NCBI GenBank assembly: GCA_044892505.1
Contig: CM097882.1
Coordinates: 167,958,001-168,022,000, forward strand
Reading direction: 5' to 3'
Length of the DNA: 64,000 nt
DNA from: Schmidtea nova
Lineage: Eukaryota
In this document: positions 1 to 64,000 of the stretch, piece by piece
Position numbering within the stretch: the first letter of the stretch is position 1
Layout: each line of letters opens with the position of its first letter
Position numbers and translations under genes: made by a program
The notes under the pieces: model-generated
Seen by the model: the letters and a program-made list of their open reading frames with translations, nothing else
What the model was told of the DNA's origin: nothing
Database searches by the model: none

Positions 1-3
1 TAG

Positions 4-662
4 ATTGTGGAGTTGTCATGACCCAATCATTATACTCCCCAAGTTCCAGTCCATTTCATTCTACAGACACCAGATTGAATTCATTTTCGAATGTTCCCAT
101 GAGTCCTCCAAGTGCCCCATTAAACTATTCTCCAAACTGTTGTGATCAAAACCCAGGCTCCTTGAGAGGCTGCTCAGTTCCACCAGCATCTATTGGATCA
201 GAAATTGAGAATGAATGTTCAAGATTATGGTTTTACAATCCTCTGATAAACGATCGTCACTTGATGCCTTTTATCGATGTGATAGATGATGCAAACAATA
301 ACCGATCATCGTCCTTTAATGGTGCTCCATTAGTAAGTATTAGTCAAATGGACAATATTCGAAGCTCCTCTTTTCAAACTCCGCCAAATCACAGCAAATG
401 CCAAATTCCTTTACAACAATACGAGCTCAATAATGTTCCTACTTCGGCCAACCTGGTCAATTATAATATTCCGAAATATTCCACTCTGCCACTTGACAGT
501 CATTCTCCAAAACATAACAACTCGAAATACTTTCAAAAATTGAAACAAGTTGATCAAACCGAAGGAATGAAATCAAATGAAATTTTTAATTTCCCCCCAA
601 ACATAGAAAACACATTAAAATTGAATAATGATGTAAAAAGAGGAAAAGAAATTAAAAAGAAA
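4..662 (+). CDS. kif26: KIF26/vab-8-like kinesin, internal coding exon (low-complexity S/P/N-rich tail); gene begins upstream of the window
   Basis: AG at 2-3; open frame to GTATTA donor at 663; a 55-nt intron (663-717) joins it in phase 0 to the next exon (...EIKKK|ENKKGFG...). Identity comes from downstream exons. Confidence 0.7.
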
Positions 663-717
663 GTATTACAAAGCATAAATTTTTAATTTAAAAAAAAATT
701 AATTATATAATTTTAAG

Positions 718-1017
718 GAAAATAAAAAGGGTTTCGGATTTCTAAATCATCTTATCAGGAATAAAAAACTGAAAAAAGATTTGTCAGTTAATCGACCTGG
801 GAAGGATGAAACAAATAATTCTATTGAAATCAACAATCAAAGTGCTGTCAAATCTCATGAGTGCCAGTTTTCAGATAATATTGACTATGTAAAAAGAGCT
901 GGGCCACCGCTTTTGTTAACATCACCATATTGCACAATTACACATCCTAAAATTCCACCCACTCAAGCCGGTAGCAGTGGTCACGGTAGCGATTGCAGCA
1001 GCTTTAAAGAATCAAAA
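718..1017 (+). CDS. kif26: KIF26-like exon containing SSGHGSD
   Basis: TTTAAG acceptor, GTAATT donor at 1018 (phase 0). AGSSGHGSDCSS matches the SSGHGSDxSS motif of KIF26A/B C-terminal tails (recalled family knowledge). Confidence 0.8.
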
Positions 1018-3050
1018 GTAATTTTAATATATTTTTTTAGATAAAAACATTTAAAAACCTTGAATTTAAAAAACATTTTAATTTTTAAATAATCACAATT
1101 TAAAATAATAAAATTTGAAATTGAAAATATTACTTTTCATCACTTTTTTGAATTTTATTCCAGTAATATATACTTTTACATAACAATTTAAATAAATTAT
1201 AATACTTTTTTTTATAAGTATTACACATAAGCATAATTATAATTTCCTACTACCCGTCGGCGGTAGTAAAAATTGCACCTGTAGGAAAAAAATTGAAAAT
1301 TTTATTATTCATTTTGTACAATACTTGTTGATTTTCTGCCTGGATTGAAAAAGAATATTGAAAAACAAGGATAAAGTTGTATCAGACAAGTGATTTTAAA
1401 CGAAAAAAAGGTTCCATGGACAGTAAGACATTAATGTTAATTGTATTAATTGTATTAATGTAGGTAAACTTTTTTCCATCATATTTATCTGGCCCCATTG
1501 TTTCGGGACCCCTGTGGCCGCAGGTTATGCAGGTGAGAAGTCGACGGCTCTGCCTACATGAAAATTTCTAATATGCCACCAGATTGGTCTATAATCGTTA
1601 TTCTATGTGGAAATTCTAAAGATTTAAAAAACAAATTTTAAAATTATCAGAGAAAGTACATCAATTCACAGTACAATTACAGTACAAGTGAAATTATGAA
1701 TTAACCATTTTTATCACACCAAATATAATTATTAATAAAAATTACTAATAAAATGAGACCTTCTTGATGGTGACAGTCATTTAGATGTCCGTCTGAAAGA
1801 ATCTTGGTTGCCATGTTCATATTTGAAATTTCAAAAATAAAACTTTCTACCTTTTTTCAAAAAAAATCCAAAAAGTCTTAAAATTTTAATTTTCTTGATA
1901 ATTTCTATAAGACCTCGTATTTACACGGAAATTAATGTTCAATTTTGTCAAAATGGTGCAATTTAATAAAAAAAACGGTTTCTGAAAAAAAAATTTTAAA
2001 GTTTTTCTACAGTTAAAAGGGTTAAAAGGATGATCCGATATTGTTCATACATAAAATATCACTTTCGAATATATTTTCATTACATGGTAAAACTTGTCTT
2101 TTCATTAAAGAGACCCATATGGAAGAAATATTTTGGGGTTCCAGATAAAAGTTCTCAACAATAAAGAAGTATAAAATTAAAATTATATTTCGATTGATCC
2201 CAATTGAGAGGCATCAGCCAGCATTTGTTGTCACTACTCGTGGAATCTGGATATATAATCTTGTCTACTAAATCATATTCATTTTGATCAATTATAAAAA
2301 TATTCTATTAAACAATTATATAATAATGATTTAATAACAATTAAAAATAGAAACGTATTCATTACAAAGAGATAAAAGAGTTTTCTCAACAAAAACTTTC
2401 CAAAATTTGCGTCGGCTTTACGTAGATGCGTTCCATTATGTCATATGCGTTTCTTTTCCGCATTTCTTTTACAATGATTTGAGTGGTTTGACATATGTGC
2501 TATTGTCAATATCGTAATAATTTAATCTTAGGTCCATTAAACAATGATTTTCCTGCCATTTGATATTTCTTTTTATTGGAGTAAAAGCACCAATGCGTTT
2601 TAATTATACAGACGTATTGGAGAAATTAAAGTCTGAAAATTTGGCACGGCTTAATATTTGTAAAAAGCAATATGAAATAACAAAATATGCTGAAATAAAG
2701 AACTTTTTATAGAATTTCAAAATAAAATTAAACTTGAAAATTAGGATGAAAATTTCCAAAGTGATAAGGACATTCGGCCCATTAGAAGTGTGAAAGTTAG
2801 ACCACTGACATTTCAAAGTGATTATGATTTTTAAAAGCGTTTAATATAAAAAATGTCTTGTTCTTTTGTTGGAAAGCAGTTTTTAGTGTATAAATATTAA
2901 ACTCATATTCAATAGAAATAACCTGAAATATGTAAAACACATGTTCCTTTTCATTTGTTTTATTAAATTTTATCATCATCATCTTCTAGTTTCACATTTA
3001 ATCTTTTTTAATTCAATAACTTTTATATTAATATTTTAAAGACTATAGAT

Positions 3051-3230
3051 CAGTGCTCTTCATAAGGTCGATCGCAAAGTAAATAAAAAACTTATTTTTG
3101 TAGTAATAAAATAAACTTTTTTTTTGATTTTGTTTGTATTTTATTATCATCACATAAAAATATTTGATTTCGTTAGATTGCTTTTACAATTTAAAAGTAG
3201 ATCTGTTGAAATAAATAGTGGACATCACTG
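3051..3230. mobile_element. hAT (Buster/Charlie-like) MITE
   Basis: CAGTG...CACTG termini; exact 8-bp TSD CTATAGAT (3043-3050 and 3231-3238). Inserted into a diverged copy of the palindromic repeat family. Confidence 0.75.
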
Positions 3231-3335
3231 CTATAGATCAAAACATTTTTTTATTAGGTATACGATAATTTGACATAGTCTTTAATCAAGTGTGTATTTG
3301 ATGAAGGTGGTGCCGAAATGGCTTGTATTTAGTAA
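3231..3335 (+). repeat. Diverged copy of the hammerhead-bearing palindromic family
   Basis: CTATAGATCAAAA...TCAAGTGTGTAT-TTGATGAAGG-TGGT-GCCGAAAT. Confidence 0.55.
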
Positions 3336-3761
3336 AAAATTTAATGAAAAACCATTTCTTCAGCCGAATTATCACTTGTTAAAATTTCAGCCACAATTTC
3401 AATCAATTATTGTTATAACTGACTACATAAATGACAACTAAAATATTTTTCATTTACTCTTTGCTCAATTTATTTGGACAAAGTCCAGGAATTCAAAAAT
3501 GTGATTAGAATTTCGTTGTTTATAACAGAATTTTAATTGCGATATTTACGGTACTAGGTTTGTTGCAAAGCACTCTTTAAACAACTGCACTAATTAACGC
3601 GGGATTTAGGTCAATAGTAAACACTCATGTGTGCGGAAATTATTAACTGTAATTTCACTTTTTTTGGCATGGCGGTGGATAGCAGAAAGAAGTGAGACAG
3701 GTAGAAATTTAAAAGAAATAGGATTGTCTAGAGAAGGCACAAAATAGAGACATAACACCAA

Positions 3762-3970
3762 AGTAGTCTATTGTGTCACATCTAGTGCACTTAGCCCCTC
3801 CCACTGAATTTACGATCGAATGATTATAGTGTGTGTAAACTAGATTTAAAGGGAATTTTATGTGTGTAAACTAACTTTTGCAGAAATAAAGTGTGCGTAT
3901 ACGAACTTTCGCGGGGATATAGTAAATTCTGGGGGAGGTAAGATCGCTAGTTGTGACACAATATACTACT
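3762..3970. mobile_element. 209-bp TIR miniature element with AGTAGT termini and 6-bp TSD
   Basis: About 50-bp imperfect TIRs (AGTAGTxTATTGTGTCACA...); CACCAA direct repeat at 3756-3761 and 3971-3976. Confidence 0.7.
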
Positions 3971-4808
3971 CACCAAGTGGTAATATTCATTGTGAATTGC
4001 TTGCAAAAATTTGAGATTGATACGTAAATGCGTTATGCTTTCGACAAGATCTTGATATTTTATTATAGTCTCTATCAAAACATTTACACAGAAATATCAA
4101 AATATTTTAACCACAAACATATGAATAATTAAATATTACGACTTCCTCTAGAAACACGCAATAATCCGAACCATTTTTTTATTTAATAGTCACGTTCATT
4201 TTGGATGTAATGATAATTAAAATTTATAATTTAAAATTTATTCTTACTCATTTTTAAGAGTGTAAATTTCTAAGTGGATTTTCTCAAAATATTTCGGCAT
4301 ATTTTTTTTGACAAAAAATATTTCTTTGGTGTTGATAAAAATTATTTTTTTAATTTAATTTTTTAAATTTAAATTTTTAATGCTTGGAATTTGATTTAAA
4401 ATTATTTGTAACATCGGATTGTTTTTTTATTTAAATATAATTGAAAATTAAATAGATATTGGAAATAATTTAATTAAAAATAAATTTTATTTATGAATTT
4501 AAAAAAATTTGTCTCATTTTAATTATCAAATAGATTGTAGGGGTTTCCGGACAATAAAATCTAATTGGGGAAATAAAATTTCTTTATGAAAATAAAATTT
4601 AAAACAAAATTACATTTATTTCATTGTAAAAAATTATATTTTATTAGTCGTTAAAATTAATAAATACTGTATCGTTACTTCAACTTTGGTATCTTCTGGG
4701 AATTATTTGACCTTTTTAGTACACCCATGCAAATTTTTTTTAATAAATAAAAATTTAATTAAAAAGATATAAATTTTTTTTTATTTTTTTGTTGGGTGGT
4801 ATGGGTGT

Positions 4809-5370
4809 TGTTACAAAATTTATTACCGACTTTTATTGGTTAATACAACCCACACCGCAACATAAATATTACTCCATCACACACGTGTACCCATAGTTAT
4901 TCCCCAAATAACTATGTTGGTACTGTACACGGTGGCGAGAATCTAGTGAGCAGGTGAGCTCCGTTGTTGAAATTACTCCTCTCTAAATTCTCTCTTTCGG
5001 GTTCTTGAGGCCAATAGAAGGACTTACGCGCCTATTTTCTTTTTGGTCCTATCGCGTGATTTTCCTCCCAACGATCTATTACTTTCTGCTATCAACAATA
5101 TCCTTTTCATTCTCAACTAATTCACCAAAACGATGAATACTCATTCCAATCCCCTTTTCTTCCGCCCAAATTTATTTTAAGTACGCTGCATCATCTAACC
5201 CTCTGAGGAGAGTCAGGACGAGAGGCCATTTATTGCCCATCAGGTTGCGAGACCATCAGGACATGCCCTTATAGATTTTACCCGGGTTGTTATGAGAGTT
5301 TACCCACAATTAATCATAAAATGTATGATTCGAAATATTTATTGACTACTATTCACATAACATGATTACA
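4809..5370 (-). repeat. LTR-like dispersed repeat, homologous to 51840-52135
   Basis: The minus strand shares GCTCACCTGCTCAC...CACCGTGTA...TACCAACATAGTT...TAACTATGGGTACACG...AATAAA...TAACA with 51840-52024. No TSD found; boundaries approximate. Confidence 0.45.
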
Positions 5371-6509
5371 GATTACCATATACAAACCAAACCTACTCTC
5401 CTACGCGACTGGCTGGCGAAACACGAAATCAAAATTTTTGTGTTAACTTGCAGAAACTAACTGAGTTTTTTCAACTGATTTTTGTGTCTATTTGTACTAA
5501 AATAGACTGACATCCACGCATGTTTTCATTCAATTGATTATATTATGATTGAAACTCAATTTATTTGTTTCAATAACCGATTATTTATTTAATTTTTTGT
5601 AAATTTTATTTTATAATTTCATTTATTTATTTCTAAGATATTTGATTTTAATTCCGATAAATGATGTGTGTCCCATGTTTTTGTACATTTATTGATTGAT
5701 AAAAACAATTAACATTAATTGAATTCTATTTTTATTCCTACTTCTGTTATTTTTCCGATATTTCGATGAGGATTTTTCCTATAATTTTTAAAAAATTATT
5801 TTCTTTAATTTGATGTCAAATTTATTCTTTAATCATACTTTGCTTTATTTTTATACCAGCAATGATCTTCCCCATTCAATTCTCATGCGGTCCTTCGTTT
5901 GTAAATGCGACCTGCACTCAAATTGTGGGCTCTCTTTTGAGATGCCTCTTTTCTATCGGTTAAGCCCTATCTCGACCGACTTATCGAATGCGGTTCGTAT
6001 TATTACTATTGTACTTTACTGTTTTATTTTCTTTTGCGTTAGTTTCCTGCGTAATGCTTTATCGTGCGTTTTTAAACTTGTTCCTTTTTAATTTTTGATG
6101 AATTCAAACAAAATTTTATTTTCGATTTCGCCAGCCCAACATTTTGATAAATATACAAATACAAACTTATATAAAGATATAAAAAACAAACAATATATAA
6201 ATTGGTGGTTGCACTCTAAGCGTAACATAAACAATTGGAATTATGTAATATAGACAAAATTTACAATAATTAATTAAACAATAGGTGCAAGGACAAATGA
6301 AAATTTAGCTATAGGTAAATAAATCACCAAGATCTGGGGCACCATTTTATTCCAAAAACAGTTATTTCAATAAATGAAAATTTGACTACAAAATCTAAAA
6401 AAAGTAATTTTTTCATGGATGGAAATTCTGATTTAAAATTTCGCCGAGACATAATCGTATTTATCTGTGCATCGAATTATATTAGTAACAAAGTATTTTC
6501 ACTTTTTTA

Positions 6510-6612
6510 GACTATAAATCAAAATCATTTCAGTTTAACACAAATTTTTGGCACTGCCTTTTTCAAGTGTTCTCTCAAAATAACTCTTGAAAAAAGGCAG
6601 TGCTGAAAATTT
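6510..6612 (+). repeat. Diverged palindromic-family copy
   Basis: GCACTGCCTTTTTCAAG / CTTGAAAAAAGGCAGTGC inverted arms, preceded by ACTATAAATCAAAA. Confidence 0.5.
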
Positions 6613-6996
6613 CAGTTAAATTGATAACATTCTAATATATAGACTAAAGGAATGAAAATAAACGATTTCATAATTAAAAGATACAAGATAAAGAGGATAA
6701 CAGATTGTTATATAGTAATTGTTAATTAGTATTTGGTTGGGATCATCATCCATTCCTAGCTTCGGTTTAACATATTCGTTACTGCCTTGAAATCGACATT
6801 CAGACACAAAATCATTGCCGATTCCATTCATAAAATTGATTAGTCTTAGTTTGACCTCTTTGGTTGATCTTGGAATCGTTTGGTTTCGTAAATGATTTGA
6901 CGAGTAGATGCGACATTTCCATTTGAACTATAATTATTAATGAGATGAGCAGATAATTTGTATTGTGATTTTAAGATTTGTATCAAATTTCATATA

Positions 6997-7189
6997 CAGG
7001 CAACCCTCGTTTAACGCAGTTTACTAATTCGGTGTTATCTAAAACCGATTAAATAAAACTAAAAATTTACATATAAGAAAAAATTATAATAAGAAAAGAA
7101 GTTAAAAATTTAATTATATTTTGAAAAAAAAATTATCTAACATTTTAAATAATTTTAAAAAAACAACCGCGTTAAACGAGGGTTACTTG
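6997..7189. mobile_element. Tc1/pogo(Tigger)-like MITE
   Basis: 25-bp TIR CAGGCAACCCTCGTTTAACGCAGTT versus CAAGTAACCCTCGTTTAACGCGGTT; TA on both flanks. Confidence 0.8.
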
Positions 7190-7389
7190 TATTTACAAGC
7201 TGATGCAGCCCACTATTAACTTAGTATTGCGTAATCCGCTGCAAAACAGTGTAAAAATTTTTAATTTGAAAAATTGTTTTTAAAAAAATTAGACAATTGT
7301 TTATTTGAATTTTATCTTCCTTTTATGTAATTTTTTCAATATTTTTTATTTAATAATTAAATTTTAATTTGTAATAACTTTACTTTTAG

Positions 7390-7591
7390 TCTACTCAAGC
7401 ATCTGTGAATTTTCATCAAGAAAACACTGGATACAGATTTTTGCCGTATGGTCGTGCTGGAAGCAGCGGTTATGAAAGCGTTGTTCGAGACAGTGAACTG
7501 TCCTCCCACAACGATTCGGCCAGTGAATGTTCTGCGCCAACCAATGCAGCTTTGCAATCAAAAAATATCATTAATAACACAATCGTTACTA
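7390..7591 (+). CDS. kif26: KIF26-like exon containing GSSGYESVVRDSE
   Basis: TTTTAG acceptor in phase 0 after a 6372-nt intron; GSSGYESVVRDSE resembles KIF26B GSSGYESVMRDSE; GTATGA donor at 7592 (phase 1). Confidence 0.85.
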
Positions 7592-7643
7592 GTATGAATT
7601 AATTTGATTTAAGTAAATTAATTAAATTAAACTTAATTAAAAG

Positions 7644-7759
7644 ATTCCAACAAAAACACCCAAATCTCACCGATGACCCCTGTCAATAATAATAAAACGC
7701 CGACAATAATTGAACATGAAAAGAAAGTCGAAACTATAAATTATGTAAATGAAAGTCAA
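7644..7759 (+). CDS. kif26: KIF26-like exon (NSNKNTQISP...NESQ)
   Basis: 52-nt intron before and 47-nt intron after; phases 1 and 0 keep the frame open. Confidence 0.75.
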
Positions 7760-7806
7760 GTAAAAATTTGTTACTGAAAACTTGTAAGTAGATAATATTT
7801 TTCTAG

Positions 7807-7933
7807 AAAGTGTTTGAATTGATAAAAGCGGAAAAGATTTGCATGTTGGAAATGGAACAGGAGGAAATGAAAAATGAATTAATTAATGTTTTAAAATTTT
7901 TCAATGATGACATTGATGGGAGCAGGAAATACT
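7807..7933 (+). CDS. kif26: KIF26-like exon, C-terminal coiled coil (KAEKICMLEMEQEEMKNEL)
   Basis: TTCTAG acceptor, GTAAGT donor at 7934 (phase 1); heptad-like pattern aligns with the KIF26 C-terminal coiled coil. Confidence 0.8.
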
Positions 7934-8350
7934 GTAAGTTGTGTTTTTATATTAAATTCATGAATCGTATTTTGCAAATTTTTTTTTAATAATGTAAATT
8001 TATTAAACAAAATTCTTTATAAATAAAAATAAGTTCATAAGAGTTTTGAAAATTTTATTTATTTTTATTTTTAATGCTGTTTTTATTCAAAATCAACCTG
8101 TTCCCGTGGACTTCAAAAGGGACATCATAAATTTCATTGGACCAAATATCATATTTCTAGGCAGATATTTTCATAGAAAATACAAGATTCAGGGCAATCT
8201 TTATTTTTTAGGCCTTTCTAGATTAAAAATTACTGGGAAAGAAATAAATAATGTTCAATTATAATTAATATTTACTTAATTATCAAAACCATTTTTAATC
8301 TTTATTTTTAAAACTCTTTAATAATTTAATAATTTTCATATTAATTTTTC

Positions 8351-8483
8351 CATGACTAAAGATCAAAATAATTTTTTAATGGGTACACGATATTTCGGCA
8401 CAGCTTTTGTCAATAAATACACAATTGATAAAGTCTGCCGAATAATCGCATACTAATGAAAAAAGCTGTTTTGATCTATAGTC
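8351..8483. repeat. Diverged full palindromic-family copy
   Basis: ATGACTAAAGATCAAAA...ATATTTCGGCACAGC / TTGATAAAGTCTGCCGAA...TTTGATCTATAGTC. Confidence 0.65.
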
Positions 8484-8518
8484 TCAGAAAAATTAATCCC
8501 AAAATTATTCATTTAGAT

Positions 8519-8785
8519 CAGCGGTCGTGGAACCGGGGTAAATTACCCCCAAATGGGTTAAAAATGAAAATCTTTTGGGTAATAGGGAAATTTTTATAGA
8601 CTCTATATTTCATACTTACTATTTTCATATAACTTTTTTATTAATATGTAAATGTAAATTAATTTAATAAATAATGTTTATTTAAAATTTACATTGATTG
8701 TTTTCTTTTCAGAATGGGGGGGGGATAATATCGACTTACGCAAAATTATTTTGGGGTAATGGTTAAAAAAGTTCCCCGACCGCTG
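8519..8785. mobile_element. hAT MITE
   Basis: TIR CAGCGGTCG(T/G)GGAAC; exact 8-bp TSD ATTTAGAT. Confidence 0.9.
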
Positions 8786-9115
8786 ATTTAGATAAACCAA
8801 AAAATAATGATGACAATATGTGAAAATTGTCTTCCGTAAAATATATTCTAACGCTGAAATGAAACTGTTATGATATTTGTGCACTGCAGAGTATTTACCT
8901 ATTTTTTTATAAAACTTGAGACCCAGAGCCACGGGGCTATATGTATTTATCACAGGATCAGTAACTGACATCTCAAGGAATAAAAATAGATTTTAACTCT
9001 ATTAAAATCATCACAATAATTTTGAGTTTTTATTTATGAATGAAAATCTGAAAAAGACCGAAAACAAGATTTTATCCAAGAATTTTTCAAAGTAAATATG
9101 TTTTAAGAGATCAAA

Positions 9116-9240
9116 ATGCAAAGATTTATTCGAGTCTTACTGGAGATGACATATATTGTTAAAAATAATTATTCGGAAAAATATCCAAATTTATTATTTG
9201 CCTTACAAAGAATGCCGACATTGTTAGTAATAGGGGGGTT
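9116..9240 (+). pseudogene. Possible relic of a hAT transposase C-terminal dimerisation domain
   Basis: EKYPNLLFALQRMPTLLV resembles the (F/Y)PNLxxALxxxLTLPV motif; short and degenerate. Confidence 0.35.
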
Positions 9241-10114
9241 ACAACAATATTTATTATATAACTTTTATACTTTACTTTCAATTAGTTCAATTAATGATCT
9301 GTCATCCTTTAGCCTAATATAACTCGCACGAAGAATTTCCAAGAAGAGATAATTTTCTTATAAATAAATGTTTTATTAAAAATTATTGTTCTCCACAAAA
9401 ATAAATAAAACAAAAAAAAATTAATATTTTATTTTTAATTTTTTGATACAACTTATCTATTGCTGACTCTTCATTGGAATTTTATTAAACCTTTGCCAAC
9501 TGACTTGATTCTAATTTTATTTATTTATTGTCGACTAAAAATCTTTTCTTGATTGTCTGCTAATTAATGGTTGACCTTATTGGCACGGTGATTTATAACA
9601 ACTAAAGTTTGACGGGGTATTAATTGGCGTTTACAAACCGGTTTGTTTTTGTTAAAACTTTATGTAAAAATGTACAACAGGTATTTCAATTATGTTAAAA
9701 ATTCCTTTATTAAAATTAATATATAATCTTAAACATAACTGTTTCGTTTCTCCAAATAACATAAAACAATAATTGAAAGTGTTTCTAATGTGATATTCAA
9801 TGCGGTTTCTTAAGGCACACGCGTTTTGAGCTTCTCTGGCTCTCATCAGTACCATTTAAAAAATTTGCTTCCTCCTAGAAACGAACCCCTAGTAGCTTAA
9901 TGACCAAACCCAAGAGTCTGACCACTTCATTATCATGCCAAATAAATTATCACAAGTGATAAACTGCTCTAATCAATAGAAAATTAATACATTTTATATC
10001 TTACAAAATAGGTTAAGAAAACTCATATTATATATTTATGGCCATAAGTGTAAATACAGTTAAAGTCTTTATTCGCATCCAATGGCGGTAAGTAATCATA
10101 TAGATTAAAATCAC

Positions 10115-10249
10115 TTTTGGCTTTTAGAATGACTGACTGATTTAAATAAAACGGAGTGGTCATGGATTTGGGGTCGGTCATTAAGTCATGTCGAGTCGAG
10201 TGACATTAAAAACTTTATTTTAATCAGTCAGTCATCCAAAAATCCAAAA
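10115..10249. repeat. Fold-back / MITE-like inverted repeat
   Basis: About 36-bp arms containing ATGACTGACTGATT / AATCAGTCAGTCAT. Confidence 0.55.
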
Positions 10250-10896
10250 ATAAATAAATGAGATTCCTTTTTTAAAATCGAAATTTCAACGAAAATATAT
10301 AGATTGTCTGTGTTTTTTATATTCATTTTACACAACCATATTTTTATTAAATTTGATTTTGAGTTTTTAATTATGTTGAAACTCTCAATTTTAGAGTGAC
10401 CACATTGTGCATTTCTATTTGTTTCATTTTGAGCGTCGTTTTCGTCGATTAAACGATATATTTAATTTATAAAACGATTTATTTTAATTTTAGAAAGTTG
10501 AAACCATAATTTTTAACAATAATAATTTTAATAATAATAATTTAAATCAATAAAAATAAAGACAAAAAATACCAAAATTATCTAAGAAATTATATCTCAA
10601 AAAGTTCAATCGTGTGGAAGTATTTCGAAAAAAGCCATTTGCTATTTGTGCAAAAAAACAAAATTTAAAAATATAAAATATAAAAAAAAATTCTCACCCA
10701 ATAAATTTGATATGACTAGAAAGAAAAAGATACAAACTCTCTAATAGTGATTAAATTATATTTATTTTAAATTATAAAAATTATACTCAAAGCCTTTTTA
10801 AACCTTAACAAGACCATGTGGTGGAACAGTTTCAAAAAAAATTAATGTAAAAAAGACGATGATGTTGAAGATAATTTCAAAGTTATTATAATAATA

Positions 10897-11232
10897 CTAG
10901 TGTGTTACCCGTCAAAAATGACGGAATTTTTCAAAATAAATATATTTCAGCGGAAATAAAATAAATTTTGAAAGTTTACATATCAGAATTTTTATTAAAA
11001 TCACAGATTTATAGTAAAAAAATGTCTAAAAAACTCATGTAAAATAAATCATCAAAATTGGCAATGAGATAAAACGTACTATACACCGTTGAAAAGCTTT
11101 TGAAAAGCTGTTTAAAACACTTTGTGTTTGAGCTTTCTATCTTAAGAAATGAAAAAGTTATGAGCTAGCGAAAACAGCGTTACACACAAACAAGCAAACA
11201 AACAAACAAACATGGGAAATTATATATGTAGA
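10897..11232 (-). mobile_element. Non-autonomous Helitron (336 bp)
   Basis: Minus strand: A|TCTACATATA 5' end, (TTTG)n tract, 3' hairpin CCGTCA-TTTT-TGACGG followed by CTAG|T; A/T target, no TSD. Confidence 0.85.
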
Positions 11233-11404
11233 TTTAATTGAATGTGTATAGGTAAGTTTTTATTGCGCTGGAGGTTCTGATATTATTAGGCATTGCGTAG
11301 ACTTTTCAAAAAATCTTAATATTCAAAAGGAAATTAATTTAAACAATTTTGTTAATTATCATTATATTGGTTTTACATTTTGTTAAAAACTTCATTATTT
11401 ATAG

Positions 11405-11571
11405 TAGAAACGCATTTATCTGATATAGAAGGCATTGATGACACCAAATCTCCAGATGGTCTAAATGCAACAAACCAAACACTTCGGTCAGTACTCAACA
11501 GATACCAAAGCAACTTATATATGATTACATCATTTATTGGAAAGCCCCCATCAGATTCTTTATATGAATAG
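11405..11571 (+). CDS. kif26: KIF26-like terminal coding exon (...LRSVLNRYQSNLYMITSF...*)
   Basis: TTTATAG acceptor in phase 1; LYMITSF resembles the KIF26 C-terminal LMMITCF; TAG stop at 11569-11571. Confidence 0.8.
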
Positions 11572-12166
11572 TCTTATATTACTAATTCACATCTTGATAA
11601 ACTTATTGTGCCTTAGGCATACATTTGATTTTTTTTGTAATTAAATACATATTTGTGGTTATTTTTGTTTTCACATTTGACAACCTATTTTTTTCAAAAT
11701 GTTTGTTACTTGAAAACAATTGGAAAATATGATAAAAAAACTTCAATTTGAACATGAATTCATTGACTCTCATGCCAGTCGCTGGCTCCTTTGGTCATGG
11801 TTTACCTGACAAGCCTTCAGATTACTGCTTGTCACAATTTTCGCTTAATTTATGTTAATATGCATTTTTTTTCTTTATAAGTCACTTAAATAAAAATTAT
11901 ATTCTAAATTAAGACCACAAAATATCTCTGTTTGATCTTGGGCGTACTTAGTACCCATACAATGGCTGGAACTTAGGACATTAAATTTCTAAAAAAGGAG
12001 TAAGAATAGAAGAAATAATACAGATGACAAATAATTAATTTACAGTGTTTTTCGAGCTATTAAGTCAGTGTTGCAAGCTATTAAGTCACTTTTGCAAGCA
12101 ATTAAGTCAATAAATAAATATAATAAATTTTTTAAATTTAATTAAATTGAATTAAATATAATTTAA

Positions 12167-13116
12167 TTAACAGAAAATATTTTCTTTATTTGCTGACATA
12201 TTTAAATACTTCAACATATTTCGATAGTAGCCATTACAATCGGACATAGTAATTTCAAAAAAGGTAGAACAAATTCGTTCTTTTAGTTGACCTTCAGTCT
12301 CACACCCATGCCTTATTACTAAGTTTTTCCATTTGGCAAAACAATTTTCAATTAGGTTTAAAAATGGGCAATAAGGAGGCAAATATAAAACTGAAAATCC
12401 TTCAAAATTCAGATTTCGATAATGATGAATTCGTGCATTATTAAGAATTAATGTTCGCGAATCAACTCTAATAGATTGGCATATTTGCTTAAGTTCATTT
12501 AAGCAAACCTGAAAACTTTCACCATTGACAGCGCGATCATGTACCTTGTGATACAATATTCCATTCCTATTCATAACTGCTACAACAGAAATATTTCTGC
12601 TTCTCGCTTGAGGCACAGATATAGTAGCTCTTACATCTGCTCTTGATCGTCCTCTTCGTGGTCTTGTACTAACCTTAAATCTAACTTCATCTAAAAAAAG
12701 ATTCCAATGGAGTTGTTTGCTCTAACCGGTGAAATTCTTGTGCATAATTGAATCGCAATTCAATTGTTCGATCAGAATTGCGTGCTCCTGGAACAGGCAG
12801 GACATTCTTAATTGTATAATGGAATTCTCGCAAACATCTATCTATTGTTGATTTAGAAACGGAAATTCCAAATTCGTAAGATATACGTTCTGACAATTCA
12901 TTCAGCGTCAGCAAGCAATTTTCATCAACCAAACTGCGTATATTCTCTTTTTGTTGAATCGATAGTTTTCCGCAGTGGTCTCCTCCACGGTTCTTAGCTT
13001 CTTCTTGTCCTGTAACAAAAAACTCGTGTGCGTCCTGCATGTTCTTCTGGTATATTAAATTCGTCTGGTGGTGATTCAGTCTCTACTCGCTCGGTAAAAT
13101 TAAATGATTCCTCCAT
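12167..13116 (-). pseudogene. Tc1/IS630 DDE transposase, disrupted
   Basis: HTH (LTLNELSERI...VSKSTIDR), FLDEVRF, ILNNARIH (catalytic D to N), YLPPYCPFLNLIE; frameshifts near 13010 and 12690. Confidence 0.88.
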
Positions 13117-13117
13117 G

Positions 13118-16100
13118 CAGCGGCGTATTTACCTGTAGGCAGATTAGGCATTTGCCTAGGGCCTCGGATTTATAAGGGCCTCCAAAATAAAAAAAAAATT
13201 ATAATTTTTTTTTAAAAAAAAAACAATAGCCGTAGCATTTTACATTTTAAACTTTAACAGTTTTAAAATTTTCAGAGTTCAAAACCTTTTGGGGCCTCAA
13301 ATTCAATTTACAAAATAAAATTAGTAGGCCTTTACAAAATAAAATATATGATATACAAAATATTGCTTGAATGTTGCTTTTTTCCTTTTTGAATATGTTC
13401 AAATTCTTTTACTTATAAGAATTTATAAGAAAAAATAACAAATAGGATAAAAGCAACATCCAAGCAAGGTTTGAATTTTTATATTTTGAATATAATATAT
13501 TTTATTTTGTAAAGGCCTACTAATTTTATTTTATAAATTGAATTTGAGGCCCCACGAATAGGTTTTAAACTCTGAAAAATTAAAAAGAAAAATAATAAAA
13601 TTATTTTTAAAAAAAAAACAATAGTCGTAGCATTTCATATGCAATTTCATTTCATTTATTGTTTGAATTTTGTTACGTTAACATCAAATTTTCGTTGCAT
13701 GATTTTGAATATTGAAAATAAATATTTGTACGTATTGATTATTAGCATAATTTTGATTTTAGATTGATATTTTCCGAATAACCAACCGTTTTTTTTAAAA
13801 CTACCAAAACCAATCGTTGTTGCTTCTTGCTTTCGTCATTTAATATTTCATAATTCACTCGACAATTATTCCATTTTTTTTTAAAAAAAAATATTGACAA
13901 ATATACGTTAAAATGAAAAAAACTTTCGAGTCTGGCGCACAAAAACGATTGCGAAAAAAAATTCAATTGAAGGAAAACGAAAAGCAAAGAAACTCCCTTG
14001 CTAAATTTATGTCTTTTGATAAAAATGTTCCATCTACCAGTACTGCGGCTGCAGATAAAACTGTTTCACTACCAGTAATAGCTGATAGCGATGTTAATCT
14101 TTCGATAAGCAGTCTTTGTGCAGAAGTAGGTGCAAGTGATAATTGCGTTGCCACTACCAATGACATTGAGGTTGAAATTGAGAGTGAAGTAGTAAGTACA
14201 AATACTTATCCTATCTTTACTGACATTGGTTTATGGCCAAAAATAATTACTAATGATGTGATTGAACATTGTATCTGTACAAAACCCAAAAATGTGGGAG
14301 ATTTCGAGTCTTCTAAAAAATGTTATAAAGATAACAATGATCAACAAATATGCCGACAATTAAATGATGTACATTTTTATACGACTAAAATAAACGGAGT
14401 CCAAGAGCTGATTTATTCTGAAACAACGAAATCTGTTTATTGCTTTGCTTGTAAACTATTTAGTAAAAAATCTAATGTTCTAGTTTCAGGATATTCAGAT
14501 TGGAAAAATATTGTAGACGTTTTGAAAAGACATGATGAGTCGAAAGAACATAAAAGTTGTATGTGTGCTTATGTTCGTCGTGCTAAAATAAGTGGTCACG
14601 TTGATTCCAAACTTTTACAGGTAATAGAAAAAGAGTCAATTTATTGGCGAGAGGTATTAAAACGAGTCGTTCCTACAGTTAAACTTTTGGGAAGTTTGGG
14701 TTTAGGGTTCAGAGGACATGATAATTCTTCCAAAGGCAATTTTTTCAGCTGTATTGAATATTTGGCTGAATTTGATGACTTCTTAAAGGTTCACTTAGAA
14801 AAATACAGTAATTGCCGAAGTGGGCATGTTAATTATTTATCTAAAAGCACGTGTGATGAATTTATAGAACTTATGGGCAAAACCGTACAAAAATCCATTG
14901 TTGATGAAATAAACCAAACTAACTATTTTGCTCTTATAGTTGATTCCACGCCTGATGCAAGCCATACTGACCAGTTAACTATTATTATCAGGTACGTAGA
15001 TCTGGATCAAAAAATTCAAGAAAGGTTCATATGTTTTATTTCGATTGAACATCATGATGCAACATATTTAGAAAAAACGATTTTGTCCGCCTTGTCAGAA
15101 TTAGGGTTGAACATTAATAATTGCCGGGGACAAACGTATGATAATGCTGCGAACATGTCAGGCATTTATAACGGTCTCCAAGCCAAAATTAAATGTTACA
15201 GCAAAAATGCTGAATTTGTACCTTGCGCAGGACATTCTTTAAATGTAGTTGGAAATACAGCAACAGAATGTTCTTCTAAAGCTATTAGATTCTTTGATTT
15301 TATTCAAAATTTGTTTGTTTTTTTCCCTCTTCGACAAAGAGATGGGATCAGCTAATGAATACTGATCAAAAATTAAGCCATAGTTTAAAACGTATATGCG
15401 ACACTCGATGGTCATCTAGAACTGAAGCTGTATTAACTGTAAGAATGAATTTTTCTTCCATAAAAACTGTTCTTGGTGAAATTTGTATTAACCCATCTGA
15501 AAAACCCATAGCAAAAATTGAGGCGAAAAAATTACATAGCAGTTTTGAAGATTTAAAGACGGCTCTGTTATTGATATTTTGGAATACGCTATTGCAAAGA
15601 ATCAATGCCACCAATAAGTCGTTACAAAGCAAAGAATGTAACTTACAAAAAGGAACATATTTATTGAAATCTTTATCAGAATTCATACTTAGTATTCGAA
15701 CTAATGATGCATATTTGCACCAAATGGAAAAAGAAGCAATCGAATTATCTGGTTGTACAGAATACTCAACAGCAAAAAATCGAAACAGGAAAAGAGAAAT
15801 ACTATTCGATGAAACTTCTGATAACGACACAATTTTATGTGGGAAAGAACTATTCAAAGTTGAAACATTTTACTCAATTTGTGATACTTTAAACTCTGAA
15901 ATAAAAAGAAGGTCTGTAGTTTATGACAAGGTATTAGAAAAGTTTCTAATATTTGTTGATTTAGATTTGCCTGAAGAAAAATTTGCTCAGTGTGTATCAA
16001 ATTTAGCTGAACACTATAAAGATGACATAAATCAATTAGTATTCAAAGATGAGGTTGAACAGTTCCTTCATTTTGTAAAATTGGAAAAATTATTAACACT

Positions 16101-16506
16101 TCCTGAAATATATGCATCAATTCTGGAAGGTTTATCATCAACATTTCCAAACGTTAAAATAATCCTAAAAATTTTTTTAACAATCTCAATTGCAAATGCG
16201 TCTGGTGAGAGATCATTTAGCATTATTAAGCGGGTCAAAAACTACCTAAGGACGTCACTTGGCCAAAAAAAACTAAATCACTTAGCTATCATGGCAATTG
16301 AAAGCGATCTAGTCAAAAAAATTAACTCCTTAATTGATAATTTTGCAAATAATAAATCACAAAAAAAAATTATAAATGGGCTTTCTTTATTCAAAATTTA
16401 GAAACAAAGCCATGAAAAAAAAATATTTATTATTTAAAAAAAATCTTAGAGGGGCCACAATAATTGATTTTTGCCTAGGGCCTCAATTTGTTAAAATCCG
16501 CCTCTG
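13118..16506 (+). mobile_element. hAT transposon (ZMYM1/DUF4371-type transposase)
   Basis: 13-bp imperfect TIR CAGCGGCGTATTT / CAGAGGCGGATTT; exact 8-bp TSD CCTCCATG (13110-13117 and 16507-16514); TTTGCCTAGGGCCTC subterminal motif at both ends. Confidence 0.93.
13913..16401 (+). pseudogene. hAT transposase with a single 1-nt frameshift at the T7 run (about 15318-15324)
   Basis: TTF-type Zn finger (VYCFACKLF), FRGHD, DSTPD, QTYDNAANM, CAGH, TRW, ERSFS dimerisation motif. One extra T gives a continuous FFPSSTKRW reading. Confidence 0.9.
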
Positions 16507-17084
16507 CCTCCATGGTAATTTAAAAACAAAAATTATATTTATTTATTGACTTAATTGACTGCAAAAGTGACTTAATTGCTTGCAACACTGACTTAAATGC
16601 TTGCAACACTGACTTAAATGCTTGCAACACTGACTTAATAGCTCGAAAAACACTGTATAATATTTGAAAATATAATAATTCTAATCTCATTTTAATCACT
16701 TATTTTTACTTTTCATCTTTTCGTTTATATTTCATAAATATTCATTTTTTAGAGACGAGATCAAATTTCTTTTAAAAACAAAATTCTAGTGTCTTTTTAA
16801 CATCTACATAGCTCATAAAATGATAGTCTTATGAACTTACGAAATTTTACGATAGTAGCCATTCTTTTCACAGCATTTCAGTTTTTCAGTTGATTTTATA
16901 TATCCGAGTCAATCCTAGCCTCAACATAGAATTAAATGATAATTTGAATTTTCTCGCCCAGACATTTTTCAAAAAGTTTTCTTTTAAAATTATGTTTTTA
17001 AATAATAAAAATTTTTTAATTTTCTATTGATTTATGATATTTTATTCTGTACAATTTATTTTTAAAAAATACTGAAGATGCTTG

Positions 17085-17700
17085 GTGTATCCGATAAGTA
17101 GTGAGACTCTTATAGAAGTAAAAAAAATCAAATAAACCAAACTGTAAATATATATTCATAAATATATATACGTAAATATACTGGTATTTGTTATAATCAG
17201 TTATAGCATAATTAAGAAATTTTAGCACTAATTTTAAAATGTCCATAGAAAGTGTGTCATATCGCAGTGTCATTCGTTTTCTCTTTATGAATAGGCAAGA
17301 GTAGAGAAAAAATCAATACAGAGCTGAGTGCTGTTTATGAGATGATAAGTGTTAATTACAAGCAACAATTAACCGTTGGTACAATTACTTTCAGAGTGAT
17401 TTATGATGAGGAAAAGTCAGAAAGGTTTTCTGTAATCAAAGAAAAAACAACGGAAGACATGCGAAAAATTATCCAGACTGAGAGAAAAATTACAACCAGA
17501 AAGCTAACAATGCGCTTAAATGTGAGTAAAGGCACTATTTATTTATTACTCAAGGAAAATTATGCACTAGTTTCGTAACTGCTGAAATGTGAAGTCAACG
17601 TCTGCTGTGCTGCAAAGAAAACCTTCAAATGTTGGACGATATTCAAATTTTGATGCTCCAAAGACAGGATGTTTGATCATAGAGTCATAAATTATAGTTC
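17085..17700 (+). pseudogene. Decayed mariner element
   Basis: GTGTATCCGATAAGTAGTGAGACT TIR-like start; RSVIRFLF and TERKITTRKLTMRLNVSKGTI HTH remnants in shifting frames. Confidence 0.6.
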
Positions 17701-18101
17701 TTTTTTATAAGCAGAATTCTATTTCTAGTTTCCTTTATAAAACAAATTGTACTTCTAAGATTTTTAGTGTTAAATATTTATGTTTTCTCTTTATTTTTGT
17801 TTTACGGGCTTTGATGCAACAAATTTAAAATGTTTCATGATGTCATTTTAAAAATTAAGTGTAAAGAAATGTGAGAAAAGACACAATTGCCTCTTGGAAT
17901 CTAGTATAAGAAACAAAGTTCTGTGATATTGTTACGGTATGAGAGTGCAAGATTTGGACCTTGTGGAGAGGTTTGAGGGTGATTGTTGTTATTGATAATA
18001 GTTATAAATAAATACTATAAATAAATAATAATTACTACTAATAGGAATACTGTTATATAAAGTAATTAATAAGAAATAAATAGAAATAAAAAATTTTAAT
18101 A

Positions 18102-18335
18102 TCAATAATTCCCACAATGAATGACTATAGATCAAAATTTCTTTAAATAAGTACACAATATTTCGGCACAGCCTTTATCAAGTGTGTATTTGAAATACAC
18201 ACTTGATAAAGGCTGTGCCGAAATATTGTGTACTTATTTAAAGAAATTTTGATCTATAGTCATTCATTGTGGGAATTATTGAAATTAATATTAAAATAAA
18301 GATCAAAGGTCAAACAAAAATAAATAATTGCTATT
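18102..18335 (+). mobile_element. Penelope-like pLTR-type palindrome plus one-sided tail
   Basis: Perfect 90-bp arms (18102-18191 / 18193-18282), 1-nt centre, then the GATCAAAGGT tail shared with other copies. Confidence 0.75.
18199..18231 (+). ncRNA. Minimal type I hammerhead ribozyme-like motif (U3-A8 variant); mirror copy on the minus strand at 18153-18185
   Basis: ACAC-UUGAUAA-A-GGC(UGU)GCC-GAA-AUAU-U-GUGU: helix I ACAC/GUGU, core, helix II, palindromic helix III, AUU site. Confidence 0.65.
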
Positions 18336-19559
18336 AATAATAATAACGATATTGGCTGAATTTAGTGGCTAACCACCAACATAAATTTAAATATAAATAG
18401 CAATAACAGAGGCAGAAGGAAGACCATAAACCATTGAATCGTTATTGACATTGATTGGGACATTTATCGTACCATTAATTGTGTGTGGGTAATTCAATTC
18501 ATTTTTTGCATTCATTTCTATTTATATCATAAAGAGTATTAGTATTACTTTTAATACTATTTGACTCTATTAGTTAAAATCTCCAGAGAAAAAATGAAAT
18601 AAGATTATGTATCAACCAATCGCGCTTAAATTACAAGTTAACCCACAATTCATTTTCCTTTCATCTAGTCGGAGATTTGCCACATTTAGACAAGTTTTCG
18701 CCCTTTAAAATACCGAGGACAGTTTGAACAACCGATATCTTGATTAGAGCAAAAAACAGCGATTTGATAGAGATTTTCATTATTTTTATATCTAATTTTA
18801 AAATATTTAATAAATATTATTAAATCATCTTTTAATTACACGCAACACTAACATTAACTGAAAATATAGTTTTGAGTCCGATATTTATTTTAAAGAAAAA
18901 TATATTTCTGTGTTGATTTGTAACCACGGATAAGAACCGAACAAATTTTTTTGGTTAAATATTTATAAAAGTTAAAAATATCATTAAAATTTATTTGTAT
19001 AAATATCAAGCACTATGACATTTTTAAACATTATTACCTGCATAGAACGCATAAAAAGCCTAGAATGTTCACTAGAAAATAAATATTAATCAAAATATTA
19101 AAACCGTAAAGCTTTCTAGGTTTAAAACCACTAATAAAAACCCCATATTTAATTAACTTTTACTAAGTGAGTTACTAAATAGGGAGTTTTCTATTTTATC
19201 ATTCTAAGAATTCGAAAGCAATTTACTTGCCGTGAAAATATTTTTTTTTTTAATATCGGTATTGCGTTATAAAAGTTATAAGTTATATTACATTTTATAT
19301 TAATGACATTCATAATTAAATGTTATATTCTAAATTTTATTTATTCAAAAGATTACATTCTCAATAATATTATTAAAACAAATCCCTGTCAAGAATTTCT
19401 TACTATGTAATAATGTTTATACAAGGAATTCAGTAAACAGCATCAAATAACAATGTACATTCACCCAATTATTCATTAAATTGCAAATAATAATGAATAA
19501 TTTTATTCATTATTTATTCATCATGTATGAAGAACTATTTTCAAAGTTTTAAGTATAAA

Positions 19560-19564
<5 letters not shown>

Positions 19565-19620
<56 letters not shown>
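19565..19620. repeat. (TA)n microsatellite
   Basis: Pure TA run. Confidence 0.97.
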
Positions 19621-19623
<3 letters not shown>

Positions 19624-22159
19624 AATTTCAGGAGGTTAAATACATGGGTTTAGCGAGCTGAACGTGACTCTTTGGTGCCAAGCTTGCAGAACTTGATCAT
19701 GATAATCATAAATACATTTATTAGTTTTTCATTGTAATTTGTAAATAAAAATTTATCATCTTATTTATTGCGGTTCTTTATATGTTTTGGCACAAATAAA
19801 ATGACTCATCGTTTTAAAAGGGAGGTTTCAAGAAAATTAAATAAACCATTTTTAAATTAGGCATGTTAAATTCATAATGATACGTTTGTTTAGCTGATCA
19901 TAAAAAATTCTCTTAGTTACGCTCGCATTATGCCAGCCAGTAATGTAGTTTTTCCTTTCCAATAAATTGAAGTATTGTACGGATACATGTCAGCTTATTC
20001 AATTATTTATGCTCTAACTTTTTTAGGCATATAATTATTTATGCTCACCAGTAATGACTTTTTGATTATTAATTATTATGACATTTTGATGACTTAATAA
20101 TTATTGCTCACAGCAAATGTATAATTAATTTTTAATTTCAGATGATGTTTTTTATAAGCTAATATTTTGTAGAAATAAAAATATAAAATTATTATACTAA
20201 TAAATATTTTTTAAAAATGGCTATCCGAAAAAAATTTTCTTGACACCTCGACAACAAGTATTTTAGTAGAAAAATGAAAAGATTTATTGACATATTACAA
20301 ATGAAATATAAATTTCTTTTTTTGTAACAAATTCAATTTTTAGCAATTAATTTACAAAAATCTTAAAATTATTGTAAAAGAATAGTGAAAAACAAACTTG
20401 CTAGTGACTAAACATTCTGACGCTGGACAAGCTAAAGATAAACTTCGCTTATATAATCATCACAAGGTTTATTATCATTAAAAGATAATTTATCAACATT
20501 TTTAATAAAGCAATAAAAATTGAGAAATTGCTAATATTAAAAAATAAGAATTTGCGATCAACGATGAAAATAAAAAATTATATATCAAAAATTCATTAAT
20601 TTTTAAATTTAATTAATTAATATTCTAAATACCTATAATTCATTTGTCAAAGCATTATTAGCCTTTGACTTTGACTGCATAACTGATAAAGAATTGAAAA
20701 TAATTGTATGGTGGAAGTGATATTTTAGAAAAACAGAATTGTAGCAAGCTCCTTACCAATCAACTGATAAAATTATTGTGGATTTTATTATTATTACTGT
20801 TCTTTTTACAAATCAATATCTCAGTCTACGCACTTAATAGAAAGGTATTGTTGAAATATTTTATAATACCCACTCTGATGAAGCCACCTTTATAATTCAT
20901 AAACATGTTTTATAATAAAATTTTCGATAATATACACAGGTGTGTACATCTAATCATGACTCGTCATGATTTAACTATTTTAAAATGACTTTTTAAGAAA
21001 ACTTTTGAAGATAACTTTTTAGGCTTATATTATTATATGAGCTTATTTTACAAGCTTTTTAAGATTATCTATATTCTACAATTTTATTTATAATTTATTA
21101 CTTTGTAGAAAAATATGATTTTTAAGAAGTTTTTGAAATTACTTACATTACCAGTAATTTAAAATCATTTTCAACTAATATTTATCTCGGAAATTAATTT
21201 TTTGGATATACCAAAAAAATCTTCTAAAACGGAAATAGTTTTCGCCATTTTACATGGCATTGATTTATCTGATTTGGTCGATTTCAGAAATTCCAATATA
21301 ATATTTTATTGTCAATATTTAAACCAATTAAAATTTATGATTTTGGAGTTTCAAGTTTTATTTTCGTTTTCAAACAGCTAGATTTTATTATCATGCATTA
21401 TTTAAGGCTTCAGAAATATTTAAATTGCTATGTAAAATTGTTTAATAAATTGAAAAAAACATTTGAATGTGTAATCTCTTTGGCTTCTGAAAAAAAAAAT
21501 GTTTTTGCAAAAGAATTTCGGAAACATATGAAAATTTAAATTAATATACATAAGAATAAATCTTTCGACATTATTTCTTCATTTTATCGACAACTCACCT
21601 AGGAAATACTACAAATAATTAACTGCAACCCGGTTTTAAAAATTAAGTAGAGTTTATATAGAACTAATAATCTTGTAAAAAATGTTGAGTTTTAAAGTTT
21701 ATTTATATGTTCATTAAAGTTTATAAGTTCATTGTTTATTATGTGTTTATTGCGTATTACACCAAAGCGCATAAATTAAGGGCCAGACAGGCAAAATTTA
21801 AAGTATCTATAATAACAAAAAAATATACATACCTACTGCAGATTAGGACAAAGAAAAAAAGCACGGTCATAAATTACGGGTCTATATTATAGAAAATAAA
21901 AAAAATAAATTAGGTCAAAAAAACATATTTACACAACACACAAAAAACTTATAATGAAAAGCACAAACACATGGACATAATTTAAGGGACAGTCTTTAAT
22001 TAAAGGATTTAAAAATTTTAAAAAATCATGATTTATGATGATATTTCAGAAACGTTTTTGGAATCAACTGTGCCATTTATTGGAGAGGATCAAGAAGAAA
22101 TGTAAACTTACAATTATATTAAAAAATTTAAAAAAAAATATTTTTAGAAATGCAGAAAA

Positions 22160-24450
22160 TGAATCAGTCATCAATGTGGCTTCCTTTGTGAGGCTGTAAG
22201 GTTGCACAACTGGATACGTTGAAATTTCTTGTTTGAGTGCTTCGAACTGGTTCGAGCATTCCTTGTTCCAATCGAACTTTACACTTTTTTTCTCAATTCG
22301 TTGATTACTCTTGTTTTGTCTGAAAAATTTGGAATTAACTCACCAAAGTAATTAATTAACCAGATGAAAGATTCTACTTCCTCCTTGCATGTTGGTTTTT
22401 TTATTTTGTTTTTTTTTTGCTGACGAGACTTTTATCAGGTGTGATACCCTTTGACGATATTTCGAAACCCAAGAAGGAAACACTATCGGTAAGTTCAATA
22501 GTCTTTGCTTGGTTGATTGTAACTTTTTTCTCTTTAAGGCGCAATTTTACCGTTTGCAGTCTATTCCTTAGTGATTCTTCATTCTCGGCATATATCAGTA
22601 CGTCGTCTTGGTAGATTAGTATTCCTTTTATATCTTTAAGTATTTGCTCCATTGTCCTTTGAAAGATTGCAGGCGTTCTTCATACCCATCTGTAATCTAT
22701 TTACAATAAACATACCTTTTGTCGTATTTATGCACGATATCTCTTTTGCTTCATCGTCTAATTCTATCTGCCAATATGCCGATGTGAGATCGAGCTTTGC
22801 AAATTTGTTGGCATTCTTTAGTTTTGAGAAAATTGTTTCGACGTTCGGAATGGGGTATGCATCGGTCTTAATCTTTTTATTGGTATGCACTTTGAAGTCA
22901 ACGCATAATCTGAGGTCGCCATTGCTCTTTTTTACCCAAACCACGGGCGAAGAATTCAGTACGAGTTTGACGCACGGAGAGATTACTCCTAATCGCTATA
23001 ACCTTATTGGTTCATCGTTAACCTTATTTTCTAAAGTTAATGGTATTGGCATAGCCTTACAGAACATGGGCTTCGCATCGTCGATTAAATCCATAGAAGC
23101 TTTTATACCTTTGATTGCTGGTAACACTTGAGATTCTGTTGTCTTCGTGATTTGACACTGTAAGATTCCGTGTCGTGTCTGCTGCAATATATCCATTCCT
23201 ATTAGTCCGAAGTCTTTCATAGATTGAATGACTGTGATTGTTACCGGAAGAACTTGCTTTTCCCATTCCACAGTTGTCAAAAACGAGCCGTAGCATTGCA
23301 TGATATGCCCATCGTAGGCTTCAAGCTTTCTTCTTGTCATGTCAAGCTTCGGTCTTCCCATGTCTTCCCACATCTTAGATGATATGATTGATACAGATGC
23401 ACCGGTATCTTTTTGCATTTTCACTATTGTTGTACCTAGGAGGACAGGGTTAATGTCACTTGTAATATTATTTGAAGTGAACTAGTTGATGTATTGCGTG
23501 TTACTTTCATCGGCTGACGATGTCTGATCTGCGAATGCTCCGTGTATCGACTTTGTCGAAGATCTGCAAGCTTTCGCAAAATGATTCATTCTGTCGCAAT
23601 TCGTACACTTCTTTCCATATGCCGGGCATTTCTTTGGCTCGTGTATTTGGTCACAGTAATGACACCTTTGATTTCCTTTCTCTTCGAATTTCCTTGATGT
23701 TCCAAGGTTTGATCTCTTCTTTTTAGTGAAATTGATTTCATCGGTCGTAGAGGTAATTGTAGGTTTTGTTCCATGCTGGAGGGATATGAACGTCGATATC
23801 TCCTCATATGTTTGCATTTGTGCGAGAATCTCGTTGCATGTTGGAATCCCAACACTCATTTGCCGCAAAATCTTTTCCTTAGCATTGATGTCAGATATTC
23901 CCGATATCAATGCCATGAGGTGCATATCCTCGTTGGGGTCAGTTGAGTCCTTCAATTTCTTGAAGTCACAATATATAGCAGCCTTCTTAAGTCTGATATA
24001 GAAATCTGCTAATTTCTCTTTCGGTTCCTGTCTTAGCTGATAAAATCTTGCTCTCTCAGCTATTACAACTTTGCTTTTCGGCTGTGTGTGGTTTAATAGC
24101 ATGGCTTTGGTCTCGCTGAACGTCATCTCCTCTAGCAATTTGGGAGAAGCCATATTTTGGAATTTCGTGAGTGCCTTCAGTCCACATAAAGATAGGAAGT
24201 TGTCCATGACTTGTCTTGATTTGTCACTGTCGACCCATTTATTGGCTCGACTCATCGCACCGAAAGCGGTTAACCATATTTCGACATTGATGTTGTCATA
24301 TAGGTTCAATTCTTCCAATCGTGACGCCATTGTTATAATGCACGCACATGACTTTTTAAGATTCAAATTATATTTATTATAAAATGATTAGATATTAAAA
24401 CAAAATATTAAAACGATGATTAACACGATTATTGTTAATCATCATTGACA
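22160..24450 (-). mobile_element. Ty3/Gypsy retrotransposon, 5' half only (LTR remnant-gag-PR-RT-start of RNase H)
   Basis: ...ATAACA|A TGGCGTCACG PBS-like; DTGAS protease; CVDFK, LDLTSAYWQ and YQDD RT motifs with stops/frameshifts; breaks at LMTDS. No 3' LTR seen; the upstream LTR boundary is uncertain. Confidence 0.85.
23482..24330 (-). CDS. Gypsy Gag with two Zn-knuckle-like motifs
   Basis: ATG overlaps the PBS; VIAERARF, CHYCDQIHEPKKC and CTNCDRMNHFAKAC. Confidence 0.85.
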   Translation of the reverse strand: MASRLEELNLYDNINVEIWLTAFGAMSRANKWVDSDKSRQVMDNFLSLCGLKALTKFQNMASPKLLEEMTFSETKAMLLNHTQPKSKVVIAERARFYQLRQEPKEKLADFYIRLKKAAIYCDFKKLKDSTDPNEDMHLMALISGISDINAKEKILRQMSVGIPTCNEILAQMQTYEEISTFISLQHGTKPTITSTTDEINFTKKKRSNLGTSRKFEEKGNQRCHYCDQIHEPKKCPAYGKKCTNCDRMNHFAKACRSSTKSIHGAFADQTSSADESNTQYIN

Positions 24451-24809
24451 ATATTATGATAGAAATCAAAATGATAATAAAAGCTACACAGATCAAGAAA
24501 TACAAAATGGTCTCACAAGAGTGGCTATTGACTGATTTTGGACTATGCAATTTTTAAACTTTTGTATTAATTTTTCAATTTTTTTCCAGAAAGGATGAAA
24601 AGCATTTAAGAGAAGTTATGTTGATTTTTGTAATTTTTGGTGATTTTAAAATTTGTGCTATAATCTGAATGCTACTGTACATTTATAATATGCCAGTTAT
24701 AAATCATTTTCATTTACACTATCAACATCAGTTAAATAGAAAAATATTTATGTAAATATTTATAATAAATATTTATACAAAATTTTCATAATAATAATCA
24801 ATTAGGATT

Positions 24810-25022
24810 NNNNNNNNNNNNNNNNNNNNNNNNNNNNNNNNNNNNNNNNNNNNNNNNNNNNNNNNNNNNNNNNNNNNNNNNNNNNNNNNNNNNNNNNNNN
24901 NNNNNNNNNNNNNNNNNNNNNNNNNNNNNNNNNNNNNNNNNNNNNNNNNNNNNNNNNNNNNNNNNNNNNNNNNNNNNNNNNNNNNNNNNNNNNNNNNNNN
25001 NNNNNNNNNNNNNNNNNNNNNN
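24810..25022. other. Assembly gap (N run)
   Basis: N characters. Confidence 1.
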
Positions 25023-25263
25023 CAAAGTATTAAGCTTCAAAAAATATTGTATAAATAGGCATGTATTAATTTTTTTCAGAAATGTCGCTTTCTTATGGTT
25101 ATTTATAATTCGGATTATTTTTATTACTTCACAATTTTTAAATTTTTAAAATAAGCTTAATAAACTATTTATGACATGAAATAGTTTCCTTCGTTTAAAA
25201 ATTAAAATTTTATCCTGATTAATTTGAAATTAGGGTCCTTTAAAAGCGGGGGCCCGTGCCACA

Positions 25264-25399
25264 NNNNNNNNNNNNNNNNNNNNNNNNNNNNNNNNNNNNN
25301 NNNNNNNNNNNNNNNNNNNNNNNNNNNNNNNNNNNNNNNNNNNNNNNNNNNNNNNNNNNNNNNNNNNNNNNNNNNNNNNNNNNNNNNNNNNNNNNNNNN
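25264..25399. other. Assembly gap (N run)
   Basis: N characters. Confidence 1.
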
Positions 25400-25619
25400 T
25401 AACAATTATTTTAAACCAATTAAACCAATTGAAAGGCGTAACCACCTAGTCTTTATATTACCTCTGATTGTATTGCTTATGAGTAGAATGATAGATAATT
25501 TTTATAGTTTTAAATGTATAGGGTTTTGTATTGTCAAATTATTATTTCGATTTAATGACGAGGTTGACATTCGTGTTGATTATTTTTCTTATTCTATTGT
25601 TTATGAATTAGTTGGTTTG

Positions 25620-26050
25620 ATTGTTGGCGATTCTAAGTTTTCAGTATTGCTCTTTGTTCTGTTCTCGTTTATTTTTTCAAACTTCATGGGTGATATGCTA
25701 CATACCTTGGAAAAGACTGCCCTTCTTCTTTGTATTCAAGTTTCAGAGCATAGTCAATTAATGGGATTTAGCGTTGTTTCCAATTATATTGATGTTAGTA
25801 AATATGTGAGTGTGAGAATTTTGGGTGCGTGTGTTTACCTCAATTTTTGCAAATTAAGTAAATTAACTGATGTGGTTGTTGACGATTTTTATTTTTTGAT
25901 TTTGATTTGTGTTCTATAATCGTTTAATTTTTCAAATATCACAGGCGAAATACCACATACATTGGAAAAGACTGCCCGTCTTTTCTGTATTCGAGTTTTA
26001 GAGCATTTTCAATTGATGATTATGGATTTTGTTTTCAATCATCCTGTTGT
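25620..26050. repeat. Diverged 255-bp tandem duplication with an exon/intron-like unit on the minus strand
   Basis: TTGGAAAAGACTGCCC at 25707 and 25962; both units read IxxALKLEYxxxGQSFP|GTATGT, then 47 nt, then AG. Confidence 0.6.
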
Positions 26051-26544
26051 ATATAAATATGAAAATATTTATAAAATATTCTTAAAAAAATATTTTTTTA
26101 TAAAAAAAGAGAATATTATATTTTTAAGATTAATTTATTTAAATTAAAAAATAATTTTATTGTTTAAATTTTTTGGCTATTTTAAAAATTTATAATATAC
26201 ATTTTATTTAAAAATTATGATTAATTTGTTTGAAAATCAATTTATTTGATTTATTTTCGAATGAAAGATTGAACAGCAATTGATGATGAGAATTAAGTTC
26301 TCAAAATATATTGTGCAGAAAATATATTCGGATTTGCGTTTGTTTTCAATTAAATATGCTTATTTTTTATTAATGACTAACTAACTGAAAATGATTTAGT
26401 CTATTTTTATTAAAACAAAAAGGACAAGTACTTAGAAATTTTAAATTTTTAACACAATTACTAATATTCAGAAAATGATGTGTTTTAATTACTTCCTTTC
26501 AATTGACATTTAGATAAAATTCATTATACATAGGTTGTGTAACA

Positions 26545-26724
26545 NNNNNNNNNNNNNNNNNNNNNNNNNNNNNNNNNNNNNNNNNNNNNNNNNNNNNNNN
26601 NNNNNNNNNNNNNNNNNNNNNNNNNNNNNNNNNNNNNNNNNNNNNNNNNNNNNNNNNNNNNNNNNNNNNNNNNNNNNNNNNNNNNNNNNNNNNNNNNNNN
26701 NNNNNNNNNNNNNNNNNNNNNNNN
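26545..26724. other. Assembly gap (N run)
   Basis: N characters. Confidence 1.
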
Positions 26725-27967
26725 ATTATTATTAATTGTTTTGTCGTTATCAGAGTTTATTAAAATTTTAAAAAAGTAAGAATGTGAAGTCTTTTTCCGT
26801 AATGTTTATTAAATAAATATTTCGATCCTAAAAAGAACCTGGTCACTCCAATGCAAAATTCTTTCCAATTGACTTGATACTTCGTGCTGGATATTTTATT
26901 TCTCCTGAATTCTGATTTAATATTAATTATTAAAACAAATTAAAATTTATTCTCTAGAAAAATTAAATAAAATAAAATTGCTACTTATTTTCAGGAGAAA
27001 GAAAATATCCAGCAAGAAGTAGGAAGTCAATTGGAAAGGATCACGACTTTTTCATTCGAAACATTTCATTTAATAAACATTTCGAAGAAAAGCTTAACAC
27101 TGTTACCTTACTATTATATTTTAATAAATTATGCTAACGACAAAACAATTTATACTTATACTTTCAACCTGAGACAGATTAACGTTGCCTTCCAAATAGC
27201 TACAGAAGAGATTTAAAAATTTTATATTCAAAGTGACATTGATCCTTGAGAAAAGTCAAAGTCATATTTTTCAAAACTTTAAAAAATTCAAAAATTCGAA
27301 AATTTTCAAAAACACAAAAATATAAAAAATTCAAGTCAATACTGATTATCAACATTTATTAAAAATACATTAAGCAATTCTAGCACTTTTGATTTTCCAA
27401 ATAGGAGACACTTCTTCTTTTGGATCTATGAGAATATGAGAACTTGAATGGTATTTCATTTAATAAGAAAAACATTTGATAATCGTGATACACTTGAACC
27501 GGTTTGAAATAATTTTTGCTTTGAACTGATTTAATTTCGCTTTTAACCCATTTATGGCTAAAATTATTTTTTAAAGATTTTTTATATAATCTTTATAACA
27601 GCAATATGATTAAATTGCATATATATTTATTTATTTTGTGACCGAAAAATAGTGTCCTATATTTGGGACATTGGCCAATACTAATAGTTATTATACAAAT
27701 GATAAAAAAAGTAAAAGAAAACTTAGAATTCTTTCATTTATTTGCACAATGAAGAATGTTAAGTAGTGAAACAAAATCATGAGCACCATATTTTGTAAGG
27801 GTTATTATCAAATTCATTTCATCGCATCAACTTGAACTTCAATCTTAAGATGGAATAAAAGAAAGAAGAATAGAATGGCTAAAGAATTGATAATGATTTT
27901 AAGAAAGAGAAAGTTGTCAATATAAAATCTATTTAGTGTTTTAATATTCAGATTTGTAGGTGTAGAT

Positions 27968-28185
27968 CAGAGCTGGCCAACCAAAATTTCACCAAGGGCC
28001 ACACTTAAATAAGAATAATTGGAATATTTTGTTCTTATCATTTTACTGGCTTAACAAATAATGTTATGCAATTTTTTTATGATAAATTTGAGTGGAAAAA
28101 CTAGATATAAAAAGAAAATGAATGAAAAACAAAATATATTTGTATGGTTATAAATATAAGAATGCCGCGAGTTGGTCACTTCTTG
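27968..28185. mobile_element. hAT (Buster-like) MITE
   Basis: CAGAGCTGGCCAAC...GTTGGTCACTTCTTG; 8-bp TSD GT(G/A)TAGAT with one mismatch. Confidence 0.6.
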
Positions 28186-28705
28186 GTATAGATTTTCAAT
28201 AAAGATTATTATGGATATTAAGTCTTGTAATATGTATCAATCCGATTTAACTAATTTCACTAAAATAGAATGAATTACTTGTCTTAAATAATATTAGCAT
28301 TCCAGATAATGATTTATCAAATTATATATTTATTAAGAAATTATAAAGAAATTACAGTTTTAAAAGAAATTATTTCTGAAATTGAAAAGATTATGCTTTA
28401 TTTAATTGAGAAAATTTTATGTTTACATAACATTGAAGTGAATATGTTATGTTGGTGATTAAAAATTAAAGGTATGGTAAAATTTTAATTGAACTAACGT
28501 ATAATTAATTATGTAAAGATTCATGAACTGATGGCAAATTCTATATTTTATTAACTTTAATATGAATTTTATCTTCCAATTATTGCAGATTTTTAGTAAT
28601 ATTTTAAGATCTCATTTATGTTTGTGATAAGATAAAAAGGCTTACATTAAAAAATTACAAAGAAATTACAATTAATCAAACTAAATTTATTTATTTGAGA
28701 ACAAG

Positions 28706-29131
28706 TTAGTAGTATTTTGGTTGATAACTTCGTCGTTTCTTAAATCGTCTTCTGAACGCATTCAAATATCCAGGAATGACAATGTAAGCATTAGATGATA
28801 AACTCCTTAATCCAAATAAATTCCATCCGGTTCCTACTGATCCAGTTGCTATCCCTCCCCCGATGCCTGAAATTCCTGCGACACCGCCACTAATACTTTC
28901 ACTCCATCCTGCGGCACCATTCAAACCATCTCCTACTCCAAAATCTCCTTCTCCGACTCCAACAGAACTATCAACAATTCCATCATGTTCACTGAAACCA
29001 GAACCGAAACTCGAATGGTCAATCCCTGATATCACACCTCCTGTGTGACCAATGCCTCTGTATCCGCTTGGTTTGGCATTTAGGAAAATAAATAATGCGG
29101 ATAAGCATACCATGAAGGTTAGAATAGCCAT
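28706..29131 (-). CDS. Secreted glycine-rich orphan protein, 141 aa
   Basis: MAILTFMVCLSALFIFLNA hydrophobic signal-like N-terminus; G/S-rich core; basic tail RRRFKKRR; TATAAA about 45 nt upstream and AATAAA just after the stop. Confidence 0.75.
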   Translation of the reverse strand: MAILTFMVCLSALFIFLNAKPSGYRGIGHTGGVISGIDHSSFGSGFSEHDGIVDSSVGVGEGDFGVGDGLNGAAGWSESISGGVAGISGIGGGIATGSVGTGWNLFGLRSLSSNAYIVIPGYLNAFRRRFKKRRSYQPKYY

Positions 29132-30094
29132 TTTGCAATGTACCAATATTTGCAGAAAGAAAATTATGCAAATTTATAATAAATTTTTTGTGGGAAAATT
29201 ATTTAATTACGGCAATGAATTAGTGATTGTACGTGACATTTCATTTGATAGTTTTTTTAAATTTTAATAAATATTTATCACAGTTAGAGGTTTTTAAAAT
29301 TTTATCTGCTTTTTATATTTTTATCAGATCTTATATTTGGTGCCTTTGTTGCCCTCGTTATCCAGTTTCCGATACCAATACTATATATCTCTTATTATCT
29401 TTATTATAACTGAATTACGGCAGATTTGCAGACTAATAGAACTTAGAACTATTCAAATTAAATTATCAGTAAAAATTATTACTTTATTATTTCAATATAC
29501 TTTATCTTTAAATCTTTAAATCTTTAAGACTATATATCAATATTTTGTTTTATCCTTTAATAGACTTGAAGGTACCCACAAACTTGTATGGGAAATTTTG
29601 ATGTGAACGGTATCTGCAAATTTATAAAGATATTAATATGCAATATTTATATAACAAACAGTTGGTGATAGTTTTGCAACAATAAAGTTTTGTGTTATTG
29701 GGTTGTTGGTGAAATGTAAGTTAACAATCAAATCTCTGACTCCAAAGAGTGCTTTATTTGTTCCACAAAATAACAATTCTCAGACAAATAAACATATATT
29801 GATTATCACAGTTGATCACACGAATTATAACAACACGATCGATTCAACACGCAAGTAGGCAATTATACGAAGTTTATTACAACACTTCGTGAGGAATAGC
29901 TGCACGTGTATAATACCCAAATACTCTAATAATCACTAGCCTCTGATTTGAATCAACAATTGGGTAAATTAGTTTTGATATTCCTTGTTCTTTGAGTTGA
30001 CTTTATTAACTACACTCTTCACACTATATCAATTTATAAAATGTTTCACCAACATGATGAATGTCTATGTGTAATAACCTTTTCTCTTGCAAGA

Positions 30095-31776
30095 TTTAAC
30101 AAGATTAAAAATGAAGTTTACGGGCCACCAGTAATAAGTTTAGGTGAGCTTGAAAATTGGCTTCAATCATCATCTTCTATACCAGAGTTAGAAGATGAAG
30201 CCTTTGTAGTCAATTATAAAATAACTTATGCCGATGAATATGAGTGTGAAGAGAGTAATGAAGAAAGCGATGAAGATGAAGAAAACCACGGCTCTAAATT
30301 TAGATTTTTTATAAGTACAATAAGATTACTTAAGCTAGCCTCAGCATCAACAATTTTAAATGCTGATGCAACTTATAAACTTGTTTGGCAGGGCTATCCA
30401 ATTTTAATCATTGGTACAACCGATTTAGATAGGCATTTTCATTCGTTTGGCCAAGGTATATGTACCAATGAAAAAACTGCTGATTTTAATTTTATTTTTT
30501 CAAGTATCTATATTGGCTTGAAAAAAATAAATGCATCATTATTCAATCCTCGTGTATTGATTTCTGATGCTTCTAACGCTATACGTAAAGCTTATTCACA
30601 AATTTTTAATAAAAATGAAATTGTGATGTGTTGGGCGCATATGCGTAGAAATTGTGTCAAAAAAATCGAGTCTTTAGTAGCTAAAGAAGATCAAAACGAA
30701 TTAATTGAAGATGTAGATCAACTTCAATTGTCACAAAGCCAAGTCATTTTTGAAAAAGCAAGTTCTCTATTTGTTAAAAAATGGAGTAAAAAATGGAGTA
30801 AAAAAAACGACTGAGTTTTTAGACTATATGAATATGATGTGGCTTACGACACACAATACTTGGTATGAAGGATACATGCCCTTCACGCCAAGTACTAACA
30901 ATAATCTAGAGACAAATAATCGAGTTCTTAAAGACGAAGAAACTATTAGAGAGCGCACGCCATTATCTAGATTTAGCAAACAAGCTTTAGATATTGTTAA
31001 AAAGTGGTCACTAGCATATCCTCGAAATCTGAAGGAGTTTATTACAAAACAATCAATCGACACAGCATTATGGACACAGTCTTATCAATGGGCAAAAGAA
31101 AGCAAAGCAATTCTTTCGGTGCCCCAAGAACAGTCGACAAACTACTATGTTTCAGCTAGTGACGCAACTATAACTCAAGAAGACATTGACAAAGTTGAAA
31201 AAATGCGCTGGACAACATTCGATCAATTTACGAAGCGAGCTTTTACTGTCTGGTGCATTAATTTACCAAACGATAAAGCCAATTGAGCCAACGGTCAGTG
31301 CAATTGTCCAGCATTTTTTTAAAAATTTATTTGCAAGCATGTTGTCGGCATTTCAATCAGACTTAAATATTGCAAAGTACCGGCAGTAGCTAAGAATACT
31401 TCTATTGGAAGTAAACTACCAAGAGGAAGACCAACTAAAGCTAAAAAAGTCTTATTAAAACAATAATTTCAAATATTTTTATTATAGTCTTTGTGAAATA
31501 GTCTTTGTATTTTATGGATTTTTTTATTGTGTCACTTTTTGTTTATTCTTATGAATTTTTCATTGTTTTACTTAGTTTTTGTATTTTTTTACTTATAAAA
31601 ATTAAAAATATTACCTATAATAAAATAATTAAATACCTAATGAATTCTATTTTTTTACTTATATAATTAATATAATACTTATCATTTTATAAATATTTAC
31701 TTAGAAAAAAATACATAAAGGCACTAATAAAATACATAGCGTTTAGTAAAAAATACATAGCGAATAAATAGGAGCC
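30095..31776 (+). mobile_element. MULE/Mutator transposon, 5'-truncated
   Basis: NADATYKL, ISDASNAI, MCWAHM, STNNNLE, SWIM finger CNCPAFFKKFICKH, RGRP tail (ends 31466); frameshift near 30790 and stop at 31284. Putative right end GGAGCC abuts a (TA)n run. Confidence 0.85.
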
Positions 31777-31994
31777 TATATATATATATATATTAATCCA
31801 AAAAATAATAAAATCTCTTTATTAATATAAATAATCAAATGTATAATCTCTTGATTGAAATTATTAAATGTGACAGTTTGAATAATCTTTAGGTAGAAAG
31901 CAAAGTGTAAATATAAAAAATTACTTTTCGATTTGAGTAATTGTAACTGGCCAATGTCCCAAAAATGGGACATAAAGTTTAAAATAATATAATA

Positions 31995-32395
31995 CTTACA
32001 TTTCGCATTAGATGAACTAATTTTGTTTAATAGCGTTCTTTTGTCACTAAACAACACATCTAATTGACAATACCTGCCACATACTCATTCAGTAAGCAAC
32101 TGGAAGATATCATGTTTCGACATGTAGCTTCTCAGAAACTTCAATCTTTAGACGCTATTTTTAATACATTTGTTGTGGCTTTGGATGGGTTAAAACAAAA
32201 AGATAACTAAACGCTCTAGGGATGCCTCCATCCAAGCCTAAACATAAAATGCTTTCACGACACACGACTATTTCCCTGGATAATCGAGTTGTAAATGTGC
32301 AAGGTGTTTGAACAATGATGGGCAGGTGAGCTCTATTGCTAAAACTACTTTCCATTTATGTTCACGGGTCCATTGCTGCCGATAGAAGAATTTAC
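31995..32395 (-). pseudogene. Adenain-like cysteine protease relic (Polinton/Maverick PRO)
   Basis: Degenerate VLAIEL..LPIIVxT..DYPGK* and DIFQLLTE*VCGRYC resemble the IVNTD..PG.HW and Q...S..CG.YC motifs; many stops. Confidence 0.55.
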
Positions 32396-32711
32396 ACTTT
32401 ACTTTCTATTTAATTCATCCGAATTCCTTATCTTTCATTTTAATTTTTCTGCCCCCTTCTTTTCAATATCAACAGATAATTCGAATAATTATAAATTCAT
32501 CCTTACTTTAATGTTCCTATTGTTTGTCATTTATTGAATTGTGTTAGTGCTTTTGGCAGTATAATTTGCATTTAATTAATTTTAATTTGAAAGTTTTTTA
32601 ATAAAAACTTTATTTTAACTACTTTACAATAAAATAAGCACAAAACAAAAATATAATAAAACTAAAATTTTGTACACAAAGAAAAATAGTAACAAATTAT
32701 GTTCGACCATT

Positions 32712-33326
32712 TCATTCGAAATATTTGAGGAAATCTTCGTCAGCTGCCGAAAAATCTGTGTTTAGATCTATCTCTGGAAATTCCTCAGTATGATGTATTA
32801 TTTGCTGCATAATCTGCTTTTTCCATCGGCGTTGCCTTGCACCCATCTTGTTTTTCTTTTTCTTCTTGATCTCGATAGTTGTTGAGGTTTTCTTTACGGT
32901 TTGATTTGCAATTTCATTAACCTGCGATGGTCCTTCTATGTTAGTACTTTTCGTGCATTACGCCTTCTCTTCTGACCAATGCTGATAAGTGATTGGTCGT
33001 ATTAATTGCTTCAATTCGCGATCGATAAACGAAGTGGTGACTGCCTTGAGGCATTTTCTCAATTCGATCCTCGTTGCCTCAAGTTCTGTCCTGTACTCTT
33101 CATTCGATCGCTGAGATTGTTGGGTTTTCATAATTTGCATCTTCATTTTGTCGGGATTGAACCAGCTTTTCTGTAGTTGAGAAATGGTAGCTTCTACTGT
33201 TTGTAATCTCTCGGATTTTCTAATGATTTCCTTCTCAAGGCTGCGAATATATCGCCAAGCCTTGTCTAATTCGCTTTGTAGGTTCATTGAGTTGTTTGTC
33301 ATTTTCTGAAAATCAATGAGTTTCAT
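32712..33326 (-). pseudogene. Orphan coiled-coil ORF (205 codons) with one internal TAA at 32958-32960
   Basis: The frame continues past the stop to ...KKKKKNKMGARQRRWKK...DFSAADEDFLKYFE*; no family recognised. Confidence 0.6.
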
Positions 33327-33455
33327 TAGTTAAAATTTTTGCTGGTTTGAATTATGTTAACAGATTTTGTTTCGTACTTTCCTCGTTGAGTTTTTCTTTA
33401 ACCTTTATATAATAAAACTAAGAAGAGAAATAAAATACATTCTATATTGTCAACA

Positions 33456-33593
33456 CTGTCGCTATGTACAGCGATCAGATAAATTCATTTAGTATTTTAT
33501 TAATTCATGCCTGTGCTATGTACAGCAATCAGGTGGATAATTTACGAATATTTACAGAAAAATAAGTTCTGCTGCCCTATGTACAGGGATCAG
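33456..33593 (-). promoter_or_regulatory. Array of three stem-loops with invariant CTGTACATAG core and covarying stems
   Basis: 33456-33478, 33510-33533, 33572-33593; plus-strand stems cgct/agcg, tgct/agca, ccct/aggg around ATGTAC. Strand assigned from the adjacent ORF. Confidence 0.6.
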
Positions 33594-33718
33594 GATAATA
33601 TATTAATTGTCATTATTTTTGGTTGATTGATGCTAAAAATGCGATCAACTTCGTCTAGTTGATTTCTGTGTGGTAGGTCATCTACCCACCTGAATTCTTG
33701 TATTAGGGTTATTGATTT

Positions 33719-33834
33719 TGCATTCTAACTTGCATTCTAAACGTGTATTCTAAACTTGTATTCTAAACTTGTATTCTAAACTTGTATTCTAAACTTGTAT
33801 TCTAAACTTGTATTCTAAACTTGTATTCTAAAAT
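33719..33834. repeat. 13-bp minisatellite (TGTATTCTAAACT), 8 full units plus one degenerate
   Basis: Direct reading. Confidence 0.95.
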
Positions 33835-34103
33835 TGAACGATGATGCTAGCCACTTTATGCAAACAAACCCCAGATGCACGATCTTGCCAAGGAACACGG
33901 TATTACTCTGAATACTTTACTGATGCATGTTAAGTTTAAATATTAATTTATCATCAAAAACAAAAAATACTGAATGATAAAATTGAAATAAAACTGTCTG
34001 TACTGCTCAGCGATAAATAAAATTCCTACCCTCTTCGTGGCACTTAATACCAGGCAGATGGCCTAACTGTACGAAGTAGTTAAATCTACTCGGCACAGTC
34101 TGC

Positions 34104-34280
34104 CTCCTTCCATCGATTTCACGATGGACAGGAGCCCCCTCAAATAAAATATAAATTCAAAATAGAAAATTTCATTTCGCCTCCCTCCACCGATTACACA
34201 GTGGACAGGAGCGCAAGTAAATCATCATAAAACCAATTCAATACATTTGCCTCCTTCCACCGATTACACAGTGGAAGGAG
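34104..34280. repeat. Array of three GC-rich hairpins CTCC(T/C)TCCA...TGGA(C)AGGAG
   Basis: 34104-34134, 34181-34211, 34251-34280, separated by AT-rich spacers. Confidence 0.75.
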
Positions 34281-34723
34281 CGCAAGACAAATCTCAAAAA
34301 ATTTCATATAAAAATTCATATAAAATTATTTATTTGTTAAATAATGACAAAAGAAATCATGATAACAAAATTACATAAATTAATGAATTCAAATGTTCAT
34401 ACCTTTACTTGAAAAATTTCTGCCTCACAATTTGATCACAAAAACAGATATCAAAATCATCTAAATTGTCTGAATCTGAATCAGCTGATGATCCAACATA
34501 TAATTTTATTAAAAAATAATCAATTTCATTTTTTGTTTAAATTAACTACATTTTTCTTTAATTCTTTTCTTTATTAATTATTTATTTCTATTGCTAACCA
34601 TTCTATGTTGTTTACATATCATTTTCTTATTACTTTTTTACATCTTAATTTTATTTCTTATAATTTTACAATATCATTTATTTCTTTCTATTACTTTTAA
34701 TTCCTTTTAATGGAATTTCTTTC

Positions 34724-34856
34724 AGTAACTATCAGTAATATCTGACATCAAAAATAAACAATTTAACAATTGAAAAACTTAATATTTATTTTTAAAAACA
34801 ACTCCTTCTTGTTGCTTATTTAAACAACTTGTTTTTTTAATAATCATTACATTACT
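34724..34856 (-). repeat. 3' LTR (133 bp, AGT...ACT)
   Basis: Directly follows the PPT; identical to 39146-39277 except one small indel/substitution. Confidence 0.95.
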
Positions 34857-34865
34857 TTCCCCTCC

Positions 34866-37800
34866 TCAACTTTGATGCCATCTCTTCAGCCATTCTATCC
34901 GTCTCGGTCGTCTAGCATCCGGAAATTGTAGCTCGACCTGGTGTTCCGACAAAAATCTAACAATCTTATATGGTCCATCGTATTGTATGTCATTCTTATT
35001 CCTTCTGTGTGGCTCCCGTCGAACCAATACTTCCTCCCCCACTTCAAAAGAACGTTTACCTCTTCGATCTTTTTCTAAAATTCTCATTCTATCTGCCGCT
35101 AGCTTAGCATTCTGAACCACTTTCTCGTCAACTCTTTGGCCTTTGATCTCCGATCCTTGTCCATTGGCATGAAGTGACACTTTCCGTCCATACACAATCT
35201 CAAATGGAGAATATTTAGTTGCGCTTTGGAACGTCGCATTGATGCTGAATTCCACCCTTGGAAGTATCTCGCACCATTCATATCGCCTGTTGTTACTAAG
35301 AATTGAAGTCACCAGTAGATCTCTCATCGTGCGAATTACTCTTTCTACCAATCCATTTGATTGATGTTGATATGGTGCTGAGAATTCTTGACGAATCCCT
35401 AAAACTTCGAATTTCTCTTTCATATATCTGCCTTCAAAATTTTTTCCTTTGTCTGAAAGAATACTTTCTGGCTTTCCATATTTATAAATCCAATTATGAA
35501 GTATAATCCGGAATATCGTCATTTCGTCTTGCTTCTCTGTCGCAGTTAGGCATACTAATTTACTGAACCTATCTATTATGACAATCACATATCTCTTTCC
35601 GGACCTTGTCTTTTCCATGTGTGCTACATCAACTACGATTTGTTCCAGAAACCCGTTACTTCCGCGTGGAATAAAAAGTTCTTTCGTTCTTCCTTGATCT
35701 ATTTTCCTTCTCGCACATATACTACATTCTTTTACAACGTGTCTTACTGTTTCACACATCTTTGGCCAGAAAAAACTATTTTCCATGTAATGAAAGACTT
35801 TTTTTCCCCCCACATGACATAATTCTTCATGAATCTTCTTAACCAGTTGTTTTTGATGGCTCTCTGGAACTGCTACTAAATCATTGGATTCTCTCTCTAC
35901 GGTAATTAAGTCATCGTTGATCTTCAATCTGTCTTTGTGAGCATATAGGAAAGATTTCTTGAAAAAATCTTCTTCCTCATTCAAAAATTCATTGATATAA
36001 TTCCATGCTCCTTGAAACCCTTTGTCCTTCTTTTGTTCTTCCATAATTTTCATCATGGTGCCAGTTTTTTGTATCGAATTAATATATCGTACCCTAGCTC
36101 TCTCCTTCTTCGGCTCTTCGTGTTGTGTTTGACATTGTGCGCACAACATTCCTCCAATTCTCGACAATCCATCGGCATTCCCATGTTCTACTCCTTTCCG
36201 ATACTGGAATTTAAAATTATATTCTGATAAGTTCACCATCCATGTTTGGAATTGTGGACTTATCGCTTTCTTTGTCGTATTCATAAATACCAGCGCCTTG
36301 TGGTCGGTTCTCGCTATGAACTCCTTCCCATATAAGTATTGACGAAAATAAGTAACAAACTCATGTAATGCCAGCAATTCCTTTCTGGTCACACAATACC
36401 CTTTTTCGTGTGCTGTGAGATGTCTCGACCCATACGCAATTACTACTTCTTTACCTTCCTCTGTGATTTGACTCAGAACGGCACCTACCGCTTCAAAACA
36501 AGCATCCGTATCTAAGACAAATACCCTGTCCATCCTAGGATAATCCAGTACAGGTGTTTTCATCAGGGCTTCTTTTAAATTCTCGAAACTTGTTTCACAT
36601 TTTTGAGACCATTGTAAGGTCTTATCACACCCCGTTGTTGCTGCATATAGTGGTGCTGCCAAACGCGCATAATCTTTGACAAATCTTCGATAGTAATTCG
36701 TCAGTCCCAAAAATGAGCGCAGTTGTTTCGCACATTTTGGTCTTGTAGCCTCCCTAATCACCCGTATCTTTTCTTCGTTAGTTTGAATCCCGAACTCACT
36801 CACGGTATGCCCTAAAAATATTAACTTATCTTTGTAGATCTTACATTTCTCCGAATTTATCTTCACGCCAGTACTTCTGATTCTTTCAAAAACTTCTTTT
36901 AGCCGGCTGTCATGTTCCGATTTATCCTTCCCGTATATGAGGATGTCATCTAAATATACCACCGCCCCATTAAAAAGAATACCTTCTAACATAGTGTTCA
37001 TGAATCTCTGAAATGTAGCTGGAGCTGTTGTCAATCCGAACGGTAATCGCTCAAAACAAAACTGCCCGCTTTTCGTACTAAACGCGGTTTTCTCCTGTGA
37101 CTCTGCTGCCAATGCCACTTGATAATATGCTTGACCCAGATCCAATGATGAGAAAAACTTCGCTCCGGCCAAGCAATCCAGTAGCTGTGTGATATTCGGC
37201 ATCGGAAAAGATTCCTTCTCTGTCAGACTATTTAGACTCCGATAATCCGCACACATTCTGATCGATCCGTCTTTCTTTCCTACTATGACTAATGGTGCGT
37301 TCCATGGGCTCTGACATCGCCTGATCACCCTTGCTTCTACTAACTTTTGTATTAAGTCATCTACCTTCCGTTCCAGATGCATCGGTTGTCGTCGTGGATA
37401 TTGCATCACAGGATTACCAGTCGTTTTAATTTTATGTACTACCGTCGTGGTATATCCTAAATCGAATTTGGTTGCCATAAATATTGAAGCAAAATCCGTG
37501 ATTAATTTCTCGAGCTCGATATTTTCCTCTTTCAGCAAGTCTGTTTTCGCTTTTAATAGTCGGTCTTTGTCGTTGATGTTTGTCTTGATCTCATTGTCTT
37601 CAATACTTTTCACTTCCACCAGTTGTATGCCGAACGCTTTCATTGTATCTACTCCACCAATAAATCCTGGTCGAATATCCCTCATAACAACAATACATAT
37701 GTTCCTCTGTTTTTGGTTCCATTTCGCCTCTACCATAGTACGTCCCAGTGGTCTTTTACTTCCTGGAAAAACGCCACAAATCGTCAAATCGCTTGCATCT

Positions 37801-37940
37801 AACCTCGGTTTTCCGATGTTTATCCATGTTTCTTCATTCATCACTGATATTGATGCCCCCGAATCCCATAACATTTCTACTTCAACCGTATTAATAACCA
37901 TCTTACTCCATTCTCTTCCATCGCTCGTCTGATACTTCAT
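34866..37940 (-). CDS. Gypsy Pol (PR-RT-RNase H-integrase); frame open upstream into gag (-1)
   Basis: DSGAS, YLDD, DTDA/RKELLAL/TDHKAL, HHCC, D-D-E and GPY motifs; no stops. Confidence 0.96.
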   Translation of the reverse strand: MKYQTSDGREWSKMVINTVEVEMLWDSGASISVMNEETWINIGKPRLDASDLTICGVFPGSKRPLGRTMVEAKWNQKQRNICIVVMRDIRPGFIGGVDTMKAFGIQLVEVKSIEDNEIKTNINDKDRLLKAKTDLLKEENIELEKLITDFASIFMATKFDLGYTTTVVHKIKTTGNPVMQYPRRQPMHLERKVDDLIQKLVEARVIRRCQSPWNAPLVIVGKKDGSIRMCADYRSLNSLTEKESFPMPNITQLLDCLAGAKFFSSLDLGQAYYQVALAAESQEKTAFSTKSGQFCFERLPFGLTTAPATFQRFMNTMLEGILFNGAVVYLDDILIYGKDKSEHDSRLKEVFERIRSTGVKINSEKCKIYKDKLIFLGHTVSEFGIQTNEEKIRVIREATRPKCAKQLRSFLGLTNYYRRFVKDYARLAAPLYAATTGCDKTLQWSQKCETSFENLKEALMKTPVLDYPRMDRVFVLDTDACFEAVGAVLSQITEEGKEVVIAYGSRHLTAHEKGYCVTRKELLALHEFVTYFRQYLYGKEFIARTDHKALVFMNTTKKAISPQFQTWMVNLSEYNFKFQYRKGVEHGNADGLSRIGGMLCAQCQTQHEEPKKERARVRYINSIQKTGTMMKIMEEQKKDKGFQGAWNYINEFLNEEEDFFKKSFLYAHKDRLKINDDLITVERESNDLVAVPESHQKQLVKKIHEELCHVGGKKVFHYMENSFFWPKMCETVRHVVKECSICARRKIDQGRTKELFIPRGSNGFLEQIVVDVAHMEKTRSGKRYVIVIIDRFSKLVCLTATEKQDEMTIFRIILHNWIYKYGKPESILSDKGKNFEGRYMKEKFEVLGIRQEFSAPYQHQSNGLVERVIRTMRDLLVTSILSNNRRYEWCEILPRVEFSINATFQSATKYSPFEIVYGRKVSLHANGQGSEIKGQRVDEKVVQNAKLAADRMRILEKDRRGKRSFEVGEEVLVRREPHRRNKNDIQYDGPYKIVRFLSEHQVELQFPDARRPRRIEWLKRWHQS

Positions 37941-37972
37941 GCTTCTTCTCCTGTCATTTCGATTTTCTTCAT

Positions 37973-39169
37973 TTATATCTGCGATCCCATTGACGAAATG
38001 TGTGCGATGGGATCGTTGGCATTTTTTCTTACTTCTACTTCATGTGGTTGACACTCACTTCCGTATTCATCTCTAAAATCATAACTATTTATCTGCTGAT
38101 CCTCCATTTCTTCGTGTATACATGATATCTTCTTGACGTTGGTGTTGTAACCTCGTCGTTCATTCAGAAGGTTACAATTTCTAAAATTGTGTCCGTTCTT
38201 CCCGCAAATCAAACATTTATCCTTTAAAGGGCATTCAAAACGCCTATGTCCTTCTTCTCCGCAACAAAAACATTGACCTGATTTGAGTTCGCATGGCCTT
38301 GGTTCTGGTAACCCCATATGTCTGTTGTATAACCGTTTGGCTATATGTTTCAGAGATACAGTTGGCATCTTCTTTTCACCCGTCTGCTGTCCTTTCCATC
38401 TTTGGGACTCTGGTTGTTCATATCTTCCGTATTCCACTTTGTTTTCGAAACTTCTGGGTTCTTTCCGTATATATGGTCTTTGCTTTCCTCTCTCCAATTC
38501 CTCTCGATTTCTTAGACCCTCTTTGAATTTTTCCGCATATGACATTGGTTTCACTGCCAAAATTTCTTCAGATCTGTCCTCTGTTTTCTCATAAATTTTT
38601 GCTAAATCATTTCTCTCTTTGTGATCCATCTTAGGTTTCGTCGTAAGTACCTCTTTTAATCTTTTATCTCTCACTCTGTGCATAATAATCTCACTTACTA
38701 TTTCTTCCTTTGACAATCCTGAATATAAAACTTCTTCCACGATTTTGAGAACTCGAATCTCGAAAGTAGCAAAACGTTCGTTGTCATCTTGTCTGATAGT
38801 TGAAAGATCCTTGATTTTATCTAATATTGACTTTTTTATAGTGAATGTTTCTATAAACCATTCTCTAGCATCATCCTCTGATGTGTCTTCGGTTTTGAAA
38901 TTCTTCCACAAGATTGACGCTTCTTCCGATAACAACAAATCAAAAGCTTCCGTCCGTTTTAGATCATTTCTTATAATCCACTCATCGATCGCTTTAATCC
39001 ATTTTTCTGCTTCCTTAGCGCATCTTCCATCGTATCTACGAATTTCAACGTCTAAGATTTCTTGAGCCTTCTTTGGTAAAACATCTCTTGCTGATTTCTT
39101 ATCTTGGCTACGTGTTTTAACTGCGTTAATTTCGGCGTGGTCGCCAGTAACTATCTTAATATCTGACAT
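37973..39169 (-). CDS. Gypsy Gag, 398 aa, two CCHC knuckles
   Basis: CFCCGEEGHRRFEC and CLICGKNGHNFRNC; the only early in-frame ATG lies inside the 5' LTR. Confidence 0.9.
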   Translation of the reverse strand: MSDIKIVTGDHAEINAVKTRSQDKKSARDVLPKKAQEILDVEIRRYDGRCAKEAEKWIKAIDEWIIRNDLKRTEAFDLLLSEEASILWKNFKTEDTSEDDAREWFIETFTIKKSILDKIKDLSTIRQDDNERFATFEIRVLKIVEEVLYSGLSKEEIVSEIIMHRVRDKRLKEVLTTKPKMDHKERNDLAKIYEKTEDRSEEILAVKPMSYAEKFKEGLRNREELERGKQRPYIRKEPRSFENKVEYGRYEQPESQRWKGQQTGEKKMPTVSLKHIAKRLYNRHMGLPEPRPCELKSGQCFCCGEEGHRRFECPLKDKCLICGKNGHNFRNCNLLNERRGYNTNVKKISCIHEEMEDQQINSYDFRDEYGSECQPHEVEVRKNANDPIAHISSMGSQI

Positions 39170-39277
39170 CAAAAATAAACAATTTAACAATTGAAAAACT
39201 TAATATTTATTTTTAAAAACAACTCCTTCTTGTTGCTTATTTAAACAACTTGTTTTTTTAATAATCATTACATTACT
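39146..39277 (-). repeat. 5' LTR (132 bp)
   Basis: Ends AGTTACT, overlapping the first T of the PBS. Confidence 0.95.
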
Positions 39278-39906
39278 CTTTCAAATACCTTAATTTGCTT
39301 TATCCATTTTTATTTTCTTATTATTATTGTTTATATATTTAAATGTTGGTCAAATGGTGGACCCAACACATTTTATTAATAAAATCTGATTTTTATAAGC
39401 TCTTTCGATTGACTGCAATTAAATTATGACACTGAAAAAATCTTAGCTTACTTAGTAGATAAACTTTATTCGTGAAAAAAATTGCGTCCCATAAAATAGA
39501 ACATTGGCCATTTATGAGTTAACTGGTTTCATTTTTAGTGAATCTTTAATTTTGTTTGATTTCTGATAAATGAAAAGATTTTGCATTTAAGATGATGGCT
39601 AATTTTGTTCTCTTAATTATACTGGTCATTATCTGTATGCAACCGATCAGATTCGTTTATTTGTATTACACATGACATGCGTGTATTGTACATGATATGT
39701 GTTGTACACGTGTTGAAAGTTCATGACTCATATGATTAATTTTATGCATATATATTGCATCTCGATAGCAAACTATTTTTAAATACAGGTAAAAAAGTTG
39801 TATTCATTTAAATTACAGGTCAACAAATTACTAGGTTGATTACTTACCATCAATAAAATCTACTTAATAACTATTTATATTAATTAATAACTACTCAAAA
39901 ATTATT

Positions 39907-40128
39907 ATCAATAATTCTCATAATGACTATAGATCAAATTTTTTTTTATAAACAATAACACAATATTTCGGCACAGCCTTTATCAAGTGTGTATTAAATA
40001 CACACTTGATAAAGGCAGTGCCGAAATATTGTGTTATTGTTTATAAAAAAAATTTGATCTATAGTCATTATGAGAATTATTGATAATAATAATAAAAAAA
40101 GATCAAAGGTGAAAAAAGATAATTATGA
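39907..40128 (+). mobile_element. Penelope-like pLTR palindrome plus tail with a 13-15-bp TSD
   Basis: Palindrome 39901-40090 centred on 39996 (one mismatch, one homopolymer indel); tail GATCAAAGGTGAAAAAAGATAATTATGA; TACTCAAAAATTATT at 39892-39906 and 40129-40143. Confidence 0.75.
40002..40034 (+). ncRNA. Minimal hammerhead-like motif (U3-A8 variant)
   Basis: ACAC-UUGAUAA-A-GGC(AGU)GCC-GAA-AUAU-U-GUGU. Confidence 0.65.
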
Positions 40129-40407
40129 TACTCAAAAATTATTTATAAAACTATTATGGATTACTTTTCCATCAATAAAAACTTTATTCTAAATTTAAAC
40201 AAAGACAAGTCTATGAACTAAACATGTCTTAAAACAAAAATAAACAAAAACTATTTTAAAAACTACTTATAAAAAAATTAAGAATAATTTTTCCATCAAA
40301 ACGCATACAATTATTAAAAGATTAAAATCAAAGATTTCATTTCGTTCAGAAATTTCATCAAATTAACAATCTTGGAAATGCGGATGAATCAAATCATTTC
40401 TATAGTC

Positions 40408-41200
40408 CTAATCATTCAGCTCCGTCAATAAATCTAGGTAATCAATTTGATCTGGAGCATTAATATCATTCGGATCATTGATATTATCAGGATCATTGAT
40501 ATCATCCTTGAATAAATCTGTATCTTTCCCAACACCTATAACCATACCAATTCCTCTATAATGACCATACGCATAACTTTGATTTTTACCCACCCAATTT
40601 CTCTTATCGTCAGCATTACTAAGAGCCCTTTGATTATTATTTATACTAAAATGTTGGTAGTTTTTACTAGTTAAACGAAATTGGGGCATAGTATATATTT
40701 AATTATTATTATAACAATTAAGATACGACTGGTGGGTTAGTCCCGTATCTTTCATAGTTATTCCTTTTCTTTCATGCTATTGCATTTAGGTCTTAAAAAT
40801 AATCATTCGTCATATCCAAGACCTTTGCTCTCGTTTTTAAATTTCCCTAAAAAAAGTCAAGGTTCATTGAATATAACGAATGAGCCGTATCATGATTTGA
40901 TGTGTCAAGTAAATTGTCTCTTACCATTGGTGGTAAGAGAATATTAATTTTGAAGTTTATTATTTCGAGAAAAAAGAAATCAGTTTCTCCAGCAATAATA
41001 TTGATTTGACAATTAAAGTTATCATGATATTTTTTCAAATCAATATACTGCAGCTAGTATACTCACAGTTTGGATAGATCTAGCATTGATTGACCAATGT
41101 AACTAAGTACATCCAAACTCAACGAATCCTTTTGTAATATTATTGATATTAAATCGTAGTCTATTTTATTGCTCTTTTTAAAATTACCTTTTGAGCAGTA
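40408..41200 (-). pseudogene. Polinton/Maverick protein-primed family B DNA polymerase, C-terminal relic
   Basis: In order: YIGQSMLDLSKL, AGETD (DTDS-like), LDTSN..HSLYS, LGKFKNE, FLRPK, RKGI, ALSNADDKR...AYGHY; stops and frameshifts. Confidence 0.8.
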
Positions 41201-41635
41201 TGTTAATAACATTTGCGCTGAATTACACAGTCTTAAATTAATACGCTTTTTTAAGTTTTCAACGGTTTTACCGTATAAACTTTTTAGGAGTTTACTATAG
41301 TTTTTTTGTGTATTTCTAACACTTGTCCTAAGTTTGGTATTATGTTATGTTAATATCCGGTTTATTTTATATTGCCTAGGGTGTTATGTTTGGATAACGC
41401 CATAAATTACATCCCACGATTGTATGCACATGAGATTCCTAGCGTCCCATGTTGATGATGCATAAATCAGCGTAAACCAAGTTGGCAGGTGAACGGCTTC
41501 GAGAGCAACTATTTGCAACTTGCGTTCACTATGGATTCTTGGGCCGGTAGGAAGTCTAATTCTTTTATATATCCTTTAGGTGAAATGATGAACAATTTAT
41601 TTGGACGGGAGTGGAACAACGAATTCATGAAACAA

Positions 41636-41637
<2 letters not shown>

Positions 41638-41691
<54 letters not shown>
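41638..41691. repeat. (TA)n left of the Gypsy
   Basis: Pure run abutting the LTR. Confidence 0.95.
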
Positions 41692-41698
<7 letters not shown>

Positions 41699-42623
41699 TA
41701 CAGAAAAGTTTGAAATTGTTGTTGCGTGACTGATATCAGTAGTGTTTTGGGTACGGAAACCCCCTTTATTGTTCATGTGGTCGCCGAGTTAATTGTAGTG
41801 GCTTTAGTTGAGACCATAATTGTTTTAGAGTGTAGTTATTATAATTGTTATAATTATTTATAATTCAAAATTTTTTGAATTTGGCTTACTATAGCAAATG
41901 CTATAGTAAGCCAAATCACAAATAAATATTATAGATTTTTTTTATAAATTTATAAATATCTGAAGCAAACTAAGAACGATAGACAGTTAAGAATTTTTTT
42001 AATTAATCTTGGAAATTAAACAACTTATCAACAAATTACTAAATATAAAGCGTACGCTGAAACTGAATATCAATCAAAAGACTAGATCGGAATCAGAAGT
42101 TTGCCTAGACCAATTTATCACAAACATTCAGTTCCTATGAATACTTCCATAGATAAAAAGATAGTAGATATCACCCCAAACACTCCATAAATAACATTCC
42201 ACAAATAAAAAACTTTGAATTTGAGTTAGAGGATTGTCGAAATTCAGTCCCTACGAAGCTTTCAATAGATAAAAGACAGAAGATAAAGTAAAGTAAATTA
42301 AAGAAATTTTGTATAGTTGTGTTGTGATAACTTTTATTGTGATAACAATTTAATTGATAATATTTGCTTGATTTTATTATTTTGATTTTACTGTTTTCGC
42401 ATCACATAGCATACACCCCGAGTGTCTGCACACAATTATCGCAAGACTCTCTCGAACGCTTACATTTCTCTTTGTACATACTTACAAACACCATATAAAC
42501 AGTAAAAGACTCATATATTAACAATATATAGGTATATCTAATTATAATAAAACGTTCAACCTAACATACTAAATAATAACAGACTCTAAAGACATTCAAA
42601 ACAAGTAAATTGTAACCTTAACA
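41692..42623 (+). repeat. 5' LTR (932 bp)
   Basis: About 8 substitutions versus 50187-51118 by eye; the start could be 2 nt earlier (ambiguous with the TA tract). Confidence 0.93.
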
Positions 42624-42812
42624 ACTGGTGTCAGAAGGAAAAAAACAATAAAACACACATTCGACGAATTTTTTTCAAATCACCTTCTCCTTTTAGAATA
42701 GTTATTATAGAAATTTAAAGGAAGGTGAGATCTTTTGGCTGAACACAGTAAGCCATATCCTTGAAACAAACTCGTTTTCTTTGCATCAACAAGCAACACA
42801 TAAATAAAAGCG

Positions 42813-43990
42813 ATGGCAACCAACCAACTAAACCAAATAAATGTTACCCAAACACCCATTGACAATGAAAATGCACAATCCCAACACCAAAACAACAACT
42901 ACTATTACAACCCCGAAAACACACACACCATAAACTCTGTAATTAACCCGAAACCAACCTACCAAACTACTTCACTGATGAAAATGGCACTCCACAAAAA
43001 TGGCTGGAATTTGCTAAATTAACATCTACATTGTCTGGAATACAATCCACAAAACCCCTATGCTCCAATATCATAGCCGCACTCCCCAGTAACAAACTAA
43101 ATGAAATCACGGATCAGGTTGAAGAAATTTCTAAGGATGACGACCCCTTTAACAAACTGTGTAACATCCTTACGAATAAAAATAATATAAACAAAAGACA
43201 AATGCTAGAGTCATGCCTCAATAACACGCAACTAAGCGACAACAAACCAACAGATTTTCTCCGACAACTCAAGCAAAAATTGGAATACCTCCAACCTAAC
43301 ATCACAAATTCAGGCTCCAACGAATTGGTGAAAGAATTTTTCATGCGAGCAATGTCACCAGAAATCAGGAGGATTCTGGCAGCCAGCAACAACGCTGATG
43401 TTGAAACGCTTGCCGACATAGCGGATAAAATTAACGAGGAAATTTATCCGACTATATGCAGCACCCAAAACCACAACAAAAATAAAACTAACTACAATAA
43501 TCTACCAATCAACAAATACAACGAAACAAACGACAACATGAACAAACTATTAAACACACTAATCGGCAAATTCGACGAAATAATTGTCGAAAACAAACAA
43601 ATTAAAACAGAACTAGCCGAAATAAAAGAACGATGTAATAAACAAAACTTTAACTCAACACAATCATACAATAATTACAACAGATACAACCACAACAGAG
43701 ACCAAACATCCGACGGTCAAAACAAACGATTCTACAACCAACCCTCAGAATATAATAGACAAAACTACAGCCGGAATCAATCACCAAACAACAATTACAA
43801 AAACCGGTTGAACTCCCCAAATCGAGGCAACAATTACAGAAACAAAAGTCCTGAAAGAGATCCAAGGAATAATTATATAAACAAAAACCTCTGCTATTTC
43901 CACAACAAATTCGGTGGAAAAGCCTTTAAATGCACACAACCCTGCGAATTCAATAAAACAGAGCAGGGAAACCAATTAGGTCACCAATGA
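42813..43990 (+). pseudogene. Gypsy gag (frameshift near 42950)
   Basis: KPTDFLRQL, LADIADKI and CYFHNKFGGKAFKCTQPC motifs. Confidence 0.85.
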
Positions 43991-45918
43991 TAGCACCCAC
44001 ATCAGGTGACAAAAACAACACATTTTGGGAGCACAGCAATAACATAGACTTTTTAATAGACACCGGCTCGGTGATTTCATTACTGCCCCATTTTATGTAT
44101 AAAAATGCCAACAAACCAGAAAAACCATTAACAGCAGCTAACGGCACAAACATAAAAACTTTCGGGCAACAACCAATTAATTTAACCATAAACAAAAAAA
44201 TTACAACTGGACATTCACCATAGATGAGGTCCAACAAGCAATAATAGGAGCAGACTTCCTAACAAATTACGACCTCCTAGTTGACTGCAAAAACAAACAA
44301 ATAACAGAAAATACTAATGCTACAACTCCACAACGCAACACGAGCAGTGGACAAAGACCAAAGATAGACATCGGCGTCATTACGACAAACATATAAAACA
44401 AACCAAACTTGAACAAAAATATACCAGAAATCGACAAAATTCTGGAACGATTCAAAGAATTAACGGAACCCGTCCAATTCAACGACGATTCTGAAAAAAC
44501 AACTGAACACGCTATAATCACAAACGGAAATCCAGTACACGCAAAAGTAAGACCACTGGATCCCAAAAAGATAGAAATAACAAAAAACATTTTCAGCGAA
44601 CTGTTAGAAAATAACATTGTAAAACATTCCAACTCGGAATGGTCTTCAGCATTGATGCTTAAACAAAAAGCAAATGGTGAATGGAGAGCCTGCGGCGATT
44701 ACAGACTATTAAACAAAATAACAGAACCAGACAGCTACCTATTAACAATAATAAAAGACATCATAAACAGATTAAACGGCGCAAAATATTTTTCAAAAAT
44801 AGATCTACAAAAAGCATACCACTAGATCCCAATTAGAAAAGAGGACGTAAAAAATACAGCAATAACAACGCCAATCGGAATGTTCGAATACAACCGAATG
44901 CCTTTCGGTTTACGAAATGCGGCGGCAACATTCCAGCGATTCATGGATTAAACGATGAAAAACAACAAAAACACAATCGCCTACCTGGATGACATCCTAA
45001 TATCAAGCCCAGACAAAACAACACATCTAAAAGATGTAGAAATAGTGTTCGAAACACTGAACAAAGCAAAACTGAAAATAAACATACAAAAATGCGAATT
45101 CATGAGAAATGAAATAAATTTTCTGGGACACACACTAAACGACAAAGGAACACAGCCGATCGAAAACAAAATAAACAATATAAAAAACTACAAACTACCA
45201 ACTAACACAAGAGAGTTGAGAAGATTTATAGGAATGGTAAACTTCTACAATTCTTACATCCCAAACTGCAGTAAATTACTAGCACAATTAAATGACATTA
45301 TCACAACAAAACGAAATGTCACAATAAACTGGACTCAACAAACAACCGAAGCATTCGAGAAAGCCAAAGAAAGTCTTTCAACGGCAACACTACTCGGATA
45401 TCCAGACCCAGAAATAGAATACCAATTAACTACAGACTGCTCAGGTTTCGCAATGGGTGCAACAATTTTCCAGGAAAACAAATTCGGAAAACAACCACTA
45501 GGTTTCTTCTCTAAAAAGCTAAAGGCACACCAAACAAGATATTCGACTTTTGACAGAGAACTCCTAGCAATACATGATTCAATCAAACACTTCCAACATC
45601 TACTCGAAGGGCGAACTTTCAAAATATTCACCGACCACAAACAGCTAATAAACGCAATTGAAATGAAAAATCCTTCGCCAAGACAGATCAGACAAATCAA
45701 CTTCATTTCACAATTCAATTGTACAATAAACTATGTAGCAGGAAAATCAAACATAGCAGCAGACGCCTTATCCAGAACCGAAAGTGACATAAATTCCTTA
45801 GAATTCGGAGAAATAATTGATTTGGATCAAATCAAACCCAAACAAAACGAAACAATAAGGAAACTGCCTACTAAACACAGCCTGAAACTCCAGGAACTTA
45901 ACGGAGTATGGTACGATG

Positions 45919-48717
45919 TAGAGTTTGCAAAAAAACCGGTTTTTGCAAACCGCGGTTTTCGGTTTTTCAAATTTGAGAAACTGCGGTTTTCGGTTCGGTT
46001 TTCGGTTTCTAAAAAAGTAAAAGGAAATAAAAAGGCATAAGTATATTTATTGCTTTTTAAATAATATATTTCTATTTAAAAGTATAATGTATTTCATACA
46101 AGAAATATATATAATAAAATCATAGCTGCAACATATAAAATAGTAATAATGTTGTTTAATAAATAATATAACAATATTCCTATTCTGTCGACAATGCAGA
46201 TATGAATTTCTAATTCACTTACATTGTTCACAGAGAATATAAAATAACACAGATAATTAATAGTATTTTGTTTATACATTTACTATAATTCAGTAATATT
46301 AGTATATGTATGTAATCGTACATTTGTACAACTAATATAAATAAAAATTAAAATAAATTAAATAGAAAATTTCATTTAGCTGTTATTGGAATACAATAAC
46401 CAAAATTATATTGCATTATTGCAGATTTTTGTTATTTAGTTAATTAAGAACTATTATTTATTCGATAATGTTTCAAAAATACTAAAGAATTAAGCGAATA
46501 ATCACTAAGGCGTGATCTTAATTTTCTACTAAAGTTCGAAGACGTGGAAAATACCCGCTCCGATTCTGTAGACGTTGGGCGTACTGTTAAAATAGCATCG
46601 TATAGTTGTTGAAGAACTGTTGTTCTTTTGCCTGTTTTCTTATATATAGCAAATTCGTCTTTAAGAGAACTAAATGGCTTTGCAGCTACTTCTTTTGCAG
46701 CAGAATTAATAGCAGCATTTATTTCATCTGATAAAGATGTAAATGTAATATTCTGATCAGTTAGAGAATTGGTTTCACACAGAAATTCTTCACAATTATC
46801 GATTTGGTTTGGATACAACCTATTCAATAAACGAGTGCCAAAACTTAAATTTTCTTTTGTGGGTACAACTTGTTGAAGAAGGCATGACAACAAAGAACTC
46901 AATTCCCGATTCTGTCTTGAATTTAAGCGTGTTTTTATATTTTCTCGTAATTGGGTTAAAATTATGTATGTATCTCCCGAACAATTCGATTCGATACCAT
47001 CGAGCTTCTTTAACAGAAATATAATTGCACCTTTTGCTTTTTTTAGATTAGCATCTTTTCTTCCTAATGCAAGTACAGTTAGTTCTAGTGGCTTCAATAT
47101 ACTACACAACAGCTTAACTACATCAAAGTCTATCAATGAAATTAAATTTGTGGCGTTTAAATCATTTAACACTTCCCTTATCGATTCGCTAATTTTTAGA
47201 AATTTTTCTAGCATGGGATGGATAGAGTTCCATCTGTGTTGAACATCTAATTCTAAATAAAGTTCATGACCTAGCTTATCCATAACGTTTTTTTGCAAAA
47301 GATCATTACGGACTGAGGAAAATTTAAAAAAGCGAACGATAGCTCGTACTTTTTTTAGAGTTTCAGCTATTGAAATTCTCTCTCTAACTTCTTCAATGGT
47401 ATTATCTTCGCTCAAATTAAAATCACAACTATCGCTACTAAATTCGTCCTCAGTATAGGATTCTTGATTTTCTTCACTATTTTGATTATCGTCAATTTTG
47501 GAATAAAATGTGTCGCACACTGCAAGGTGAAGACCATGATTCAAGCATAATTGGACTTCTGCTGGACATTCTCTTGCATATTTCACCATGACACTAGCCC
47601 CGTCATTGGACGTTGCAACAATGTCTTGCTCAAACGAAAGATGAAACATTTTTAAATGGTCAGACACAGTTGATAGAATCTTGACTGCGTTACAAGATCC
47701 AAAAATCCTAACTAATCCAAGATTCATTACTTTTCCTTCTTTATTATGGGCATTGATGTTCATATAACGACGCTATCGTGAGCTAACCCATTCGTCCAAA
47801 GTGATACTAAATTTCTCTCCCTTTTGTTTTTCTTGGTCAAAAAAGTTTATATACATTTTTTTCTTTTTCTCATATTCAAAATGAATAAGCGCCATTGTCC
47901 CATTTTCGCTTTTTGAAACCCCTTATCACTAACAGCCTTTCGAATAAAATTAGAATTTGTTATTCCACGAATAGTAAAACCATCTTTTGTGGCCAACTCG
48001 TCCACAATCTCACCAAGTGTTAGCTTTGGAACATAATTGAAAATTGTTTTTTGTATTAACGCACTTGTGCTCGCAACAGCTGTTCTTTTGCAAGAAATTT
48101 TGTGGATATTTCGCATGTGGTTTATCATAGCAGAAGTCGATCCGTTCGAATTAGTTATTTCTACTCCACATTTATTACATTTTGCTTTATTGTCGGATTT
48201 TTTTGATGCTGGTATTTTTATAAAATATTCCCAAACCGTTGATGACATCATTTGAGGGTTTATTTGGCCACTGAAAGTGTTTCAAAAATTTGTTTAGTAA
48301 TACAAATCTACGTATTATCTTAAAAGAATTCTATAAGTACATATTCAAAATTTTAATTACCTACTCACCTATAGTTTTAAAACAATATATAATTATACAA
48401 TCCAATTATACAATCCAAGAAAGTAAATTAATGAATTATAAATTTTAATTTGTAATCAATTTTAAAGTTTTTACAAATTTATTTGACAGCTATAATTTTA
48501 TAGTGGGCATGGATTCCGACTTACTATAAAGTATGAAAAATTGCATACAATCAGGCAAAATTAATATTTTGAGAGAATTTTTTTATTTTACGTAGCTTTA
48601 AATGAAATATTTTTTGAAAACCGAAAACCGCGGTTTCTGCAGACGGTTTCCGGTTACGGTTTTTTGAGACGAAAACCGCGGTTTCGGTTTCCGGTTAACC
48701 GAACCGTGCAAACTCTA
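45919..48717 (-). mobile_element. hAT (Ac/ZBED-like) transposon
   Basis: TIR TAGAGTTTGCA; exact 8-bp TSD GTACGATG (45911-45918 and 48718-48725); clustered AAACCG/CGGTTT subterminal motifs. Confidence 0.95.
46444..48251 (-). pseudogene. BED-finger hAT transposase (one frameshift, one stop)
   Basis: WEYF..CNKC..HMRNIH BED finger; ITLDEW, SNDGA, CLNH, RWNS, SERVFS. Confidence 0.9.
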
Positions 48718-50186
48718 GTACGATGTATCCAACGAAAGCAACAGACGAATTCTACTACCCGAAGAATTCCGCCAAAAATTCATCGAAAAGATCCACTCAA
48801 TTAATCATCCGGGAAACAAAACAACTTTCGAATTAATTCACAACAATTATATATGGCCTGACATGAGGAAAGAGGTAAAAATGTTTGTCAAAAGCTGCCA
48901 TAATTGCCAAATAAGCAAACCAACAAAGAAAATCAAAACAGAAAAAGTAAACTTTCCAAGTAGTCAACCCTTCGAGGTGATTCACATAGACATAGTAGGA
49001 CCGTTACCACCAAACAGCGGGTACAACTACTTACTAACAATCATCGACAGAAAGACAAACTGGTTTGAAATCGTCCCATTAAAAGAAATATCCGCACAAA
49101 ATATATGTAACAACATCGAACTAAATTGGATAGCCCGCTACGGACAACCCAAAATACCAATAACAGATCAAGGGAGGCATTTTGAATCAGAAACATTCAG
49201 CACTATGTAAAAAATATGAAATAAAACGGAATCGAACAACCGCTTACAACCCACAAGCGAACGGAAAAGTCTAAAGACTGCATAGAACGCTTAAACAAAG
49301 CATCCGAACCAAAGCGAATGACAGAAATTGGTTGTCTGAACTACCGACAATCTTAATGGGACTAAGGAACACACCAAACTCAATAGAAAATGAAAGTCCA
49401 GCATACAAAGTATTTGGCAGAGAATCAAATCTCCCAACAATACAAAACAATACAACAGAAAACGCAGAAACCAACAAACAAGCAACCAACACAAACAACG
49501 AAAGAGCTGAAAAGAAATTAAAAGGAATCCTAAAAAAGAGAGCGAACTCTGAAATGGACGGAAAAGTAATTCTAACGACAGACTACGTATTAATCAAAAA
49601 GCCCTTCACCAAAGGTTTCGAACCAAAATACGAAGGCCTATTCAAATTGCTAGAAATTAATAAAAATGTTGCAACAATAATAAAAGACAACATCAAAATA
49701 AGAATCAATCTAAGACGGATAAAACCGTATCACAACAATCAAAACATCTCAAACAACCCCACAAAAACTAAAAGCACCGACACAAACAAAAACACAACCA
49801 AACCACAAACACATCTCATTCAACTCCAAAAACTCAATAAAACTGTTCGATAAGGACACAATAATCACACCCCTTTACAAAAAACGCTACAGCAATTGCC
49901 TCAAGTAAAAAAGCACAAACATACATAAGCAAAACACAGGCACAACATAGTTATTTGTACAGATTTTTATTTTATTTTTGTAAATACGTAATGTTTGGCG
50001 TTAAGTTGTAAACAAAACTAAACAAAACAAAACAAAACAGAAAAAAAGGTTTCAAGTTATAGTTATAAAAAATGTAAATTTGGTGTGAACTGTGAGTGTG
50101 AACTGTGAGTGTGTTCCGAACACGAGTTTTAATTGTTTTTCCTCGTTCGTTAAAATGTCAACCTCCAGTTTTAAAGGGGGAAGTTG

Positions 50187-51114
50187 TGTAGTGTACAGAA
50201 AGGTTTGAAATAGTTGTTGCGTGACTGATATAAGTAGTGTTTTGGGTACGGAAACCCCCTTTATTGTTCGTGTGGTCGCCGAGTTAATTGTAGTGGCTTT
50301 AGTTGAGACCATAATTGTTTTAGAGTGTAGTTATTATAATTGTTATAATTATTTATAATTCAAAATTTTTTGAATTTGGCTTACTATAGCAAATGCTATA
50401 GTAAGCCAAATCACAAATAAATATTATAGATTTTTTTTATAAATTTATAAATATCTGAAGCAAACTAAGAACGATAGACAGTTAAGAATTTTTTTAATTA
50501 ATCTTGGAAATTAAACAACTTATCAACAAATTACTAAATATAAAGCGTACGCTGAAACTGAATATCAATCAAAAGACTAGATCGGAATCAGAAGTTTGCC
50601 TAGACCAATTTATCACAAACATTCAGTTCCTATGAATACTTCCATAGATAAAAAGATAGTAGATATCACCCCAAACACTCCATAAATAACATTCCACAAA
50701 TAACAGACTTTGAATTTGAGTTAGAGGATTGTCAAAATTCAGTCCCTACGAAGCTTTCAATAGATAAAAGACAGTAGATAAAGTAAAGTAAATTAAAGTA
50801 ATTTTGTATAGTTGTGTTGTGATAACTTTTATTGTGATAACAATTTAATTGATAATATTTGCTTGATTTTATTATTTTGATTTTACTGTTTTCGCATCAC
50901 ATAGCATACACCCCGAGTGTCTGCACACAATTATCGCAAGACTCTCTCGAACGCTTACATTTCTCTTTGTACATACTTACAAACACCATATAAACAGTAA
51001 AAGACTCATATATTAACAATATATAGGTATATCTAATTATAATAAAACGTTCAACCTAACATACTAAATAATAACAGACTCTAAAGACATTCAAAACAAG
51101 TAAATTGTAACCTT

Positions 51115-51118
<4 letters not shown>
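50187..51118 (+). repeat. 3' LTR (932 bp)
   Basis: Direct repeat of 41692-42623. Confidence 0.93.

Positions 51119-51201
<83 letters not shown>
51119..51201. repeat. (TA)n right of the Gypsy
   Basis: Pure run abutting the LTR. Confidence 0.95.
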
Positions 51202-51202
<1 letters not shown>

Positions 51203-51204
<2 letters not shown>

Positions 51205-51590
51205 ATGACAATGGTACAATCTTGGCCAGTAACTCCATTTTGTAATAGTATCTAAAAAATCCACCTCGGCCGATAATTGCCGAACAAAGGCTCGTCTTTG
51301 CTTTCGGCTTCAGGCGCCAATACGGTACTTCTTGAGCTGTACTGTTGAGTTGCATGTGCTTTTATTGGTGTCCGTGGTACTTACAGAAGCTGCTAGTTGA
51401 GTAATACTGTTGTCAGTAATGGAATTTGTCAGAGGGCTAATCTATTTGTCGTAGGTGATTGGATGGATTTTTACCCTCAGATTTCCATCAACAAATTATC
51501 TCAATATTAATTTTTGGATTCTTGAGCTAGATCTTAACTGAGTTCTCGAAATATATTGTGCAGAATATATATATTTGGATTGGCATTTTT
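51203..51590 (-). pseudogene. Decayed paralogue of the orphan ORF at 32712-33326
   Basis: FVDGNLRVKIHPITYDK* versus FIDRELKQLIRPITYQHW; IGA*SRKQRR versus MGARQRR; SAEVDFL versus SAADEDFL. Confidence 0.5.
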
Positions 51591-51839
51591 TTAATAATTA
51601 TTTTAGTACCATGTTTGTTGTGTTATGTATTAATTTAAATTATAAGTTTTAATTTGTTGTTAATGTTATATTTTTTGTAATCATTAAGTTTCTATTTGTA
51701 ATTAATAAAAAATATTTTGAATCATAATTTTGTTTGTTCTAACTCTATTCAAATTGATTTTCCCGACTATATAGATGGACAAATTCATAAATTAACAGAG
51801 TCGTTTCGAGTATAAACCTTCTATCGGTAGCATGAACTC

Positions 51840-52135
51840 GAAAGAGAGGATACAATGAGAAGTAGTTTTGGCAACGAATTTCACTGCTCACTGTATTCCG
51901 TCACCGTGTAAATTACCAACATAGTTTACCAAGGAGTAACTATGGGTACACGAGTGAGGTAGTATTAACAATATTCATAATGGTGCGTGGGTTGCTGTAT
52001 ACCTTATGACAATAAATTTTTAACAGACTATACGCCAACAAAAGTCAATGCAGTGTAAAGTAGTTTCAGTTTCGAAGCTCACCTGCTCACTGGTTTTCAT
52101 TCTACTGTATACAGTACCAACATAATTACCGGAGA
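51840..52135 (+). repeat. LTR-like repeat (one long and one partial copy), homologous to 4809-5010
   Basis: Shared CTGCTCAC...TACCAACATA motif block. Confidence 0.5.
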
Positions 52136-52820
52136 GTAATAATGATTTATAAGAGTGATAATAGTTGCATTTCATGATGGTGTCTACACTACAATGACAC
52201 TGACAACAACAAAAATTAAACAAGCCATACATCAACAGTATTCTACTTTTATAAATTTTTATATTTAAAATTTCATTTAAAAAATTCTTTAATTGGAATT
52301 AGTAATTACTTATCTTAGACGAAAGTTCTTGCGATCATTAACTCTTTCTATAATAGAGTAATTTATTTAAAAATGTAATTTTATAAACGCATATGAAAAC
52401 TAATTAATTTTAATTAACTTTCTTCCATGAAAAGTATTTCCATCAAAAAAAATCTAAAAATTATTGAGTTTAAAAATTACTAAGTTTGTATTATTAAAAC
52501 AAACATTCCATATTTTTGAAACGTTTTTTAATTCAGCCTATAACCTCTGAGACGTATCTCATCGCAGAAACTTAAAAAACTTAATTATAAAACAATATGG
52601 AATCTGAAAGAAACTTTCAAACTGAAATTGAGCCTGAAAATCACAAAACAAATATTACTAATAGAGGATGAAATAGAGCACAACCATATTCAAAGAGATT
52701 AATTAGAGCGTCATTTTGATGTATTTTTAAATTTTTGAGAATCAACCAATAAAATAAATTTAAATCAATAATTTTCATATTAATTATTGTATGACTTCAG
52801 ATCCAATTCTTTTTATTTGT

Positions 52821-52935
52821 TAGATACATGATATTTCGGCACAGCCTTTATCAAGTGTGTAATTGATATTTGAAGGTTTAAAATCATTAATATATAAAAT
52901 GATCCAAGGTGAAGCCAAAAGAAAATTATGATAAT
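52821..52935. repeat. Palindromic-family copy that lost one arm (left arm plus tail)
   Basis: ATATTTCGGCACAGCCTTTATCAAGTGTGT followed by GATCCAAGGTGAA...AATTATGATA. Confidence 0.75.
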
Positions 52936-55900
52936 AAACTAAATGTTTTTTTCCAAGGTCTTCACCATAAATAAGTTTTGGTAATCTTCATACAAAAACA
53001 ATTGACTCAGCATGAGTTACAGTGACTGAAGTGACAATACTGTACGAGACAATAAAAGTATATGGTAGCTTAGTATACTGAGTCTTATAAAAATTCATAT
53101 AAAACAAATTAAATGTTGCTAGTCTAAAAATAATTGAAAATAAAAAAATTTTAAATTCAAATAACTTTTATATAATTGCAACGATTCAAAGTATTATAAA
53201 TTTAGGCGTGGTACATGTCTTAAAATTATTTCTTTATTATTCAATGACAATTTAATTTATTTTATTTTAATTAAATTAAACTTATTTATTCAGTATTATC
53301 GAAAAAATAAAATTTCAAAATTAGTTATATTTTAGCTAAATTTTAAAAGATAAATAGAAAATAAAATCCATATAAAACAAATATTGAAAATAACAAATTT
53401 AATATATAATAATGGAAAGTAAAACAACTGATAGACATTTAATTATCAAAAAATCTTGCTTTAGAAATAAAAACAATATGGTTAATTTTTGATATAATAC
53501 TTGCCTCTAAAATTACTTTCATCTATTAAAATCGCTAATTAAAAAATAGATATCCCGCTTTTATAAAAGACTAATAAATTAGTTGAAATGTATGCGTCTA
53601 ATTTTTTGTTTTAAATTTAATTATTTTCAAGCTCAATTAATCTAGTGTTTTTAATTTACATACTTCAACTTTTTTCAACTGTTATGACAACAGACCAACT
53701 TTTCTCAATGTTTTGAATTCTGAATCCATATAATTCTAAAAATTAAATTTCTTTTCATTATAAACAAAAAAGAAAAGCTCTCAGTTCTAAAATAGTTCAA
53801 ATTTTATGGAAAATAAAGTTTACCATATTTATCATTGATCGAATGTCATTGAATATATATTTTTTTCAAAGAATTTTTAGATGACAATAGATCAGTAAAT
53901 TGATTGTGCAAAATTTATTAAAATATATTAATTTTAAATTTGATTATGTTTGATTAAATTTTAAAATTTTATCTTTACTCAAATACAAATATTGGATTTT
54001 AAAATGTTTTATTTACTTATTTTAAGAGTACCCATGTCAGTTATCGCTCAAATGAGTTTTGATTAAATTTTTGAAATGTGCTTGTTTAAATATGTTTTAT
54101 CGTTAACATTTTTAATTTTTCGGAATAAATATAAATCTTCTATTTTTTTAAATATTTCTTCTCGATTAAAAATCAAAAAAAATTTTAAAATTTTTTATCC
54201 TTTCTAAGATTTAATTTTTTCCCCTATTATTGTTTGTATTCTATATTGTAATTTTCTAACCCTTTATATTTGAATTTTAAAATTAATTTAATTATATCTC
54301 TTTGAAATGCCCTTATATTTTCTGTATTTTCTCTTTTCCTCCCTTTTTTTTCTTTTCTCTTCCTTCTTTGTTAGACAACATGTTTTTAACAAGGTAGTAA
54401 GTGGGCGATTTCGCTAACTTCCTCTTCAGAGTTAATTTTTGGTTGTTTGTCTCAAATGAGAATAATTTCTTATAGCCCACAGAAAAAGTACATAAGAGCA
54501 TACATCAAAAATGAACAAGCAGTAAAAATATGAAACCATACAATAAAAACAACCAAATTTAATACAAAGATTTATTCAATTAAAAGTCTAAGAAAGCATG
54601 ATAACCACTGAAATATATTAAAATCTGAATCTTGATCTTCTGATTTTTAGATTTTCTAAGTCACATCCTATCTGTCTATATTCACAATTAATTTTTTGAG
54701 CCCACCTAATTGCCTTTTACTTTTGTTAATTTTTTTACCATGTGTTACAAAACCATTATCAAAAAATTTTAAATAATTAATTAAGCGCTGCATTTAAATT
54801 GCTTTTTTTACATGTTATCACTGCATTTCAGAAAATAAATGCCTTCATTATTTCTTAATAAAATTATGTTAGATATTTTGATAGCTAATAAATTAGATTA
54901 AGGTGAAATAAAAGCCATTTAAATAAAAGTCGTATTGTAAAATTAATTCAAAGGAAATCTGTGTACATAATTGAAAAAATGGTTTTTATTAAAAAAACAT
55001 ATTTTTTCCTTTATTTTAATGTCCATATTTAATTATAGCATAAAAGATCTTTAAAATTGCATTTCGAAAACCGATATTTATAAATTAAATATGTTTATTT
55101 GATCAAGGCCATAGTTCTTGGATTTAATTATATCACACTTTTGATTCACAAACACATACTACACTTGAAACAACTCAATGATCTTCTTTCTATCCTTTCT
55201 GGTATTTCAGAAGATCTTTTTTATAAAGATAAAAAAATTATTAGAAATCAATAAAAATCATTATCTCCAAAGTATTCAATGGCAAAGAAGATTTTGACTC
55301 TTGCTACGATTTTTATTAATAAATACTTTGTTATTTAAATTTTTTAATCTTCTTTAACTTTGATATTTTGATTATTTTTACTAAACATTTAAAAAATTTG
55401 AAAAAGGATTTTTAAAAATGATTTTTTATTTTATTTTCAATTGAATATTCCAACGAGAAATATTTATATTTGAGTAAAAATAAAACGAATTAAATTTAAA
55501 AAAAACAAAAGTTAAAAAAATGAACAAAAAAATTCTTCGAAAATAAATTATGACTATTAAGTGGATTGGCAAAGGCCGTAAGTCGATGGCTGGTTGTAAA
55601 TAACATCCGACGCTGACAGCTTAAATAACGGATACAAATAAATTCACTCGCGCCTTAGAATGATTAATTACAATAATTTCTAGCAAAACAAGTGTAAACA
55701 AGAATGAATCAATTTTTAGCCTCAATAGGCTACGCCATAACCGTTACGGTATGTAGTGATTCGTTTTTAGTTTCTATTTTGAAGCCAAATTAGTTTTTTT
55801 TTAAATAAATAACAATATAGAACTGAATCTAACAATAAATTCTATTAAGATAATGTATTTTTACAATAAGATTTGACTTATATTGGTAAAATTTTCAATA

Positions 55901-56751
55901 TTTGACACACATTAATTAAGGGCCCCATGCGTACACACATTCAATTGCCAGAGTAAATACACACAGACAGAAGCAGAAAACTACAAAATTATTATTATAA
56001 ATAAAAACCATTTCGTTAGATTCAGGAACTTTATAATGTTCCCAAAATTAAATATAGAGAACTTTTTCTAACTCTGCTGTTGTTGTTATCGACTTGTATA
56101 TTGTATACCATTGATATGTATAATACACACAATGACACACAAGCACATTTAATGTATACGATGGTAAAAGTTTAGTGAATAATTTTAAATGCTCAGTTGA
56201 CGACTACTACAGCATTCGACTAATAAGAAATTTTATACCGACTGTGTGTTGGTAAAGGGATAGAGAAAGCTCATAATTTGATGAGGATTAATACACAGAG
56301 CTACTTTATCAAATAGACACACATACACACAATGAAAATTGAAAATTTCTTTCTCATTACATTTATTACATTTATTGCTTATAATTTCTTCTACATATAA
56401 TATCATGTACAATATATAGCATCGTTATGGTGTTTTTATTGATTAAGTAATCAATAAACATGATTATTGTGCAAACATAATATATTCTACATCACTTATT
56501 GGATATTCTTCTCAATTCCCGGAATCATCGTTGTGTGTGTTGGCATATCAGTTTATCAAGAGTAACAATGTATAATGAGTGTAAATTGCTTACTGCTTTA
56601 AATGTTATTATTGAAATTGATTCACAACTTATTTCTTTTCCTAATAATTTCCCCATCTACTACTACTAAAGTGTGATTAAATTTTTCTAACCAATATAAT
56701 TGTGGAAAATTAACTTGATTCTCTCAAATATTTCACAACTTATTCAATCCG

Positions 56752-57149
56752 ATGAGATACAACGAATACGGTTCGACGGCAATTATTAAAAATGACGAAA
56801 AGAGTTCCGATCAATCATCGACATCGAGTGTTTCCGAAGAAAACGACAATGCCGTTTTTGATAATGGAAATATTGACGGAAATTGCCGATATCATTGTCA
56901 ACGGAAAGAAAATCAATCGGACTGTTTTGCAAGTCCTTACATGCCATCAAACAATGCCAATCAACGAGGTATTCTGACAACTGTGATGAGTATTGATGAT
57001 GGATCTAAAACAACGTCAATGCGATCACTGGCTAAAAGGACAATAAATCTCAGTTTTCCCGGAATGCAAACATCAACATCAAAGTCTTTGTTTATTTTTT
57101 CCGAAGAAAATGTCATTAGAAAATATGCCAAAATTATTATCGAATGGGG
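56752..57149 (+). CDS. Cav2: Voltage-gated calcium channel alpha1, Cav2-type (CACNA1A/B/E, cacophony, unc-2 family), exon 1
   Basis: In-frame stop at 56716 upstream of the ATG; SLFIFSEENVIRKYAKIIIEWG matches the Cav2 pre-IS1 motif [22 protein letters not shown]. Confidence 0.92.
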
Positions 57150-58581
57150 ATATCCTTTTATCAAGTTTTAAGCTTAATAATTTTTATATAGGTCATAGAA
57201 ATTAGGCGAATAAAATAATTAATATTTTTTTGGATCATAGAAAATAAGATAAATTAAAAAATTAATTAAAATTACTATTTCAAAAGTAATAGAATTTTAG
57301 CTTTAATTTACAATGTTTAACAATTAAAATTTTGAAGATTTACGACTAAAATTGGCAACAAGTCAAAATGACAAAAATTATTAATAAATACATATTTTAC
57401 ATTAAATACAATTTATTTAAAAAATTCTAAATTAAAATTCTTCAGAAATTTATGGAACTTAATTTCTTTAATATAATATAATAAAATATGAAAATAACTA
57501 TTTTAATTCAATCAATTTTTAATAGCATAAGCTAAAAATTAATTAATGAAATTAAACAATATATAATTTTTTTATCCTTTTCGTTCTGTGACACCTTAGT
57601 TGTTTTTAACAAGTTCTAGTGACTCTTAATCATAAGTTGAAGCTTTTTGAAAATAATTTGAGAAAGCACGTTTATTATTGAAAATATTTAATCAAACAAT
57701 TTTTGGGTTGTGACTCACAGAAAAAGAGCTAATGCACCATTAATATTTAACTTTTACTACTAAAATAGCTGTATTTAAAACCGTTAACTATATCATTTAC
57801 TTTAAATAACATATTTTAATTAATTTTCTTTGATAATTTAATTAAAATATTTTCTAAAATTTTACAATTAAGTATTTATGATACTAAAAAGACTTGAATT
57901 TCAAGGATAAATTCAGGACTTTACAGAGGAAATCCGAGGCTCGTAACTACTACCATTTTTGAGACCCTTCAAAATTTAAAATAAAGCAGGGACAAGAAAA
58001 TAATAACAATGACATTTAATGTTTATTCAATTAGGAAATTCGTTAATTTCACACAAAGGCTTTGAGGGCTTAGTCATTAGCAAATTCAGTTATTATTTCA
58101 GAATAATCTAAATTACTCGCTATCTGATAATTAATGTGTCGCCAGTCCATTCTTGACACATTATCGATTGTTGAAATATTTTAATTCTTTTCAGAACAGT
58201 AAATGATCTTTTTTAAACAATTGTATTATTGCAAGAATTGTATAAAATATAAATTATATTTTTTTCCTAATATATCCAAAATTAAATTGAGACCTGCGAT
58301 AGACGTTTCTCTTTTCCCCCATGCTTAACAATGAATATAATGATATTTATATTGTATTCAAATAGGAGAAAAAATATTAACTATCAATGAAAAAAATAAA
58401 ATAATAAAATATTTTTTTGTTATTTTTGTGTAATAAATATATTAAAACGAAGCCAAACAAACTTTTATTATAATTAAACAAACTTCAAGATTTTTTTTTC
58501 AATTTTAAAATTAATTCATAAATTGTGACCACTATTTTAAAATTGATGATTTTGAAATTTTAAAAAATTATTAATAGCTTC

Positions 58582-58660
58582 AAATTAATTAATAAATAAG
58601 TAACAAAATAAGCCTTTTTGCAGCAAAGGCTTATTTTGTTACTTATTTATTAATTAATTT
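58582..58660. repeat. Near-perfect palindrome
   Basis: AAATTAATTAATAAATAAGTAACAAAATAAGCCTTT arms, centre near 58622. Confidence 0.85.
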
Positions 58661-59061
58661 AATACTTAATGCTGCTACCAAGGAATCACCATTTTATACT
58701 ATTAATAGCTTCGTTTCAATTTTTTTATCAAAATCTTTAAAAAAATATTTTTAACAATAAGTGATTAGGATACTCTCAAATTATGTTTTGTTTAGAACTT
58801 TATCAAATCACTGGCACCAGGGCAAGTGTCAGTAGCGTGAAATGTGACCGGCGTCGATCGATAGTCTTTTTTAACCCTTGTTTATATTCAATTAATTTCA
58901 ATTATCTGATTTACACATGAACAATTTGTTCATTGTGTGAAAAGGATTACATGATTATTTTTTAACTGTATTTACTATTCATGAAAAAATAGTTGATACT
59001 TATTTTAATTTTTTATTAAAATTATTATTTACATGCAGCGGTCACTCTATACACTCTATAC

Positions 59062-59178
59062 TAATTTTGTTTATTCAAAAAATACTTAATAAAATTTATA
59101 TCGATTTTGTCCCTATAGAGTCTATAGGGACAAAATCGATATAAATTTTATTAAGTATTTTTTGAATTAACAAAATTA
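59062..59178. repeat. Palindrome, 58-bp arms, one mismatch, 1-nt centre at 59120
   Basis: ...GTCCCTATAGA-G-TCTATAGGGAC... Confidence 0.9.
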
Positions 59179-62139
59179 TTTAATATAAATAATATAAACA
59201 AAGTTAATTAAAGAATAAATAATATAGAATATTTCGTTTGATACAAAAAATCAGTTTTGTAGGGAAATATTTAAACAAAATTAGCCTTAACTTTTGTGAT
59301 TACATCGAGTATTCACAAAATGTACATGCTTGTTCTTAACAAGCTTGATGAAATTAATTCCAATTATTCATGGGCACTCGCACATAGGGGCAAAAATGGG
59401 TACTAATTCCCCTGGAAAATTAAAAAAAAATTTTAAAATAAAATTTGTTCAGTTTTTAATAAATATACTATTGGCATATAATGATGTCAAATATCTAAAT
59501 TTTGAGTGCGAACGATTTTAAAAAAATTATTTTCAGAATTTCAAATTTTTTTATCAATGTTAAAATGTTATGGAAACAGAGTGCAGTAAAGAAGCCAGGA
59601 ATCGAAATACATTTTGGGAATCCCTAAAATCGATTTTTGATTTGTCCTCGTTGAAAAAAATTCTGAAGGAGTCCATTTTGTTTTATACATTTTTAAAAAT
59701 TAATTATTCATTTGGTAAGTAGAACTGTGTGCTTATAATAATATTTTTGATTTAAGTTATTTTTTACAATAAATTCTTTTTATTATTATAATATTAATTT
59801 CTACGTTACGAATTTCCAACATTCTACTACTCTAATTTAAAAAAATACTATTATTTTTGATATTTAACTAGGGTGCCAAAACATTGCTTACAACTTTGAC
59901 AACATAAACACTTTAATTTTTCATTGTATTTATAATTTTTCGAGTTATAATTAAAATCAGCTTTTCTTGATTTTTATGTTTACCCTTTTGAGAGTTTCTA
60001 TTTGTTTTCAATAAAAAATAATATTTCATTAATGCATTCAAATAATTTATGTAATCAAATTCAGTCATCCATTCTCCAACTAATGTAATTTGAGCGCCGA
60101 AAAAGATTTATACAATTAAATATAAATATTCTTTCATTTTTTTCAAGCGGTTATTTGTTTGAAATTTTGAAACACATAAATAAATGGGACCGCTTTTGTT
60201 GTATTTTCCATGTTCTCGTTCAAAATTAGATTTATTGAAATTTAATCACAATGATTCATATAATAAAAGTTGCATTTATTATTAAAACAAGTCAAAATAC
60301 TGGAAAATGAATTTATATTTTCCTTTTATAATTTTGATTTGCATATAAAATAACTTATTAACTAGGAGAATTTCAGTCACAACTTCCTTTCAAAAGACGA
60401 TGAATTATAATAAATTGATTTGTTTTTGTTTTTTAGATGAATCTTTTTCTTTCTAAAATATTTTTGCAAGTTATTCTTCAGTTGAAATTAGCCATTCATT
60501 TGTAAATTATTAATAATGAAATGAAGAATAATAATTACTTTATATAATTTGTTTTGATTCCCACCTTCTTCATGTTAAATTTTGATAATTGCCTATTGTG
60601 AAAATAGTTATGATAAATATTTTAATATTTAGCTTTTCATCTTGACCTCTATTTATTTGTGGTGAAATAGACAATACTATTGTGCTACCATGTAAATATT
60701 TTAAAATTCCAGCAGCTTGTAAATAATTGTAAATAATTGTAAATAATTGTAATAATTCACTGTACACAAATAATTTTTTAAATATTTATTGTTTAAAAGT
60801 GTTTAAAATAAATAAAAAATTAGATAGCTAATAAATAGACTTACTATTATTCTTTAAATTTTAAAATTAATGTTTCGTTATTTTTTATATTATTGCTTAA
60901 TTATAAAAACCCATCGTCAAGTTAAATTAAAAAAAATCATTTTAATTATTTATTTTTTTATTAAAATAAATAAAATTATTTAACTAAGTTAGTAAAATAT
61001 TATTAATGAAATTTTTACTTTAAAGATAAACGTACTGTACAGCGTGTTCTAAGAAATTCATTATTTATTCCGTTGTTATAAATTTTAGAAACTGTGCATG
61101 TTTTACGACGCTAGACAGAGGTTTAAAAATAACGACTAGATATTGTAATTCTGATTTGTATAATGTTAGGGAAAAATAATAATAAATAATAAATTAATTA
61201 TCTAACCATGTCACTGTGATCTTTTGGTTTGATGAATGATGTGGAAATATTTGTGTGACTACTGATACGTTCAATTTCAATGAATAAGTGCATTTGATAA
61301 AAATATATTATCGTTAATAGAGATATTTATTTATAGATTTTGTGAATTTTTTATTTATATGAATAACATTATACGTGTCCCACATAAAAGTTTAAATGTT
61401 TACTTATATCTAATTGATTTTTATGTGCTACAACATGAAATAAATGAACTGACTCATTCTTATGAGAAGGCAATATTGTAATAAAAACTTCTCAGAGGTA
61501 AAATAAAACACAAAATACCGTTTTGATGAATTTTATTTAAATTTCACACGAGGCGTCAATGAAATACATAGTTAGGTTATATTTGTTTCGTCGGTATCAA
61601 AAACTCACCCCTCGTGCTTTTTATGTAAATTGAACAAAGATAATACACAACACAATTAATTTATTAAAATAAAAAACAACTATTTGGCTTACAATACATT
61701 CAATAAAACTATCAAATTTGATTTACCGTTTCAATTAAATAAGATAGGTAACCCAAATGGAGACCATCTTTACGAGTATTTTTAAATAGTTTGATTTTAG
61801 ATTGGTTTTTTCGCCCTCTTTTCTATCGTCTTGTTTTATTTTTAAATTTCGTTGACCAAATAGAAATTCACATTAAATTACCACTCATTTTATATAAGTA
61901 ACAGACCAATACGATTATCGACCTGCTAAGCCAAATCAAGGAAACCGATCAACTAAAGCTCAGAGCTCCACAATTCAAATAATATCTTTTTCTGTAAATT
62001 AAATAATTAAACTAAATTGCTTTCTTTGGGTTGGCTGACTGACCGAGAATTCTACTATTTAATTAGATTTTTTTAATTTTGTTCATATCTGTTTCCCCGA
62101 GAAATTTTAATTTTTAGTTAATTTTTTGTACTTTATTTA

Positions 62140-64000: not shown

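Follow-up and report, generated by a model that had tools for sequence, protein, structure and literature searches.

Host element of the hairpin array

The window, a 64,000-nt stretch of Schmidtea nova contig CM097882.1, carries a 2.64-kb repeat that runs from TGTTG to CAACA within a 4-bp duplication (Table 1). By its structure, this repeat is a solo LTR of a Burro-type Gypsy element, and the minus strand of the window is the sense strand of that element. The LTR is interrupted by an unrelated nested Gypsy; in other copies of the repeat, the sequence at window position 39278 is joined directly to that at 34723, and 15 of the 16 other copies with both ends in view also show a 4-bp duplication. 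The window copy is a relic: it has no CCAAT or TATA boxes, it bears the nested insertion, and its ORF is broken by an in-frame stop at 32960-32958, behind which the frame continues for 81 codons. A link between the hairpins and the neighbouring gag-pol ORFs was rejected, as those ORFs belong to the nested Gypsy with its own LTRs and duplication.

Table 1. Positions of the LTR, its hairpins and its other features in the window
Feature	Position	Strand	Remarks
Solo LTR of Burro-type element (by structure), main part	32171..34718	-	ends CAACA, then target duplication AATG (32170-32167)
First 91 nt of the same solo LTR	39278..39368	-	starts TGTTG after AATG; severed by nested insertion
Unrelated nested Gypsy	34724..39277	-	gag, pol, 133-bp LTRs, 5-bp target duplication GAAAG
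LTR core promoter place	34465..34500	-	window copy without CCAAT-type and TATA boxes
Predicted intron, 1,097 nt	33306..34402	-	donor AAG/GTATGA at 34402, acceptor TTTCAG at 33307-33306; holds both hairpin arrays
Upstream array: three long hairpins running into a three-hairpin structured domain	34022..34282	-	loops UGNAAU
13-nt tandem repeat, 9.2 copies	33718..33836	.	inside predicted intron
Hairpin unit 1	33572..33593	-	3-bp lower stem, AU bulge, 4-bp upper stem CCCU/AGGG, loop GUACAU
Hairpin unit 2	33510..33533	-	4-bp lower stem, AU bulge, upper stem UGCU/AGCA, loop GUACAU
Hairpin unit 3, terminal type	33456..33478	-	one bulged A, 5-bp upper stem, loop GUACAU
LTR ORF, 196 aa in open copies	32712..33302	-	coiled coil, linker, arginine-rich motif, acidic-hydrophobic tail
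Arginine/lysine-rich motif of ORF	32814..32867	-	behind the stop in the window copy
Conserved LTR end island	32171..32400	-	in relatives: perfect splice donor at opening, AATAAA upstream, never downstream

Full-length relatives identify the host. Four of five same-strand candidate pairs are LTR pairs, 99.0-100% identical, that bound elements of 24-29 kb; one close repeat pair turned out to be a duplication. The full elements have 4-bp duplications and a primer site, TGGGGGCTC, behind the 5′ LTR, and LTR pairs with a primer site rule out a stand-alone DNA transposon. The encoded proteins comprise a Gag with CCHC knuckles and, in frame between Gag and protease, an env-like fusion domain, followed further on by reverse transcriptase (RT), RNase H, integrase, ankyrin repeats and a MATH/TRAF ORF. 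The suggestion of a virus-like element, made in an earlier sequence-only reading of the locus, therefore held, since the hairpins lie in the LTR of an env-bearing giant Gypsy element. Size, long LTRs and domain order are those of the planarian giant Gypsy elements Burro and GYPSM1 as given in the cited section of PMC6431247, where neither an ORF nor an intron or RNA element is mentioned for the LTR. In the scanned stretches, Pfam at E 0.01 reported no BIR, BCL2-like or dUTPase domain; the Burro domains reported in that section of PMC6431247 came from profile-profile searches. The assignment to the Burro type is by structure and domain order. Two elements have no reverse transcriptase, yet their LTRs are 99.6-100% identical and carry full arrays, as in recently copied non-autonomous forms. 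Elsewhere the window holds remains of a MULE transposase (29996-31286), two hAT-type transposases (13913-16401 and 46444-48281) and another Gypsy (42947-46040), as well as a near-perfect inverted repeat at 39901-40090 with arms of ~95 bp and a 1-nt centre, which gave only sub-threshold microRNA-like Rfam matches.

Repeated, ordered and covarying hairpin units

All three minus-strand stem-loop units are present where the sequence-only reading had placed them, spaced 61 and 54 nt apart. The unit pattern occurs three times in the window against 0.05 expected, a number that none of 100 shuffles attained. Two details of the earlier description needed amendment. The 2-nt bulge and 4-bp upper stem hold for units 1 and 2, but unit 3 has a one-A bulge and a 5-bp stem; and while the array does lie 130-267 nt from the first ATG of the ORF (33326), the conserved start is the ATG at 33302. 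The folding energy of the 171-nt array stretch is at shuffle level (z -0.52) and the single units are modestly stable, with 139, 43 and 23 of 2000 shuffles folding equally well, so that support for the hairpins comes from covariation among relatives and not from folding energy. No Rfam family, ribozymes included, matched over the array at E up to 5, and nothing reached gathering score in three LTR loci.

Relatives of the array are abundant in the same genome. The 301-nt array stretch has at least 40 scored relatives out of 1,146 candidates, and a 17-letter unit pattern has 1,450 exact matches genome-wide compared with 0 for its control. From the pattern matches we assembled, skipping overlapping or partner loci, a set of 89 arrays with 239 units, in which each array has one to four units at a median spacing of 55 nt. 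These arrays are ordered: 79 of the 89 end in a one-A-bulge unit, a type that fills only 2 of the 150 other slots. Across 158 non-anchor units, loop position 4 varies (C in 77, G in 37, U in 32, A in 12), whereas the remaining loop positions deviate in only 5, 2, 3, 3 and 8 units and the bulged A in 3, although unit detection itself leaned on the loop pattern.

The stems, in turn, change in pairs. In an alignment of terminal units (29 of 31 distinct rows, two false detections having been left out), 94% of cells are paired and six of eight pairs are altered on both sides; the U-A pair of the unit 3 type becomes C-G in 4 of these 29 rows. The covariation score was 0.46, compared with 0.04-0.20 for slid controls and equalled by 0 of 500 shuffles, and the count of two-sided pairs was equalled by 26 of 500, numbers that are not probabilities because the copies are related rather than independent events. 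An alignment of upstream units, comprising 24 of 52 distinct rows (all 14 recurrent and 10 single ones) and hence biased toward pairing, has 98% of cells paired, four of seven pairs changed on both sides, and U-A as the closing pair in 23 rows. Changes of G-U type outnumber those of A-C type by 37 to 16 among the non-anchor units, which points to sense-strand RNA, with the reservation that the changes are not independent. In 11 distant copies, the units are 61-100% identical to those of the window, while the spacers, at 41-69%, are at the shuffle level of 44-57%. The sequence-only reading had pointed to compensating stem changes around a constant loop and bulge, and had suggested looking for covariation in homologues; there the proposal was borne out, with six of eight terminal pairs covarying across lineages whose spacers are unrelated. 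We conclude that the three hairpins are a real, selected RNA structure, repeated and ordered.

Other identities for the motif fared less well. A kissing-loop dimer signal is defined by a conserved self-complementary loop, but here the self-complementary GUAC is broken in 81 of 158 units and some arrays lack any GUAC loop. A branch-point mimic, suggested by units beginning with CUGA, is a weak candidate, because 16 of 81 terminal units have C or G instead of the U. Within the literature searched, nothing relevant on the motif or array was found, and supplementary repeat libraries might describe these LTRs.

An array inside a predicted intron

In 73 of 89 copies, a CCAAT-type box and a TATA box are set at a constant distance of 26-27 nt, or 21 nt in one case; they lie ~370 nt into the LTR and 524-1436 nt before the array, and the box pair has 10,505 matches genome-wide compared with 3 for its control. 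Once this place was found, a promoter in the 3′ island was dropped. The same CCAAT-plus-TATA pair also occurs in unrelated repeats with an ORF of 145-167 aa right behind it. In the lineages studied here, the TATA box sits within an inverted repeat with arms similar to the hairpin units, which the unit finder picked up twice; this inverted repeat is a possible origin of the hairpin motif. TAR is a hairpin at the extreme 5′ end of its transcript, and a TAR/Tat arrangement was rejected on the distance between TATA box and array.

Behind the promoter, a donor-like site follows the TATA box by 80-150 nt in 31 of 32 family-A copies, compared with 2 of 96 control windows, and a YAG lies no more than 5 nt before the conserved ORF start in 35 of 38 cases, compared with 574 of 2741 other ATGs. 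From the signals along the LTR, an extended R region is predicted that comprises an exon, an intron and the ORF. The array lies 76-276 nt before the predicted acceptor, inside this predicted intron of ~1.1 kb that ends at the ORF start codon. A second LTR gene (~160-190 aa, no Pfam match) lies between the array and the arginine-rich ORF in lineages other than that of the window; it starts right at a predicted acceptor, a YAG standing directly before its ATG. Four contig sets, their kind unrecorded, contained no predicted-intron joint among those listed, and copy number confounds depth in them, so that they speak neither for nor against expression; a search for intron-less LTR copies with one pattern in family A gave 0 matches.

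If the intron is removed as predicted, the array would be absent from the spliced 5′ leader. This speaks against translational control of the ORF from that leader, translational control having been one example put forward in the sequence-only reading; the alternative it had offered, an iterated operator or packaging site, is a better fit than Pumilio-based translational control.

The predicted intron also holds the upstream array and domain, in which 7 of 39 pairs show two-sided change across 10 family-A rows. A domain of similar layout lies near the predicted intron start in most LTR lineages seen, including those without the hairpin array. At the far end of the LTR, the end island begins with GTAAGT in 56 of 61 cases and is preceded by AATAAA in 55 of 61, AATAAA following it in 0 of 49; its pattern has 1,788 matches in a genome search. 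Suppression of poly(A) use in the 5′ LTR is a retroviral mechanism, and the end-island donor behind AATAAA may serve that function or may join the LTR to downstream exons.

An arginine-rich protein encoded in the LTR

The LTR ORF is under purifying selection, with a median dN/dS of 0.10 (53 of 120 pairs usable) that falls to 0.04 in the basic motif (29 usable pairs) and rises to 0.38 in the linker. The basic motif has 9-11 lysines and arginines in 17 residues in all 16 of 16 proteins. A predicted structure (mean pLDDT 69.7) has two long helices, a loose linker, a helix at residues 155-172 over the basic motif, and an acidic-hydrophobic tail. As a parallel homodimer, residues 1-115 from a single copy modelled with a score of 0.55, the best of three controls scoring 0.00, and the runs agreed in at least 95% of contacts at pLDDT of at least 82. 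Of solved microbial pairs, 21 of 30 attain the score mark used, against 0 of 23 single chains; for eukaryotes the figures are 17 of 29 pairs (7 of 16 in animals) and 0 of 30 single chains, with 1 of 7 among pairs that have no older solved relative. The LTR protein is thus predicted, from these models, to be a coiled-coil dimer with an arginine-rich motif. Leucine-rich export patterns occur in 14 of 16 tails, but shuffled tails match at 54-98% too; the tail could alternatively be an acidic activation domain. Searches found no homologue of the protein outside its own genome (Atlas best 0.88), nothing credible in Pfam, PDB sequences only at E of at least 0.086, and no viral folds at E 0.001.

The array and the protein across lineages

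Among 40 LTR loci chosen by the end island and not by the hairpin, the array was present in 14 of 14 with the arginine-rich ORF and in 0 of 26 without it. These 26 loci belong mostly to a 1.4-kb LTR lineage, and two of them showed one loose unit with another loop. The association is looser in other samples. An abundant sister lineage shares the promoter, the donor and the upstream structured domain, and its open ORF, at 28-35% identity, encodes a similar basic motif; yet no hairpin unit was found in the 1.5 kb upstream of the ORF in 30 of 30 copies, and 3 of 3 full-length elements lacked it over their whole extent. Of 20 loci picked by the promoter, nine had the ORF, and of these only two had the array, which was absent in the other seven. 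No other repeated hairpin was seen in the array's place in the array-less lineages. The promoter-picked sample also contained one broken LTR that lacked the ORF and carried a lone unit, and an unrelated repeat with a unit-like hairpin. Five elements with short LTRs could not be judged because of their decay.

Since array-less sisters keep the ORF and its basic motif, the basic motif cannot need the array, and the array is younger or patchier than the protein. With array and ORF lying within 1.1 kb, linkage alone accounts for their joint presence. The array-bearing ORFs share an N-terminal DKxWR motif that is missing from the others and form one branch, weakly supported (68/71) and with long branches meeting; the shared motif is explained equally well by linkage. 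Gag does not follow the array: that of array-bearing lineage B is nearer to an array-less lineage (73-83%) than to array-bearing lineage A (55-71%), which weakens a packaging reading. RT is 96-99% identical between lineages whose LTRs are unrelated, so that LTR types behave like exchangeable cassettes.

The Pumilio octamer and the closed loop

UGUAHAUA is the Pumilio response element, and the hairpins had been described as built around a canonical copy of it. This stands insofar as most units carry the octamer, with perfect UGUANAUA in 3 of 3 window units and 213 of 239 units of the pattern-picked arrays, and insofar as the free loop position is position 5 of the element. The octamer is not, however, the conserved unit. 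The bases at positions 1 and 8 pair with each other and close the loop, with a predicted pairing probability of ~0.97 and a predicted cost of opening of ~2.3 kcal/mol; they swap jointly, being G-C in 14 of 81 terminal units. In the 14 island-picked arrays, which hold 40 units, the closing pair is U-A in 25, G-C in 9, C-G in 5 and U-G in 1; 20 of the 40 are octamers, and G-C or C-G replaces U1-A8 in 14 of the 20 that are not. Twelve of these 14 arrays nonetheless keep at least one perfect octamer. As the closing pair swaps while the six-base loop persists, selection acts on the closed GUANAU loop together with the bulged A.

Unstructured TGTA(A/T)ATA sites also occur in the elements, clustered on the sense strand in the spacers between the polyprotein stop and the accessory ORFs. 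These 3′ spacers hold 6-9 sites per element compared with 1.7-3.5 expected, exceeding the maximum of 60 simulations in four of seven elements; possible identities for them are Pumilio, UGUA poly(A) and Forkhead sites.

What might read the hairpins

Our preferred reading, which we hold tentatively, is that the hairpins are repeated protein-docking sites on unspliced element RNA, with the arginine-rich protein of the LTR as the foremost candidate to bind them. The array would then likely act as a docking array in the manner of Rev/RRE, letting the protein tell unspliced from spliced RNA. We infer both the binding partner and the outcome of binding, and transcription, splicing and dimer are predicted. 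The LTR promoter would give an RNA with a short first exon, the 1.1-kb hairpin-holding intron and then the ORF. Splicing would remove the hairpins and allow the regulator to be made; unspliced RNA would keep them, and the dimeric regulator would bind its two to four sites. RNA so bound would be held unspliced and handed on to export or packaging, following the logic of Rev/RRE and CERV, and the reader would recognise the bulged A and closed GUANAU loop instead of a linear octamer. Against this docking reading, the upstream structured domain, which occurs in most lineages, is an equally good protein target and may be the true one of the arginine-rich protein. N/nut modules exchange among lambdoid phages, and a more ambitious and more doubtful form of the docking reading would make each LTR a self-contained Rev/RRE-like switch, comprising promoter, hairpin-bearing intron and a dimeric arginine-rich regulator made from spliced RNA only. 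One clade would have a new code, the bulged A and GUANAU loop, read by its own DKxWR version of the protein, and the LTR types would be exchangeable specificity cassettes over a shared core.

That the arginine-rich ORF exists without the array would be explained if another protein reads the hairpins as a mark of the unspliced genome, either Gag nucleocapsid in packaging or a host stem-loop reader tuning RNA transport or the use of the nearby acceptor in splicing. The invariant bulged A and loop As, the ordered repeats and their position behind the first donor and shortly before the acceptor are consistent with such a reader, as are the full arrays of elements lacking reverse transcriptase, since cis-signals are retained in non-autonomous copies. 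Gag relatedness fails to track the array, though, and literature and Rfam searches gave no known host reader for this loop; we regard this explanation as somewhat improbable. The octamers bring in a specific host candidate, a Pumilio/PUF protein that would open the weak stems and either repress the RNA or route it, for instance via the array copy in the 3′ UTR of genome RNA, with the stem gating access. The cited parts of the literature lend this some plausibility: PUM2 barely discriminates position 5 (10.1101/403006), the one position free in most units, and PUM binds a loop-borne element in the 3′ loop of viral HSUR RNA (PMC13692250), as in HSUR1/2, and can disrupt duplex RNA (PMC5785226). 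The low cost of opening, the octamer kept in most island-picked arrays and the octamers clustered in the 3′ spacers would also suit it. The same parts of these sources report that PUM binds single-stranded RNA and that structure lowers its binding in vitro (10.1101/403006, PMC13692250, PMC5785226), whereas here the first and last bases of the element are paired and covary, in repeated bulged hairpins within a predicted intron. A linear reader would preserve neither the bulged A nor the loop of G-C-closed terminal units, which keep it across sub-lineages despite repeated stem changes, and half of the island-picked units are not octamers; the array is moreover predicted to be absent from the ORF mRNA. 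As the main reader, Pumilio is thus unlikely; it is possible as a second reader of the units.

The units might also be DNA operators, imperfect palindromes for a dimeric factor, perhaps the LTR coiled-coil protein, and related to the TATA-box palindrome with its similar arms; the protein does model as a parallel dimer and has basic residues as well as an acidic tail. But the arms are asymmetric, with a bulge on one side, they co-change within the array, and they tolerate sense-strand G-U over A-C, none of which double-stranded recognition requires, leaving operators a slim chance. Retroelement copying can perfect palindromes, and the paired changes could in principle have arisen by template switching at near-palindromes during reverse transcription, the array being a passenger, as whole lineages that thrive without it might suggest. 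Since the units are islands of conservation among unrelated spacers, and since their G-U pairs, bulge and unit order are fixed across lineages where palindrome correction would erase them, we consider this the most improbable of the explanations.

Comparison with known systems

The docking reading draws on Rev/RRE and its kin (Rev, Rex, Rem, Rej and Rec). In the cited part of PMC5568270, Rev-like proteins have an arginine-rich motif and coiled-coil interfaces, and the beta- and deltaretrovirus target lies near or in the LTR. The LTR protein resembles these (PMC5568270, same part) in being small and arginine-rich, with a predicted coiled-coil oligomer and a hydrophobic tail behind the basic motif, and its structured target is predicted only in unspliced RNA, in the LTR region. 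The differences are substantial: the element is a Gypsy and not a retrovirus; gene, intron and candidate target all lie inside the LTR; the target is a row of separate small hairpins; the protein occurs without the array; the searches found no sequence or fold link; and tail export patterns occur at shuffle-like rates. As some defining features fail, we file the array neither as a Pumilio element nor as a member of Rev/RRE.

Another comparison is with Cer1, a Gypsy element of C. elegans whose CERV, a factor made from spliced mRNA, is needed to export unspliced genome RNA (PMC10309623, cited part). Both elements have a primer site starting TGGGGG, but according to the same part of PMC10309623, which names no RNA element for CERV, that protein has 517 aa with a Cys loop and is encoded partly from the gag and partly from the env position. 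The hairpins themselves recall lambda boxB and its N protein, with a helical arginine-rich motif, a GNRNA-type loop start, a free fourth loop base and a U-A closing pair (cited parts of PMC12027372 and PMC12550061); the upper stem of unit 1 is the boxB stem printed in PMC12027372. Here, however, the loop has six bases, there are a bulged A and a lower stem, the closing pair is also G-C or C-G, and the element is eukaryotic, and we treat the likeness as an analogy only.

The array bears on how retroelement RNAs of 25 kb that are rich in splice sites escape splicing and leave the nucleus; for Gypsy elements one such factor, CERV, has been described, and the cited part of PMC10309623 names no RNA target for it. 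The LTRs analysed here offer, all within 2 kb, a covarying motif, a natural compensatory series and a candidate reader, and the sister lineages provide natural negative controls. Because some units are naturally closed by G-C or C-G, recognition of the hairpin can be told apart from recognition of the Pumilio element. Should a host protein be the reader, the array would amount to a new stem-loop code, in a group of animals that serves as a stem-cell model. If instead the self-contained switch is real, a Gypsy element would possess a defined protein-RNA switch for export or splicing, and the Pumilio-like loop could let a host protein compete for the hairpins.
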